Assembly (NCBI GenBank): GCA_963736855.1
Contig: CAVTQK010000015.1
Span: 96,001 to 160,000, forward strand
Direction: 5' to 3'
Length of the DNA stretch: 64,000 nucleotides
From: an uncultured delta proteobacterium
Lineage (GTDB): Bacteria; Desulfobacterota; Desulfobacteria; Desulfobacterales; UBA2156
Below, one piece after another: positions 1 to 64,000 of the stretch. Within the stretch, counting starts at the first letter, position 1, and every line of letters starts with the position of its first letter. The position numbers were made by a program, and so were the translations under genes. The notes beneath the pieces are model-generated. The model was not told the DNA's origin, did no database searches, and saw nothing but the letters and a program-made list of their open reading frames with translations.

Positions 1-126
1 TCTCCAAGAACGGATGTTGTTTACATTCGTACGGCAAGTGCGGAAAAGCAAAAGCTGAGCATTACGCATTACGCGTTGAACGAACCCGTCAAGGCATGGT
101 TGCTCCTGGCGGAGTCGATGACATAA
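1..126 (+). CDS. 3' end of an upstream CDS (partial, unknown product)
   Basis: Frame 1 is open from base 1 to TAA at 124-126, just upstream of the tmcD RBS. Confidence 0.4.
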   Translation, partial: SPRTDVVYIRTASAEKQKLSITHYALNEPVKAWLLLAESMT

Positions 127-174
127 ATCGGGTCGGAGCAGGTTTTTTTAAGCCTTCACCATCAAGGAGGGAAT

Positions 175-1437
175 ATGATTGATCCAAGCAACTGGGACTG
201 GGAGACAAAGGAGAAAACGATTCCTTTTAACCCATGGAAGGAGAACTTCAACTGGGTTGAAGAGCCGTATGCCAGCCCCGATGGAGAAAAGGTGGCCGCC
301 ATCGTCAATGTGGAAGAAGGGGTATTCAGCGCCTGCGTCAACGGGGAGGTCTGGGAGACCACTTTTGATAAAATGTGGCACCTGCGGTTTACCCCGGATG
401 GTAGGTTGTTTGCCATTGTTCAGGATACAGGTGAATGGACAGTGGCTGTGGATGGAGCGCCCTGGGAAAATAAGTTCGGCTATGTCTGGGAGCCGCTATT
501 CAGCCGAGACGGGAAAAATATTGCCGTGGCTGCTCAACAGGACGGGGAATACAAAATGGTCCTAGACGATACGCCATGGGAAAACGCATTTAGTAACATG
601 ACTTATTTCTCCTTAAGCCCGGACGGGACCAAAACCGCCGCTGCAGTCCAGGTGGAGGATTTCGGAGAAGGGGAAATTCATAAATTTCAGAAAGGGTGTT
701 TCACCGCGGCCTTGAACGGGGAAGCGTGGGATACCAAATTTGTCAATGTGTGGAATATGACCATCAGCCCGGATGGAACAAATCTGGCGGCCGAGGTCAG
801 GCTCAATCTTTATGACTATACCATCGCTGTCAACGGAAAGGCCTGGGATAAGGTCTTCGGATGTGTCTGGGAGCCGATTTTCAACCCAAAGACGGGAGGG
901 GTGGTAGCGCCTGTCCGCATTGCGGGCAAATGGACTATGGCCGAAGATGGGAAAATCTTATGGGATGGACGGTTTTTCCAGGTATGGCACCAAGCATTCA
1001 GCCCCAATGGAGAATCCCTTGCCGCCATAGTCTCTCCGAAATACGGGAAATGGACCATTGCGGTGAACGGCCGACCTTGGGGAGCAACTTTCGGTCAAAT
1101 GGTAACGGACATGGTTTTTTCTACTGATGGGTCCCGCATTGCTGCCCTTGCCAAAGAAGGGGAACAGTGGAAGGTGGTCTGCGATGGATCCGCATGGGCG
1201 CAAACTTTTGATATGGCGTGGAAGCCGATTATCAGTTCCAACAGCAAGTACGTCGGGGCAAAGGTCGAAAAGAAAGGGAAATATTTCATTGCCGTCAACG
1301 GCCACATTTGGCCGAAAGAATGTGATGCGGCCTGGGACCCATCATTCAGTCCAGACGAGGAAAAGGTTCTGTTGAGAACAATAGAAAACGGTCAGTACAA
1401 ACGGCGTGTTCTGCCGGTTTCAGAAATCACAGGTTAA
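175..1437 (+). CDS. tmcD: Tmc redox complex subunit TmcD (Trp-rich beta-propeller-like repeats)
   Basis: Repeated W..P.FSPDG....A / W.VAVNG.PW units; first gene of a NarI-like / CCG / c3 cluster; RBS AAGGAGG. Confidence 0.85.
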   Translation: MIDPSNWDWETKEKTIPFNPWKENFNWVEEPYASPDGEKVAAIVNVEEGVFSACVNGEVWETTFDKMWHLRFTPDGRLFAIVQDTGEWTVAVDGAPWENKFGYVWEPLFSRDGKNIAVAAQQDGEYKMVLDDTPWENAFSNMTYFSLSPDGTKTAAAVQVEDFGEGEIHKFQKGCFTAALNGEAWDTKFVNVWNMTISPDGTNLAAEVRLNLYDYTIAVNGKAWDKVFGCVWEPIFNPKTGGVVAPVRIAGKWTMAEDGKILWDGRFFQVWHQAFSPNGESLAAIVSPKYGKWTIAVNGRPWGATFGQMVTDMVFSTDGSRIAALAKEGEQWKVVCDGSAWAQTFDMAWKPIISSNSKYVGAKVEKKGKYFIAVNGHIWPKECDAAWDPSFSPDEEKVLLRTIENGQYKRRVLPVSEITG

Positions 1438-1449
1438 GGGGGGTGACCC

Positions 1450-2109
1450 ATGCATGATATCTACCGATTTGTGAGTGGTCCTCTGGCTTGGGTGGCGTTC
1501 ATCCTTTTTATCGGAGGAAGCTTATATCGACTAATCACCATGATCGTTGAAGTGAAAGAGAAAGAACCCTTTGTTTTTACATATATGAGCCTCAAGTACA
1601 GCCTGCGATCCATACTTCACTGGATCACACCTTTCGGCACGTTGAACTGGCGGCGAAATCCGGTTCTGACCGTGGTCACTTTCGCTTTCCACATCTGCCT
1701 TTTCCTTTCACCTATCTTTTTGCTCGCCCATGTGACGCTATGGGATGAAACGTGGAATATCAGCTGGTGGACCTTGCCCGATGGCGTGGCCGACGTCATG
1801 ACATGGATTGTGATCGCGAGTTGTGTTTTTTTCCTGATCCGGCGGTTGACGCAACGAGAGGTTCAGTTTGTCACTTTTACATCCGACTATGTCATTTTAA
1901 CCATTGTTGCGGCGCCTTTTGTCACGGGCTTTTTGGCATATCACCAGTGGTTCGGATATCCCGTCGTCATGATCCTGCATATTCTGGCAGGAGAGGTAAT
2001 GCTCGTTGCGATTCCGTTTACGAGATTGAGCCACATGCTCTTTTCACCCTTCACGCGGGCGTACATGGGATCGGAGTTCGGTGTCATTCGAAAGTCGAAA
2101 GATTATTGA
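1450..2109 (+). CDS. tmcC: Tmc complex membrane b-type cytochrome subunit (NarI-like)
   Basis: Multiple TM helices with His ligands (FAFH, LAH, ILH), IPFTRLSHM motif; operon context. Confidence 0.88.
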   Translation: MHDIYRFVSGPLAWVAFILFIGGSLYRLITMIVEVKEKEPFVFTYMSLKYSLRSILHWITPFGTLNWRRNPVLTVVTFAFHICLFLSPIFLLAHVTLWDETWNISWWTLPDGVADVMTWIVIASCVFFLIRRLTQREVQFVTFTSDYVILTIVAAPFVTGFLAYHQWFGYPVVMILHILAGEVMLVAIPFTRLSHMLFSPFTRAYMGSEFGVIRKSKDY

Positions 2110-2182
2110 TAGAATGTCGATGGAAGACAGACGAAAATTCGGCGTCCTATTAACAGGCGATCCGAAATAAGGAGGAGAAACC

Positions 2183-3538
2183 ATGGCGGAGCCAGCCGTT
2201 TTACAGGATCCGGCAAAAGAAAAAGAAGAAGAGAAAGTCGTCGATGAAGGGATCGACGTCGGCATTTCCAGACTTACGGAAGATAAAATCGAAAAGGTCA
2301 TCAACCAGGTTCTCAAAGGGGAGACCGGAGCGCGTCTTAAAACATATGTAAATACATGCATCCATTGTGGTCTTTGCAGCGAGGCATGTCATTATTACAT
2401 GTCCCACGACAAAGATCCCATTTGGTCCCCGGTGGGAAAGGTAAAACAGACCCTATGGGAGATGATCAAGAAAAAAGGTCGGGTAAGCCCCGAGTTCATC
2501 CGGAGGGCCGTCGAGATCGCACAGACCGAATGTAACCTTTGCCGTCGATGCATGCAATTTTGCCCTTTTGGAATCGACATCGCTTACTTAATCGCAACAG
2601 TCCGGAGGATTTGTCACAAGTTGGGGGTCACACCGCGATACATCCAGGACACGGCCCACAGTCACAGTGTCACCATGAACCAGATGTGGGTCAAGGGTGA
2701 TGAATGGCCGGATACCCTTCAATGGCAGGAAGAAGAAGCTCGGGGAGAGTTCCCAAAATTGAGGATTCCCCTGGATAAGGAAGGTGCTGACATCATGTAT
2801 TCGGTCATCGCACCGGAACCCAAGTTTCAGGCACAGCTCATTTACCAGGCTGCTGCCATCATGGAAGTCGCTGGTGTGAACTGGACAATGCCCTCCTCCA
2901 TGGGGTGGGATAACAGCGACATGGCCATGTTCACCGGGGATAACGAGATCATGGGACGGGTCAAGCGGGCACATTTCGAGACGGCCGTACGGCTTCGAGT
3001 GAAACGGATCGTCATGGGCGAATGCGGACACGCCTTCCGATCGGTTTACGATACCGGGAACCGCTGGCTCGGATGGAGCGAACCTCCTATTCCCATCGTC
3101 CATGCCATCGATTTTTACTACGAGCTGCTCAAGGACAATCGGATTCCCATTAAGGAAAAATTCAAAGAGCCGGTCACACTCCATGACCCGTGTAACGTGG
3201 TTCGGGGAGGCGGTCTGGCGGAAAAATCGCGATATGTGGCCCATGCCCTGTGTGAAACCGTCATCGAGATGTATCCGAACCGGGAATATAATTATTGCTG
3301 CTGTGCCGGCGGAGGAGTCATCAACTGCGGTCCCCCTTACAAGTTAAAGCGGGTAAAGAGCAACCGGGTAAAGGCAGAACAATTGATGGATGCCAGGACC
3401 CGGGGTGCAAAGGTGATCATTTCCCCCTGCCATAACTGTCATAGCGGGTTGAAAGACATTAAAGATTACTACGACCTCCACATGGACATCAAATTTTTCG
3501 GGGATATCATTTACAAGATCATGGAGAAACCCGAATGA
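2183..3538 (+). CDS. tmcB: Tmc complex Fe-S/CCG (HdrD/DsrK-like) subunit
   Basis: [11 protein letters not shown] and [12 protein letters not shown] ferredoxin motifs, ECGH, HDPC, CCCAGGG. Confidence 0.88.
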
Positions 3539-3555
3539 CTAGAAGGAGAGCCAAA

Positions 3556-3936
3556 ATGAAAAAAGGGTTGTTCATCATTGCCGGGGCTTTTTTTCTTTCT
3601 GCCATGATGTTACTCTCAGTACATTCTCAGGAAGATATGACGGAAGTGGATCGGAACGTTTTTACAAACCCGCAGAGACCGGCCGCGATGTTCAAGCATG
3701 ACGCGCACAATGAGAAAACCGGAATCGAGAACTGTAATGAGTGTCACCATGTTTACGAGGATGGAAAGATCGTGGAAGACCAGTCATCCGAAGACCAGAG
3801 GTGCTCGGATTGCCACGGCCTGAAGACGGAGGGGAATAAGCTTTCTCTAGTCAAGGCGTTCCATGTCAATTGCAAGGGGTGTCACGCAAAACAGAAAAAA
3901 GGACCGGTCATGTGCGGCGAGTGCCATGTTCGATAA
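3556..3936 (+). CDS. tmcA: Tetraheme cytochrome c3 TmcA
   Basis: Signal peptide plus four CxxCH motifs (CNECH, CSDCH, CKGCH, CGECH); start moved to ATG 3556 after AAGGAG. Confidence 0.9.
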
Positions 3937-3994
3937 CTCCGTCTTCCTAAGGCGGGAGTCTTGAAGCCAAAACCCATAGCGAAAGAGGTATGTC

Positions 3995-4345
3995 ATGGCG
4001 AAAAAAATATTAGTAATCGATGATGATCCAGTGATCGTGAAATATCTAATCAACCTCTTTGAAGACAACGGGTATGTCACTTGCACCGCTTCCAGCAGCA
4101 TGGAAGGGCTAGAGGTGGTTAAGAAGGAGAAACCGGATCTCATCACCCTGGATCTACAAATGCCCCAGGAATGGGGGCCTCGATTCTACCGAAAACTCAG
4201 ACAGGACAAAGGGCTGAAGGACACCCCGGTCATCGTCATCACGGGAATCGACGGCGACCATGCCATCAAAGATGCTGTCGCCTTTCTGAGCAAACCCTTT
4301 GATCCGGACAAGCTTCTCGGGATCGTCAAGCGGACCATCGGATAA
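3995..4345 (+). CDS. Single-domain response regulator (CheY/DivK-like)
   Basis: ILVIDDD, DLITLDLQMP and KP receiver motifs. Confidence 0.9.
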   Translation: MAKKILVIDDDPVIVKYLINLFEDNGYVTCTASSSMEGLEVVKKEKPDLITLDLQMPQEWGPRFYRKLRQDKGLKDTPVIVITGIDGDHAIKDAVAFLSKPFDPDKLLGIVKRTIG

Positions 4346-4357
4346 CCGCTCTTCTCG

Positions 4358-4397
4358 CCGCTGCAGGCGAGAACCATTTCGTCTGCAGCGGATTTTT
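4358..4397 (+). terminator. Probable intrinsic terminator
   Basis: Stem CCGCTGCAGGCGA / TCGTCTGCAGCGG followed by ATTTTT. Confidence 0.55.
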
Positions 4398-4567
4398 CGC
4401 GAGTCCTTCCCTAGTAAATGCAACCTTTTCTTCCCAAAACACCTCCAAAAGCCTGATTATTTTCGTGCATTTAGACTGTTTTTCTGGTAAAAGCTTCTAA
4501 TCTGCCTTCCGGCCCGATCCTGCGGGCGCTTACAGTCCATATCTTTTAAGATCTTAGGGCACAAACA

Positions 4568-6514
4568 ATGGATGAACGAATCCTTTTGGTAGATGACGAA
4601 GAGGGGATCCGAAAGGTTCTCGGGATTGCACTGGCCGACATTGGTTATACAGTTTTCACTGCCGAAGACGGGGATCAGGCCCTAGCTATTTTCCGGAGGG
4701 AAAGGCCGGAAATCGTACTGACCGACATCAAGATGCCGGGGATGGACGGTATTCAACTTCTCGAAGCCATTAAAAGCGAGTCCCCGGATACGGAGGTCAT
4801 CATGATCACCGGACACGGGGACATGGACCTTGCCATCAAGAGCCTCAAGCATGAAGCCACTGATTTTATCACCAAACCCATCAACGATGATGTTCTGGGG
4901 ATCGCTCTCAAGCGCGCCCACGAGCGGATTTCCATGAGAGGCCAGCTCCGGGCCTACACGGAAAACCTGGAGAATCTGGTCCGAGAAAAATCGGCCCGCC
5001 TGATGGAACTGGAGCGGCAAACGGCGGTGGGTCAGACGGTGGAAGGGCTCTCCGAAGCCATCCGGAGCATTGCCGGAGATCTGGATTCCAGACCCGGCGG
5101 CATCACCTATTTCAATGACATGCCCTGTTTTGTTTCCATTCACAACCGAGACCTGAAAGTGATTGCAACCAACGCACTGTATTCACGCCGCCTGGGAGAC
5201 CGTGTGGGAGGAAGCAGTTGGGAAATCTACACAGGGAAAAAAAATGAAATCGATGACTGCCCTGTTAAAAGAACCTTCCGGTCCGGTGTCGGCCAGCGGA
5301 GCCGTGAGACCGTGCGGTATCAGGCCGGGAAGGAAATGCCGGTCATCGTCCACACGGCGCCCATTCGCAACCGTGAAAACCAGGTGGAACTGGTAATAGA
5401 AATCGTCGCCGATGTGGGAGAAATCGAACGTCTACAGGAAGAGCTCCGGACTACCCGGCAGCGGTATCGACAGCTTTTCGACGAGGTCCCCTGCTATATT
5501 TCGGTTCAGGACCGGGAGCTTCGGGTTGTCGAGGCCAACCGGCGGTTCAAGGAAGATTTCGGAGAAGCCATCGGATCGCGCTGCCACCGAATCTATAAGC
5601 ACCGGGAAGATCCCTGCATGGATTGCCCGGTCGTTAAAACCTTCGAGGACGGCAACGCACATCAGTCCGAAATGGTAGTCACCTCTCGGACTGGAGATTT
5701 ATATAATGTCCTGATCTGGACCGCCCCCATCCGGAATGCCGCCGGAGAGATCGTTCAGGTTATGGAACTCCTCACCAACATCACCCAGATTCGCCAGCTC
5801 CAAGATCATTTATCCTCATTGGGGCTTCTCATCGGATCCATATCTCACGGCATTAAAGGTCTGCTTACCGGGCTCGACGGAGGGATGTACCTGGTTTCCT
5901 CCGGGTTTGACAAGGAAAATACGGTCCAGATCCAGGAAGGATGGGAGACGGTAAAGCTTATGGCGGACCGGATCCGAAGCATGGTGCTCAATATCCTGTA
6001 TTATGCCAAGAAGCGGAAGCTTAACTGGGAGAAAGTGGACGCGATCCGTTTCGCCAACGAAGTGGCCGCCACCGTCGAGTCAAAAATGGCGTCTCATCAT
6101 ATCCGGTTTGTGAAATCGTTTGCTCTGGACGTCGGACAGTTCGAGATAGATGTAGGGGTAGTTCACAGCGCTCTCATCAATATCCTGGAGAATGCGATGG
6201 ATGCGTGTCTTGCGGATCGGTCGGGCAAGAACTCCGAGGTTTGGTTCGTAGTGAATGCAGATATCGAAACCATCGTTTTCGAGGTGAAAGATAACGGAGC
6301 CGGAATGGATCCGGAGACAAGGGATAATCTTTTCACCCTGTTTTTTTCCACCAAAGGGAAAAGCGGGACCGGTTTGGGATTGTTTATCTCCAATAAGATC
6401 ATCGAGCAGCATGGAGGCAGGATTCAGGTTGAAAGCACTCCAGGAAGCGGTTCCTGTTTCCGGATCCACATGCCCAAAACACTCCCCGAGTCGGCCAAGA
6501 ATATGAATTCATAA
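4568..6514 (+). CDS. Hybrid receiver-PAS-PAS histidine kinase
   Basis: N-terminal receiver (LLVDDE, TDIKMPG), two PAS-like repeats with CPV, H-box SHGIK, HATPase N/G boxes (GTGLGL). Confidence 0.9.
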   Translation: MDERILLVDDEEGIRKVLGIALADIGYTVFTAEDGDQALAIFRRERPEIVLTDIKMPGMDGIQLLEAIKSESPDTEVIMITGHGDMDLAIKSLKHEATDFITKPINDDVLGIALKRAHERISMRGQLRAYTENLENLVREKSARLMELERQTAVGQTVEGLSEAIRSIAGDLDSRPGGITYFNDMPCFVSIHNRDLKVIATNALYSRRLGDRVGGSSWEIYTGKKNEIDDCPVKRTFRSGVGQRSRETVRYQAGKEMPVIVHTAPIRNRENQVELVIEIVADVGEIERLQEELRTTRQRYRQLFDEVPCYISVQDRELRVVEANRRFKEDFGEAIGSRCHRIYKHREDPCMDCPVVKTFEDGNAHQSEMVVTSRTGDLYNVLIWTAPIRNAAGEIVQVMELLTNITQIRQLQDHLSSLGLLIGSISHGIKGLLTGLDGGMYLVSSGFDKENTVQIQEGWETVKLMADRIRSMVLNILYYAKKRKLNWEKVDAIRFANEVAATVESKMASHHIRFVKSFALDVGQFEIDVGVVHSALINILENAMDACLADRSGKNSEVWFVVNADIETIVFEVKDNGAGMDPETRDNLFTLFFSTKGKSGTGLGLFISNKIIEQHGGRIQVESTPGSGSCFRIHMPKTLPESAKNMNS

Positions 6515-6576
6515 ACACCCAGCACCGTTATCATTTGAGGCTTCGGTAGATCTTGTAAGAGATTTGAGGAGATATT

Positions 6577-9500
6577 ATGAAAAGAAAAATCCTCCAGGAA
6601 GCCATAGCACTGGCGGAGGCTTGGCAGAATCGAGCCAATGAACTCCTGACTCAAGAGGAAAAGGGGATCCAGGAGCAGATGCTGCGGCTGGTGACCCACC
6701 CCATGGACAAGGCGGTCCTGACCCGGCTCATCGATATCAGTTTTCGATCAGAGGACCCCGCACGGGTGGCCGATCAGGTCAGCGCGCTGCTCAAAGCTCA
6801 CGGCGTTCCGGATTTTTTTTCCCGGGTTGAAAAACTCCTGGTCCAGATGTTTTTAGGGTTGGGAAGGTATTTTCCAACCCTTTCGGTTCCCAAGATGATC
6901 GAGAAGATGCGCCAGAGCAGCAGTCGGGCCATCATCCCGGGAGAGCCGGATGTGTTACACGCCCACCTGCAAAAGCGCAAAGAACAGGGCGTCCGGATGA
7001 ATATCAACCACCTCGGAGAAGCCGTGCTTGGAGAAAAGGAAGCCCATACCCGGCTGCTCACCTATTTAAGAGACCTGCAAAACCCGGAAATCGAATATAT
7101 TTCCATCAAGATTTCCACCCTCTTTTCCCAGATCAACCCCCTGGCTTTCGAGGAGACCGTACAAACCATCGTTTCACGCCTATCCCGTCTTTTGGAGATT
7201 GCCGGAAAGAACATCTTTATCCGAAAAGACGGAGCAGCCGTGCCCAAATTCATCAACCTGGATATGGAGGAATATCGGGATCTGAGAATCACTGCCGAAG
7301 CGTTCAGGAAGACGCTGGATCAGGAGGCCTTCCTAAACCATTCGGCCGGCATTGCCCTCCAGGCCTATCTTCCGGACTCCTATTCCATCCAACAGGAACT
7401 AACCGAATGGGCCAGAAACCGGATCAATCGTGGCGGGAACCCCATCAAAATCCGTGTGGTCAAGGGAGCGAACATGGAGATGGAGATGGTGGAGTCCGCC
7501 CTGAGGGACTGGCCGCTGGCGCCTTATGACAATAAACTGGATGTGGATGCCAACTTCAAGAGGATGGTGGAATACGGCCTGCAGCCGGAAAATGCCCGGG
7601 CGGTTCATTTGGGAATCGGATCCCATAATCTCTTCGAACTGGCCTATGCCTATAGGCTGGCCAAAGAAAATGGGGTGACACCTTATTTTTCTTTCGAGAT
7701 GCTGGAGGGAATGGCCGATCATGTTCGCAGGGCCATTGCGGAAAGCCGGGAGGAGTTGGTCCTGTATGCGCCTGTGGCGACCCGGGACCAATTCATCAAT
7801 GCCATTTCGTATCTTATCCGACGCCTGGATGAAAACACGGCTCCGGACAATTTCCTGCGCTACTCCTTTCATCTGGACACCCGATCGGAAGCCTGGGAAA
7901 CATTGAAAAGGCAGTTTATTCAGTCTGTTACCATCCGGGACACGGTTCGATCGGCGCCTCATCGGACTCAAAATCGCCATATCGAAATTCATGACCGGCC
8001 TAAGGGGACGTTCCATGAAAGAATCTTTTCAAATGAACCCGATACCGACTGGTCCCTTTCGGCCAATCAGCAATGGGCGCAATCCATTCGGAAGAAATGG
8101 CAGAAGCAATCCGAAGACCCGGCGGTGGATATCCCTCTCGTTATAGGAGGGCGAGAAATCCATAAGGGCAGCAAGATTCAGGATTGTTTCGATCCCAATG
8201 TATTACCCGAACGTGTCTGCGTGGCTCGATACGCCGCCGCAGATGAAGCCGATATCCTTCAGGCGGTGACCGTAGCCAAGGAAGATCCCGACGGCTGGAG
8301 AGCCTTGTCCGTCGACAAGCGCCATAGGATCCTTTCCGGGGCAGTTTGTGCCCTTCGCCGGGCTAGGGCCGATCTTATCGGCGCGGCCGCCGCCAACACC
8401 GGAAAAGTTTTCACCGAAGCCGACCCCGAGGTGAGTGAGGCCGTCGATTTCGTCGAATATTATCCGCATGCCGTGCAGGCCTTTTCCCGCGTGCCGAACC
8501 TGAAGGCTCGTGGAAAAGGCGTGGGGGTCGTGATCTCTCCATGGAATTTTCCCATCGCCATCCCGGCCGGAGGAATCGCGGCCGCATTGGCAGCCGGAAA
8601 CACGGTTCTTTTCAAACCGGCCTCACCTGCGGTTTTGGTGGCTTGGGAGCTTTGTCAATGTTTCTGGGATGCCGGGGTCTCCCGGAATACCCTTCAGTTT
8701 CTTCCCGGTTCCGGGGATGTGTCCGGAAAAATTTTAACCGGGCATCCGGATGTCGATTTCGTGATTCTGACCGGCGGCACACAGACCGGCCTAGTGATTT
8801 TGCGGCATCGTCCGGATCTGCACCTTGCCGCGGAGACCGGCGGGAAGAACGCCACCATTGTGACCGCCATGTCGGACCGGGATCAGGCAATCGCCCATGT
8901 CGTCCATTCGGCTTTCAGCAACTGCGGGCAGAAATGCAGCGCCACTTCGCTTTTAATTCTGGAAAAAGAGATTTACCGAAGTGAGAAATTCATGGCGCAG
9001 TTGGTGGATGCGGTCACAAGCCTTCCGGTAGGATCGGCCTGGGACTTCACCAGCAAGATGGGCCCGTTGATTCGTCCTCCGGAAGGGGATTTGAAACGAG
9101 CCATGACCCACCTGGAACCGGGGGAATCCTGGGCTCTCAAACCGAAAAACATCGGCGGAAATCCCCATCTATGGACACCGGGAATCAAATACAATGTTCA
9201 ACCCGGTTCCTTTACCCATATGACCGAGTTTTTCGGTCCGGTTCTCGGGGTTATGGAGGCAAAAGATCTAACGGAAGCTATCGAGCTGGTCAACCAGACC
9301 GGCTATGGTCTGACGAGCGGTCTGGAAAGCCTGGACCAACGGGAGCATGAACAATGGAAGAAAGGGATCCGGGCCGGAAATTTATATATCAACCGGGGTA
9401 CCACCGGAGCCGTGGTCCTACGACAGCCGTTCGGCGGGATGGGAAAGTCGGCTTTAGGGGCCGCCATCAAGGTCGGATACGCCAACTATCCGGCCCAGTT

Positions 9501-10173
9501 CATGACGTTTACCGAAACCGGACCGCCGGAAATCGATGCCCTTGAAAAAAGCCATCCTCTGCTTCACGCGGCCCAAAGGCTACAGTCGGCCATCGACTGG
9601 GGGCAGGCCGATGAATCTGCGGATGATCTGAAAAAGACCGTCTGCGCCATCCGCAGTTACCTGTATTGGCAGGAACAGGAGTTTGGAAAGGAGAAGGATT
9701 TTTTTCATCTGAGGGGTCAGGACAACATCCACCGCTACCTACCGGCGGGGGAGGTTGTCATTCGGCTGCACCCTGCCGACACCCTTTTCGAGGCATTAGG
9801 CAGGATTACCGCGTCTCAGATAGCGGGATGCAGGATTTCGGTAAGCATCCCCTCCGGGCTGGAAAACGATGTGACCCGATTTCTTACCGGAAGAAAGGGT
9901 AAGCCGTTTGTCCATCACTGTCCGATTTTTATCGAAAGCGACGAGGAACTGATGGATTCCATGGGGCGGATTCAGCGGATCCGGTATGCGGCAGAAGATC
10001 GAGTTCCCGTGAAGGTTCGTGAGGCAGCAGCGCAAACCGGATTCTATATATCCCGAACCCCGGTCATGATGGAGGGGCGCATCGAGCTGCTCCAGTATGT
10101 GCAAAACCAGAGCATCTGTGATACCTACCATCGGTATGGAAACATCGGGGAGCGGGGCTTGATTGAGGCATGA
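6577..10173 (+). CDS. putA: Bifunctional proline dehydrogenase / P5C dehydrogenase
   Basis: NHLGEA, DMEE, RVVKGAN, YLIRRLDEN; ALDH motifs SPWNFP, ETGGKN, GQKCSA, EFFGP. Confidence 0.95.
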   Translation: MKRKILQEAIALAEAWQNRANELLTQEEKGIQEQMLRLVTHPMDKAVLTRLIDISFRSEDPARVADQVSALLKAHGVPDFFSRVEKLLVQMFLGLGRYFPTLSVPKMIEKMRQSSSRAIIPGEPDVLHAHLQKRKEQGVRMNINHLGEAVLGEKEAHTRLLTYLRDLQNPEIEYISIKISTLFSQINPLAFEETVQTIVSRLSRLLEIAGKNIFIRKDGAAVPKFINLDMEEYRDLRITAEAFRKTLDQEAFLNHSAGIALQAYLPDSYSIQQELTEWARNRINRGGNPIKIRVVKGANMEMEMVESALRDWPLAPYDNKLDVDANFKRMVEYGLQPENARAVHLGIGSHNLFELAYAYRLAKENGVTPYFSFEMLEGMADHVRRAIAESREELVLYAPVATRDQFINAISYLIRRLDENTAPDNFLRYSFHLDTRSEAWETLKRQFIQSVTIRDTVRSAPHRTQNRHIEIHDRPKGTFHERIFSNEPDTDWSLSANQQWAQSIRKKWQKQSEDPAVDIPLVIGGREIHKGSKIQDCFDPNVLPERVCVARYAAADEADILQAVTVAKEDPDGWRALSVDKRHRILSGAVCALRRARADLIGAAAANTGKVFTEADPEVSEAVDFVEYYPHAVQAFSRVPNLKARGKGVGVVISPWNFPIAIPAGGIAAALAAGNTVLFKPASPAVLVAWELCQCFWDAGVSRNTLQFLPGSGDVSGKILTGHPDVDFVILTGGTQTGLVILRHRPDLHLAAETGGKNATIVTAMSDRDQAIAHVVHSAFSNCGQKCSATSLLILEKEIYRSEKFMAQLVDAVTSLPVGSAWDFTSKMGPLIRPPEGDLKRAMTHLEPGESWALKPKNIGGNPHLWTPGIKYNVQPGSFTHMTEFFGPVLGVMEAKDLTEAIELVNQTGYGLTSGLESLDQREHEQWKKGIRAGNLYINRGTTGAVVLRQPFGGMGKSALGAAIKVGYANYPAQFMTFTETGPPEIDALEKSHPLLHAAQRLQSAIDWGQADESADDLKKTVCAIRSYLYWQEQEFGKEKDFFHLRGQDNIHRYLPAGEVVIRLHPADTLFEALGRITASQIAGCRISVSIPSGLENDVTRFLTGRKGKPFVHHCPIFIESDEELMDSMGRIQRIRYAAEDRVPVKVREAAAQTGFYISRTPVMMEGRIELLQYVQNQSICDTYHRYGNIGERGLIEA

Positions 10174-11138
10174 ATACTTCGGGATTCGAAAAGCATCCGA
10201 GGAAGGGATATATTTTCGTAATCATTGCCGCACTCCTGTGGGGTGTGTCGGGTCCGAGCGCCAAGTTCCTGTTTAATTCCGGCATCACCCCTTTTCAACT
10301 GGTCCAGCTTCGTTTAACCCTTTCGGTGGGAATCCTGTTTGGGGTGCTGGCGGCCTTACGGCCGTCGCTTTTGAGAATATCGATCAAGGACATTTGGTAT
10401 TTTATCTTTTTCGGAACGGTGGGGATGGCCGGCGTCCAGTTTACGTATCTGTATGCTATCAGCAAGATCAATGTGGCGACGGCGGTTCTCCTTCAATACA
10501 TGGCACCTTTTTTCATCGTGATCTATTCCGCCCTGTTCTTGAAGGAGAAACCGAGCCGAGCCACCACCCTGGCGCTGGTGAGCGCCTTCACCGGCTGCTA
10601 TTTAGTGGTCGGCGCCTACAATCTCAGTCTTTTGTCCATGAATCTTTCCGGCGTGTTGAGTGCCATTTTATCGGCCATCGCTTTTGCCTGGTACGGCATT
10701 TACGGGGAATACGGCATGCGGCGGTACGAGCCCTGGACCGTTCTCTTTTTCGCCTTTGTTTTTGCGGCCCTGGTCTGGAATATCGCCCACCCCCCTCTGG
10801 AAGCCTTTTTTCATGAATATACCTGGATCCAGTGGGGCTGGATTCTTTATATCGCCCTTTTCGGAACGCTGGTTCCTTTCGGTTTATACCTGAAAGGGGT
10901 CAATCTCATCCGGGCCGCCCGGGCCGGCATTACCGCCACCCTGGAACCTATTGCGGCCGGCATCCTTTCAGCCGTCTTTTTAAACGAAATCCTTTCCCCA
11001 CTCCAGATATTCGGGGGGGTCCTGGTCATCGCCGCGGTAATCTTGCTTCAGCTCAAGCAGGAGTTTGACGAAAAGGCACCCGCCATCATCCGGGCCAAGG
11101 CTCTGGAATCCGCCGCCCGGTCACAGGAAAACCCCTGA
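10170..11138 (+). CDS. DMT/EamA family transporter
   Basis: About 10 TM helices, LWG and LEPI motifs; overlaps the putA stop (ATGA). Confidence 0.88.
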   Translation: MNTSGFEKHPRKGYIFVIIAALLWGVSGPSAKFLFNSGITPFQLVQLRLTLSVGILFGVLAALRPSLLRISIKDIWYFIFFGTVGMAGVQFTYLYAISKINVATAVLLQYMAPFFIVIYSALFLKEKPSRATTLALVSAFTGCYLVVGAYNLSLLSMNLSGVLSAILSAIAFAWYGIYGEYGMRRYEPWTVLFFAFVFAALVWNIAHPPLEAFFHEYTWIQWGWILYIALFGTLVPFGLYLKGVNLIRAARAGITATLEPIAAGILSAVFLNEILSPLQIFGGVLVIAAVILLQLKQEFDEKAPAIIRAKALESAARSQENP

Positions 11139-11364
11139 AAAGGGGCCGCTGATAACGAAAAACACTGCAAACTTCGATCGTGGATCAGAAATCTTCATCC
11201 TTAATAAGGATATAGATTTTTTGAATCCGCATCGATTCTATCATTTAAAATATCAATTTGACTGATTATTTGTATCGATTTAGAATTTATAACCAGGCGA
11301 ATTCGATTCAAGCATTGGGATCAACCCTTGCGACACAAGGATTCCAGGAAAGAAAAAACGACTC

Positions 11365-12414
11365 ATGAACCCAGAAACCAGGATACGACTGACCACCACG
11401 GTTGCCGGTGCGGGTTGAGCTTCCAAACTGGCTCCAGGGGACCTGGACCGGGCATTGTGCGGCTTGAAATTTCCAACCGATCAAAATGTCATCGTGGGTC
11501 TGGATCGTGCCGATGACGCAGGCGTCTACCGGGTGTCGGAGGATCTGGCTCTTATTCAGACGGTGGATTTTTTGACGCCCGTAGTGGACGATCCGTACGC
11601 GTTTGGACAGATCGCTGCGGCCAACGCACTCAGTGATGTCTACGCCATGGGGGGAACGCCGAAGACCGCCATGAACCTGGTGGCGTTTCCGGCCAAGGAC
11701 ATGAGCCTGGAGATATTGCGCAGCATCCTGGAGGGAGGTATCGACAAGATCAAAGAGGCCGATGTGGTGCTGATCGGCGGGCACAGCATTGAGGACAAGG
11801 AGTTGAAATACGGGCTCTCGGTGACGGGTTTCATTCATCCGAACGCGGTGCTGACGAAAAAGAATCTAAAGGCGGGGGATTGCCTGGTACTAACCAAGCC
11901 CATTGGTACGGGGATTATCAACACGGCCATTAAGGCTGCTATGGCGCCGGAAGACCTTGTAAGGGAAGTTACCCGGATCATGGCGACCCTCAACCGGGGA
12001 GCGGCGGAGACCATGAAGGGATTTGATGTTCATGCGTGCACCGACATTACCGGCTTCGGGCTTTTGGGGCACCTGACGGAAATGATGGACGGATCCGGTA
12101 TGCATGTAAAACTCTTTTCAAACCGGGTGCCTGTAATCCAGGAGACGCTCTCTTTTGCCGCCATGGGGCTGATCCCGGGCGGTGCCCATAAGAACCGGGA
12201 ATTTTTTAAAAAAAGAATTGAGTTTTCCGGTTCCGTGGAGCTTGCGCTCCAGGACGTGCTTTTTGACCCTCAGACCTCCGGAGGGCTGTTGATCAGCCTT
12301 GATGCCGCAAAAGGCCCGATACTGGTCGATGATCTCCGAAACGCAAATATTGCTTCCGCCGCGATCATCGGAGAGGTGACTTCAGACGGACGGGAGATTT
12401 TATCGGTCCTTTAA
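11365..12414 (+). CDS. selD: Selenide, water dikinase; selenoprotein with in-frame UGA (Sec) at codon 18, 11416-11418
   Basis: From ATG 11365: MNPETRIRLTTTVAGAG-U-ASKLAPGDL in frame with DDAGVY, QTVDF, NALSDVYAMGG, DITGFGL, DPQTSGGLL. Confidence 0.93.
11428..11451 (+). promoter_or_regulatory. Candidate bacterial SECIS hairpin
   Basis: CTGG-C-TCCAGG-GGA-CCTGGA-CCGG stem-loop starting 10 nt after the in-frame UGA. Confidence 0.7.
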
Positions 12415-12435
12415 ACATTCGATGGGAAAAATGAC

Positions 12436-13032
12436 ATGAAAGAAATCGATGCGCGGGGCCTGGCCTGTCCGGCCCCGGTATTGCAGACCCGTGCCGCGCT
12501 TCAGGAAGCAAAGCCTGCCGCTGTGAAGGTTAGAGTCGACAACACGGCATCCCAGCAAAATGTCAAACGCTTCCTGGAATCCCAGGGCTTCGAGACGGTT
12601 TTGGAAAAACAGGGGGAAGAATATCTTATCATCGGTCGTTCCAAAGAGGCCCCCATGCCCGGAGAGGCGGCTATCGACCGAAAAGAATCCCAAGCGAAAA
12701 AAATCCTAGTCATGTGCGCCGCCGACCGCATGGGTTCAGGTGACGATATTTTAGGAAAGAAATTGATGGTCAATTTCATCCGAACCCTAAAGGAAATGGG
12801 GCCGGATTTGTGGAGGCTGGTCCTGGTAAACAACGGCGTGAAGCTGGCCATCGAAGGATCCGAGGTTCTGGAGGATTTAAAAAGCCTCGAGCAAGATGGG
12901 CTGAAAATCCTGGTTTGCGGAACCTGCCTCAATCATTTCAACCTGTTGGAAAAAAAACGGGTGGGTGAGACCACCAATATGCTGGATATCATCACCGCTA
13001 TGCAGCTGGCCGATAAGGCGATCAACTTATAG
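12436..13032 (+). CDS. yedF: Selenium metabolism protein YedF (TusA/SirA plus DsrE-like domains)
   Basis: IDARGLACPAPV TusA motif, NNGVKL, CGTCL; directly downstream of selD. Confidence 0.88.
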   Translation: MKEIDARGLACPAPVLQTRAALQEAKPAAVKVRVDNTASQQNVKRFLESQGFETVLEKQGEEYLIIGRSKEAPMPGEAAIDRKESQAKKILVMCAADRMGSGDDILGKKLMVNFIRTLKEMGPDLWRLVLVNNGVKLAIEGSEVLEDLKSLEQDGLKILVCGTCLNHFNLLEKKRVGETTNMLDIITAMQLADKAINL

Positions 13033-13211
13033 CCTGTCAACAAGGCCGGCGCCATTCTTGTAACCCGGGCATTTGTTACGACAATTTTCGTTGCATTTTC
13101 CGGAGCATGACTATAATGCTCTTTTCCGTTTTATTTGGTTGCAGCAGCGGCAACAACGGAAAAATGCTTCAGAAGATCAGCGGCATCTGGGAAAGAGGCC
13201 AGGAGGTAGAA

Positions 13212-14729
13212 ATGGAGAGAATCAGACTCACCGGTTTTGGAGAGAATCAGACCACCCGACAACAGAATGCTCGTGGGCGGGGGGAAGAAGCCCCCTTCGA
13301 ATCGCCCTATTTCAGGGAGGCCAACACCCTGACCCTGGATGTGACTTTCATGTTCGACAGCCCTGAAGGGATTTCCATCCACCGGGAGGACATAGAGGAG
13401 ATTAGGCCAAAGGCCCTGGAAGCAAACCGAATGCTCGAGGAAGGGAAGGGTGACATATGTGACGGCGGTATTCCCATGACCGGATGGAAAGACCTGCCGG
13501 AGAAACTTGATAAAAATCACCTGGAAGAGATCGTCACTGTGGCCAGGACCCTGGGCAGCGAGATAGACGCCTTCGTTTCGCTTGGGATCGGCGGTTCCTA
13601 TCTGGGGCTGGAGGCCACCTTCAGGGCTCTTACGCACACCTATTTCAATCAATTGAGCAGAGAAGAGAGGGGGGGTGCGCCTGAAATCTATTTTCTCGGC
13701 CAGAATATGGACCCCGACTATTTCAGGGACACCATGGACATGCTGGAAGGAAAGCGGATCGCAATCAACGTGATCTCAAAGTCGGGCACAACCACGGAGA
13801 CTGCGATTGCCTTCAGGATCATGCAGCAACTCCTGGAAGGGCATCTCGGGAAAAAAGCCGGCCGGTTCATCCTTGTCACCACGGACCGGCAGAAAGGAGC
13901 CCTTCGAAAGCTTGCTGAAAAGAAAGGCTATCGCACATTCGTCGTTCCGGATGATATCGGCGGGAGGTTCTCGGTCCTGTCCGATGTAGGTCTGGTGGGG
14001 CTTGCCATGGCCAACATCGACATTCGCGAGTTTGCGGCGGGATTCAGGAACATGCGGCTTGCCGCCATGAGGGAGGAGTTCTGGCAAAATCCGGCCCTTG
14101 TGCATGCGGGCATGCGATACGCGGCATGGGCCAAGGGAAAAAAGATCGAGGTGGTGGCGACAAATGCTTTCTCCCTGTATCCCGTGGCAAGATGGATGGA
14201 GCAGCTTTTTCCGGAGAGTGAGGGCCACAGAGGGCAAGGATTGTGGGTATCGCCTTCCCTCTATTCCGAAAAGCTCCATGCCAACGGCCAGATGGTACAG
14301 CAGGGGGAACGGAACATCATCGAAACCTTTTTATTCCTGAAGGAGCATGACAACCGTGTGCGGATTCCGCGGGACGGGGAGGACCCGGACGGCCTCAATT
14401 TCCTTGCGGACAGGGGGCTGGACATGAATTACATAAACGCCAAAGTGGTGGAAGGGCCGGCCTATGCCCATTACCAGGGGGGGGTTCCCAACATGACCCT
14501 GGAGATTCCAAGAAGGAACGCTTACAACATCGGACAACTTTACTACATGATGGAGCGATCCGTGGCCATCAGCGGATACCTCCTCGGCCATAATCCGTTT
14601 ATTCAACCCGGGGTGGAGTCATACAAGACCGCCATATTTGCCCTGATCGGAAAGCCGGGGTACGAAGACAAGGCGAAGAAGATGGAAGAAAGTAAAGCAA
14701 AACTTGAAAGGATCAGGATCCATGCTTGA
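13212..14729 (+). CDS. pgi: Glucose-6-phosphate isomerase
   Basis: GIGGSYLG, SKSGTTTE, DIGGRFSV, ESEG, NPFIQPGVE.YK; start at ATG 13212 after AGGAGG. Confidence 0.9.
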   Translation: MERIRLTGFGENQTTRQQNARGRGEEAPFESPYFREANTLTLDVTFMFDSPEGISIHREDIEEIRPKALEANRMLEEGKGDICDGGIPMTGWKDLPEKLDKNHLEEIVTVARTLGSEIDAFVSLGIGGSYLGLEATFRALTHTYFNQLSREERGGAPEIYFLGQNMDPDYFRDTMDMLEGKRIAINVISKSGTTTETAIAFRIMQQLLEGHLGKKAGRFILVTTDRQKGALRKLAEKKGYRTFVVPDDIGGRFSVLSDVGLVGLAMANIDIREFAAGFRNMRLAAMREEFWQNPALVHAGMRYAAWAKGKKIEVVATNAFSLYPVARWMEQLFPESEGHRGQGLWVSPSLYSEKLHANGQMVQQGERNIIETFLFLKEHDNRVRIPRDGEDPDGLNFLADRGLDMNYINAKVVEGPAYAHYQGGVPNMTLEIPRRNAYNIGQLYYMMERSVAISGYLLGHNPFIQPGVESYKTAIFALIGKPGYEDKAKKMEESKAKLERIRIHA

Positions 14730-14886
14730 CAGCCGGAAGCCCGAACGACTTCGGGCCGATACCTGCAGCAGTCGGGGAAAGCGCCAGCCTTAGAGGACAA
14801 TGCATACCAGAAGGCGCACGGTGCGGCAAAAGGCCGGAGGGTTTCGTTTATAAACGAGGACTCGGTTCCGGCCGTGGCCGAAACAT

Positions 14887-15957
14887 TTACACATTGAACC
14901 GGAAATGGACGATTTCCCCGTCTTGGACCATATATTCTTTCCCTTCAAGCCTCAGGGTGCCGTGCCCCTTGCAGGCTGAAAGCGAACCGGCTGTTTGAAA
15001 ATCCTTGAAGGACACGACCTCGGCACGAATGAACCCGCGTTCGATATCGGAGTGAATTTTTCCGGCCGCCCTTTGAGCATTGGCACCGCACCGGAGGGTC
15101 CATGCTTTGACTTCATCTTCTCCGACCGTGAAAAAGCTGATCAGATTCAGCATACGAAAGGCCGCCTGGATCAGGCGATCTTTGGCCGGTGCCTGAAGAC
15201 CATAATCCTTAAGAAAGTCAGCCTGTTCTCCCGGATCCAAACGACTGATTTCAGCTTCCAGGGTGGTGCATAGAGGCAGGCATTCCACTCCGATTTCCCG
15301 ACACCGCTCCTTCAGCGGCTCAAGCCCTAACCCCTTCAGATTGTCCTCTGCCACATTTGCAACCACGATCAGGGGTTTTCGGGAAACAAAAGAATAAGGC
15401 TGAGCCATCGCCTCCTCTTCCGCTATGAAATCCATTCCCAGAAGAGGGCGGCCTGACTCCAATTGCGATTGGCAGCGGTCCAACCATCTGGATTCAAGGA
15501 GCGAGAGGGTTTTCCCGGCTCGTTTTTCTTTTTCCGCTTTTTGTCGGCGGCGTTCGATCCGCTCCAAATCCGCCAGCACCAAATCGAGCAGGAGCGTCTC
15601 CATTTGGGCCGACGGATCGACCGGCTTTCCCGCATAATCCGTTTCGCCGAATGCCTGAACCACCATTACGAATGCATCGGCTTCGGCTGTGAAAGAACCG
15701 CCGTTTCGGTTTTTCTGCCGGAGTTCCGGATCCACAAAGACGATTTCCGCCGGTGCAAATTTTTTAGGGTTGTAGATATCGTACAGTTGATTAAGCCGGG
15801 GATCCGGGACGTTGGCCGAACCGATCCGGACCTCCCCTTTGTGCACAAAGGACGGGCCGTCGGGGGTTTCCGTCAACGCATCGAAAAGGATGGATTTTCC
15901 GGAGCCCGCCGCGCCGATGAGATGTAAAGACAGCGATGCCATTTTGTTTTTCCCCAA
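14887..15957 (-). CDS. YchF-like Obg-family ATPase (DUF933 C-terminus) with divergent G-domain
   Basis: C-terminal SFFTVGEDEVKAWT, AAGKIHSD.ERGFIRAEV, RLEGKEY.VQDG..HFRFNV; P-loop GAAGSGKS. Confidence 0.85.
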   Translation of the reverse strand: MGKNKMASLSLHLIGAAGSGKSILFDALTETPDGPSFVHKGEVRIGSANVPDPRLNQLYDIYNPKKFAPAEIVFVDPELRQKNRNGGSFTAEADAFVMVVQAFGETDYAGKPVDPSAQMETLLLDLVLADLERIERRRQKAEKEKRAGKTLSLLESRWLDRCQSQLESGRPLLGMDFIAEEEAMAQPYSFVSRKPLIVVANVAEDNLKGLGLEPLKERCREIGVECLPLCTTLEAEISRLDPGEQADFLKDYGLQAPAKDRLIQAAFRMLNLISFFTVGEDEVKAWTLRCGANAQRAAGKIHSDIERGFIRAEVVSFKDFQTAGSLSACKGHGTLRLEGKEYMVQDGEIVHFRFNV

Positions 15958-16238
15958 TTTTGAAAAAAACGAAACATAGGCATCTTTATGCCGAACGTCA
16001 ACCGGAAAAGGTATCCTGAGAATAGATCAACGGTTTGAACCTGATCCAAAGACCACGGCATGCCGCTGGATACCGATATCCGTTCGGAGAAAAACAGACT
16101 GTATAAAGACACGCCCCAAACCGGTCCAGGGCGACGTGGCAGCTTTGATCCAGCCCAAACCGTTGCGTGGGACAATTCAGCACGACAGTGGCCTGCGTGC
16201 GGATCCACCTTTTTTGTTGTAAAGAATAAACATTTTAG

Positions 16239-16267
16239 TTGACCAGTGGGGCGAATGGCATTATGTT
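16239..16267 (+). promoter_or_regulatory. Candidate sigma70 promoter upstream of the cold-shock gene
   Basis: TTGACC-17 bp-TATGTT. Confidence 0.5.
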
Positions 16268-16349
16268 ACAAAATAAGCATCGACAGGACTCCCTAGCGAT
16301 CCGGGTGCTTTAAAGGCTGGATGAAAACATTTTGTAAAGTATGGTATAG

Positions 16350-16383
16350 CCACCACACCCTCCAAAGTGTGGTGGTTTTTTTT
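16350..16383 (+). terminator. Terminator-like hairpin inside the csp leader
   Basis: CCACCACAC-cctccaaa-GTGTGGTGG followed by T8. Confidence 0.6.
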
Positions 16384-16435
16384 GCTGTCGTTGTAGTCCG
16401 CCCTTTTAAAAATATAGGAAAGGAGGATGAAAACG

Positions 16436-16636
16436 ATGATGCAAGGTAAAGTTAAATGGTTTAACGAGCGCAAAGGCTTCGGCTTTATCGAAGCTGACAG
16501 CGGAAGCGATGTGTTTGTGCATTTCAGCGCAATCCAGGATAGCGGCTTCAAAACCCTGCAAGAGGGCCAGTCTGTCAGTTTTGAATTAGAGAACGGGCCG
16601 AAGGGCCCGTCAGCAGCCAATGTAAAGGCTATGTAG
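16436..16636 (+). CDS. Cold-shock protein (CspA family)
   Basis: [31 protein letters not shown]; start 16436 is best spaced from AGGAGG. Confidence 0.95.
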
Positions 16637-16789
16637 ACCTACCGTTTGAAACGGCGCTCCGGCCCCTTCAGTCGGCGGAGCGCCCTATCTTCCCTTGATA
16701 TCCGGACGCTCAGTCGTTGATGTTTCGGTCTCTTGTAAAAACTTCACGCCTCGAAGACTCGGATAAATGCCTTAGGAAAGGATCCATCA

Positions 16790-17122
16790 ATGAATAAGAA
16801 GCTTTATATCGGGAACCTGTCAGACGAAGTCACGGAACAGGACCTGAACCATAATTTTTCAACAGTCGGCAAAGTCGTTTCGGTGGCAATTATTAAAGAC
16901 CGGTATACCAACCGAACCAAAGGCTTCGGGTTTGTGGAAATGGAAACCGAGGAGGATGCCCGAAAAGCCATTGAGCAATTCAACGGCGGAGATCTTAGGG
17001 GCAAGATTATTGCCGTCAGCGAAGCCAGAGAAAAGAAGGAACGGGAAGGCGGTTCCGGCAGAGGCGGTCGCCCGGGATCAGGATTTTCCCGAGACCTCGG
17101 CCGAAGGGACAGGAGGCACTAA
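16790..17122 (+). CDS. RRM RNA-binding protein with Gly/Arg-rich tail
   Basis: RNP2 LYIGNL and RNP1 KGFGFVEM. Confidence 0.93.
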   Translation: MNKKLYIGNLSDEVTEQDLNHNFSTVGKVVSVAIIKDRYTNRTKGFGFVEMETEEDARKAIEQFNGGDLRGKIIAVSEAREKKEREGGSGRGGRPGSGFSRDLGRRDRRH

Positions 17123-17399
17123 TGGCAGCGAGGCATCAATTGAAATTGAATTGATAAGAAGTTGCTTTTTTGCGGACTTATTAAACGTGAGGACGAATTG
17201 TGTTTTAGCGGCATCTGCACCCCAAGATATGGGAACGCGCATTGGTCATGGCGTATGGGTTTTCAATTATCCAAAGTTGGCTGGGCTGTCAATCGCAATG
17301 TTATCGGCAGAAGGCCATTATTTTGGTCGATTTGGACATAGGTCAGCGGGTCAGCGTCGACCGGCTTTTTAGAAGTAAGCATCCATGGGATAGATCGGG

Positions 17400-18165
17400 T
17401 CGGCGACGTAATCCTCGGCGGAAGGCTGGAAGGTATCGTCGTATGTCGGTGATTCAATCCTCGGCGGGGCATGGGCGATAGGTCTTGGCGGTTTTTAAAT
17501 GCGATCACTCGCATTTTTCCCTGGCATTTTGGGCAGGTCAGGGGGTCAACTTCATACACTTTCTGGATCAGTCGAGACCAGTTTTTCCGGAACTGAGCAT
17601 CGGTCAGCCTCCGGTTGGAGCAGGCAGGGGATGATTTCAGGCATCCCTGATTTTTTGCGCCAACCGCGGGATGCGTTGCTGTAGTATCCATAGTAACGCA
17701 CCATCTGCTCCCCTTTGTTCGGAACATGGCTGGTCATGGCAGCCAGCCACTCCAGAGCGTCAAACACGCGGGTGGCACGGCTGTCTTTGGATTGATAGAT
17801 CACAGACCCGGCTTCCGGAACGTAGGTCATCCGTTCCTGGGAGAAGGATGCCCGAATAATATATCGGGCCAGGTTTTCCATGGACGTCTTTTTCCATGGA
17901 AGGATCCTTTGGCCGCAATAGACGTTGAACCCGGTATGACGCCATTGATCCAGGAGGGCAATCATGTCTTTTGTGATCTTGCCTTTTTCCAAAAGCATTT
18001 TGAGCATATAATGTCTGAAGAGGCGTCCCAGGATCCGGCAGTCGATGCCGGGCGACACAGTGAGCATGCCGCAATCCAGATATCGATAGATCACTTCTTT
18101 GATATACGGGCGAAAAAAGCCATATCGCTGTTCAAATCGATCTTCATAGATGCCTTCGAAGCCGA
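17400..18165 (-). pseudogene. IS91-family transposase relic (internally deleted and frameshifted); ends approximate
   Basis: YEDRFEQRYGFFRPY..EV.YRYLDCG, WRHTGFNV, LARYIIRA, VRYYGYYSN, then W.RLIQKVYEVDPL.CPKC in another frame. Confidence 0.8.
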
Positions 18166-18432
18166 ACCTCGAAATGGTTCAGCCTCCACGCATTGGTAAC
18201 ATGGAGAATTCTGAGGTCTTCGCGAGATCGGTAAACGGCTTCGGACACGGATATGGGCCGGTGCGGCCCGGCTCGATGATCGGCGGTATTCCGAAATTTG
18301 GCAAGCACGGACAAAAATTGTCTGTCCATGGGCGACCTCCGGATATAATGGTGCCTGCGGTTGACGGTCAAAAGGTACGGGATGGATCTTCAGAAAAGGG
18401 TGGGATCAAAGAGTCTGAACGGATCCCCGAGG

Positions 18433-19128
18433 TCATCGGATGATGCAGGATTGTACATTCGGGGCGGCGATCGCCAACAGACGGCCCATGCCCTCCTGAT
18501 CGAATCCCGGGGTTGTGTCTTTGAAGAATTCGGGGGTTAAAAGATGGTCGGGCTGAAAATGCTGGAGAGCATAAAGCCTTGCCCCTTCAATGATCTGAGA
18601 GATTCGCTTCATGGTCGGTTCGTCAACAAACGGTTTTACACAGGTGGTCCTGAATTCATAGGAGATGGAGGACCCCATAATCAGGCGAATACTTTCAAGG
18701 AGGTCATGGGCCGGATCATTGTACGAAATTGCAGGGGCATAATGGTGCGGATCGGTCTTGATGTCCATGGCGATATAATCCGCAAGCCCGGCCTCCAGGA
18801 TCGTTTTCAGGACTTGGGGTTGACTGCCGTTGGTATCGAGTTTCACCGAAAAACCGAGGGTCTTGATCTGTCGGCACACCTGGGTAAGATCCTTTTGAAG
18901 GGTCGGCTCTCCCCCGGAGAGAACCACGCCGTCGAGCAAGCCTTTCCGCTTTTTAAGAAACGCGTACAGGTCTTCTTCTTCAAAGAGGCCCTGAACCGGT
19001 TTTTCCTTGACCAGATCCGGGTTGTGACAATACGGGCAATGAAAGTTACACCCCAATGTAAACACGACGCAGCTCACCTGGCCGGGGTAATCGATGAGGG
19101 AGGTATTTTGAATGCCGCCGAAACGCAT
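18433..19128 (-). CDS. nrdG: Anaerobic ribonucleotide reductase activating radical-SAM enzyme
   Basis: CNFHCPYCHN, SGGEPT, KLDTNG; adjacent to nrdD. Confidence 0.92.
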   Translation of the reverse strand: MRFGGIQNTSLIDYPGQVSCVVFTLGCNFHCPYCHNPDLVKEKPVQGLFEEEDLYAFLKKRKGLLDGVVLSGGEPTLQKDLTQVCRQIKTLGFSVKLDTNGSQPQVLKTILEAGLADYIAMDIKTDPHHYAPAISYNDPAHDLLESIRLIMGSSISYEFRTTCVKPFVDEPTMKRISQIIEGARLYALQHFQPDHLLTPEFFKDTTPGFDQEGMGRLLAIAAPNVQSCIIR

Positions 19129-19147
19129 CGGCCGATTTTAAGCTTTC

Positions 19148-21238
19148 TCAGGCCACCTTAAATGTCTGGCGCATGTGGTACTCGGCCTGCTTCCCTTCGT
19201 TCCACTGCTTGATGGGCCTTAAGTATCCCACCACTCTGGAATAAATCTCAGTTTCCTGGCTGCAGGCGTGGCAGTGGGGATGTTCCCCGGAGAGATACCC
19301 ATGAGAGGGACACACGGAAAAAGTCGGTGTCAAGGTAAAATAGGGAAGCCGGTAGTTGGTAGCGATCTTCTTAACGAGTCTTTTGACGGCGCCGGTATTG
19401 GAAATTTGTTCCCCTAAAAAGATGTGCAGGACCGTTCCTCCGGTATACTTGGTTTGAAGCGGATCCTGCAGCGTCAGGGTTTCAAAGACGTCGTCCGTGA
19501 AATTGACCGGAAGGTGTGTGGAGTTGGTGTAGTAAGGGGCGGCACCGCCTTGTAACTCTTTTTCATTGGCGCACACAATGTCGGGAGATCGCTTTTTATC
19601 GATCATGGCCAGCCGGTAAGAGGTCCCTTCGGCAGGGGTTGCTTCTACATTGAAGATGTCGCCGGTTTCTTCCTGGACCTGGACGATACGATCCCGAATG
19701 AAGTCGAGAGTCTCAAGGGCAAAGGCCTGGCCTTCCCGGCCGGCGATGTTTTGCCCCAAAAGGTTCAGACACGCCTCGTTCATCCCGATGATGCCGATGG
19801 TGGAGAAATGATTTTTCCAGAACATACCGGCATGTCGCTTGATTTCTCTTAGATAGAACCTGGAGTAAGGGTAGAGATTTTCCTCGGTGAATTTTTCAAG
19901 CACCTTGCGCTTGATGGTGAGGCTTTCCACCGCAAGGCCGATAAGCTTGTTGAGCCTGTCCCAGAATTCACTTTTATCCGTGGACAAATATCCGAGGCGC
20001 GGCAGGTTGAGGGTTACTACGCCGATGGAACCAGTGAGTGGATTGGCTCCAAAAAGGCCTCCCCCTCTTTTCAGGAGTTCCCGGTTGTCCAATCGAAGTC
20101 GACAGCACATGGATCGGGCATCTTCCGGGGACATATCCGAGTTTACGAAATTGGAGAAATAGGGGATGCCGTATTTTCCGGTCATCTTCCAGATGGTTTC
20201 CAGGCTGGGGTTTTCCCAGTCGAAATCCTTGGTGATGTTGTAGGTGGGGATGGGGAACGTGAAAACCCTCCCTTTGGCGTCTCCTTCCATCATGATCTCG
20301 GCAAAGGCCCGGTTGATCAGGTCCATTTCAGGCTGGAATTCGGAATAAGTCTCGGCGCGAAACCGGCCCCCAATAATGACCGGATGATCCTTGAGGGTAA
20401 TGGGAACATGAAGATCAAGGGTGATGTTGGTGAAAGGCGTCTGGAATCCGACACGGGTGGGGATGTTGATGTTGAACACAAACTCCTGAATGGCCTGCTT
20501 GATTTCTTTGTACCCCAGATGATCGTAACGGACGAAGGGAGCCAAAAGGGTGTCGAAGTTGGAGATAGCCTGGGCGCCCGCAGCTTCTCCCTGAAGGGTA
20601 TAAAAAAAATTGACGATCTGACCCAGGGCCGATCGAAGATGCTTCGGCGCAGCGCTTTCCACCTTTCCTTCAACCCCCTTGAAGCCCTGGATGAGGAGGT
20701 CTTTGAGATCCCATCCGACACAGTAAACCGACAGCAGGCTCAGATCGTGAATGTGAAAATCTCCATTTGAATGGGCGGCTCGGATGTTGGGCGGATAGAT
20801 CTTGTTGAGCCAGTAATCGGAGGTGATGTCGGAGGAAATGTAATTGTTCAGACCCTGCAGGGAATAGCTCATGTTGCTGTTTTCTTTGATCTTCCAATCC
20901 TGCCTCTGGATGTAATGGTCGACCAGATCCACATTGGCCCGGGTGGCCATGCGTCGGATCTGGGCGTGCTGCTCCCGGTAGATGATATAGGCCTTGGCGG
21001 TTTTGAGGTAGGGGGAATCCAGGAGGACTCTTTCGACGATATCCTGGATTTCTTCCACTTCGGGCATAGGCCCCAGACGAAGCTCATGGGCCAGGGTGAG
21101 TACACGGAGGGTCAATTTTTTGGCTTCACGCTCACCGAATTCTCCGGTGGCGTTGCCGGCTTTGGCAATGGCGGAGGTGATCTTTTGAGCGTCAAATTCC
21201 GCAATCCGACCGTCTCGTTTCTTGATCTGTTCGAACAC
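19148..21238 (-). CDS. nrdD: Class III (anaerobic) ribonucleoside-triphosphate reductase with ATP cone
   Basis: N-terminal KKRDG ATP cone, SMCCRL, EATPAEG, glycyl-radical motif YSRVVGYLRP. Confidence 0.95.
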   Translation of the reverse strand: MFEQIKKRDGRIAEFDAQKITSAIAKAGNATGEFGEREAKKLTLRVLTLAHELRLGPMPEVEEIQDIVERVLLDSPYLKTAKAYIIYREQHAQIRRMATRANVDLVDHYIQRQDWKIKENSNMSYSLQGLNNYISSDITSDYWLNKIYPPNIRAAHSNGDFHIHDLSLLSVYCVGWDLKDLLIQGFKGVEGKVESAAPKHLRSALGQIVNFFYTLQGEAAGAQAISNFDTLLAPFVRYDHLGYKEIKQAIQEFVFNINIPTRVGFQTPFTNITLDLHVPITLKDHPVIIGGRFRAETYSEFQPEMDLINRAFAEIMMEGDAKGRVFTFPIPTYNITKDFDWENPSLETIWKMTGKYGIPYFSNFVNSDMSPEDARSMCCRLRLDNRELLKRGGGLFGANPLTGSIGVVTLNLPRLGYLSTDKSEFWDRLNKLIGLAVESLTIKRKVLEKFTEENLYPYSRFYLREIKRHAGMFWKNHFSTIGIIGMNEACLNLLGQNIAGREGQAFALETLDFIRDRIVQVQEETGDIFNVEATPAEGTSYRLAMIDKKRSPDIVCANEKELQGGAAPYYTNSTHLPVNFTDDVFETLTLQDPLQTKYTGGTVLHIFLGEQISNTGAVKRLVKKIATNYRLPYFTLTPTFSVCPSHGYLSGEHPHCHACSQETEIYSRVVGYLRPIKQWNEGKQAEYHMRQTFKVA

Positions 21239-21420
21239 CTGGCACCTCTCTAATTGATATCAGCGATAAAAAACAATTTTAGCAAATTAGGTGCTGTTTC
21301 CGGGTTTTGTTTTTTGGGTTTTAAACTTGAAGTGAAAATCAGGCGGCGCCGGGAAAAAACGGAAATGTCGCCTTCAGGATCCGGCGTCGTCGCGCCATTC
21401 CGTCATGAGATTGCCGAATA

Positions 21421-21466
21421 GCACAACATGTTGAGCTCTGTCAAATGAAATTTCAACATATTGGGT
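21421..21466 (-). promoter_or_regulatory. Tandem NrdR-box-like operators
   Basis: GCTCAACATGTTGTGC and ACCCAATATGTTGAAA (minus strand), 30 bp apart, upstream of nrdD. Confidence 0.6.
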
Positions 21467-21522
21467 TTTACGGCACAAACTCCATAAAATTTTGGGGCGC
21501 TTGGGAGAGTTTTCATTTTTTT

Positions 21523-22428
21523 CTAAGGGGTTATCCAAAGATAATCCGCAAACGACAGTTCAGCGCGAGAGGTGACGGCGACCGGATAGATGGTTTTAAA
21601 GGAAAGGCCTGTTCTTTTAAAGACCCGCTCCGGGATACCGAATTTTTTGACGATGTGCCCGTTTCCCGCTAGAACAACCATCGGATGACCGTTTAGGTTT
21701 GAGGCGATCCGCTCGGCCATGGCATCTTCCCAGGCACATTGTGCCAGATAGAAATGTTCGAAGTTTTCTCTTCCCGGGATGCGATGGCTTTTAAAAATAC
21801 TTTCGACATACACCCTGTGGTCTGCATTGGATGTATCGATTTTTTGGGGCAGGTGGCGTTTTTCCTCGGCATTCAGGCTTTCGATGCCGCCGATGGCAAT
21901 CTTTGCCGGCAGGTGAAACGGAAGATTCAGGCCGAAAAGGGGAATTCGGTTGTTTTGGATGAAAAGCAGAATATCCCGATAAAGGTTAAAGTCGTACCTC
22001 CAGTTGGCGTACCAGTGGGTTTTTTCGAGAAACGCTTTCTCATCAAGGTTGCCGTCAGACCACGAATCCAGGACCTTTTGGTAGGAATGGTCGAACATCT
22101 CCATGCCCACTCGCAGTCCGGGAACCCGATGAAACAGGGCCTGAATCGTTTTCAGCTGAACTGCGTGGTGCGAGGCGTCCGTGTGAGACTCTCCGATAAA
22201 GACGATCTGTACCTGGGACAGATCCTGAAGCATCGCTTCAAAATCGGTCGGCTGACCGGTTTGACCGGACAGGATGGTCCCTGCCGGATACATCTGATTA
22301 AGATCCTGGATAAGAAGTCCTTTGGTCATCAGCGTGCACCCTAAGAGTATTGAAATAAGGATAAAAGAAAGGATTAGAAAAGACAACCGGCCTTTTCCCC
22401 GCCGTTGTGCTTCCTGGTTGATAATCAT
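21523..22428 (-). CDS. ChaN-family lipoprotein
   Basis: Lipobox LLGC, IGESH....HH..Q, GMEMF, W....DF..YR, AQ..W...MA, LAGNGH. Confidence 0.82.
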   Translation of the reverse strand: MIINQEAQRRGKGRLSFLILSFILISILLGCTLMTKGLLIQDLNQMYPAGTILSGQTGQPTDFEAMLQDLSQVQIVFIGESHTDASHHAVQLKTIQALFHRVPGLRVGMEMFDHSYQKVLDSWSDGNLDEKAFLEKTHWYANWRYDFNLYRDILLFIQNNRIPLFGLNLPFHLPAKIAIGGIESLNAEEKRHLPQKIDTSNADHRVYVESIFKSHRIPGRENFEHFYLAQCAWEDAMAERIASNLNGHPMVVLAGNGHIVKKFGIPERVFKRTGLSFKTIYPVAVTSRAELSFADYLWITP

Positions 22429-22475
22429 TCGAGTCAGGATCCCTTGATTTTATATTGAATTCCCCGTAAGGAATT

Positions 22476-22669
22476 TTGATGAAATCGTAAAAAGACCGAT
22501 TTTTCTCGCGCCGCAAGTCTTTTCGGAAGATCCAAAGGGTTTCGCTAACTCTCAAGAACTCGGCACAAGTGTCTCAAACAGCTTGAGATTTTTAACGCTC
22601 AACCCTTTGCCTCTCTTTTTCCGAAAAGACTTGAATGGCGCTCACAAAACCTTTTTACGAAGCCATCAA
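22476..22669 (+). repeat. Hairpin element family B, copy 1
   Basis: Ends TTGATGAAATCGTAAAAAG / CTTTTTACGAAGCCATCAA; perfect 15-bp arms at 22514-22528 and 22619-22633; homologous to 38629-38821. Confidence 0.8.
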
Positions 22670-22671
22670 TT

Positions 22672-22828
22672 TTATTAAAATCGTAAAAACTCAAAATTGG
22701 GATGACAAAGTAAAAAGTTTCATATGCAAGGCGCGCAAATCCTGAGGAATGAGGCGTACATATGGGTACACCGCAATGACGAAGAATGCAGTGCAACGCA
22801 GCAGATGGACTTTTTACGAAGTCAGCAA
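22672..22828 (+). repeat. MITE-like element family A, copy 1
   Basis: Near-identical to 25152-25308, 45200-45356 and 61764-61921; abuts family B copy 1. Confidence 0.9.
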
Positions 22829-22890
22829 TTTTTAATATCCTAGGTTTCAACAGGAGGCCCGTGACTTAAAGTCGCGGAGTTTGACTGCCC

Positions 22891-23148
22891 ATGGGTCTGG
22901 AAAAAAGCCCGGTTTTTAGGCGCGCCATCATTCCCTGGTACGACGTGACACCCGTGTGTCTGGTTCTCATCGGGGTCATGGCGGCCGTTTTTCTTTTCGC
23001 CCTTGCCGGCATCGCGGTTTCTTATGAAGATGGAATTGCAAAGACTGTCATCTGGGTCCCGGTTTTACTCTCGGTTCTGAGCGCGGTGGTCATGGGATCG
23101 ATTTCAATCCGTCTTTTTCGCCGGCACCTTAGGCGCCTTACCGAATGA
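22891..23148 (+). CDS. Small two-TM hypothetical membrane protein
   Basis: 85-aa ORF with two hydrophobic segments and a basic C-terminus. Confidence 0.65.
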   Translation: MGLEKSPVFRRAIIPWYDVTPVCLVLIGVMAAVFLFALAGIAVSYEDGIAKTVIWVPVLLSVLSAVVMGSISIRLFRRHLRRLTE

Positions 23149-23775
23149 TCCTTTTTTCACTCCCGCCGCGGAATAGATCTCTGTAACAAAAACCGAATAA
23201 AGCTGTTCGAGCAAAAAATGAAGGATCTTTCCGGTCACCCCCCAAATCTGCACGTCCTCGACAGGATAGCTCAGCTCGAGGACCCCTGGCAGGCGGCCGT
23301 GATATCCACGCGCCACGTGGATCTGAAGAAGGGTGGAAATGGGGAGTTTAAGAATCCGTGATATTTCGGCCTTGTCGAAGCGCAAGCTCCCCCGGCCGTT
23401 CCAGACGCCGGCAAATACCTCAATGTCTTTGTTGTTGATGGTCTGAAAATGTCCCAGCGGTCCGATATAGCGGACATCCTTCCGTGTTATTTGGAGTTCT
23501 TCTTCCAACTCCCGAAATGCTGCATCCAGGGCTGTGTCATCCCTTTCATCCACATGCCCGCCCGGGAGAGCCACCTGATTGCGCCAGGGATATCCCTCGG
23601 TGTCGGATTTAAGGACCGCCAGGAGGTGGGGATTCAGGATGTCAAAGAGGAGCAAGAACACGGCCGTGGCGTCTAAGCAGCGTTTCTCAGGCTGATTCAT
23701 GGGCCTGATTTCCCGGATGATCCTCTCTATCGCAGGGAGATCCAAGGATGTTTTTCCCGTTTTCATGTTCCCCAT
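23104..23775 (-). CDS. Nudix hydrolase (CoA pyrophosphatase-like)
   Basis: QVALPGGH.......LDAAFRELEEEL Nudix box; IWGVTG. Confidence 0.85.
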   Translation of the reverse strand: MGNMKTGKTSLDLPAIERIIREIRPMNQPEKRCLDATAVFLLLFDILNPHLLAVLKSDTEGYPWRNQVALPGGHVDERDDTALDAAFRELEEELQITRKDVRYIGPLGHFQTINNKDIEVFAGVWNGRGSLRFDKAEISRILKLPISTLLQIHVARGYHGRLPGVLELSYPVEDVQIWGVTGKILHFLLEQLYSVFVTEIYSAAGVKKGSFGKAPKVPAKKTD

Positions 23776-23784
23776 TTTGTCGCG

Positions 23785-24267
23785 TCAATTTTTCTTTAAA
23801 AACATCTTTAAGGTCATGGTCTTATAGCTGTCGGTATGGATATATTTCAGTGTAGAGACAAGATCCTTGGCGGAGATGTATCCCGGTTGGTTCCCGATTT
23901 GATTCCCGGTTTCGGTCATGAAAAATGAGACGGGAAGCCCGCGTATGCCAAACTGGGATGCTACCTTCGGCTCCCGGTCGTAATCGACCTTGATGCTGAC
24001 GAAAGAATTATTCAGGTAATCGATGACGTCGGGGTTCATGAAGGTCTCTTTAGCCATTTTGGTGCAGTAGGAACACCATTCGGCCCAGAAATATACAAAG
24101 ACCTTTTTGTTTTCCTTTTTACTTAAAGCCATCCCTTCCGGATAGGTATGCCAGCGCACTTTGGAGACGGCTTCCGGACCGGCAGAAGAAGCCCGGGTGA
24201 GGAAAAAGGGGATTAATAAAAGGAGAATAAAGTAGATCCACCGGGATTTTATTTTCATGATGATCAC
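23785..24267 (-). CDS. Exported thioredoxin-fold protein (SoxW/DUF255-like)
   Basis: Signal peptide, WCSYC active site, GLP; coupled to ccdA. Confidence 0.85.
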   Translation of the reverse strand: MIIMKIKSRWIYFILLLLIPFFLTRASSAGPEAVSKVRWHTYPEGMALSKKENKKVFVYFWAEWCSYCTKMAKETFMNPDVIDYLNNSFVSIKVDYDREPKVASQFGIRGLPVSFFMTETGNQIGNQPGYISAKDLVSTLKYIHTDSYKTMTLKMFLKKN

Positions 24268-24965
24268 CTCGAAAAATTTAGGAGACCCAGTTTATCGGTT
24301 ATCAGCAAGAGCCCCATTCCGATCAAGAGAATTCCTGCAACAGCGTTAGCATATCGGATTGTCTTTTGTGTTTTTCGGACTATGGCCAAGAAAAAATGGA
24401 TGAAAACGGAAAGGATCAAAAAGGGGATGGCCAGTCCGGCCGCATAGGCGGCCAGAAGAAGCGTCCCTTCCAATACCGTTTCCTGGTTTCCGGCAAGGAT
24501 CAGGATGGAACCGAGCAAAGGACCGATACATGGGCTCCACCCGGCTCCGAAAGCCATTCCGATCGCCAGCGTTCCAAAGGCATGGCCAGGCTTGGTCCTG
24601 AGGTGGACACGCTTTTCGAAATCAAGGGCCTTAATACGAAAAATCCCGCTGAGGTGGATCCCGAAAAGGAGAATCATGAAACCTCCTATGACCCGGACAA
24701 GATTCTTGTATTCAAAAAGAACGCCCCCCAGGTAAGAAGCCGACGCCCCCATAAGGATGAAGACCAGGGAAAAACCTGCAACAAAAGAGAGTGTGGCCGC
24801 CAGGACCCGATGACGGATGGCGAGATTGTTATTCGTGAGCTGTTCCAGGGACAACCCGGTGATGAACGTGAAATAGGCCGGCACCAAAGGCAGAATACAA
24901 GGAGAAATAAATGATAAAAAACCTGCCAGAAAGGCGGCGGGATATGAAACCGCTTCCGTCAGCAT
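24264..24965 (-). CDS. ccdA: Cytochrome c biogenesis / DsbD-TM protein CcdA
   Basis: SFISPCILPLVP and GWSPCIGP motifs, multiple TM helices. Confidence 0.92.
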   Translation of the reverse strand: MLTEAVSYPAAFLAGFLSFISPCILPLVPAYFTFITGLSLEQLTNNNLAIRHRVLAATLSFVAGFSLVFILMGASASYLGGVLFEYKNLVRVIGGFMILLFGIHLSGIFRIKALDFEKRVHLRTKPGHAFGTLAIGMAFGAGWSPCIGPLLGSILILAGNQETVLEGTLLLAAYAAGLAIPFLILSVFIHFFLAIVRKTQKTIRYANAVAGILLIGMGLLLITDKLGLLNFSR

Positions 24966-25151
24966 GGAAAAGGATCTCCTAAAGGAATTGTCACCGTAAC
25001 CGATAGGTTTGATCCGGTTTCTGCTTCAAAAAAGAGGAGCTGCCTTTCAGGCAACGACAACTTGCAGAATTCGGAATGGAAAAGCTCCTTATAGTCTAAA
25101 TTGGGAGGAGTATTTTTGCTCAATATAAATACCCTATTAATTTTGTCAATT

Positions 25152-25308
25152 TTGATGAAATCGTAAAAACTCAAAATTAGGATGGCAAAGTAAAAAGCTT
25201 CATATGCAAGGCGCGCAAATCCTGAGGAATGACGCGTACATATGGGTACGCCGCAATGACGAAGGATACAGTGCAACGCAGCAGATGGACTTTTTACGAA
25301 GCCATCAA
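25152..25308 (+). repeat. MITE-like element family A, copy 2
   Basis: 157 bp; imperfect TIRs TTGATGAAATCGTAAAAA / TTTTTACGAAGCCATCAA. Confidence 0.9.
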
Positions 25309-25399
25309 TTTTATCGCTTGAGTGTTCCATACCCTACAGGATGCCTCGTTTGGTCAGGAAATCGGAAGCAGCCATGGGGTGTTTCTCGCCGGGGAGGAT

Positions 25400-26275
25400 T
25401 CAACGGCTGATGTCTTTGGAGCGTTCGGTTGCTGCGACGACCGCTTCGATGATCAGATGGCCGACACCGCCTCTTTCCATGACGCCAAGGGCCGCCTCAG
25501 TGGTACCGCCCGGAGAAGTGACTTTCCGGCGGAGCATCCCGGGAGATTCACCCCGCTCTTCAAGGAGGGATAGAGCACCCCGGAAGGTTTCCAATGTCAG
25601 CACCGCAGAGGCTTCCTTGCTGAGACCGACTCGAACACCGGCTTCGATCAACGCCTCGATGAAATAAAAGACATAGGCGGGTCCTGACCCTGAGAGGGCG
25701 GTCACCGCGTCCAGATCATTTTCGGAAAATTCCAGGACGCACCCGATGGCGGAAAGGATTTTTCGGGTTGTTCGGATATCTTGCCGCGTGGCATAGCGGT
25801 TCGGGCTCATACCGCTTACACCCTTGAGGACCTGGGCGGGGGTGTTGGGCATGACCCGGATAATAGGGAGCCGCTTTTTCCGGGCCTCGGAGAGTGGCGG
25901 ATACAGCAGAGCCTCGATTTTTTTAAGGGGAGTCCCTGCGGCGATGGAAATGAGCAGCTTCTTTTTTTGCGCCCTCCGATCGCTTGATCCGGCGAGTTCG
26001 GAAAGGACCGGATGCATCTGTTGGGGCTTGACCGCGAGGATGACCGCATCGCAGGACGAAAAGACCTGCAGGTTGTCCGTCGTCGTTTCGACGCCAAAAA
26101 TCCGGCGGAGGGTCTTCAGGCGGCCTGTATCCTTGTCCGAGACAAGGATCGACTGAGGATCGATGGTTTTCGACCGGATCAAGGCACCGATAAAGGCCTC
26201 TCCCATGTTACCCCCGCCGATGAATCCGATGCGTTGAATGCCTCTGAGTGTATCGGAAGTCATGTGTGCCATCAC
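25400..26275 (-). CDS. proC: Pyrroline-5-carboxylate reductase
   Basis: IGFIGGGNMG, AVKPQ, RVMPNTP, SGSGPAY, VTSPGGTT. Confidence 0.95.
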   Translation of the reverse strand: MMAHMTSDTLRGIQRIGFIGGGNMGEAFIGALIRSKTIDPQSILVSDKDTGRLKTLRRIFGVETTTDNLQVFSSCDAVILAVKPQQMHPVLSELAGSSDRRAQKKKLLISIAAGTPLKKIEALLYPPLSEARKKRLPIIRVMPNTPAQVLKGVSGMSPNRYATRQDIRTTRKILSAIGCVLEFSENDLDAVTALSGSGPAYVFYFIEALIEAGVRVGLSKEASAVLTLETFRGALSLLEERGESPGMLRRKVTSPGGTTEAALGVMERGGVGHLIIEAVVAATERSKDISR

Positions 26276-26410
26276 TTCGCTAAAGGATTTTTGCTTATTC
26301 TATGAAGTCTTTTACGATAGCGCCGCCGGTCATGTCAACGATGGAACCCATATAGAACATGAAACATCTTGACTTATTCCTCACAATTTATTTAAAAGAC
26401 AGGACAAAGG

Positions 26411-26719
26411 ATGGACCAGATGTATTTTTTGGGTTACCTGCTGATGGGAGTCGCCAAGGTCATTGATGTTGTGCTCCTTTTGTTCATGTGGATCGTCATT
26501 GCACGGGCCATATTGTCCTGGGTCAATCCGGATCCTTTCAATCCCATTGTTCGTTTTATTCACAATGTGACCGAACCGGTGTTGTCTCCGATCCGGGCAA
26601 AGCTTCCGGTCAATTTCGGCGGTTTGGACCTGTCCCCCATCGTGGTGTTTCTGGCTATCATATTTCTTAGGACTTTTCTTGTCAGCAGCCTTGATCGGCT
26701 GTCGGCAAGCCTGTTGTGA
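26411..26719 (+). CDS. YggT family membrane protein
   Basis: SWVNPDP.NP, TEP.L.PIR, GLDLSP. Confidence 0.92.
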   Translation: MDQMYFLGYLLMGVAKVIDVVLLLFMWIVIARAILSWVNPDPFNPIVRFIHNVTEPVLSPIRAKLPVNFGGLDLSPIVVFLAIIFLRTFLVSSLDRLSASLL

Positions 26720-26749
26720 ACCCAAACGGTTGACGGGAAGGAAGCCTTT

Positions 26750-27280
26750 ATGGAAATCACTTCTGCCGATATTCAGAAAAAACAGTTTCGAGTCAGGTTC
26801 AGAGGCTTTGACATCCGGGAAGTGGATGCGTTTCTGGAAGAGATGGCCCATACTTTTCGAGCCCAAATCGATTTGATTAGAAACTTAAAGAAAGAGATGG
26901 AAATTCTCAGGCAGGAAAGCGCTCGGCAAAAGGAGCGGGAAAAAACCTTCGAGCGGGCCTTGGCCGCCTCTCAGAGAGTACTGGACCAGATGAAAGAAAA
27001 TGCCCGGAAATCCGCTGAAGTCGTCATTGCCGATGCGGAAGTCAAGGCTGAAAAAATGCTCAATCGGGCCCATAACCGGTTGGCCCAGCTTCATGAGGAT
27101 ATCGCTGAACTGAAACGGCAGCGCATGCAGATCGAGGTTCAGATCCGTTCCGTGCTGGAGGCCCACACCAAGCTTTTGGAAATGGGACGGGAGAGCGTGC
27201 AGGCCATGGATGAGGAAGACGGTAAGTTAAGGGTGCTCAAACACCTCCGGCCGGCCAAGGAATCCCTATCCATCCCCTGA
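26750..27280 (+). CDS. DivIVA domain coiled-coil protein
   Basis: IT..DI.KKQF...FRG.D..EVD.FL followed by coiled coil. Confidence 0.9.
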   Translation: MEITSADIQKKQFRVRFRGFDIREVDAFLEEMAHTFRAQIDLIRNLKKEMEILRQESARQKEREKTFERALAASQRVLDQMKENARKSAEVVIADAEVKAEKMLNRAHNRLAQLHEDIAELKRQRMQIEVQIRSVLEAHTKLLEMGRESVQAMDEEDGKLRVLKHLRPAKESLSIP

Positions 27281-27335
27281 CGAAAAAATCATCTTCATTT
27301 TCAATTTATGGAAGAACCGATAAAGGAAAAACCTG

Positions 27336-28418
27336 ATGGCAAAGATCGATGCATTTTTCAAGCTGATGCATGAACAAGGGGCTTCGGACTTGCACCTGGT
27401 GGCGGGTCAACAACCCGTGATCCGGATTCGGGGAGACATGGAGCGGGTGAAATTCAAGGTGCTTGACTCCGACGATCTCAGGGGGATGCTGTATGAAATC
27501 ACTCCTGAAGAAAAGATCAAGGCTTTTGAGGAAAGCGGGGATGTGGATTTTGCCTACGAGATTCCAGGCCTGGCACGGTACCGTGCGAATTTTTTCATGC
27601 AAAAAAACGGGGTTGCTGCCGTGTTCCGGGAGATCCCCAGCATCATCATGACTCCTGAACAACTCGGACTTCCACCGGTCATCTCGAAACTGGCCATGTT
27701 GCCAAGGGGCTTAGTATTGGTGACCGGACCTACCGGGAGTGGTAAATCGACGACTCTCGCCGCCATCATCGACAAGGCAAACCAGCAGCGCAAGGATCAC
27801 ATCATCACCGTTGAAGATCCGATCGAGTTCGTGCATACAAGCCAGAGCTGTATTGTGAATCATCGGGAGGTGGGGACCCATACCCGGTCCTTCAGCGCGG
27901 CTTTAAGAGGGGCACTTCGGGAAGACCCGGACATCATCATGGTGGGTGAAATGCGGGACCTGGAGACTATCACGTTGTCCCTGGAAGCCGCCGCCACCGG
28001 ACACCTGGTCTTTTCTACCGTGCACACCACCAGTGCGGCCAAGACCGTCGATCGGATCATCGAGGTGTTCCCGTCGCATCAACAACCCCAGATTCGTTCT
28101 ACCCTGGCCGACGGTGTCAGGGCTATCATCGCCCAGGTTCTGTTCAAGCGGATCGATATCAAGGGACGTTGCATAGCATTGGAAATCTGTATCGCCACAC
28201 CGGCGGTTCGGAATCTGATCCGGGAATCCAAGACCTACCAGATTCCCTCATCCATGCAAACCGGTAAAAAGTATGGGATGCAGCTTCTGGATGACGCCAT
28301 CATGGATTTGTACAACAAAGGATGGGTCAGCGCGGACGAAGCCTATCTGAAGGCCAATGAAAAGGCGCGATTCAGGCCTCTGATCAAGGGGCCGCCGACT
28401 GATTTCACCGAGGTTTAG
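27336..28418 (+). CDS. pilT: Type IV pilus retraction ATPase PilT
   Basis: GASDLHL, GPTGSGKSTT, TVEDPIE, ALREDPD, GEMRD, AVRNLIRE. Confidence 0.93.
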   Translation: MAKIDAFFKLMHEQGASDLHLVAGQQPVIRIRGDMERVKFKVLDSDDLRGMLYEITPEEKIKAFEESGDVDFAYEIPGLARYRANFFMQKNGVAAVFREIPSIIMTPEQLGLPPVISKLAMLPRGLVLVTGPTGSGKSTTLAAIIDKANQQRKDHIITVEDPIEFVHTSQSCIVNHREVGTHTRSFSAALRGALREDPDIIMVGEMRDLETITLSLEAAATGHLVFSTVHTTSAAKTVDRIIEVFPSHQQPQIRSTLADGVRAIIAQVLFKRIDIKGRCIALEICIATPAVRNLIRESKTYQIPSSMQTGKKYGMQLLDDAIMDLYNKGWVSADEAYLKANEKARFRPLIKGPPTDFTEV

Positions 28419-28444
28419 CGGCTGGGAAAAAAAGGAGATCCGGG

Positions 28445-29611
28445 ATGAGAAGGCAGGAAGTCGACTATATCTTTTCCCAAATGCTCGAATCGCACGAGGG
28501 AGTATCGGACCTTAATTTCACGGTTGGAAAACCGCTTCAGGTGGAAGCCTACGGAGAGCTTATGCCGGTGGACATGGAACCGAAGATCAAAAAGCTCACC
28601 CCTTATCAGACCGAGGTCCTGGCACTGAGCCTGATCAACGCCAACCGCCGTCTCACCGAGCACCTGCTGACCATGGGGTCCTGCGACCTCTCCTATTTTT
28701 TAGGCGCCAAAGCCCGATTCCGGGTCAACATCTTTTCCCAGTCTGGCAACTACTCCATTGTCATGAGAAAACTGGAATCCAAAGTCCCCACCATCAACGA
28801 GCTGGACCTGCCGAAGGTCTTTAGCGATATTGCCATGGAAAGAAACGGTATCGTGATGTTCACGGGCGCCACCGGAACCGGGAAAACGACCTCTTTGGCG
28901 GCCATTCTGGAGGATATCAACGAGAAAAAATCGGTCCATGTGATTACCCTGGAAGACCCCATAGAGTATCAGCACTCCCACAAGCGGGCGACCTTCAACC
29001 AACGGGAACTCGGTGCGGATTTCGACACATTCGCCCGCGGGCTGCGGGCCGCCCTTCGTCAGGCCCCCAAGGTGATTTTAGTGGGTGAAATGCGGGACCG
29101 GGAAAGCGTGGAGATCGGCTTAAATGCGGCGGAAACCGGACACCTGGTCCTCACCACTATCCACACCGTGGATGCCGGACAGACCATAAGCCGGGTACTT
29201 GGGATGTTCGACACGGAAGAGGAAAAGCAGGTCCGGATACGTCTGGCCGATACATTGCGCTGGGTCGTGTGCCAGCGGCTTCTTCCTAAAGTGGGCGGGG
29301 GGCGGGTGGCCGCCTTCGAAATCCTCAGGACCAGCCTCAGGGTCAAGGATTCCATCTTACATGGGGAGTCCGAGGGAAAGACTTTCTACGACATCATGCA
29401 GGCCGGCAGGACTTTCGGAATGACCACCTTCGATGACTACATCGTGGGACTTTACGAGGCCGGACTTATCACCGAGGAGACGGCCATGGGCTATGCATCG
29501 CGAAAGGCCCTGGTGGGCCGGGGGATCGACACGGTAAAAAGCGCCCGGGGCGAGGCCACCACCGATATCGACAAGCTCGAGATGGACAAAGCCTATAACA
29601 AGTCCCGATAG
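28445..29611 (+). CDS. PilT/PilU family ATPase (second paralog)
   Basis: GATGTGKTT, LEDPIEY, ALRQAP, GEMRD, ETGHLV. Confidence 0.88.
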   Translation: MRRQEVDYIFSQMLESHEGVSDLNFTVGKPLQVEAYGELMPVDMEPKIKKLTPYQTEVLALSLINANRRLTEHLLTMGSCDLSYFLGAKARFRVNIFSQSGNYSIVMRKLESKVPTINELDLPKVFSDIAMERNGIVMFTGATGTGKTTSLAAILEDINEKKSVHVITLEDPIEYQHSHKRATFNQRELGADFDTFARGLRAALRQAPKVILVGEMRDRESVEIGLNAAETGHLVLTTIHTVDAGQTISRVLGMFDTEEEKQVRIRLADTLRWVVCQRLLPKVGGGRVAAFEILRTSLRVKDSILHGESEGKTFYDIMQAGRTFGMTTFDDYIVGLYEAGLITEETAMGYASRKALVGRGIDTVKSARGEATTDIDKLEMDKAYNKSR

Positions 29612-29648
29612 GAAAGATCTTCCAATCGACAGGAGAGACAGGACCGCC

Positions 29649-30293
29649 ATGAATATCAGCTGCCCGGAGTGCAAGAGCCGTTTCCGGATTCCCGACGAAA
29701 AAGCCTCCAAACTCGAAGGAGTGACCCTGACGTGCCCTAAATGCGGCGGCAGGGTATCCGTCGATACCGTTAAAAAAAATAAAAAAGCACCTGTTGTTCC
29801 GGACCCGAACGAGGCTAATAGTTACGACGCATCCAAAAAGCCTTTTGATTTCCTCGAACCCGGAAGCCGGACCGCCATCGTTTGCGTTGCGGATACTTCG
29901 GTGAAACAGTCCGTCCTGAAGGGCATCACTGAAATGGGATACCATGTGACGGAAGCCCGGGACTCCCGGGAGGCTTTGAGGAACATGTGGTACCATACCT
30001 ATCATCTGGTGCTGCTGGATGAATTGTTCGATACCCAGAATCCGGACCACAACCGGGTGTTGATCTATCTGGAAGGATTGAACATGGCCATGCGCCGGGA
30101 AATGATGGTGGTCCTGCTCAGCCGGAGCCTTCGAACCATGGATGAAATGGGCGCATTTCAGAAAAGCGTCAACCTGATCATCAACATCAAGAATCTTATG
30201 GAGCTTTCACGGATACTTCAAATGGCCATTCGGGAGTACCAGACGTTTTATCAGGTGTACAAGGACCTGGAGAAAAAGGAGACCGCTTTATAG
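29649..30293 (+). CDS. Zinc-ribbon protein with degenerate receiver-like domain
   Basis: CPEC...CPKC N-terminus; C-terminal alpha/beta region (YHLVLLDE). Confidence 0.7.
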   Translation: MNISCPECKSRFRIPDEKASKLEGVTLTCPKCGGRVSVDTVKKNKKAPVVPDPNEANSYDASKKPFDFLEPGSRTAIVCVADTSVKQSVLKGITEMGYHVTEARDSREALRNMWYHTYHLVLLDELFDTQNPDHNRVLIYLEGLNMAMRREMMVVLLSRSLRTMDEMGAFQKSVNLIINIKNLMELSRILQMAIREYQTFYQVYKDLEKKETAL

Positions 30294-30370
30294 CCGAGAG
30301 AACTTCCCATAAAAAATTCACTTCCATCCGATGCGGTACAGAGGCTGAGATCAATCGGATTTCGCAGGGA

Positions 30371-31253
30371 TTGTATCACATCGCCCTTCCTGCCCCTCTC
30401 GAGGGGTTCGACCATTTCATCAACGTTTGGCTGTGCCGGCGCGAAGGCGCCTTCCTGGTGGATGTGGGCCCGTCATCCACGGCCGCTTCACTGATTGAGG
30501 CCATGGAGCGTCTGGATGTGGACTCTCTGGATTGGATCTTGTTGACGCATATCCACATTGATCATGCAGGCAGTATCGGTCGGGTGGTCCGTCGGTTTCC
30601 CGAAAGCCGGGTGGTCTGTCACGCTTCGGCCATTCCGCATCTTGTGGCGCCGTCCTGCCTCTGGGAAGGAACCCTCAAGACACTGGGAGCGCTCGCCAGG
30701 GCCTATGGCCCTGTAGAAGAGGTCTCGGAGGAGCGGCTGGTGGACGTCAATCGTTTTGTGCACCCGTTTGTGAACGCCGTCCTGACCCCGGGGCATGCCG
30801 CCCACCACGTAAGTTATCTTATGGGAAAAACGCTTTTTATCGGCGAGGCCGGTGGGGTAATCCTGCCTGTCGGTCCGGACCCTCCGTACATGCGGCCGGC
30901 CACTCCACCGAAGCTGTTCCTTGACACCTTCATTGAAAGTCTCGATCGGCTGATTGCCTTCAAACCTGAAAGGCTCTGCTGCGGCCACTTCGGTGCGTAT
31001 TCGGATGCTGTCCGTCTGATGAAGGCCCATAAAAAGCAGTTGTTGCTTTGGGCGAGGTGCGTCCAGGAAACCCTGGACCAAGACGCATTGGAGGATCCCG
31101 TGGAGAACTGCCTTGACTTGCTCCTGCAAACAGATCCCTGGATCTCGTGGATTATCCCAAATGGATATAGCGGCTCAAAACCGGGAGCGCTTTTTTATGA
31201 AAAACAGCATCCGGGGATTCATCGGCGATCTTGAACGGCAAAAAGCCCTGTGA
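30371..31253 (+). CDS. Metallo-beta-lactamase-fold hydrolase with apparent frameshift near 31148
   Basis: LTHIHIDHAG, TPGHAAHH, CGHFG; an alternative frame continues QMDIAAQNRERFFMKNSIRGFIGDL to TGA at 31251-31253; start uncertain. Confidence 0.8.
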
Positions 31254-31383
31254 AACGATTTCGCCCGGATCATCTGGTCGTCGCCCTGGAAATTGCGATT
31301 GCGGCCCTATGCTTTTTCGCCTATCGGTTTTTCCGACCCCTTTGAGTCGATTAGATCGCACCGAGTTGCCAGACTGACTCCAT

Positions 31384-32127
31384 TCAGGGTTGACCCGGGC
31401 TTTCCTGAGCCTCCCGGATCTCTTCGGCGATGCGCAGGGCGGCGCGTTTCGGATCTTTTGCGTCCCGGATGGGACGCCCGATCACGAGGTAATCGGCACC
31501 CTCCCGGATTGCCCTGGTCGGAGTAACGATGCGCACTTGATCGTCTTTGGGAAGGGTCTCCCACAATGGGCGGATGCCGGGCGTAACGACAACGAAGCTT
31601 TTGCCCAGAGTCTTTTTAATACGCCGGACTTCTAAGCCGGAACAGACCACCCCTACGCATCCCGCTGTTTTGGCCATGGTGGCGCGTTTCAAAACCAGTC
31701 GGCTGGTATCTTCGCAATAAATGGATCCGTATCCGGCCTCCTGGAGATCTTCTCCGGAGATGCTGGTCAGGAGGGTGACACCCAAGAGTCCTACCTTTCC
31801 CCGGCTTGCCGCCACAGCCGATTCGAGCATAGCCATGGAGTCGCCGCAATGAATGGTGGCAAACGCCACGCCAAAGTCGGAAAGGGCGCGGGCGGCGCGG
31901 GCGGCTGTCTCGGGGATGTCGTGAATCTTGAGATCCAGAAAGACCCGGGCCGGGCCGACGGTGGAAACCGAACGAACGATGGCCGGACCGCAACGGAAAA
32001 ACAGCTCTAAGCCGATTTTGAACAGACCCACCGATCCCGACAGCATCCGGGCGTAAACCAAGGCCTCTTTTTCGGAGGAAAAATCCAGTGGAAAAATAAT
32101 CCGATCTTCTGGTCGTTGGGAGCTCAT
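31384..32127 (-). CDS. pyrF: Orotidine-5'-phosphate decarboxylase
   Basis: FKIGLE, DLKIHDIPET, TPGIR, DDQ.R, VIGRPI. Confidence 0.95.
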   Translation of the reverse strand: MSSQRPEDRIIFPLDFSSEKEALVYARMLSGSVGLFKIGLELFFRCGPAIVRSVSTVGPARVFLDLKIHDIPETAARAARALSDFGVAFATIHCGDSMAMLESAVAASRGKVGLLGVTLLTSISGEDLQEAGYGSIYCEDTSRLVLKRATMAKTAGCVGVVCSGLEVRRIKKTLGKSFVVVTPGIRPLWETLPKDDQVRIVTPTRAIREGADYLVIGRPIRDAKDPKRAALRIAEEIREAQESPGQP

Positions 32128-33095
32128 AGTCCGATTTCTCTTTTCAGTAAGGGGTCGCGCTGATCTTGCGGGCAGATCAGATTCAGGGCGCCCGGGATGA
32201 TCGAAATGATCGAAGGGAGCAGGCCCGGCCCCTCTCCGTCTACATCCAGAAGGACGGGATGGTTCGAAGCGGCTTCTACGCGGGTACCGATAAATCCTGA
32301 TACGCCTTCGATCTGCTGGATTCTCCCATTATACAGGTACTGCAACTTCGAAAAAATCCGATGTAGAGGGATGTCGCCGATCACGGTGATATGAAAGACC
32401 CCGTCGTCAGGATGGGCATCCGGCGCTACGAGCATGCCGCCTCCGTGGTATCTGCCGTTGGCAATCGCAACATTCCATGATCGCCATGTAACAGAAGGGT
32501 TTTCGTCGATTTTCAGATGGATCTGTTTTTTTCCGTAACGCAAAACAGCAATCATGGTAGCCCAAAAAAAAGCGAAAGCCGGCCCCAGGGATCGGGGCGC
32601 TTTCCGAACCTGATGCGCTACCTCGCCTCCGAGGCCGAAGCTTACCACATTTACAAAGAAACGCTGCGACCTTCGGCCTGCCGAATCCTTAAAGACGATT
32701 CGTCCCACATCCATGGGTCTAATCGGCATCGTCTGGATCAGGGTAAGGGCTTCATCGATATCCCTGGGGATAGAAAGGGTTCTGGCAAAATCGCAGCCGG
32801 TTCCGTTGGGTACAATTCCGATGCAAACCTTTTCCCGAAGTTCACGGTCAAAGGCCATAAGGGAGTTGATCACCTCGTTCAAGGTTCCATCCCCGCCGAC
32901 TACCACTAATCGCCGGGTCCCCTCGACGACGGCTGCAGTGGTCAGAGTGGTGGCATCTCCGGGGAGCCGGGTGAGGACGGTTTTGAATTCACGGAGGATC
33001 CTTTTGGCTTTGACGGCAATCCGGGGCCACCGGGTTGCTGTGGATCCTCCTCCTGCATGAGGGTTTACAATGAAAACCGTTTCGGGTGAAGCCAT
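32124..33095 (-). CDS. Diacylglycerol-kinase-family lipid kinase
   Basis: IVNPHAG, GGDGTLNEV, P.GTG.DF, GGGM..AP, DVDGE. Confidence 0.9.
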   Translation of the reverse strand: MASPETVFIVNPHAGGGSTATRWPRIAVKAKRILREFKTVLTRLPGDATTLTTAAVVEGTRRLVVVGGDGTLNEVINSLMAFDRELREKVCIGIVPNGTGCDFARTLSIPRDIDEALTLIQTMPIRPMDVGRIVFKDSAGRRSQRFFVNVVSFGLGGEVAHQVRKAPRSLGPAFAFFWATMIAVLRYGKKQIHLKIDENPSVTWRSWNVAIANGRYHGGGMLVAPDAHPDDGVFHITVIGDIPLHRIFSKLQYLYNGRIQQIEGVSGFIGTRVEAASNHPVLLDVDGEGPGLLPSIISIIPGALNLICPQDQRDPLLKREIGL

Positions 33096-33316
33096 GGCTG
33101 CCTTAGACGCATCGCCCTATGTTTTTTACCCTTTGCGTAGCCAAAAAGGGAAAAGAGGGACCGGATTCTTCTACATAGGATAAAACACAGGATGTGGAAA
33201 GCTTTTTCACATAAAAACGGTCAAGGAAAAATCTATTGAAGGAGTCGAGCAGATGATGATATGTGCTTTTCATATCAGGGAAAAATTTGTATTAATGACA
33301 ATTGGTCGTTAGAATT

Positions 33317-34741
33317 ATGGGTCTTGGAAGCAAACAGCAGAATTTGTTACGAATGCTGCCGGGAGTCGATCGGATGCTTGAGGCGGCCCGGGCTGAAGCT
33401 TTTTTCAACGCGGTTCCCCAGATCCTTTTGACTGAAAGCGTACGAGAAGTCATTGCATCCCTCCGTGAAGAGATTCTGTCTGAGGAGGTGGCCGTCGGCT
33501 CTGACGACCTGAACATCAAGACGCTTTTAGACCGGATCCGGGAGCATATACAGCAACGTCTTTCGCCTAAACTCAAGCGGGTGGTCAACGGGACCGGTGT
33601 CGTGGTCCATACAAACCTTGGACGTTCCCTCCTTTCCGAGATGGCCGTAAAAAATCTTGTTGCAATTGGATCCCGATATTCCAACCTCGAATTCGACCTT
33701 TCCAAAGGGATCCGTGGGTCCCGGTACGCCGCCGTAGAGGAGATTTTATGCGAAATCAGCGGAGGCGAAGCCGCCATGGTGGTAAACAACAATGCGGGGG
33801 CGGTCCTCCTCTGTCTGGAGACCCTGGCCAGTGGAAAAAAAGTGATTGTTTCCCGAGGGGAACTGGTGGAAATCGGCGGGTCTTTCAGGATTCCGGATAT
33901 CATGGCCAAAAGCGGAGCCATCTTAAAAGAAGTCGGCACCACCAACCGCACCCACCGCCATGACTACGAGGGGGCTATCGAAAATGAGACAGGCCTTCTC
34001 CTCAAGGTGCACCGGAGCAATTACAGCATGGTGGGATTCACGGCAAGCGTCTCCTTAAACGAACTCGTAGAATTGGGCCGAACCTATCACATTCCGGTGA
34101 TGGAGGACCTGGGCAGTGGGACCTTCATCGATCTTTCCAAATATGGACTGATTAAGGAGCCTACGGTGCAGGAGTCCGTCGTCGCAGGAGCCGATGTAGT
34201 TACCTTCAGCGGCGACAAGCTTCTCGGTGGTCCACAGGCCGGCATCATCATAGGGAAAAAGGAGTTCCTGGACCGGATCAAAAAGAATCCCTTGACCCGA
34301 GCCCTGAGGATCGACAAACTCACCCTTGCCGCCCTGGAAAGCACCCTCTCTTTATACCGGGATAAGGATGACGCCGTCGCATCGATTCCGACATTGAAAA
34401 TGATCACCACCTCTTTAAAGGACATCAAGAAGCGGGCCAGACGCTTGCAGCGGGAGCTTAAAAAACTCGGTTCCCCTCGTCTTAGGGTCATTTTGATGGA
34501 TCTTTCCTCACGGGTGGGCGGCGGTGCTCTGCCCATGCTGAATCTTCCCTCGAAATGCCTCGGCATCCGGATTGAAGGGATGTCGGCAAACGTCTTGGAA
34601 CGGTTCATGAGGGAAAAAACGGAAGTTCCCGTTATCGGCAGGATCGAAGCCGACTTCTTTATTCTGGATCCCAGGACGATTCAGGACGAGGAGATTCCCA
34701 TTATTAAAAATGCTTTCTCAGATCTATTCCAAAGGACCTGA
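33317..34741 (+). CDS. selA: L-seryl-tRNA(Sec) selenium transferase
   Basis: NGTGVVVHTNLGRS, VNNNA, SRGELVEIGGSFRIPD, EVGTTN, FSGDKLLGGPQAG. Confidence 0.96.
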   Translation: MGLGSKQQNLLRMLPGVDRMLEAARAEAFFNAVPQILLTESVREVIASLREEILSEEVAVGSDDLNIKTLLDRIREHIQQRLSPKLKRVVNGTGVVVHTNLGRSLLSEMAVKNLVAIGSRYSNLEFDLSKGIRGSRYAAVEEILCEISGGEAAMVVNNNAGAVLLCLETLASGKKVIVSRGELVEIGGSFRIPDIMAKSGAILKEVGTTNRTHRHDYEGAIENETGLLLKVHRSNYSMVGFTASVSLNELVELGRTYHIPVMEDLGSGTFIDLSKYGLIKEPTVQESVVAGADVVTFSGDKLLGGPQAGIIIGKKEFLDRIKKNPLTRALRIDKLTLAALESTLSLYRDKDDAVASIPTLKMITTSLKDIKKRARRLQRELKKLGSPRLRVILMDLSSRVGGGALPMLNLPSKCLGIRIEGMSANVLERFMREKTEVPVIGRIEADFFILDPRTIQDEEIPIIKNAFSDLFQRT

Positions 34742-34743
34742 GG

Positions 34744-36087
34744 ATGGCTGACGGCGGACGTATCTCTTTTGAAGAAAAGTTAGCGACCGGGTCGTTTCTT
34801 TTATCCAAAAGTGATTTTCCGGCCAAAAAGGCCCAGGGAGGACTCGATAATTTCATCCTAACGGCCTTTTTGAAAAACACCTTCCCCGAAACAACCTTCG
34901 AGGAACCGTTCGTCGAGTATGCTCTTCGTCGTCTTGGGGATGCCCGGTCATTCGGGGTTTTGATGATTCGCCTGGACCCTATCAAAGAGGGGGTGGCGGA
35001 TCCCGTTTCGGATCGGGAAGGACAGGTAAGGGATCTCGTGGAAATCCTGAGGCCCTTTTGCAGGGATGGAGGTTCCGGATGGGGGTCGTATGAATCGGAT
35101 ATCTTATGTGGTTTTTTCCCAGGCAATACCGATCTGGATTGCATGAAAATGGGGAGCGCCGTTCAGGAACAGTTGAGCCGGCGTCGCCGGGAGACCGTTT
35201 CCATGGGTTGCGCCCGGTATCCCATGATCAACTTTTCCAAGATTCAGGTTTTTGAAAATGCCAGGAAAGCCATCGATCATGCCGCCTTTTTCGGTCCCGG
35301 GAGCCGTATCGCTTTTGATGCCGTAAGTCTCAACATCAGCGGCGACAACCGGTACCAGGAAGGGGATATACCAGGCGCCATCCGGGAATATCGGGCGGCG
35401 CTTAAAATCGAGCCGACGAATGTTAATGTACTCAATAGCCTGGGAGTCTGTTATGCGGTAACGGGGGACTTGAACCGGGCTGTGGAGTGTTTTGAAACAG
35501 CCTTATGGATTGAGCCCGGTGAAGTCATGACCTTGTATAACCTGGCGTTGGCCGATCAGGCGGGGGAGAATATGGAACAAGCCCTGAAAAGATACCAGGA
35601 GGTCCTTGACATCCAAAAAGACCACTTCGAAACCCTGTTTCAAATGGGCCGCCTCTACGTCGATCAGGAAAGGCCCGGGGAGGGGGAGCCCTATCTAAAG
35701 AAGGCCGTTTCCCTGCGGCCGGGATCCGGTCCGGCGAACCGATATCTGGGAGAATGCTGCATGGGGATGGGAAAAATCGATGAAGCCATCCAAGCCTTTA
35801 AAAAAGCAATCAAAATCAATCCCAATGATGCGGCATCGCTTTCCGCTTTGGGATATCTTTTCAACGAGGTTGGAGAAAACCCGGAAGTAGCCCTGACCTT
35901 TTGCGAACAGAGTGTGAAAATCGCCCCGGAAGACGGGGTGTTCTGGTATCGCCTGGGCGTGCTCTATTACAATCATCATCGGATCCAGGATGCCGAAAAA
36001 GCACTTTCTGAGGCCCTTCGACTCGGATACGATGCCACGGCTTTGCTGAATAAAATCCAGCAGGCTCGACAGGAAAACTCTCAATGA
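34744..36087 (+). CDS. TPR-repeat protein with degenerate GGDEF-like N-terminal domain
   Basis: TVSMG.A.YP and ARKA.DHA..FG cyclase-like remnants without GGDEF; multiple TPRs. Confidence 0.75.
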   Translation: MADGGRISFEEKLATGSFLLSKSDFPAKKAQGGLDNFILTAFLKNTFPETTFEEPFVEYALRRLGDARSFGVLMIRLDPIKEGVADPVSDREGQVRDLVEILRPFCRDGGSGWGSYESDILCGFFPGNTDLDCMKMGSAVQEQLSRRRRETVSMGCARYPMINFSKIQVFENARKAIDHAAFFGPGSRIAFDAVSLNISGDNRYQEGDIPGAIREYRAALKIEPTNVNVLNSLGVCYAVTGDLNRAVECFETALWIEPGEVMTLYNLALADQAGENMEQALKRYQEVLDIQKDHFETLFQMGRLYVDQERPGEGEPYLKKAVSLRPGSGPANRYLGECCMGMGKIDEAIQAFKKAIKINPNDAASLSALGYLFNEVGENPEVALTFCEQSVKIAPEDGVFWYRLGVLYYNHHRIQDAEKALSEALRLGYDATALLNKIQQARQENSQ

Positions 36088-36671
36088 CAGCGGATTTTAA
36101 AAGCCACATTCTGGAGACGCTTCAAGAAAGCATTACGACCAAAACCGGCGCCGTCCGGGAAAATCTTACGAATCTCATCCGCGGTGCCGACCTTTTGGCG
36201 ACGTGTTTTTCCGGCGGCCATAAAACTATGATTTTTGGAAATGGCGGCAGCGCTGCCGACGCCCAACATATTGCGGCGGAATTCGTAAACCGGTTTCAGG
36301 TGGAACGCCCACCTCTGGCAGCCATGGCCTTAACGACCGACACCTCCATTTTGACTTCCATCGGAAACGATTACGCTTTCGATGAAGTCTTTGCCAAGCA
36401 GGTCCTGGCCATCGGAAAAAAAGGCGATATCGTCTGGGGCATCAGCACCAGCGGTAATTCACCCAACGTCCTCAAAGGGATGGAGGCGGCCCGCCGAATG
36501 GACCTGATTACAATGGGGATGACCGGAAGCGGCGGGAAACTGTGCCAGGTCGCGGATTTGTGTTTCTGTGTTCCGTCCGGGATCACGGCCAGGATTCAGG
36601 AATCCCATATCACCATGGCGCACATCCTGTGCGATTTGGTGGATCGGATCCTCTTTCCCGAACAATTTTGA
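36084..36671 (+). CDS. gmhA: Sedoheptulose-7-phosphate isomerase
   Basis: GNGGSAADAQH, NDY, ISTSGNS, ARIQE.H. Confidence 0.95.
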   Translation: MTADFKSHILETLQESITTKTGAVRENLTNLIRGADLLATCFSGGHKTMIFGNGGSAADAQHIAAEFVNRFQVERPPLAAMALTTDTSILTSIGNDYAFDEVFAKQVLAIGKKGDIVWGISTSGNSPNVLKGMEAARRMDLITMGMTGSGGKLCQVADLCFCVPSGITARIQESHITMAHILCDLVDRILFPEQF

Positions 36672-36691
36672 TGAACGTGGAAAGCGGCCCC

Positions 36692-37633
36692 ATGGCAAAC
36701 CCATTTGAACCGGTCGATTTCAAGCGGATTCGGACCTATTCCCTGATCGAAAGGAGCAGTAAGGTCGAGACGGAGCAGTTTGCTCGAGCGTATTCTGGAG
36801 GAAGCACCTTTAGCACATTTTTTTCGAGTCTCCCCGATGTGCTGGCAGGAAAGGAAATCCGTGAGGTGGTTGCCACCGTGGCCGGCGCGACGACTCAAGG
36901 AAAGACCGTTCTGTTCGGTATGGGCGCCCATGTCATTAAGGTGGGTCTGAACCCCATTGTCATTGATCTGATGGAGCGAGGGGTGATTTCGGCCGTCGCT
37001 ACAAACGGTGCCGGAGTCATCCACGATCTGGAGGTGGCTATGGCCGGAAAGACCTCGGAGGAAGTGGGGGCCTCCCTCAGCAACGGCACCTTCGGAATGG
37101 TCCGGGAACCCGGTGATTTCCTGAATCGGGTCATTCGGGAAAAATCCGGGGGACTGGGACAACGGGTGGGCGAGGCTATCCTGACCGAAGAGCTGCCGCA
37201 CCGGGATCTTTCTATTCTGGCCGCCGGCGCCCGTTTGAAAATCCCCGTCACGGTGCATGTGGCCTTTGGAACCGATATCGTTCATATGCATCCGGCCTTT
37301 AATCCGGAACGGACGGGGCGGGCCACGCATACGGATTTCGAGACTTTTGTAGCCGCGGTGGCCACGCTGGAAGGGGGCGTTTACCTCAACGTGGGTTCTG
37401 CGGTCATTCTCCCGGAAGTCTTCCTCAAGGCCCTGGCGATAGTCCGGAACCTGGGGTATCCGGTGAAAAGGTTCACCACCGTCAACATGGACTTTGTCCG
37501 TCACTACCGACCCATGACCAACGTGGTCGCTCGTCCTACTGCCGACGGCGGCCGAGGGTATGCCCTAGTGGGACACCACGAGATCATGCTCCCTCTTTTG
37601 GCTGCCGGTATCATCGAAGCCCTCGGAAGCTGA
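36692..37633 (+). CDS. Conserved protein with deoxyhypusine-synthase-like features
   Basis: GMGAHVIKVG, A.NGA..IHD.E, IPVTVH...GTD, GSAVILPEVFLK, GHHEIM.P; start may instead be 36671. Confidence 0.65.
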   Translation: MANPFEPVDFKRIRTYSLIERSSKVETEQFARAYSGGSTFSTFFSSLPDVLAGKEIREVVATVAGATTQGKTVLFGMGAHVIKVGLNPIVIDLMERGVISAVATNGAGVIHDLEVAMAGKTSEEVGASLSNGTFGMVREPGDFLNRVIREKSGGLGQRVGEAILTEELPHRDLSILAAGARLKIPVTVHVAFGTDIVHMHPAFNPERTGRATHTDFETFVAAVATLEGGVYLNVGSAVILPEVFLKALAIVRNLGYPVKRFTTVNMDFVRHYRPMTNVVARPTADGGRGYALVGHHEIMLPLLAAGIIEALGS

Positions 37634-37650
37634 ACCGCAGTCGATACCTC

Positions 37651-38577
37651 ATGGAAATCTACCTGATCGCCGGAAGCATAAGGGGTCTCATACATCGGCT
37701 CCATCTGTCGCTTACCGAACTGCCGAGCTTTGTACAGCGTCATGGTTTTGAGGGGATCGAGATTTCCGATCGGTTGATCGGCGGCAGCGACGATGCCTCC
37801 CTTGCCGATTTTGCTGTTTTGTGTCAACAGATGTGTCTGGGGGTCGTCCTCGATGTCGGCTGCGATTTGACCCTTTCCTCGGAGCGGCGCCTGGCGGGTC
37901 AGGTTGCATATGCCAAGAGCATGACGCGTACGGCGAAGGCTCTGGGTGCTCGAGGGATACGGATCTGGCTGGGGGGACAACTGTTCAGCATCCAGCAGCT
38001 CCTGTTTGGCTCAAAAAAACGCGCCCCGTCTCCGGAAGCGTCGGGAAACCAAAGGAGCGGGACTTCGGATTTTGTTAAAAGGCTTTTGTCTTCCGGTCCG
38101 GTGACGGGAATCGCCCACTCTTTTCGGAAAAACATGCCGTCACGGGTTTTCAGCCTTGAAAGGAAGATGCACCGGGCTATTGCATCTCTCAAGCAGGTCG
38201 TTGAGGATCCGGAAGCCGAAGGCCTTTTTTTTGCGGTGGAAAATCACTGGGGGATCAGCGCGCAGCCGAAAATCCTTCTTGCCGTCATTGACGCTGTAAG
38301 GTCTGTCCGACTCGGCACTTGTCCGGATTTTGCCAATTTCCCGAAAGATGTGGATCGGTACGAAGGGCTACGGCGACTGACGCACAGGGCTTTCCTTGCC
38401 CATGCCAAACTGAAAACCGGGGGAAGCTCGGAGGAAAGGGAGGTTGACTTTCACCGGTGTCTGACGATATTGAAAGAAAGCGGCTTTGATGGCATCCTGG
38501 CGGTGGAACACGATGGTCCGGGAGACGGGCTTTCCTGTTGCCTGACCATGCAAAACCTGATCCGTGATTTCTGGTAA
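37651..38577 (+). CDS. Sugar-phosphate isomerase/epimerase-like TIM barrel (AP_endonuc_2)
   Basis: GFEGIE, AVENHWG, CPDFANF, HAK, G.LAVE. Confidence 0.75.
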   Translation: MEIYLIAGSIRGLIHRLHLSLTELPSFVQRHGFEGIEISDRLIGGSDDASLADFAVLCQQMCLGVVLDVGCDLTLSSERRLAGQVAYAKSMTRTAKALGARGIRIWLGGQLFSIQQLLFGSKKRAPSPEASGNQRSGTSDFVKRLLSSGPVTGIAHSFRKNMPSRVFSLERKMHRAIASLKQVVEDPEAEGLFFAVENHWGISAQPKILLAVIDAVRSVRLGTCPDFANFPKDVDRYEGLRRLTHRAFLAHAKLKTGGSSEEREVDFHRCLTILKESGFDGILAVEHDGPGDGLSCCLTMQNLIRDFW

Positions 38578-38628
38578 ATGCCTTAAGGATGTGGGAACCG
38601 GTTGCGAAAATTGCGCCGATGGTTATTA

Positions 38629-38821
38629 TTGACGAAATCGTAAAAAAGTTATTTTGTTCGCTTCGTGACCATTTTCGGGAGATGCTCACGGCTTCTTTAA
38701 ATTTCAAGAACTCGGCGCAAGCGCATCAAACAGCTTGAAATTATTAACGCTCAGCCGTTCGTATCTCTTTTTTTGAAAATGCTCAAATCTCGCTTGCAAA
38801 AGCTTTTTGCGAAGACCTCAT
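38629..38821 (+). repeat. Hairpin element family B, copy 2 (diverged)
   Basis: Starts TTGACGAAATCGTAAAAAAG, ends CTTTTTGCGAAGACCTCA; shares TCAAGAACTCGGC, TCAAACAGCTTGA and TAACGCTCA with 22476-22669. Confidence 0.75.
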
Positions 38822-38893
38822 TATTGGAGCAAAAAAAGATATGGCGTCGCGGATCGCGTGGCCCGAAAAGGATACTCGAAAGGGAGCAAATCC

Positions 38894-39121
38894 ATGCCGA
38901 TTTATGAATATCGATGCAATGACTGCAACAAAAAATTTGAATACCTGGTCATCGGAAAAGATGGACCGGATGGTTGTCCTTCCTGCCGGAGCAAAAAGGT
39001 TTCGCGCATCATGTCTGCCTGTGGATTCCTGAGCAAGGGAAAAAGCGGAGAGACTGTATCCAAGTCGGCCGGATCTTCGTGCAGCGGATGTTCATCAAGC
39101 AACTGCGCGAGCTGCGGATAA
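38894..39121 (+). CDS. FmdB-family zinc-ribbon protein
   Basis: MPIYEYRC..C..KFE ... CPSC and C-terminal CSGC....CASC. Confidence 0.88.
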   Translation: MPIYEYRCNDCNKKFEYLVIGKDGPDGCPSCRSKKVSRIMSACGFLSKGKSGETVSKSAGSSCSGCSSSNCASCG

Positions 39122-39123
39122 GC

Positions 39124-40071
39124 GTGTCGGATTCCATCAAGATCGGAACCCGGGGAAGCAAACTGGCCCTCTGGCAGGCCGAGTGGGTCAAATCCGCGAT
39201 CCAGGCTGATCATCCGGGGCTGAGCGTCGAGATCGTTACAATCAAGACCACCGGGGATAAAATATTAGACGTTCCCCTTGCTCGTGTGGGCGGAAAGGGG
39301 CTTTTTGTCAAGGAAATCGAAGAAGCCCTTCTCCAATCAGATATCGATCTGGCCGTGCATAGCATGAAGGATATGCCGGCACAGCTTCCCAAAGGTCTGA
39401 AAATCGGTGCTGTTCCCGAGCGTGAAAATCCACAGGACGTACTCATCTCAAAATCCGGCAAGGTCTTGGCAGAGCTAACATGGGGGTCGAGAATCGGCAC
39501 CAGCAGCCTCCGCCGGTCCGTTCAGTTGAAACATCGGCGTCCGGATTTTGAGATCCTGCCTCTGAGGGGGAATATTGATACCCGGATCCGGAAGCTTGAG
39601 ACGGAAAACCTGGACGCCATCGTCCTGGCCGCGGCCGGGATGCGGCGCATGAGCCTGGAAAATTATATCAGCGAATATCTGGATCTATCGGTGATGCTTC
39701 CCGCCGTCGGACAGGGTGCTCTCTGCATCGAGATCCGGAAAGACGATCCCGTAATCGCTGTTCTCGTTGAAAAGCTGAACCATCCGATCACGAGGATCGC
39801 GGTAGAGGCGGAGCGCGCATTTTTAAGCCGCATGGAGGGGAGTTGCCAAGTCCCTATCGCGGCGGCCGGGAAGGTTTCGGGGGATATCGTTTCCCTTTAC
39901 GGGCTCATCGCCGATCTTGACGGAAAGCGCCTGATTCAAGATAACCTTTCAGGACCGAAAGAGGCCCCTGAGCGGGTGGGATACAGCCTGGCCGATCGGC
40001 TCCTCGAAGCGGGCGGAAAAGAAATTCTCAAAACTGTTTTAGCGCAGATCAAAGATGGAGAAAAAAGGTAA
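39124..40071 (+). CDS. hemC: Hydroxymethylbilane synthase
   Basis: IGTRGSKLALWQ, GGKGLFVKE, AVHSMKD, GTSSLRR, GSCQVP; GTG start inferred. Confidence 0.95.
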   Translation: MSDSIKIGTRGSKLALWQAEWVKSAIQADHPGLSVEIVTIKTTGDKILDVPLARVGGKGLFVKEIEEALLQSDIDLAVHSMKDMPAQLPKGLKIGAVPERENPQDVLISKSGKVLAELTWGSRIGTSSLRRSVQLKHRRPDFEILPLRGNIDTRIRKLETENLDAIVLAAAGMRRMSLENYISEYLDLSVMLPAVGQGALCIEIRKDDPVIAVLVEKLNHPITRIAVEAERAFLSRMEGSCQVPIAAAGKVSGDIVSLYGLIADLDGKRLIQDNLSGPKEAPERVGYSLADRLLEAGGKEILKTVLAQIKDGEKR

Positions 40072-41593
40072 GGTCTATCTGGTGGGCGCGGGTCCGGGGG
40101 ATCCGGGACTGATCACCCTCAAAGGGCTGGAGTGCATCCGGAAGGCGGACGTCATCATTTACGATTTTCTGGCGTCCCCCAGCCTGCTTTCCCATGCCGC
40201 TAAAAAGGCGGAAATCCTGTATGTGGGAAAGAAGGGAGGTGATCACACCCTTTCCCAGGAGGGAATCAATGCATTAATTGCTAAAAAGGCTTCTCAGGGT
40301 TTCGTGGTGGTCCGCCTGAAAGGAGGCGACCCATACATTTTCGGCCGAGGCGGTGAGGAGGCAGAGGTCCTGGTGGAAGCCGGTATCCCTTATGAAGTGG
40401 TTCCTGGGGTCACCTCGGCCATTGCGGCACCGGCATATGCCGGCATTCCTTTAACACACCGGGCGTTCACTTCGACGGTGGGATTTGTCACCGGCCACGA
40501 GGACCCCGCCAAGGAGGTTTCCGGTATTGATTGGGAGGCTCTTGCCAGGGGAATGGGGACCCTGGTTTTTTTAATGGGGATGAAGAACCTTAAAGGCCTT
40601 GTTTCACGGCTCACGACGGCAGGGCTGCCCGGGACTACTCCCATCGCCCTGGTCCGTTGGGGAACCACGCCGGATCAGGTTACCGTGACCGGAACCCTCG
40701 AAACCATCGCCGATACGGTGGAGAAAACCGTTTTGAAGCCCCCGGTGGTGATTGTTGTGGGAAAAGTCGTGAGTCTGAGGACAAAGCTCGCTTGGATTGA
40801 AAAAAAGCCGCTTTTCGGCAAGCGCATCGTGGTGACCCGGGCCCGGGAACAGGCCAGCGATCTGGTGCAGGCTCTCTCGGAGCTTGGCGCGCGTTGCCTG
40901 GAATATCCTACTATCCGGATTGCGCCGCCTGATAACTTCGAGCCACTGGATGCCGCCATCGAACACCTCTCCAAGTACGATTGGTTGGTGTTTACCAGCG
41001 TCAACGGGGTCGCCGCCTTTTTCGAGCGTCTCTTTCGCCAGGGAAAAGATGTCCGGGTGTTAGGGCATGTAAAGACTGCCGTGATCGGCCCGGCCACTGA
41101 AAAGAAACTTCTTGAATTCGGGATTAAAAGCGACATTGTTCCTGAAAGCTATCGCGCCGAATCCGTTATTGAGGCGTTTTCGAAAGAAGTCATTTCAGGG
41201 AAAACCGTTCTGCTCCCCAGGGCCCGGGAGGCCAGGTCAATCCTTCCTGAAGAACTGAGGAAGATGGGGGCGAAGGTGAATGATATCGCCGTCTATCGCA
41301 CAGAAGCGGCAAGAGAGGGCGCCGAGACCATCCTCGACCTTCTGGGTGAAAAGGGTGTGGACATCATCACGTTTACGAGTTCGTCTACGGTGAAGCATTT
41401 TAGGGCCCTTTTACCCGAAGATCGATTTGCAGCCCTTATGGAGGGGGTGCAGGTGGCCAGTATCGGTCCGATCACCAGCGATACGGCCCGGACTCTGGGA
41501 TTCACCGTTGACATCACGGCAGAAACGTTTACCATTCCGGGTTTGGTGGAAGCCATCCTCCAATATCAAAAAAGGGCTTTCGACGTTTCCTGA
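40055..41593 (+). CDS. cobA: Uroporphyrinogen-III C-methyltransferase / synthase fusion (CobA-HemD)
   Basis: LVGAGPGDP, RLKGGDP.IFGRGGEE; HemD motifs VTRAR, FTSVNGV, FTSSSTV, IGPIT. Confidence 0.93.
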   Translation: MEKKGKVYLVGAGPGDPGLITLKGLECIRKADVIIYDFLASPSLLSHAAKKAEILYVGKKGGDHTLSQEGINALIAKKASQGFVVVRLKGGDPYIFGRGGEEAEVLVEAGIPYEVVPGVTSAIAAPAYAGIPLTHRAFTSTVGFVTGHEDPAKEVSGIDWEALARGMGTLVFLMGMKNLKGLVSRLTTAGLPGTTPIALVRWGTTPDQVTVTGTLETIADTVEKTVLKPPVVIVVGKVVSLRTKLAWIEKKPLFGKRIVVTRAREQASDLVQALSELGARCLEYPTIRIAPPDNFEPLDAAIEHLSKYDWLVFTSVNGVAAFFERLFRQGKDVRVLGHVKTAVIGPATEKKLLEFGIKSDIVPESYRAESVIEAFSKEVISGKTVLLPRAREARSILPEELRKMGAKVNDIAVYRTEAAREGAETILDLLGEKGVDIITFTSSSTVKHFRALLPEDRFAALMEGVQVASIGPITSDTARTLGFTVDITAETFTIPGLVEAILQYQKRAFDVS

Positions 41594-41756
41594 ACCGCTT
41601 GAGGCGATTCCATTCGGCTTTAAAGGGTACCCTTTCGCCCGATGGAATTTACCCTAACCCATTTTTCATCATTCCTTTTAAGCCAAGACCCTGGCATTTC
41701 ATTGGTGCATCGGAAATTCGTTCAAATCGTCGGAAGAAAAAAAACCCGGCATCGGA

Positions 41757-42488
41757 TCATGGGGCTATGGAAATCAACTCCACTTCAAAGATCAGGGTTG
41801 CATTGGGACCGATAGGGCCTCCGGGGGTTCCGGACTCGCCATAAGCGAGCTGGGGCGGGATAACAAGTTGCCATTTGGATCCTTCTTTCATGAGCTGAAG
41901 GGCTTCGGTCCACCCCTTGATTACGCCATTGACCGGAAATGTGGCGGGTTTTCCTCTTTTGTAGGAGCTGTCAAACTCCGTCCCGTCGATGAGGCTCCCT
42001 TTATAGTTGACGGTCACCCGATCCGTCTCCTTGGGAATCTTGCCGGTCCCTTCCTTGATCACGTGATACTGTAAGCCGCTCGGGTTGGTCTTCACACCTT
42101 TTTTGCCCCGATTTTCATCGAGAAACTTTTTACTTTCCACTTTATTTTTTTCTCCCAACACTTTCATCTTTTTTTCCTGTTCGGCCCTTTCGGCCTGTTG
42201 CTTTTCAGTCAGCTTTTTCTGAAGACCTGCCAAGATCTCCTGTATCTCTTTTTCGGTCAACAGCATTTCTTTGCCGGCAAATCCGTCCCTGACCCCTTTT
42301 TCGATGAGGGCAACGTCCAAATCTAAAGCGTGCATTTCAGAAAAGCGCTTCATGTTTTTTGCGGTGCTGACCCCCATAGAATAACTCAACTTGGCCTTGT
42401 CGGTCTTCAGGACAGAGGAGTCCTGAGCCGATGCGGCAAGTGTCGTGACCGCCAGAAGCACCAGAGAAATAACAATTTGATAAATCAT
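41757..42488 (-). CDS. FKBP-type peptidyl-prolyl isomerase (FkpA/Mip-like)
   Basis: Signal peptide, SYSMG, SGLQY, GTEFDSS, VIKGW.EAL, LAYG. Confidence 0.93.
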
Positions 42489-42653
42489 TTTTATTTCCTT
42501 TCCGCCATCATGAATGGGAATACCGATGCCGGCAGCCTATAAGCCGGATGCGGGATTGTCAATGCTTGTATCTAGAGATTCGAATACTCCAGGATTGCAC
42601 TTAATCCTTCGGATTGTTGGCAGGGATGACGATTCACGTGTAGGGCGCAAATT

Positions 42654-43388
42654 TTACTTCATCCTGCGGATGCGTACCTCGATCTCCCCGGCATCTTTCA
42701 TCAATTCCACCAACCGGTTAGGATCCGTATCGCTGAAATGATATGGATACAGGATGTTAGGCCTGAAAGCCTTGGCTGCGTCGGCCACCATCTCCGGGGT
42801 CATTGTGTAAGGCAGGTTCATGGGCAAAAAGGCCACAGCGATGTCTTTCAGCGCTTTCATCTCCGGGGTGTTTTCGGTGTCGCCCGCCACGTAAACACGT
42901 TTATTTCCAAAGGTAATCAGATATCCGTTTCCGTTTCCTTTTGGGTGGAAAGGCTCTCCGGAATCTCTTTTATGAGCAAGGTTGTAGGCCGGGATTGCTT
43001 CTATAGTCAGTCCGCATACGGTCTTTACATCCCCGTTTCCCATGGGGAGCCCTTCTTTAAGCGTCTGGATGCAATCGCGGGCGAAAACGCGTACGGTTTT
43101 TTCGGTTGAGACGGCTGCAATGGCATCCGGGTCGAGATGGTCGCCGTGGCTATGGGTGACAAGGATCAGGTCTGCTTTAGGAAGCGCGAGGTAATCGGCC
43201 AGCTTTCCCCACGGGTCCACATGGATCACTTTTTTTTGGAAGATGAACATGAGCGTTCCATGACCGATGAAAGTGATCTCAAGGTCGCCGGCGGATGTTT
43301 TGATCAGGTCCTTCTCAAACGGCTGCGACCCCGCCACTGCAGACCCCATCGCCGCTGAAAAAAGAATGAGAAAAACAAGAGGTTTCAT
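42654..43388 (-). CDS. Exported MBL-fold metallohydrolase
   Basis: THSHGDHLD, AGDT, PYH; signal peptide. Confidence 0.85.
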   Translation of the reverse strand: MKPLVFLILFSAAMGSAVAGSQPFEKDLIKTSAGDLEITFIGHGTLMFIFQKKVIHVDPWGKLADYLALPKADLILVTHSHGDHLDPDAIAAVSTEKTVRVFARDCIQTLKEGLPMGNGDVKTVCGLTIEAIPAYNLAHKRDSGEPFHPKGNGNGYLITFGNKRVYVAGDTENTPEMKALKDIAVAFLPMNLPYTMTPEMVADAAKAFRPNILYPYHFSDTDPNRLVELMKDAGEIEVRIRRMK

Positions 43389-43611
43389 AAAATGCGCTCC
43401 TTATGCATAGGCAAGGGCTACGTTTGGATTGAAGTCGATAAACGCCTTTTGAGCAATGCCTGAAAAACTTTAGGATGAAAAGACAGCGACTGACAAGTTG
43501 AAAGTGAAAAAGTCCCGAATGGTTTTGACTGTTAGTTTCCGGTGGAAGAAAAGATCCTGTCGTTCCGCGCGGGATAAACGATCGGCTCTTGACAAAAGCA
43601 GATAGAGGGTT

Positions 43612-43645
43612 AAAAAAAAGCGGGGCGGCATATGCCTCCCCGCTT
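43612..43645 (-). terminator. Intrinsic terminator after the Lys/Thr-rich microprotein gene
   Basis: Minus strand: GCGGGGAGGCATATGCCGCCCCGC followed by T8. Confidence 0.8.
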
Positions 43646-43668
43646 CTCACTTAAGGGCTGTTTGAAGG

Positions 43669-43782
43669 CTATTTCTTCTTAGTGGTGGTGCTTTTTTTAG
43701 TGGTGCTTTTTTTGGCAGCGGGCTTCTTTTTGGCAGCAGTGGTGGTCTTTTTTACAGTGGTGGTCTTTTTTGCTGTTGCCAT
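43669..43782 (-). CDS. 37-aa Lys/Thr/Ala-rich basic microprotein (histone-H1-tail-like)
   Basis: MATAKKTTTVKKTTTAAKKKPAAKKSTTKKSTTTKKK; RBS AAGGAGGT 5 nt upstream; own terminator. Confidence 0.75.
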   Translation of the reverse strand: MATAKKTTTVKKTTTAAKKKPAAKKSTTKKSTTTKKK

Positions 43783-44009
43783 GGCAACCTCCTTGATGGG
43801 TTTATGGATGGTGTTGACGACCGTGCCCTTAAGCAAAGAAGTGTACTTTTTTTATATCCTTTATTTTGTGGTAAACAGTCTGTTATTATACTATATACAG
43901 TATGTCAAGCTTTTTTTTTCAAAAAAATCATTATTTTTTCTTCGGAAAGCCCATGGGACCGGGGGATGATCTGATCCAATTTTTTAGGGGTTTTATTTAG
44001 AGTAATTAG

Positions 44010-45146
44010 ATGCGAGTATCGGTTTTTCTTTCAATCTTTTTATCGATATACGGGTTGCTACACGCCTATACCTTCTTCAAGGTGAAAAACGCATTCCTGT
44101 TGAGCCGGAGATCGGGCATCGGCCTTTTTGTGTTTTTGGCTTTTATGGTTTTGTGTCCCATGCTCACCCGGCTGTCAGAGAGGTTATCGTCGGAGGTGCT
44201 ATCCATAAGCCTGGCGTATGTGGGATACACATGGATGGGTGTGTTGTTCCTTTTTATCAACCTCCATTTATGTCTCGATATCGCCGGTTTTTTATGGAGA
44301 CTCTTCACCCGTGGCAAACCAGTGCTGGGTAGGATGCTTTCCCGCAGGGTTGCTTTTTGGTTTTGCGCTGCCGCTTCCGTGGTTTTAGCTTTCTATGGAT
44401 ATTTCGAGGCGCTCCGTATCCATACGGATCATGTGGTGATCCAGAGCCTGAAAATTCCGGCTGCTATAGGCAAAATCCGAATCGTCCAGATATCCGACGT
44501 GCATCTGGGAATCATGGTCAGGGAATCCCGGCTTAGAAGCATCATTCGAAAGGCGGCGGCGGAAAAGCCGGATATTTTGGTCTCCACCGGGGACTTGGTG
44601 GATGGCCAGATCGATGACATTTCCGGGATGGCCGGGTTGTTTCGCAGTATCGACGCCCCGTATGGAAGGTTCGCCGTTACCGGAAACCATGAATATTATG
44701 CCGGCATCGAAAGGGCTGTGGCTTTCACCGAGCAAGCTGGGTTCACCCTGCTGCGGGGAGACGAACGGGATGTCCGGGGAATAATGAGCGTGGTGGGTGT
44801 CGAGGATCCGGCGGCCGGTCGATTCACGGACGTTTCAACCCGATCGGAGGACCTGCTTTTATCTTCAGAGACAGACAGCCGTTTCGTCTTGCTATTAAAG
44901 CACCGCCCCGTGCTGAACCCAAGGAGCGCAGGGCGTTTTGATCTGCAGCTTTCCGGTCATGCGCACAAAGGACAGATCTTTCCCTTTTCATTGATCATCA
45001 GGGCGATTTACCCCATCGATGCAGGGTTGCTTCCCCTTCCCCGCGATGGTTTTTTATATGTCAGCCGGGGCTCCGGGACCTGGGGACCGCCCATGCGGAT
45101 TCTTGCCCCACCGGAGGTGACGGTGATTGACCTTATTCCGAAATGA
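44010..45146 (+). CDS. Membrane-anchored metallophosphoesterase (YkuE-like)
   Basis: N-terminal TMs, SDVHLG, GDLVD, GNHE, SGHAH.GQ, G.GTWGPP.R. Confidence 0.9.
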   Translation: MRVSVFLSIFLSIYGLLHAYTFFKVKNAFLLSRRSGIGLFVFLAFMVLCPMLTRLSERLSSEVLSISLAYVGYTWMGVLFLFINLHLCLDIAGFLWRLFTRGKPVLGRMLSRRVAFWFCAAASVVLAFYGYFEALRIHTDHVVIQSLKIPAAIGKIRIVQISDVHLGIMVRESRLRSIIRKAAAEKPDILVSTGDLVDGQIDDISGMAGLFRSIDAPYGRFAVTGNHEYYAGIERAVAFTEQAGFTLLRGDERDVRGIMSVVGVEDPAAGRFTDVSTRSEDLLLSSETDSRFVLLLKHRPVLNPRSAGRFDLQLSGHAHKGQIFPFSLIIRAIYPIDAGLLPLPRDGFLYVSRGSGTWGPPMRILAPPEVTVIDLIPK

Positions 45147-45199
45147 AAAGGAGAAGGCATCCATGAGATGTCCGATTATGAATTTTCGCTGCGTAAATT

Positions 45200-45356
45200 T
45201 TGATGAAATTGTAAAAACTCAAAATTAGGATGGCAAAGTAAAAAGCTTCAGATGCAAGGTGCGCAAATCCTGAGGAATGAGGCGTACATATGGGTACGCC
45301 GCAATGACGAAGGATGCAGTGCAACGCAGCAGATGGACTTTTTACGAAGCTATCAA
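45200..45356 (+). repeat. MITE-like element family A, copy 3
   Basis: 157 bp, near-identical to the other copies. Confidence 0.9.
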
Positions 45357-45384
45357 ATTTTACGGGTTATCTGGAGGAAAGGAT

Positions 45385-47262
45385 ATGATCGCGGCGGAAC
45401 ATCTGACGAAAAGCTACGGATCCTGGATCCTGTTCGACCGCATCAGCTTCAAGATCAACCCCAAAGAGCGGGTGGGGCTGGTGGGTCGAAACGGGCACGG
45501 GAAGACTACCCTGTTTCGGATCATCCTCGGTCAGGAGGACTACGACGGAGGAGTTCTTTCCATCCCCAAAAACTACCGGATCGGTCATGTGGCTCAGCAG
45601 CTTGACTTTGTGGAGGATACGACGCTCGAGGAAGGGATGCGGGGACTTCCGGCAAATGAAAAGGATCACCGCTGGAAAGTGGAAAAGATCCTGGCCGGCC
45701 TGGGCTTTTCCGACCGGCAGATGGAAAGCCGACCGGAAATTCTATCCGGAGGATTCCAGGTGCGACTTAACTTGGTGAAAACGCTGGTCTCGGAACCGGA
45801 TCTGCTCCTTTTAGATGAGCCCACCAATTATCTGGACATCACTTCCATCCGATGGGTTCAGCGCTTTTTGTCGGATTGGGCGCGGGAGCTGATCCTGATT
45901 ACCCACGATCGCGGGTTTATGGATGGCGTCGTGACCCACACCATGGGAATTCATCGGAAAAAAGTGAGAAAGATCGCCGGGAACACAGGAAAATATTACG
46001 CCCAGATCGCCCAGGAAGAAGAGATCCATGAAAAAACGCGCATCAAAGATGAGCGACGAAGACAAGAGGTCGAGCAATTCATCACCCGTTTTCGAGCCAA
46101 GGCCCGGTTGGCCGGTCTGGTTCAAAGCCGAATCAAGACTCTATCCAAAAAGCAGAAAACAGAGAAGTTGGAAAAGGTTCGCGATCTGGAGTTCAGCTTC
46201 AACTACCGGCCTTTCCGGAGTAAGCAACTGCTGACCGTCAGCGAGCTGTCCTTTGCGTACCCGGGTCAGAGCCCACTGTTCCATGACCTGGATTTTTCTG
46301 TTCATTCTACGGACCGTATTTGTGTCGTGGGTCCTAACGGGAAGGGCAAGACCACGCTGTTAAAGCTTCTAGCCGGAAAATTGGTGCCGCAGGCCGGGGA
46401 TGTCACGTATCATCCGGATGCTGCCGTCGGCTTTTATGAACAGACGAATGTGCATAGCCTGCGGGATTCTTTTACGGTGGCCCAGGAAGTTCAGTCCAGT
46501 CTCGGCGACGGGGATTACCAGAAGGCCCGGAATATTTGCGGTGCCATGCTCTTTGAGGGCGACGACGCCCTGAAAAAAATTGCGGTGCTGTCCGGCGGTG
46601 AAAAGGCACGGGTGATTCTGGGTAAAGTAATCGCCTTGCCGGTAAACCTGCTCCTTTTGGATGAGCCCACCAATCATCTGGATATGGAATCCGCCGACGC
46701 CCTCCTGGCCGCCATTGACGCGTTCGATGGAGCGGTGATTTTGGTGACGCACAATCAAATGTACCTGCACGCATTGGCTAACCGGCTCATCGTTTTTAAA
46801 AAAGATCGGGTGATCTTCTTCGAAGACGGTTATCAGGAATTCCTGGAGGCAGGTGGATGGGAAGACGAAACAGCCGGAAAAACCGCGGCTTTCCGTCCCG
46901 ATGCCCCCAATGCCTGCGATGCCGCCGTAGAGCGAAGGGATAAAAAGGCGCTCCGAAAAGAAAGATCCAGGATCATCAATGAGCGTTCCCAAAGCCTCAA
47001 ACCTCTCTTGAGAACGATCGGAGAAACGGAGAAGCGCATAGAGGATCTCGAATCGAAACTGAAGAAGATGCAGGCCGATCTGATATGCGCATCGCAGGAA
47101 AAAGATGGAATGCGTATTGCCGAACTCTCCATCGAAACCAGTCGCTGCCGACAGGAGGTCGACCGGCAATTCGGAGACCTGGAAAGACTGTATCTTGAAA
47201 AAGAGACCCTGGAAACGGAATATGCTCGACAACTGGAATCCCCCCAGGATACCTTAACGTAA
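45385..47262 (+). CDS. ABC-F family ATP-binding protein
   Basis: Two ABC cassettes (GRNGHGKTT / GPNGKGKTT, LSGG, LDEPTN), no TMs, coiled-coil tail; start at ATG 45385. Confidence 0.92.
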   Translation: MIAAEHLTKSYGSWILFDRISFKINPKERVGLVGRNGHGKTTLFRIILGQEDYDGGVLSIPKNYRIGHVAQQLDFVEDTTLEEGMRGLPANEKDHRWKVEKILAGLGFSDRQMESRPEILSGGFQVRLNLVKTLVSEPDLLLLDEPTNYLDITSIRWVQRFLSDWARELILITHDRGFMDGVVTHTMGIHRKKVRKIAGNTGKYYAQIAQEEEIHEKTRIKDERRRQEVEQFITRFRAKARLAGLVQSRIKTLSKKQKTEKLEKVRDLEFSFNYRPFRSKQLLTVSELSFAYPGQSPLFHDLDFSVHSTDRICVVGPNGKGKTTLLKLLAGKLVPQAGDVTYHPDAAVGFYEQTNVHSLRDSFTVAQEVQSSLGDGDYQKARNICGAMLFEGDDALKKIAVLSGGEKARVILGKVIALPVNLLLLDEPTNHLDMESADALLAAIDAFDGAVILVTHNQMYLHALANRLIVFKKDRVIFFEDGYQEFLEAGGWEDETAGKTAAFRPDAPNACDAAVERRDKKALRKERSRIINERSQSLKPLLRTIGETEKRIEDLESKLKKMQADLICASQEKDGMRIAELSIETSRCRQEVDRQFGDLERLYLEKETLETEYARQLESPQDTLT

Positions 47263-47417
47263 AGGCGCTTTCGGGTTCCGATTTTAAACTTGCATGGGAC
47301 GCCCAGGTCGTCTATCCAAGAAAGAAATAACGGCGAAAAAAGACATCGGCCTGCTTAAGGGTGTATGGCAGCATTTAACAAACCCTTGAAAAGCGGAAGT
47401 GAGGGCTTCCGATAAAG

Positions 47418-47753
47418 ATGAGTAATCTTTTTCAAGTCGCTTTTTTTACCTGCCTCCTGCTGTCTTCTTTTATAAGTGAAATCAAATTGTTAGATCAAAC
47501 GTGGACTCCAGGCGATCGGAAAACCCTCCGATATGGGGTTTATGTGAGCCGAATCGGGACGTTTGATCCGCACAAGGCGTCATCTTCTTCGGATCTTGTT
47601 ATCGCCGATTTGCTTTTCAACGGGCTTCTTCGGTATCACCCCGGCAACGCACCGAAAATCGATTCGGATTTGGCATCCGCCATACCGTACATGCAGATCA
47701 TCCACGGAAAATAAGTTTGGACGTTCAAGCTTAAAGAAGTGGTGGTGTTTCAT
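47418..47753 (+). pseudogene. Truncated family-5 ABC substrate-binding protein
   Basis: GTFDPH, LFNGLLRY, DLA, in-frame TAA at 47712, then VWTFKLK...FH; cut by the IS fragment. Confidence 0.7.
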
Positions 47754-48414
47754 GCACTTCCTGAACCGCTGAAAAACTGGAGGCCGTCCCCTCCTGTTCC
47801 ACAAAGAACATGGAGTAATGCTCACTGTTGGCATCGTCCATGGTGACGATCAGATCCCAGTAGCATCCCGGAACCCATTCATGCATGCTGCCGTCCTGAT
47901 GCAGCATCATCCCGACCACCGGGGCCCGCTGACGCCGTTTGCGATGTCGACCCCGAACCCGACACCTTATTAACCAGCCCGGCTTCCTGCAGCGTATTCT
48001 TCACCCAGCTGTAGGAACGCACACCCGCATGCATCCGACGATAAAAACCGTAAAAATGCTTGATGTTCCACCCCCCGTAACGCTCACGATAGGTTCCCAA
48101 AACCTGCATCACTTCATCCACCGGCGCACGGCGATGAGATACCTGAGTCAGACGTTTGTCCAATAAACCCTCCATCCCATCCTCTTCGTACCGGTAAATG
48201 TAACGACGAAACGTCCGCTCACAAACCCCCAACAACCGCGCCGCCTCCTGCTGCGTTAACCGATCCTCACCCCATCCAAAATACGCTTCCTCAAACCGCA
48301 TCATCCGAGCCTCCTGTAACCACTGTGTCCGCTTCATCAGTCCACCTCCTCGGTGACTTCATAAACCGGACAGTTTATGTGTTACAAACCCGGACAGTTT
48401 ATTTGTTCTCTACA
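47754..48414 (-). mobile_element. Partial ISNCY/IS481-like element (left end plus frameshifted, truncated transposase)
   Basis: MKRTQWLQE.RMMRF HTH N-terminus, MMLHQDGS.HEW, TMDDA; terminal TGTAGAGAAC with two CCGGACAGTTTAT repeats. Confidence 0.85.
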
Positions 48415-48746
48415 GGCGATACAATCCCGATTGACAGCGCATTCACCTTCGGATAATCGAAACCCATACGCCATGACAAATGTGTGTTCCCATATCTGGG
48501 GGTGCAAATGATGGTAAAACACAATTCATACCCATCCTTAGCACGTACGTGTAAAAGCGATTTCTTATCAATTAGATAAGGCGCCAACCGAAATGGCGAA
48601 AGAGGGCCCGAGCCCGGTTTACGGGAAATGGCCTACGGTGACGTGACCCACACCCGAAAATGAAAGGGCGATCTACCCGGGAGATGGGAGGGTATTGCTG
48701 GAAGATTCGACTGAATACTGATTTGCACTGAATTCATGTATCAAAT

Positions 48747-49913
48747 ATGACTGCATACACCTTTCCCCTTGAAAATAACCTTGTGGTGTTCCGGCCGGGA
48801 GTAAGAGGCCTATTCATTTTAAATGAAACCGCGGGTATGATCTGGAAAGGGCACGCTGATCGATTGCATCCCGGGCAAATTGCTTCTCAACTTGCAGAAC
48901 AATTTCATATTTCAAAAGAAAATGCTCAAAAGGATGTTGAACAGACAATTCGATTTTGGGCTGCTCATGGTCTCGTGGATGCAACATTGGGAAAAGCCTC
49001 CTTACAGCCAGGTACCCTGGATCATTCATCCAACCAAGCTTTCCCTCCGCCTCGAATTTCAGTAAAATCTTTTTTTTCTCAGCACTCATATTCGCTATTT
49101 GACAAATCCTTTCGAATCGGTTTTGAAACACTTGATTTGAAAAATGCCATTCACCCCCTGCTTTTTCAGTTTGAAACCGTTTCAGAGTCAACGACCAAAG
49201 TCCGGATCGATATTTTTTCAAATGAGGGCACCTATTTTGTCGCAAGAAACGGCAAGATCGTCGGGCAAAACGCCGCCATACATGAGACTGTCAGCCTGGT
49301 GCTAAAAGAACTCTTTAATATTCTTCACCCGGAAATGGAGTGGATGGCGGTCCTCCATGGAGCGGCTGTCGGAAGTTATTCTCATGGCATCTTGTTTCCA
49401 GGAGATGGGGGAAACGGAAAGTCCACACTGGTGGCCGCCCTTTCCAAATGCGGTTTCGGTTATCTCAACGACGACACCGTTCCTTTGGATGCGAACACGC
49501 AATATGCAGCCGCTCTTCCATTTAACATCTGCTTAAAGGAAGGAAGCTGGGCGACGTTACAATCTTATTATCCGGAAGTAGATTCCCTTCCGGTTTATGA
49601 ACGATATGGGAAACTGGTCCGTTATCTGCCAATTGAAAGAAACTCCGTTTGGAAAGACGTACGCTATTTCCCGGTTAAAACCGTGATTTTTCCTGCATAC
49701 CGAAAAGAAGGGGAAAACCGCCTCGAAAAGATTTCAAAAACCGAGGCGCTTAAACATTTTGTCCAATCCGGTATTTGGATTTCGCCGGACCCGGAACATG
49801 TGAGCCGGTTCATCGAGTGGATGAGATATCCTTCCTGTTACCGGCTTTCATATCATCTGCTTTCATGGGCGATTCAAAAAATCAGCGAGTTGGCAGACAA
49901 TGAAGCCGTTTAA
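48747..49913 (+). CDS. PqqD/RRE domain fused to an HPr-kinase-like P-loop domain
   Basis: N-terminal LNETA..IW...IA..LAE.F.I....A.KDV......GLV; C-terminal LHGAAV, GDGGNGKSTL, YLNDD. Confidence 0.8.
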   Translation: MTAYTFPLENNLVVFRPGVRGLFILNETAGMIWKGHADRLHPGQIASQLAEQFHISKENAQKDVEQTIRFWAAHGLVDATLGKASLQPGTLDHSSNQAFPPPRISVKSFFSQHSYSLFDKSFRIGFETLDLKNAIHPLLFQFETVSESTTKVRIDIFSNEGTYFVARNGKIVGQNAAIHETVSLVLKELFNILHPEMEWMAVLHGAAVGSYSHGILFPGDGGNGKSTLVAALSKCGFGYLNDDTVPLDANTQYAAALPFNICLKEGSWATLQSYYPEVDSLPVYERYGKLVRYLPIERNSVWKDVRYFPVKTVIFPAYRKEGENRLEKISKTEALKHFVQSGIWISPDPEHVSRFIEWMRYPSCYRLSYHLLSWAIQKISELADNEAV

Positions 49914-51042
49914 AGCCTTTCTTTTTTTGTGCCGATGTATTTCCTTTGAAGGTGATGACGCCAAACAGGCATCCCGCTTAAGACGAGAGATTGCCGCTGG
50001 AAATGCCGATTGGGAAATGATCATTAAAATAGCCGACCGTCATTTCGCTCTTCCGTTTTTATATCAAAGGCTTATAGAAAAAAATCTGCTCCAATATCTT
50101 CCCTCGAATAAAAGATTTTTTTTAAAAACTATATTCGAGCTTAATCTTTCCCGAAACCGGTTGCATAAGAAACAGGTCTTTGAAATCGCCCGGTTGTTCA
50201 ATGCCATCGATGTGGAGCCGTTGCTGTTAAAAGGGAGTGCAGCCCTTTTTTCAGGTCTCTATGCTTCCGATGGTGGAAGAATGATGAACGACCTGGATCT
50301 TCTTGTTCCTTACCCAAAACTCGAGTCTTGCATTCGGACCTTATTTGAATCCGGATATCGATTAATGCGAGATGAGGATCTGCCCGATCAATATCATGCT
50401 TATTTGCCGCTTGTGCACGAAAAGTATCTAACAAGGATTGAAATTCATAAGTATCCTATAAAGTTAAATTATAGTTCCATTTTAAATACAAATGAAATTT
50501 GGGAAAAATCAACTCCTTTGATATTTCAAAATGCCAGACTTCGAATTCCTGATTATCAGCATTTTATTTTACACAATATCATCCACAGTCAGCTTTCACA
50601 TAGGGGTAATAAAAAAAATAAAATCTATTTGTATCAGATGCTTGATTTGGTAATGCTAAGAAGAAATCTTGACAAAAAAATTGATTGGTATGACATAAAA
50701 AACCGATTTGAAAAAGCAGGGTATATACATCCTTTTTTGTCCTATTTGGTAATTGCTAGTAACCTTTTTAAACAACATGTGCCGGATCAAATTTGTTCAC
50801 GGCTCAAAGCTGCCATTATTTGGCATGTTTTCGAAGTTCTTTGCAATTATCCGATGGTAAACCATTTAAGAAATGCCATATATTCTTACATTGAAAATGT
50901 TAGAGTTGCATGTGGAGATCCGACAGAAAGAAGAATTTTGTTGAAAAAATTTTTAAAGACCAATACCTATAGGAAAAATATTATTTTATTTTTCAAAAAT
51001 ATTAATCATTCTTGTTTTACAAATAACAAACCATTTATTTGA
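49900..51042 (+). CDS. Nucleotidyltransferase family protein (NTP_transf_5-like)
   Basis: DWE.I...A..H, PLLLKG, R.MNDLDLLVP, IEIH; overlaps the upstream gene by 14 bp. Confidence 0.82.
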   Translation: MKPFKAFLFLCRCISFEGDDAKQASRLRREIAAGNADWEMIIKIADRHFALPFLYQRLIEKNLLQYLPSNKRFFLKTIFELNLSRNRLHKKQVFEIARLFNAIDVEPLLLKGSAALFSGLYASDGGRMMNDLDLLVPYPKLESCIRTLFESGYRLMRDEDLPDQYHAYLPLVHEKYLTRIEIHKYPIKLNYSSILNTNEIWEKSTPLIFQNARLRIPDYQHFILHNIIHSQLSHRGNKKNKIYLYQMLDLVMLRRNLDKKIDWYDIKNRFEKAGYIHPFLSYLVIASNLFKQHVPDQICSRLKAAIIWHVFEVLCNYPMVNHLRNAIYSYIENVRVACGDPTERRILLKKFLKTNTYRKNIILFFKNINHSCFTNNKPFI

Positions 51043-51061
51043 AAAATGAAAGGAAGGGAAA

Positions 51062-51250
51062 ATGGATCAGAAGTCTCAAAATAAAAATGATGTTGAAAAC
51101 ACGGTTAACAGCCTAATAGTAGACCAGGATCGACGGGCTATGCTCAAAACCATAGCTTATGCAGCTCCAATTACAATCATGCTTTTAACATCCGAATCGG
51201 CTTCACCAGCATCAAGACCACAGAACGGAGATGGTATCGGTCGTCCATAG
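51062..51250 (+). CDS. Putative RiPP precursor-like peptide; last 5 codons and stop derive from the IS3 end
   Basis: Purine-rich RBS; DRRAMLK..AYAAP...LL followed by Ser-rich TSESASPAS; third gene of the cassette. Confidence 0.6.
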   Translation: MDQKSQNKNDVENTVNSLIVDQDRRAMLKTIAYAAPITIMLLTSESASPASRPQNGDGIGRP

Positions 51251-52234
51251 TGGACACCAATTCATCATGCTGCTAGCCGCTGTTCATAGAATCGGCGGTC
51301 GAATGCTGTCGGTGAAAGATAGTCCAGCGTTTTCTGAGTCCTCTCTCTGTTGTAGAAAACTTCAATATATTCGGTTAGTTCCCTGATGGCCTGGAGTCGG
51401 GTAGCGAAACGTCGATGAAAGATCAGCTCGGTCTTAAGCGTTGCCCAGAAGCTCTCCATGGGGGCATTGTCATAGCAGTTCCCGATTCCGCTCATCGAAA
51501 CCGCCATTCCGAGGCGATGGAGCATCTCCCGGTATTCGTGAGAACAGTACTGACTTCACTTATCTGAGTGATGAAGCAGACCGGTACAGGGTCCTGAGGT
51601 CTCCACAGCCCGCATCAATGCGCTTAATCCGATGTGCCCCGATGCGCACTCCATTAGCCGACATATCCCGCTGCAACCGTTCCGGACCGCAAGTCTCCCG
51701 CGTACGCCTGTAGGCGGCCCGGATCTCAATTTCCAACCGTCCCTCTTCCCGCGCCCGCCGAGAAGGCCCACGGCTGCGCCTGGCATGAAATCCGCTGGCC
51801 GATACCCCCAATACCCGACACAACACCCCCAACGGATAGTCGAGTTGCATATCCTCCATCACCGCGTGCCGTGCAGCGACTCCTTGGCAAAGTACGCGGC
51901 CGCTTTTTTAGTATGTCTCGCTCCATCTTCACAAGGACCAGTTCCAGCTTCACCCGGGCCATCTCAACCTTCACCTCAGTCAAAGGCCTGTGCGTCGAAC
52001 CGATCCTCTCCAGCTTCCCGGCCTTGAAAGCCCGAACCCAGTTCTCCAAGGTCGATTTCGGAAGGGAAAGGCGCATGGCTCCCTCTCCAACCGATAGGCC
52101 CCCTTCGGTAACAAGACGAACCGCCTCTAGACGAAACTCTTTGCTGTATTTGCTGTATGGAACCTTTTCCATCCTGACACCTCCGTCTATCAATCATTGT
52201 AAACTTTAGTGTCCATTATTTTCAACCTATATCA
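51232..52234 (-). mobile_element. IS3-family element, degenerate (internal deletion in orfB)
   Basis: 26-bp imperfect IRs (19/26) TGATATAGGTTGAAAATAATGGACAC / TGGTATCGGTCGTCCATAGTGGACAC; orfA YSKEFRLEAV..ERDILKK; orfB LCRVLGVS, HSD, GNCYDNAPMESFW, YNRER. Confidence 0.9.
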
Positions 52235-52406
52235 CCCTCCCGCTGCGTTAACCGATCCTTACTCCATCCAAAATACGCTTCCTCAAACCGCATCATCCGA
52301 GCCTCCTGTAACCACTGTGTCCGCTTCATCAGTCCACCTCCTCGGTGACTTCATAAACCGGACAGTTTATGTGTTACAAACCCGGACAGTTTATTTGTTC
52401 TCTACA
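52235..52406 (-). mobile_element. Second copy of the ISNCY/IS481-like left end (direct repeat of ~48244-48414)
   Basis: Near-identical to the first copy including the TGTAGAGAAC terminus and transposase start; cut off at the IS3 boundary. Confidence 0.9.
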
Positions 52407-52422
52407 TTAAAATGAATAACCC

Positions 52423-52451
52423 TTGACAAAGATTCTTTTATTAAATATAAT
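52423..52451 (+). promoter_or_regulatory. Consensus sigma70 promoter for sat
   Basis: TTGACA-17 bp-TATAAT, perfect consensus. Confidence 0.85.
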
Positions 52452-52529
52452 TTTTCGCTTAAACCTTACCAAGGCTCAATCTGTGCAAACAGATCAGGGG
52501 AATAACATCATCGAAAGGAGAAAAAATCT

Positions 52530-53807
52530 ATGTCGAAACTTATCCCACCACATGGCGGCAAGGGGCTCACCATCTGCCTGCTCGAAGGAGCGGCGCTGAA
52601 GGCGGAAAAGGAAAAGGCCAAAGGGCTCAAACAGGTTCAGGTTTCTCCACGGGTCAAGGGGGACCTCATCATGATCGGGATCGGGGGATTCAGCCCCCTG
52701 ACGGGATTTATGACCAAAGCCGACTGGAAGAGCGTCTGTGACAAGTTCCTGTTGAGCGATGGTACATTCTGGCCGGTTCCCGTCACCCTGGATGTCTCCA
52801 AGGCGGATGCGGACGCCATTAAAACCGGGCAAGAGATCGCCCTGTATGATCCCGAACGCAAGGAGATCATGGCCACCATGAAGGTCACCGAAAAGTTTGC
52901 GATGACCGAAGCCGACAAGCGGTATGAATGCGAAAAAATCTTCATGGGCGAAGGAACCAAAACGGCGCAAGAATTCTGGAAAGTCGCCGAGAAAGATCAT
53001 CCCGGCGTTCAGATGGTGATGAAGCAAAAAGAGTATAATCTCGCCGGACCGGTGAAGGTGCTCAGCGAAGCGGAATATCCGACCAAATATGCCGGCGTCT
53101 ACATGCGGCCTGCGGAATCTCGGAAGATCTTCGAGCAAAGAGGGTGGAGTGAGATTGCCGCTCTTCAGCTTCGAAACCCCATGCACCGCAGCCATGAATA
53201 CCTGTGCAAGATCGCCGTTGAGGTGTGCGACGGCGTATTCATTCATTCACTGGTCGGAAACCTGAAGGCCGGGGATATCCCCGCCGAAGTTCGGGTCAAA
53301 TGCATCGATGCGCTGGTGAAGAACTATTTTGTCGAAGATAAGGTGCTCCAGGGCGGATACCCTCTGGATATGCGATATGCCGGGCCCAGGGAAGCGCTGT
53401 TGCATTCCACATTCCGGCAGAATTACGGCTGCTCCCGGATGATCATAGGACGGGATCATGCAGGCGTGGGCGACTTCTACAGCATGTTCGAAGCCCAGAC
53501 CATTTTCGACAAGATTCCCAAGCCGAAGGAACCGGGTAAAGCCCTTTTGTGTACCCCCCTCAAGATTGACTGGACCTTTTACTGCGTGAAGTGCGACGGC
53601 ATGGCCTCCTTGAGAACCTGCCCGCATAAAAAAGAGGATCGTGTACTCCTTTCCGGAACTTTGCTCCGAAAGCTCCTTTCGGAAGGCGGCAAGGTGCCCG
53701 ATCACTTTGGACGGGATGAGGTACTGGTACTTCTTCGCGAATATTACGCAGGGCTGACTGAAAAAGTGGAGATCAAACTCCACGGCGCAGCCACCGGACA
53801 AAAGTAA
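52530..53807 (+). CDS. sat: Sulfate adenylyltransferase (dissimilatory)
   Basis: [45 protein letters not shown]. Confidence 0.97.
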
Positions 53808-53870
53808 AGATATTCAAATTCCGATAAGAAAAGGGGCCGCACAAAAAATACTCGTGCAGCCTCTTGAAAT

Positions 53871-53899
53871 AAAAAGGAGGCCATTCGGCCTCCTTTTTT
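53871..53899. terminator. Bidirectional terminator between convergent sat and qmoC
   Basis: AAAAAGGAGGCC-ATTC-GGCCTCCTTTTTT. Confidence 0.85.
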
Positions 53900-53918
53900 C
53901 ATGCTTTATGGCCGGCGC

Positions 53919-55073
53919 TTATTTCCTGCCTGAGTACTCGTTATAGGCCATGGCCACCGTGCGATAGACGATATGGGCGAGCTTGGAAAAAGGCGTATAG
54001 GCGAACAGACTCCATACACACATGAGATGAATGATATAAAGGAATACCGAAAGTCCTGCCAAACCTCCCAGTCGGGCCATCTGAGTGAGAAGTCCGGTTA
54101 GGCCCAGGAGTAAGACTAAAACCACAAGGTACCAATCCCAGTATCCGGACACCTGGTCCTTTTTGGAAAGCCGATTCTTAATCAGGAAGATCGAACCGAT
54201 GACCAGGGCTACCCCTCCGGCGTTGCCCAGCCATTTCACCGGATTGATTTGGGAATACGGACCTTCGATATGGAAGATCCACTCCGCGATGAAGAAACAG
54301 TTGGTCACGATAAACAGACCGATGAACCCAAAAAGAACCATCATGTGTGAGGTGGATCGTTCCCGGTTTTCGGTGCATTCGTTGAACTTTTCATGTTTCA
54401 GTATCGTGGGGATGACGGTCGCCAGGGCCTTGATAAAACCGATGGGATCGATTTTTGTTTTATCGGTTTTCCCTTCGGCAACGGCGTTTTGATGAATGTC
54501 TGTTAGAAACCGTTTCAGGCCGATGGCAAAAACACCTGCGGCAAAGGCCGCCGTCGGGAGCATGATGATGTCCACCAGGTAGTTGTTGATGTATTGGGCC
54601 TGCCAGACAAAGTCCCCTTCAGGGCCGAAGTTGAGCCAATGGATACCGAAGACTTTGAGAACCAGCCCCACTGCCAGGAAGATGGCGGCGGGAACGGCGA
54701 ATAGGATAGGAAGCATCTTCGGATCCCGGACCGCCTTGGCCAACGCTTTGGGGGTCGCATATTCCCCGATGGTGTAGGATCGAATGGCGGCCAGGACATC
54801 GCCCGGCTTGGCACCTCTCGGGCACAGGGTGGAGCAGTCTCCACAATTATGGCACAGCCAGATGTCCAGATCACGCACCAGCTTATCCTTCAGGCCCCAG
54901 GAAGCGGCGATCATTTCCTTTCGCGGAAAGGGCTTGTTGTCCGGCGAAATAGGGCAGGCCACCGAACATGTGGCGCATTGGAAGCATTTTTTCAAATCTT
55001 GCCCGCCCAGCTTGCCGACCTCTTTGATAAAATTCATGTCAGGCGCAATACGGTAAGTATTTGCCATTTCCAT
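53919..55073 (-). CDS. qmoC: Quinone-interacting membrane oxidoreductase subunit C
   Basis: CFQCATCSVACP and CHNCGDCSTLCP plus a TM cytochrome b domain (PFSKLAH). Confidence 0.95.
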   Translation of the reverse strand: MEMANTYRIAPDMNFIKEVGKLGGQDLKKCFQCATCSVACPISPDNKPFPRKEMIAASWGLKDKLVRDLDIWLCHNCGDCSTLCPRGAKPGDVLAAIRSYTIGEYATPKALAKAVRDPKMLPILFAVPAAIFLAVGLVLKVFGIHWLNFGPEGDFVWQAQYINNYLVDIIMLPTAAFAAGVFAIGLKRFLTDIHQNAVAEGKTDKTKIDPIGFIKALATVIPTILKHEKFNECTENRERSTSHMMVLFGFIGLFIVTNCFFIAEWIFHIEGPYSQINPVKWLGNAGGVALVIGSIFLIKNRLSKKDQVSGYWDWYLVVLVLLLGLTGLLTQMARLGGLAGLSVFLYIIHLMCVWSLFAYTPFSKLAHIVYRTVAMAYNEYSGRK

Positions 55074-55109
55074 ACCTCCTGTTTTATTTGGCGATTCCGC
55101 GCGGTTTTC

Positions 55110-57446
55110 TTAGAATCCCTTGAACGGGTTGGGGCCCATGGTTTCAATGGATTCCACAAAATCGTTGATGATTTTCGGCAGCTTGTCGTAATCATCAATG
55201 GCAACTTCGAATTGAGCGACACGTTCGGTTTCCAATGCCAGGCTGGCCAGGGCATCACCGATTTTTTTCATCCGGATATCCGCCAGTTCGCTCCCCTTGA
55301 TGAAATGGCATTGATAATCATCCCCGTACTTGCATCCTAAAAGGAAAACCCCGTCCATACCCTGGGAAAGGGCGTCCTTGATCCAGATGACGTTGACGGA
55401 TCCTAAACACCTGACCGGGATAAGCCGGACGTCTGCCGAATAGGAAAAACCATTGATCCCTGCGATATCCAGAGCGGGATATGCGTCATTCTCACATACC
55501 AGACCAAGAATCCGCATCGGAGGTTCGCTGTAATCATCTGCAGACGGCACGCGGATGGCTTTCACCATGGAGCCGATGCTGTCGATGTTGTAATCGGCGA
55601 AACCGATGATGCGTTCCGGGCAAGCTCCCATGCAGGTTCCGCATCGACGACATCGGGTGGGATTCGGCTTTGGAGTCCCTTTGGCGTCGTCATCCAGGGC
55701 GCCGAAGGGGCACTCCTGGGTGCATCGCTTGCATTGAGTACATCGTTGGAAGAAAAAGTCTGGGAATGTCATGTCCCCGGATCGCGGATGTACCGAGACA
55801 CCCCGGTTGCTCGATTCAAGGCATTGAATCGCCTTTAAAGCCGCTCCTGTGGCGTCTTCCATCGATTCTTCCACGGTAAGTGCCCGACGGATGGCGCCGG
55901 CCGCATAGATGCCGGTGCGCTGCGTCTCATAGGGAAAACAGATGTAGTTGGAATCCGCATAGTCGTTGAATATGGCGTTGTCCCGGAACCCGGGGCCCTG
56001 ACGATAGGCCAGGTTTACTACCGGATCGTCTTTGGTGACCGGAACCATACCGGTACCCAGGACCACCATGTCGGCGGAGACCTCCACCTTTTCCCCCAGA
56101 AGGGTATTTTCTGCGGTCACAATAAGGTTGCCGCCGTTTTTTGAGACTTTCACCACTTCTCCCTTGGTCAAGAAAATTCCCGGATCCTGCTGGATGCTTT
56201 TGTAAAAACCCTCCGAAAGGCCGGGGGTGCGCATGTGCTGATAGAAGATAAAAGCTTTTCCGTCATCCGGGTAATCCTCGCGGACGTATTTGGCCTGTTT
56301 GAGAGCCACCAGGCTGGTCACGGATCCCGCATAGTCGAAATCCGAGTCGTCCCCTTTACCCGGGCTCTGGATAAAGACCACGGATTTGGCGGATTTGCCG
56401 TCTGAGGGTCGAACGACCTTGCCATGCTTGGCGATTTTTTCAAACTGGGCGTTGGTGACTACGTCGGGGATCTCGCCAAAGCCAAGATGGGTCAGCTCGT
56501 CCTTTGCCGGCTGATAGGGTCGCCATCCGGCGGCAAGGATCACGGCGCCGAATTTTTCGCCGTTGGGGTCAAAGGTCAGGATGTCCTGTCTGCCCTGGTT
56601 GTACTCCATGTACTTGGCATGCAGCTGCTCGGCATCCAACTCCTTTCCCTTATCGTCCACCCTCATCTCCGGAGGTAGGGGGAAGGGGACATCGAACTCG
56701 ATTTTTTCTCCGGGCTTTTTAAGTGTCACCGTGAAATTACCCGGCTCTCCGGCGATTCGAGCTACCATGGTTTCAGTCCGGACAGTGATAAGGGGGTTGT
56801 CCGAAACCTCTTGAATCTTCTTTTCCACAATAGGCGGAATCAGGTTTTCATAGGGATATCCCGTGGGAAGCTGCTTGCGCCAATGACCGGCATGCCCCCC
56901 CAATTGTTGCTCCTTTTCCACGATGGTGACTTCATAGCCGGCGGCAGCCGCATCCAGGGCTGCCGACATGCCGGTGATCCCGCCGCCGATAACCAGAATC
57001 TTACGGGTAAAGTTCTCGAGTTTAGAGGGTTCGGGGAGCGTGACCTTTTTTACGCGGGCCATCCCCATTTTCACATAGTCTTCGGCCATCATCTGGACCC
57101 GGTCAAATTTATCCGAATCGGCTTTTTCTTCTTCCGTGAGTGCCGGAAAGACCTTTCGGGGATGTGACCATACTACGCCTTCCCTCAGATTAACCCGATC
57201 CACGATGCAGCCGGGAAAACGGAAGATATCAAAATTAACCCGACGGGAGCAGGCGGCAATCACCAGCGTGTTGATTCCGGAAGTGATTTCGCTTTTGAGC
57301 AGGGCAACCCCATCTTGGCCGCAAAGAAAAGGGTGTGTCTTGTAAGGAAACTTTTCGGCCTGGGGCACCTTACTGAGTGCTTCAATATTCAGGGCATCCC
57401 CGATGCCGCACCCCGTGCAGATATAGACGCCATATTTTTTATCCAT
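55110..57446 (-). CDS. qmoB: QmoB (HdrA-like FAD/Fe-S with MvhD-like C-terminus)
   Basis: GGGITG, CTQCKRCTQECP, CRRCGTCMGACP, CENDAYP, VRCLG, CHF. Confidence 0.95.
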   Translation of the reverse strand: MDKKYGVYICTGCGIGDALNIEALSKVPQAEKFPYKTHPFLCGQDGVALLKSEITSGINTLVIAACSRRVNFDIFRFPGCIVDRVNLREGVVWSHPRKVFPALTEEEKADSDKFDRVQMMAEDYVKMGMARVKKVTLPEPSKLENFTRKILVIGGGITGMSAALDAAAAGYEVTIVEKEQQLGGHAGHWRKQLPTGYPYENLIPPIVEKKIQEVSDNPLITVRTETMVARIAGEPGNFTVTLKKPGEKIEFDVPFPLPPEMRVDDKGKELDAEQLHAKYMEYNQGRQDILTFDPNGEKFGAVILAAGWRPYQPAKDELTHLGFGEIPDVVTNAQFEKIAKHGKVVRPSDGKSAKSVVFIQSPGKGDDSDFDYAGSVTSLVALKQAKYVREDYPDDGKAFIFYQHMRTPGLSEGFYKSIQQDPGIFLTKGEVVKVSKNGGNLIVTAENTLLGEKVEVSADMVVLGTGMVPVTKDDPVVNLAYRQGPGFRDNAIFNDYADSNYICFPYETQRTGIYAAGAIRRALTVEESMEDATGAALKAIQCLESSNRGVSVHPRSGDMTFPDFFFQRCTQCKRCTQECPFGALDDDAKGTPKPNPTRCRRCGTCMGACPERIIGFADYNIDSIGSMVKAIRVPSADDYSEPPMRILGLVCENDAYPALDIAGINGFSYSADVRLIPVRCLGSVNVIWIKDALSQGMDGVFLLGCKYGDDYQCHFIKGSELADIRMKKIGDALASLALETERVAQFEVAIDDYDKLPKIINDFVESIETMGPNPFKGF

Positions 57447-57459
57447 GAATAACCTCCTC

Positions 57460-58737
57460 CTACTTTCTCACCAGGGTTTGGATCGCTTTCAGAGCCATGC
57501 CGGTTGCGTTCTGGTTCGATGAGACGACATCGGCCGGCTTGTTCGCACATCCTGCCGCGAACATGCCTCCCTTGGCGAAATCGTTGATGACAAATCCATC
57601 TTCGGTATATTTCAAGTCGGCGGGGAGTTTGGTTTGGGCGGCGGTGGGCTGCATACCGGTGGCCAGGACCACCATTTCCACGGTCTGCCTGATCTTTTCT
57701 CCCGTGACGGCGTTTTCTGCCACCACGGTGATGTTCTGGGTTGCCGGATCCTCGCCGACTTCCGCGACTTTTCCCTTGATGAAGTGAACCTTATCGTCTT
57801 CCTTGATTTTTTTATAAAAGCGCTCGTACCGGTATCCGGGCGCCCTCAGATCGATGTAAAAAATATAGACGTGGGCCTCTGGATTCCGTTCCCGGATGTA
57901 GGTGGTCTGCTTCAGAGATGCCATGCAGCAGATGTAGGAACAATAGGGAAGATGATTTTCATCCCGGGATCCGGCGCACTGGACAAAGGCGATGCTTTGA
58001 GGAACCTTTTTGTCCGAAGGTCTAAGGATTTGTCCTTTGGTCGGCCCGTTGTGCGCTGCCAGGCGTTCCATCATCATATTGGTGATGATGTTGGGATACC
58101 GTCCGAACCCGAGATTGTCGATCTTACCGGCATCGTAAGGTTCCCAGCCCGTGGCCCAGACGATGGCGCCCACATTCAACGTCAATGTCTTAGGTTTCAT
58201 GTCGAGATCAACGGCATTGTATTTGCAGGCCGCCTTGCACCGTTTGGCGTCTTCGGTGCCGATGATTTGGGGAGAAAGAACATACCGTGCGGGAAAGGCC
58301 ATTTCGAAAGGAAGATATGCACCTTTATGCCGGTCCATGCCGAAATTGTAGTCATTGGAAATTTCTGTTTCACAAGCCTTGGCACAGTCCCCGCAACAGG
58401 TGCAATTTTCGTTGATATAGCGGGGATTCAGCTTCACCGTGACATCGTAGTTACCTGGAACGCCGACTACCTTCTCGATCTCCGCCAGGGTGAAGACCTT
58501 GATGCCGGGGTTGTCTTTAATTCTCCTGAAATTGATTTCGAGGCCGCAGGTGGGCGGACACAGCTTGGGGAAATATTGATTCAGCTGCGTCACTCTCCCC
58601 CCAACATAGGGGTTCTTTTCAACGAGAAACACCTCGTACCCCACCTCGGCGGCTTCCAGAGTGGTCGTCAGGCCGCTGATGCCGCCTCCCACGACCAGAA
58701 TGCTTCCGCTTCCCGGGGCTCCTTTGTTGTCTGTCAT
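57460..58737 (-). CDS. qmoA: QmoA (HdrA-like flavoprotein)
   Basis: GGGISG, YFPKLCPPTCG, QCAGSRD, CSYICC. Confidence 0.95.
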   Translation of the reverse strand: MTDNKGAPGSGSILVVGGGISGLTTTLEAAEVGYEVFLVEKNPYVGGRVTQLNQYFPKLCPPTCGLEINFRRIKDNPGIKVFTLAEIEKVVGVPGNYDVTVKLNPRYINENCTCCGDCAKACETEISNDYNFGMDRHKGAYLPFEMAFPARYVLSPQIIGTEDAKRCKAACKYNAVDLDMKPKTLTLNVGAIVWATGWEPYDAGKIDNLGFGRYPNIITNMMMERLAAHNGPTKGQILRPSDKKVPQSIAFVQCAGSRDENHLPYCSYICCMASLKQTTYIRERNPEAHVYIFYIDLRAPGYRYERFYKKIKEDDKVHFIKGKVAEVGEDPATQNITVVAENAVTGEKIRQTVEMVVLATGMQPTAAQTKLPADLKYTEDGFVINDFAKGGMFAAGCANKPADVVSSNQNATGMALKAIQTLVRK

Positions 58738-58846
58738 GCCATCCCTCCGTAATTTAGGGTGATTGGGTTATGGGTGATAGGCGACGGGCGATCCACCGGC
58801 CCGGTCGATCACCCCTCATATACCACCCATAACCGGGGATTTTAAC

Positions 58847-58880
58847 AAAAACCTCCAGGTGTCTGGCGACACCTGGAGGC
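58847..58880 (-). terminator. Terminator-like hairpin after aprA
   Basis: Minus strand: GCCTCCAGGTGTC-GCCA-GACACCTGGAGGT-TTTT. Confidence 0.7.
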
Positions 58881-58913
58881 ATGTTTGCCGACTAGTTCAT
58901 AGTCGTTCCTCGA

Positions 58914-60891
58914 TTACGGGATAATCTTAATGTAGTCTTTCTTGAAGACATCCCATTTCTGTGCTTTCGGGTCGAACTTGGAGTTGACGAAGCAGAACCA
59001 GTTCTTGTCATCCTGCCCCGGGTAATCTGACTGATAGTAGAAGCCGGGATACCGGGTTTCTTTCCGGAACTGGATGTGCCGCAGATGGGATTCCACGGTC
59101 CAGATGCGGTGCAGGATTTCCCACGACCGCATCAGTTCGTGCAGGTCGCCGGCAGCCAGTTTCTGGCAGTCTTCACGCATCCATGCCAGCATCTCCATGA
59201 TGATTTCCAGGTTCTTTGAAGTCGTCATATAGTAGGTGGCCGTTCCGGCGCCGTATTCGTGGGTGGCCTTCATCATCCGGTACATCATGCCGTTGGGCTT
59301 CATGTAGTTGGGGTTGATGTCTTCGGCCGTGGTGTACTTGACATTGTCCAGATAGGTACGAACCGGTTTGTACACATAGTCGATGACCTGGTCCTTGGTC
59401 ATGGCCACTTCCGGTTTGAAGTCCGCGTGATCTTTGGCGTAGCGGACCATCTGTTTGACGGCAATCCGGCCTTCGGCATGTGAGCCCGAGGAAAACTTGT
59501 GGCCGGAGCAGCCGACACCGTCGCCGGAGGTGAAAAGTCCGTTGACCGTGGTCATGCGGTTGTAGACCTTGCCGTTGTCGGCCTTGATCTTGTAAGAAGC
59601 CGGGATCCAATCGAAATCCGGACCCGAAACCCAGAACCCGCAGCAGCCCGAGTGGGATCCGAGCAGGTACGGCTCGGTGGGCATGACTTCGGAGTTTTTC
59701 TTTTCCGGCTCCGTGTTTGTGGCGCACCACAGGTTGGCCTGGCCGCAGGTCATGTCCAAAAAGTCTTCCCAGGCTTCCGATTCCAGATGCTTGAGTTCCT
59801 TCTTGTCCATGGTCTTTCCGAGTTCGGCCAAAGCGGTCACAGTATCCATCATGATGGGTCCGCGGCCTTCCTTCATCTCGAAGAGCATCAGGTGGTTCCG
59901 CAGGCAGGTAGGGGTGACAGCGGCGGTGCCGTAAGGCGCATATTTCTGGAGTTCCTTCTTAGCGGCCTCGCTGGCGGCAAAGTTTTCGCCCAACCCATTG
60001 AGGGTCTTGGCCTTGAAGAGCAGGAACCATGCACCCACCGGGCCGTAGCCGTCTTTAAAACGCGCCGGGGTGAACCGGTTTTCCATCATGGAAAGTTCGG
60101 CGCCGACCCGCATCCCCAGGTAATAGGTGGAGCCGGAGTTCCACACCGGATACCAGGCCCGGCCTTTCCCTTCGCCGACACTCCGGGGCTGATAGATGTT
60201 CACTGCGCCGCCGCATGCGATCATGGCGGTTTTACACTTGAAAAAGTATACCTTGTTTTCCCGCACGGAGAATCCGAGTGCGCCGGCGATCTGGTTCGAC
60301 CGATTTTTATCCAGGGCCAGTTCCACGATGAAAACCCGCTCCAGGATATTGTCAGCGCCGATGGCTTTCTTGGCGGCTTCGGCGACGATGCGTTTGTAAG
60401 ATTCGCCGTTGATCATGATCTGCCATTTTCCGGTGCGGACCGGCTTGGCTCCGGATTTCAGTGTGCCCATTGTCTGGCCTTTTTTTCCGTCGAGGTTTTT
60501 GTCTTCGGCGGATTTTTTCCAGATGGGGAGCCCCCATTCCTCGAACAGGTGCACGGAATCGTCCACATAATTACCCAGGTCGAAGATCAAGTCTTCCCGG
60601 ACGATCCCCATGAGGTCGTTTCTGACCATGCGCACATAGTCATCCGGGTGAATTTTCGCCGATATAGGTGTTGATGGCGGAAAGGCCCTGCGCCACGGCG
60701 CCGCTGCGCTCCAAGGCGGCCTTGTCCACCAGAAGGACGCTCTGCTTGTCGGACATCCATTTTTTGACCTCGAACGCCGCGCCGCATGCAGCCATGCCGC
60801 CGCCGATGATCAGGATATCGACTTCGCGTTCCACAAACTCTGGGTCTCTTACGGCCTTGAGTTCCCCTTTGGGTTTGTTCGGTAATGCCAT
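58914..60891 (-). CDS. aprA: Adenylylsulfate reductase alpha subunit, split by a 1-bp insertion at 60646-60648
   Basis: GGGMAACG and RSGAVAQGLSAINTY in one frame; RMVRNDLMG, WQIMINGE, HKFSSGS in the next; removing one base restores ENSPDDYVRMVR. Confidence 0.95.
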
Positions 60892-60965
60892 TTTATATCC
60901 TCCTTCAAATAATGATACGTGATTGTTTGTTCCGCGGGTATGACACCCCACCCGTCTTTTGAGGC

Positions 60966-61403
60966 TTAAACCAGCGCTTTGGGCCTGGGCATTTTAAATC
61001 CCTCGGCTTCCTGGGTGGAAAGAAGCGGACTTTCAATGTCTTTGCCCTTCAGGTTCGCATAGTCGTTAGCCGCGCCTTCGGGCGTGGTCCGGATGGGGAA
61101 CTTGAACCGTTTGATGACACCGTTTCGGAATTTGCAGGTCCACATCACGTCTTCGGTGCCCAGCATCGGCATGACGCTGCTTCCCATGGGCACAAAGTCG
61201 GCATATCCTCTGACTTCGATGGCCTGGGTCGGGCAGATCTTCACACACGAAAAGCATTCCCAGCACTGATCCGGCTCCTGATTATAGGCTTTCATCTCAT
61301 TGGGTTCCAACACCATGAGATCATTGGGGCAGATGTACATGCATGCCGTTTTTTCCCCGCCTTTGCAGCCGTCACATTTCTCAGCTATTACAAAACTTGG
61401 CAT
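60966..61403 (-). CDS. aprB: Adenylylsulfate reductase beta subunit
   Basis: CDGCK....TACMYICP, CWECFSCVKICP, RFKFPIRTT. Confidence 0.97.
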   Translation of the reverse strand: MPSFVIAEKCDGCKGGEKTACMYICPNDLMVLEPNEMKAYNQEPDQCWECFSCVKICPTQAIEVRGYADFVPMGSSVMPMLGTEDVMWTCKFRNGVIKRFKFPIRTTPEGAANDYANLKGKDIESPLLSTQEAEGFKMPRPKALV

Positions 61404-61763
61404 TTACATTACCTCCTCGTTGTTTTTGTGCAAAAATGGTTTCTTTTGCAGCTTTTTGTAGTCTTTGACTCAAATAATCCAAACGTGGTTTTTCCTTCTA
61501 CACCTCCCTTCATTTTATGCCCCTTCACGCTTTACTCGTCGGGCCGATTTGTCGGATTCCCTTTTCTGTCAGCCAAAGGGCAGGCTATGCAATGAAGATC
61601 AATTTGATTTTGATTTCAGCGGGATGGACCAATCCCTTTCCTTATACCAAGAAAAACTTTAACTATCATCCGGTGGAATTCTTGTCAAGCACTTTCAAGA
61701 TAAAAAATTCATTTGGCAAACCTTGTTCAGGCGAAAGGGATCTGCCTTTGGAAGGGTTCAATT

Positions 61764-61921
61764 TTTATGAAATCGTAAAAACTCAAAATTAGGATGGCAA
61801 AGTAAAAAGCTTCAGATGCAAGGCGCGCAAATCCTGAGGAATGAGGCGTACATATGGGTACGCCGTCAATGACGAAGGATGCAGTGCAACGCAGCAGATG
61901 GACTTTTTACGAAGCCATCAA
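61764..61921 (+). repeat. MITE-like element family A, copy 4
   Basis: 158 bp (one extra T), in the divergent region upstream of aprB. Confidence 0.9.
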
Positions 61922-62044
61922 TTTTTATTGACAGGTACCAGGAACCTGCTACCTCTTTAGTCAGGGCGACTGGACCAAAAAAAACATCTGTAAGGGTGCC
62001 ATTTACGTCCTGAAAACCAAAGATTGAAAAAGGTCCAAATCGTA

Positions 62045-62779
62045 ATGGATGCAAAGATGGTTACCATTGCTATGGATGAATGCTTTCGATTCTCCTGTGG
62101 AAAGGGGATATCATGTTTCGGCGTCTGTTGTCGGGATCTCAATCAGTTTCTGACGCCGTATGACATCCTCAAGATCAAAAACAGACTGAATCTTTCCTCA
62201 ACCCAATTTCTCAAGCGCTATACCCTGAGCCACACCGGTCAACGGTCCGGACTTCCGGTCATCATCTTTCGCTTCAACGATCATCCGGATTCGACCTGTC
62301 CTTTTCTATCTCCTTCCGGGTGTAGTATCTATGAAGATCGCCCCACGGCCTGCCGATTGTATCCGATTGCCAGGGCCGTTTCAAGGGATCGGGAAACGGG
62401 TGCGATATCGGCTAATTTTGCCCTCATTCAGGAACCTTTTTGCAGGGGGTTTGAAGGCAAAGGGGAGCAGAAGGTGCAGGAATGGATCGAAGACCAGGAT
62501 CTTGAACCTTACATCCGTATGAACGATCTCCTTCTGGATTTGATCGCCATCAAAAACCGAGTCCGGCCCGGTCCGCTGACGGTGGAGCAACGGCACTTCT
62601 TTCACCTGGCATTATATGACCTGGATCGCTTCCGGGTCGAAGCGGGAAAGGGGCTGCTTGAAGGGTTTTTAAAGAAAAAAGAAGCTGAAGACGCGGCCTT
62701 GATGGACGACACGGCTATATTGGAGTTGGGGCATCGATGGATGGCACATGTTTTAGCGGCACATTTTAACGAGGATTGA
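62045..62779 (+). CDS. YkgJ-family cysteine-cluster protein
   Basis: F.F.C.....CF..CC, LTPYD, CPFL...GC.IY.DRP.ACR.YP; start approximate. Confidence 0.85.
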   Translation: MDAKMVTIAMDECFRFSCGKGISCFGVCCRDLNQFLTPYDILKIKNRLNLSSTQFLKRYTLSHTGQRSGLPVIIFRFNDHPDSTCPFLSPSGCSIYEDRPTACRLYPIARAVSRDRETGAISANFALIQEPFCRGFEGKGEQKVQEWIEDQDLEPYIRMNDLLLDLIAIKNRVRPGPLTVEQRHFFHLALYDLDRFRVEAGKGLLEGFLKKKEAEDAALMDDTAILELGHRWMAHVLAAHFNED

Positions 62780-62783
62780 TTCG

Positions 62784-63599
62784 ATGGAAATCGATGGTAA
62801 GGTCGCTTTGGTACTGGGATCGATCAGGGGAATCGGAAAAGGAGTTGCCGTCGCCCTTGCTCAAAAAGGGGCGAAGATTGCCGCAACTTATTGGGACTGG
62901 GAGGAGCATCTGGAGGTTCTGAGGCAAAGTTTGGAGACCATAGGGGCAGAACCTCTCATTCTCAAAGTGGACTTACTTCAAACAGAAAAGATCGCCTCTA
63001 CGGTGGAGAAGGTGGCAAATCAATTCGGAAGGATCGATATTCTCATTAATAACATCGAGCGGGGCGGATGGCCCATCGTCCATGGCCCCTATATTCAGGA
63101 CCAGTGGGATCTGGAGCTTGCCACCACACTCAGGGCCAAATGGTGGGTTTTCAATGAAGCGCTTCCCTATCTAAAGGCCTCTGGTGAAGGTATTGTCGTG
63201 AACCTGTCATCTATAGCCGGCGTCGTGGGAAGGTGCGGACCGGCCGCCCCGGTCTTCAACGATGGGTACGCCTCTGCCAATCGAGGGGTTTCGCTTTTAA
63301 CCGAGACCTGGGCGCGTATGGGGGCTCCTGAAGTGCGCGTCAATGAAATTATGTTGGGATTCGTGGAAACCCGCCATGGAGAAGGGACCCGTGGGTGGGC
63401 CCTCCTGTCGGACGCCCAGAAAGCGGCGATTCTCGACCATACGCTACTTTGTAGAATCGGCACTATCGAAGACGTGGTCAAAGCGGTCTGTTTTCTGGTG
63501 GAGGATGCATCCTTTATGACCGGGAGCGTCCTTCGCCTGGACGGGGGATACATATTGGGAGGCGAGTCGGTTTCTCCCATGCCTCCGGGTGTTCTGTAG
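62784..63599 (+). CDS. SDR-family oxidoreductase (atypical motifs)
   Basis: GSIRGIG, GRIDILINN, NLSS, YASAN (lacks YxxxK), TGSVL.LDGG. Confidence 0.85.
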   Translation: MEIDGKVALVLGSIRGIGKGVAVALAQKGAKIAATYWDWEEHLEVLRQSLETIGAEPLILKVDLLQTEKIASTVEKVANQFGRIDILINNIERGGWPIVHGPYIQDQWDLELATTLRAKWWVFNEALPYLKASGEGIVVNLSSIAGVVGRCGPAAPVFNDGYASANRGVSLLTETWARMGAPEVRVNEIMLGFVETRHGEGTRGWALLSDAQKAAILDHTLLCRIGTIEDVVKAVCFLVEDASFMTGSVLRLDGGYILGGESVSPMPPGVL

Positions 63600-63643
63600 A
63601 AACTGAGTATCGGGGTTTTCCAAACAGAACGGATTCGGGTTAC

Positions 63644-64000
63644 CTATTTGAGGTTGGAGCCCGGTATACCCCACAACAGATATTTCACCCACTCAAACCC
63701 GAACTTCAGCAATTCCGTGTCATCGTCTTGGATCCGGTCAGCAACGGCGGGCGCGATGGGGTATCGTTTTAAAAAAGAGCTTTCGAAGACAAAATCGTGA
63801 AACCGGTCGATGTTGTAGGTCGCCATGAAGACCATCTTTCCCTTGGGGCTCGATAGACCGGCTTTCCCCCAGGGGTCTTGCTGGAAGAGGCGCTTCAGCT
63901 CACTCCAAAGAATAGTCATCTCGTTGTAGAGCCGCGCACCCTGGTCGTGAGACCAGCCGTCGGGGGTCCAGGAAGCTTTTTCAAATTGCCCCATGCAGAA
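63644..64000 (-). CDS. 3' part of a CDS resembling the C-terminus of YkgJ-family proteins (runs off the window)
   Basis: W..DQG...YN.M, MVFMATYNIDRF..F, ELLKFGFEW parallels the C-terminus of 62045-62779. Confidence 0.6.
   Translation of the reverse strand, partial: FCMGQFEKASWTPDGWSHDQGARLYNEMTILWSELKRLFQQDPWGKAGLSSPKGKMVFMATYNIDRFHDFVFESSFLKRYPIAPAVADRIQDDDTELLKFGFEWVKYLLWGIPGSNLK

Follow-up and report, generated by a model that had tools for sequence, protein, structure and literature searches.

Among the described systems closest to the locus reported here, the pathway for linear polyphosphorylated peptides (LPPs) of Bacillota, encoded by lppA-K-B-S-D-N, combines an RRE, an HprK-like kinase and an NTP transferase without a cyclase (Popov et al. 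2026; PMC13381572). According to the accessible text of that report, LPP clusters are located in capsule loci, deletion of lppN has no effect, and the mapped phospho-Ser3 of LppA lies 15 steps from Pro-13; neither 'Tat' nor 'twin-arginine' occurs in this text (PMC13381572). The bsf system of Bradymonas sediminis (BsfK, BsfB1, BsfN) likewise employs an RRE-assisted kinase that acts on a Ser near the start of the core, and the accessible part of its description reports that residues H148, G163, K169, S170, D186 and D187 of BsfK matter and that the mapped phospho-Ser3 of BsfA lies 16 steps from Pro-14 (PMC10368454). In the paeninodin/pseudomycoidin pair (PadeK, and PsmK with PsmN), the kinases carry His-Lys-Asp-Asp and modify lasso precursors at their C-terminal Ser, while PsmN, a nucleotidyltransferase-like enzyme, is needed for the attachment of one or two hexoses to phosphoserine, as far as the accessible excerpts of the sources describe it (PMC8498205, PMC9266682). 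A further pair, HPr-rel-A, joins a kinase (TIGR04352) to a PqqD-like chaperone (TIGR04353).

The locus lies in a window of 64,000 nucleotides, the whole stretch of DNA that was analysed, and comprises three ORFs, all on the plus strand: 48747-49913 (388 aa), 49900-51042 (380 aa) and 51062-51250 (62 aa). The first two overlap by 14 bp and the last two are separated by a 19-bp gap, which supplies exact coordinates for the three tightly coupled, co-oriented ORFs of the preliminary description; all of the motifs quoted there were found in these ORFs. The AT-rich character that it assigned to this DNA holds strongly for the nucleotidyltransferase gene, with a G+C content of 0.347 against 0.528 for the contig, whereas the kinase fusion (0.455) and the peptide gene (0.418) are not strongly AT-rich. 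Promoter and terminator scans gave counts at or below chance (3 versus 6.5 and 2 versus 3.2, respectively), an Rfam scan returned one chance hit, and atlas look-ups returned only clusters without names.

The first gene (48747..49913, plus strand) encodes a PqqD-like RRE (aa 13-77) fused to an HprK-like kinase, an assignment based on Pfam, NCBIfam and profile matches to solved structures. PqqD (PF05402) is matched at aa 13-77 with 40.3 bits, above the cut-off of 23.4, and the profile of the fusion matches the solved RREs TbiB1, TfuB1, 9x90 and 9x8z, which include lasso and LPP RREs, as well as HPr kinases. The proposal of a PqqD/RRE N-terminus on a P-loop kinase, which had been staked on an RRE fold within the first ~80 aa, is thus borne out. 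The catalytic residues of the kinase (H204, G219, K225, S226, D242 and D243) are spaced as the six listed above for BsfK, and H204, K225 and D242 are present in all 26 aligned kinase rows. HPr-rel-A is the best NCBIfam match of all 26 aligned kinases; the window kinase reaches E 3e-17 with HprK_rel_A (TIGR04352), yet its 62.7 bits fall short of the cut-off of 200, and TIGR04353 is matched by two of the 26 and not by the window protein. The family is large: at E up to 1e-30 the kinase profile collects 1,409 clusters at 50% identity, and the full length of the fusion is covered in most of the best 150 of these. A triple fusion of RRE, kinase and nucleotidyltransferase also exists as a single protein (P0136).

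The second gene (49900..51042, plus strand) encodes an NTP_transf_5 nucleotidyltransferase-like protein, as had been proposed (PF14907, E 5e-37), for which the AlphaFold2 model has a mean pLDDT of 82. Its residues K111-G112, R127, D131, D133, E181 and H183 are kept in 17 of 17 aligned rows, and its profile found no match among solved structures.

Related loci were collected with alignments, a search with single proteins having returned no loci. The nucleotidyltransferase alignment yielded 44 genome loci and the kinase alignment 11 metagenome loci, and 22 of these 55 were kept because they have the RRE–kinase fusion (21 full-length, the other broken by a frameshift). When 400 genomes from the phylum and 400 from the order were searched with profiles, each set gave 10 matches at E 1e-25; 12 full-length same-phylum loci were added from these, giving 34 fusion loci in total. 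In the 12 loci picked by the kinase alone, the nucleotidyltransferase is full in nine, a fragment in one and missing in two, which are short contigs, and the peptide is present in 10. Named hosts include Methylococcales, Competibacter, Thiodictyon, Bradyrhizobium, Bryobacteraceae and Desulfomonilaceae. The three genes therefore form a real, conserved, self-standing and cyclase-free cassette that is found in several Gram-negative phyla. The earlier tie to a sulfate reducer is not upheld: the cassette is not special to sulfate reducers. The window itself carries, at 52530-58737, genes that resemble sat and qmoABC of dissimilatory sulfate reduction.

A six-frame search found neither a lasso B2 peptidase nor an asparagine-synthetase-like cyclase in the window or in any of the 34 fusion loci (362 kb, 19 of the loci being at least 10 kb), the positive controls of this search being training sequences. 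The preliminary description had seen no lasso cyclase in the window and had named the constant presence of lasso B/C genes in homologous loci as the sign of a decayed lasso cluster; on the evidence of sequence, the cassette is not a lasso remnant. A broader form of that idea, in which a lasso or radical-SAM cluster would have left only its tailoring genes here, its core enzymes having been deleted or acting from another part of the genome, is highly improbable and is already weakened by the empty result across the 34 loci. PF13471 is also unmatched in 15 of 24 host genomes, the B2 profile has no match in the window's genome, and cores of 1-12 residues do not have the length that a lasso requires. 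What speaks for it is that DNA downstream of the peptide gene was probably deleted at an insertion sequence, that radical SAM genes adjoin two of the 12 same-phylum loci, and that a second locus of the same genome, on contig C13 at 45-54 kb (L001 9091-18365), holds an intact NTP_transf_5 gene and an asparagine-synthetase-like gene, together with two radical SAM ORFs and with HprK-like and PqqD genes that are frameshifted. That second locus is without a peptide of the cassette family, and its frameshifts may reflect decay or assembly errors.

The surroundings of the cassette vary among the related loci. Gene calling gave 230 neighbours in 42 loci; 116 of them and one kinase were scanned with Pfam, with preference for loci with fused kinases, and all 77 proteins of the 12 same-phylum loci were scanned as well; these 117 and 77 proteins are unrelated neighbours with mostly housekeeping functions, and at E 1e-8 none of them belongs to a signal-peptidase family. 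Occasional neighbours are glycosyltransferases (L020, L031, L099) and radical SAM genes (L099, L106, and L038 outside the 34). An ABC exporter with a membrane domain occurs in one scanned locus (L018), about 5 kb away, and none adjoins the window cassette. A fixed fourth gene, whether exporter, peptidase, radical SAM enzyme or glycosyltransferase, was considered and rejected, as none recurs beyond a few loci.

Compared with the LPP pathway, the cassette likewise has an RRE, an HprK-like kinase with catalytic His-Lys-Asp-Asp, an NTP transferase gene (PF14907), a YxxP leader and a Ser 15 residues past the Pro, and no cyclase. However, LPP clusters have a discrete RRE gene, whereas the RRE of the cassette is fused to the kinase; LppS, the SpI-like leader peptidase, and the MsbA-like exporter LppD have no counterpart in the cassette, which is flanked by insertion sequences; and of the LPP leader YxxPxVLxHQxIxFETxxS the cassette leader shares just YxxP and the Ser at Pro+15, being instead of a twin-arginine, hydrophobic and AxA type. 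The hosts of the cassette are Gram-negative, whereas LPPs are called restricted to Bacillota in the accessible text (PMC13381572). On account of these differences, the cassette is not classed as an LPP member, and the best reading is that of a Gram-negative LPP-like system in which export by the host Tat system and a host signal peptidase likely replace dedicated genes. With bsf, it shares the same spacing of six catalytic residues, a nucleotidyltransferase and a Gram-negative host, but bsf also encodes a cyclase (C), a peptidase (B2) and an exporter (D). With the paeninodin/pseudomycoidin pair, it shares the His-Lys-Asp-Asp kinase and the nucleotidyltransferase-like enzyme, whereas in the cassette family the Ser mostly lies within the peptide, and a lasso ring is absent. 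The suggestion of an uncharacterised RiPP class thus stands only in part. A search of the open-access literature found just lasso/LPP or unrelated papers and no account of the cassette, although the LPP supplementary tables may list Gram-negative relatives; yet a cyclase-free pathway of RRE, HprK and NTP transferase was described in 2026 (PMC13381572), so the cassette is a variant and not a wholly uncharacterised class.

The peptide defines a family of its own. An iterated profile finds 41 peptides in 29 of the 34 fusion loci, one further hit without RR having been dropped, while four of the five loci without a peptide are contigs of 3.4-6.0 kb and the fifth has its kinase at the contig edge. 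A conserved RR..L...YxxP peptide beside homologous gene pairs, on whose presence the preliminary description had made its reading depend, is therefore a regular companion of the two enzymes. The layout consists of a variable N-terminus, RR, [YFW]xxP (36 of 41 peptides), a hydrophobic run, K/R, AxA and a short core containing Ser. With the cleavage site picked by rule, a basic residue precedes it in 34 of 37 peptides, AxA is present in 30 of 37, and Ser occurs within the core in 36 of 37, the median core length being 11 aa; L020 and L030 have cores of just one or two residues, and one core is without Ser.

Distances from the Pro were counted in 24 loci, each represented by a single peptide; two near-duplicates, a truncated peptide and two peptides lacking the Pro were omitted. 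The end of AxA falls at Pro+12 to +14 in 18 of the 24 (shuffle mean 2.0). Ser occurs at Pro+15 in 10 loci (shuffle mean 3.0; reached by 6 of 10000 shuffles) and at Pro+15 or +16 in 13 (shuffle mean 5.6; 7 of 10000), a register that was spotted after viewing the data, among related loci that are not independent. Against this register, 14 of the 24 loci have no Ser at Pro+15, and Ser at Pro+8 is equally frequent (10 of 24).

The third gene of the window belongs to this family. Its native precursor part, aa 1-57 (51062..51231, plus strand), is delimited by the family alignment, the position counts and the complex model, and a purine-rich, ribosome-binding-like stretch lies upstream of the ORF. 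A profile of the family peptides (30 rows, including the window peptide) finds the window peptide as its sole match in the genome, at E 3e-13. The landmarks are R24-R25, Y33-A-A-P36, a hydrophobic stretch at 37-43 and the candidate acceptor Ser51, which lies 15 residues past Pro36; Ser44 occupies the Pro+8 position.

The structure prediction of the RRE with the peptide that had been proposed earlier was carried out, and the model of the window peptide with the RRE–kinase scores 0.73, whereas the best of three controls scores 0.00. This mark is reached by 116 of 157 solved pairs and by 2 of 215 mismatched pairs; at least 78% of contacts are common to the runs, and the partner has a pLDDT of at least 59. 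The modelled interface places peptide residues 31-49 on RRE strand 20-30 and helix 63-76 and on kinase residues 183-202 and 335-346, with residues 37-41 forming a strand on the RRE, while R24-R25 and Ser51 lie outside the confident interface. It is accordingly the model that predicts binding of the YxxP leader to the RRE; since similar RRE–leader complexes have been solved, its score may show likeness and not binding.

From these elements, a course of events can be proposed. The RRE–kinase fusion is predicted to dock the peptide by its YxxP leader; by analogy with BsfK and LppK, the kinase would likely phosphorylate the Ser just behind the leader (Ser51), and the nucleotidyltransferase, by analogy with PsmN, would then likely add a sugar or a nucleotide to the phosphate. 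Judging from the anatomy of the leader, host Tat export and signal peptidase could release a short linear product. The whole reading, an RRE-guided, cyclase-free, LPP-like system with Ser phosphorylation, a likely second modification and putative Tat export with signal peptidase release, is considered on balance somewhat probable. Its core, an RRE-guided peptide system with kinase and nucleotidyltransferase, had already been proposed, and is supported by the domains, the conserved peptide and the lack of lasso B2 and C in the 34 loci.

The export step concerns a point absent from the earlier account. The Tat signal consensus comprises RR, a hydrophobic region, a basic residue and AxA, and the family leader, in its sequence, is built like such a twin-arginine export signal. 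RRE binding does not explain the twin arginines, as these lie outside the confident interface. TatC is present in 24 of 24 host genomes and also in 11 of 14 control genomes. Matches of the family to Tat models are weak (TIGR01409 in 3 and TIGR02811 in 6 of 30 rows, six of the 30 being paralogs of one locus), and the window peptide, which has RR and a hydrophobic stretch with an atypical cleavage site, gives no hit to Tat models at E up to 1. YxxP as a generic feature of Tat signals was rejected, as it occurs in none of nine Tat-like long ORFs of the window's genome, a small control. A Tat-leader step is plausible from the leader anatomy. In its full form, the proposal is that the RiPP leader serves both as a Tat signal peptide and as an RRE docking site, the peptide being modified in the cytoplasm by the RRE–kinase and then handed to Tat and a housekeeping signal peptidase, so that secretion of phospho(glyco)peptides, in some hosts as small as one modified Ser, would need just three genes; this is put forward tentatively, as a possibility that falls short of an even chance. 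If true, it would be a RiPP leader doubling as a Tat signal, of which no case was found in the open-access literature.

The alternative to this dual role accepts the same phosphorylation and takes the Tat likeness as a relic or by-product, with the hydrophobic stretch acting solely as an RRE-binding strand and the peptide remaining uncleaved in the cell or membrane as a phospho-Ser carrier or sugar-chain primer. The modelled strand at residues 37-41 and the weak Tat matches would fit such a carrier, as would the glycosyltransferases or polysaccharide deacetylase fusion in L020, L031 and L099 and the capsule-locus setting of LPP clusters given in the accessible text (PMC13381572). A released product is hard to square with the very short cores of L020 and L030 and with the core that has no Ser, and the former keep this alternative alive. 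It nevertheless appears rather unlikely, given that RR, the basic residue and a constant AxA spacing recur from phylum to phylum, that RR lies outside the modelled interface and that the neighbours of most loci are unrelated housekeeping genes, with no glycosyltransferase among them.

The window copy, as distinct from the family, bears signs of damage. An internally deleted IS3-family element (51232..52234, minus strand), identified by NF033516 matches and by an end sequence equal to that of a copy on contig C6, starts inside codon 57 and provides the final five residues of the peptide and its stop (51248-51250); this start is placed by the contig C6 copy, which has identical start bases with another flank. 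The element lacks ~266 bp found in the contig C6 copy, and no target duplication is present, which suggests loss of DNA downstream of the peptide. It is abutted by the truncated end of a second ISNCY element (52236..52406, minus strand), 98% identical over 171 nt to 48244-48414. The 62-aa precursor of the preliminary description is therefore more than a chance ORF, as the family profile match indicates, but its last five residues and stop are IS-derived; likewise, the suspicion of a remnant cut by the IS3 is right in that the element cuts inside the peptide gene, whereas the relatives show that no further genes are needed. The native end of the peptide was not recovered from contigs of seven runs, one of which ends at 51225 while another passes 51240 with just 9 IS3 bases, too few for bridging. 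The cleavage region also departs from the family: no basic residue precedes the site, A-S-P stands at the AxA register, and the sole fitting site is S-P-A before Ser51. With this region and an IS-derived tail, the window copy may be impaired.

It could even be that, in a functional family, the window copy is a passenger in decay that arrived between insertion sequences and forms no mature product, the IS3 having cut its precursor and its cleavage site having been lost. This is improbable: neither enzyme gene is damaged and every conserved residue is kept, the native part still includes Ser51 and six residues beyond it (the median core being 11), and a related contig differs from the window peptide at aa 19-57 by four silent sites and by one change that brings it closer to the consensus, in addition to four replacement sites at aa 6-15; of these nine differences, seven recur in another run from the same study, at a depth under 5. 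A passenger would fit the start of the IS3 in codon 57, which together with the missing target duplication and the abutting truncated ISNCY element points to a deletion, as well as the atypical cleavage region, the low G+C content and the distribution of the cassette, which was found in none of five same-genus and none of 11 same-family genomes.

Should the LPP-like reading be right, the cassette would be the smallest LPP-like system in view, with one peptide and two enzymes, and would offer a direct way to probe the activity of NTP_transf_5 enzymes. In the accessible parts of the sources, PsmN is known in vivo only, LppN is inactive in a heterologous host and BsfN is without a characterised activity (PMC8498205, PMC9266682, PMC13381572, PMC10368454). 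The intact loci L097, L019 or L031 would be better suited to such studies than the window copy.

Several further features were observed in and around the loci. On the left flank, outside the cassette, lie a broken ISNCY-family transposase gene and element end (47731..48414, minus strand), with NF033594 matches on ORFs 47879-48337 and 47731-47919. Between this element and the cassette, BLAST within the genome revealed a dispersed, degenerate repeat of ~160 nt (48417..48573, no strand assigned): the segment 48401-48746 gives 48 BLAST rows, self included, and the repeat, ~160-190 nt long with some 45 other genome matches, contains TTGACA, mostly ends in CTTATCA and corresponds to no Rfam family. 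A conserved domain of ~150 aa without a Pfam match is found near the cassette in seven of the 34 loci (L022, L024, L035, L039, L041, L043 and L062, five of which built its profile) and is absent from the window's genome; it is mostly C-terminal in large, secreted-looking proteins, two of which carry FG-GAP repeats, and the bsf cluster is likewise bordered by an FG-GAP protein in the accessible description (PMC10368454). A polysaccharide deacetylase domain is fused ahead of the RRE–kinase in L020 (5193-7001) and in P0060; in L020, a GT2 gene follows the deacetylase fusion and the peptide core is a single Asn. In L031, eight tandem precursor genes (3502-5523, minus strand) with identical leaders and varied Gly-Ser cores form an array that is divergent from the kinase and stands beside a glycosyltransferase.
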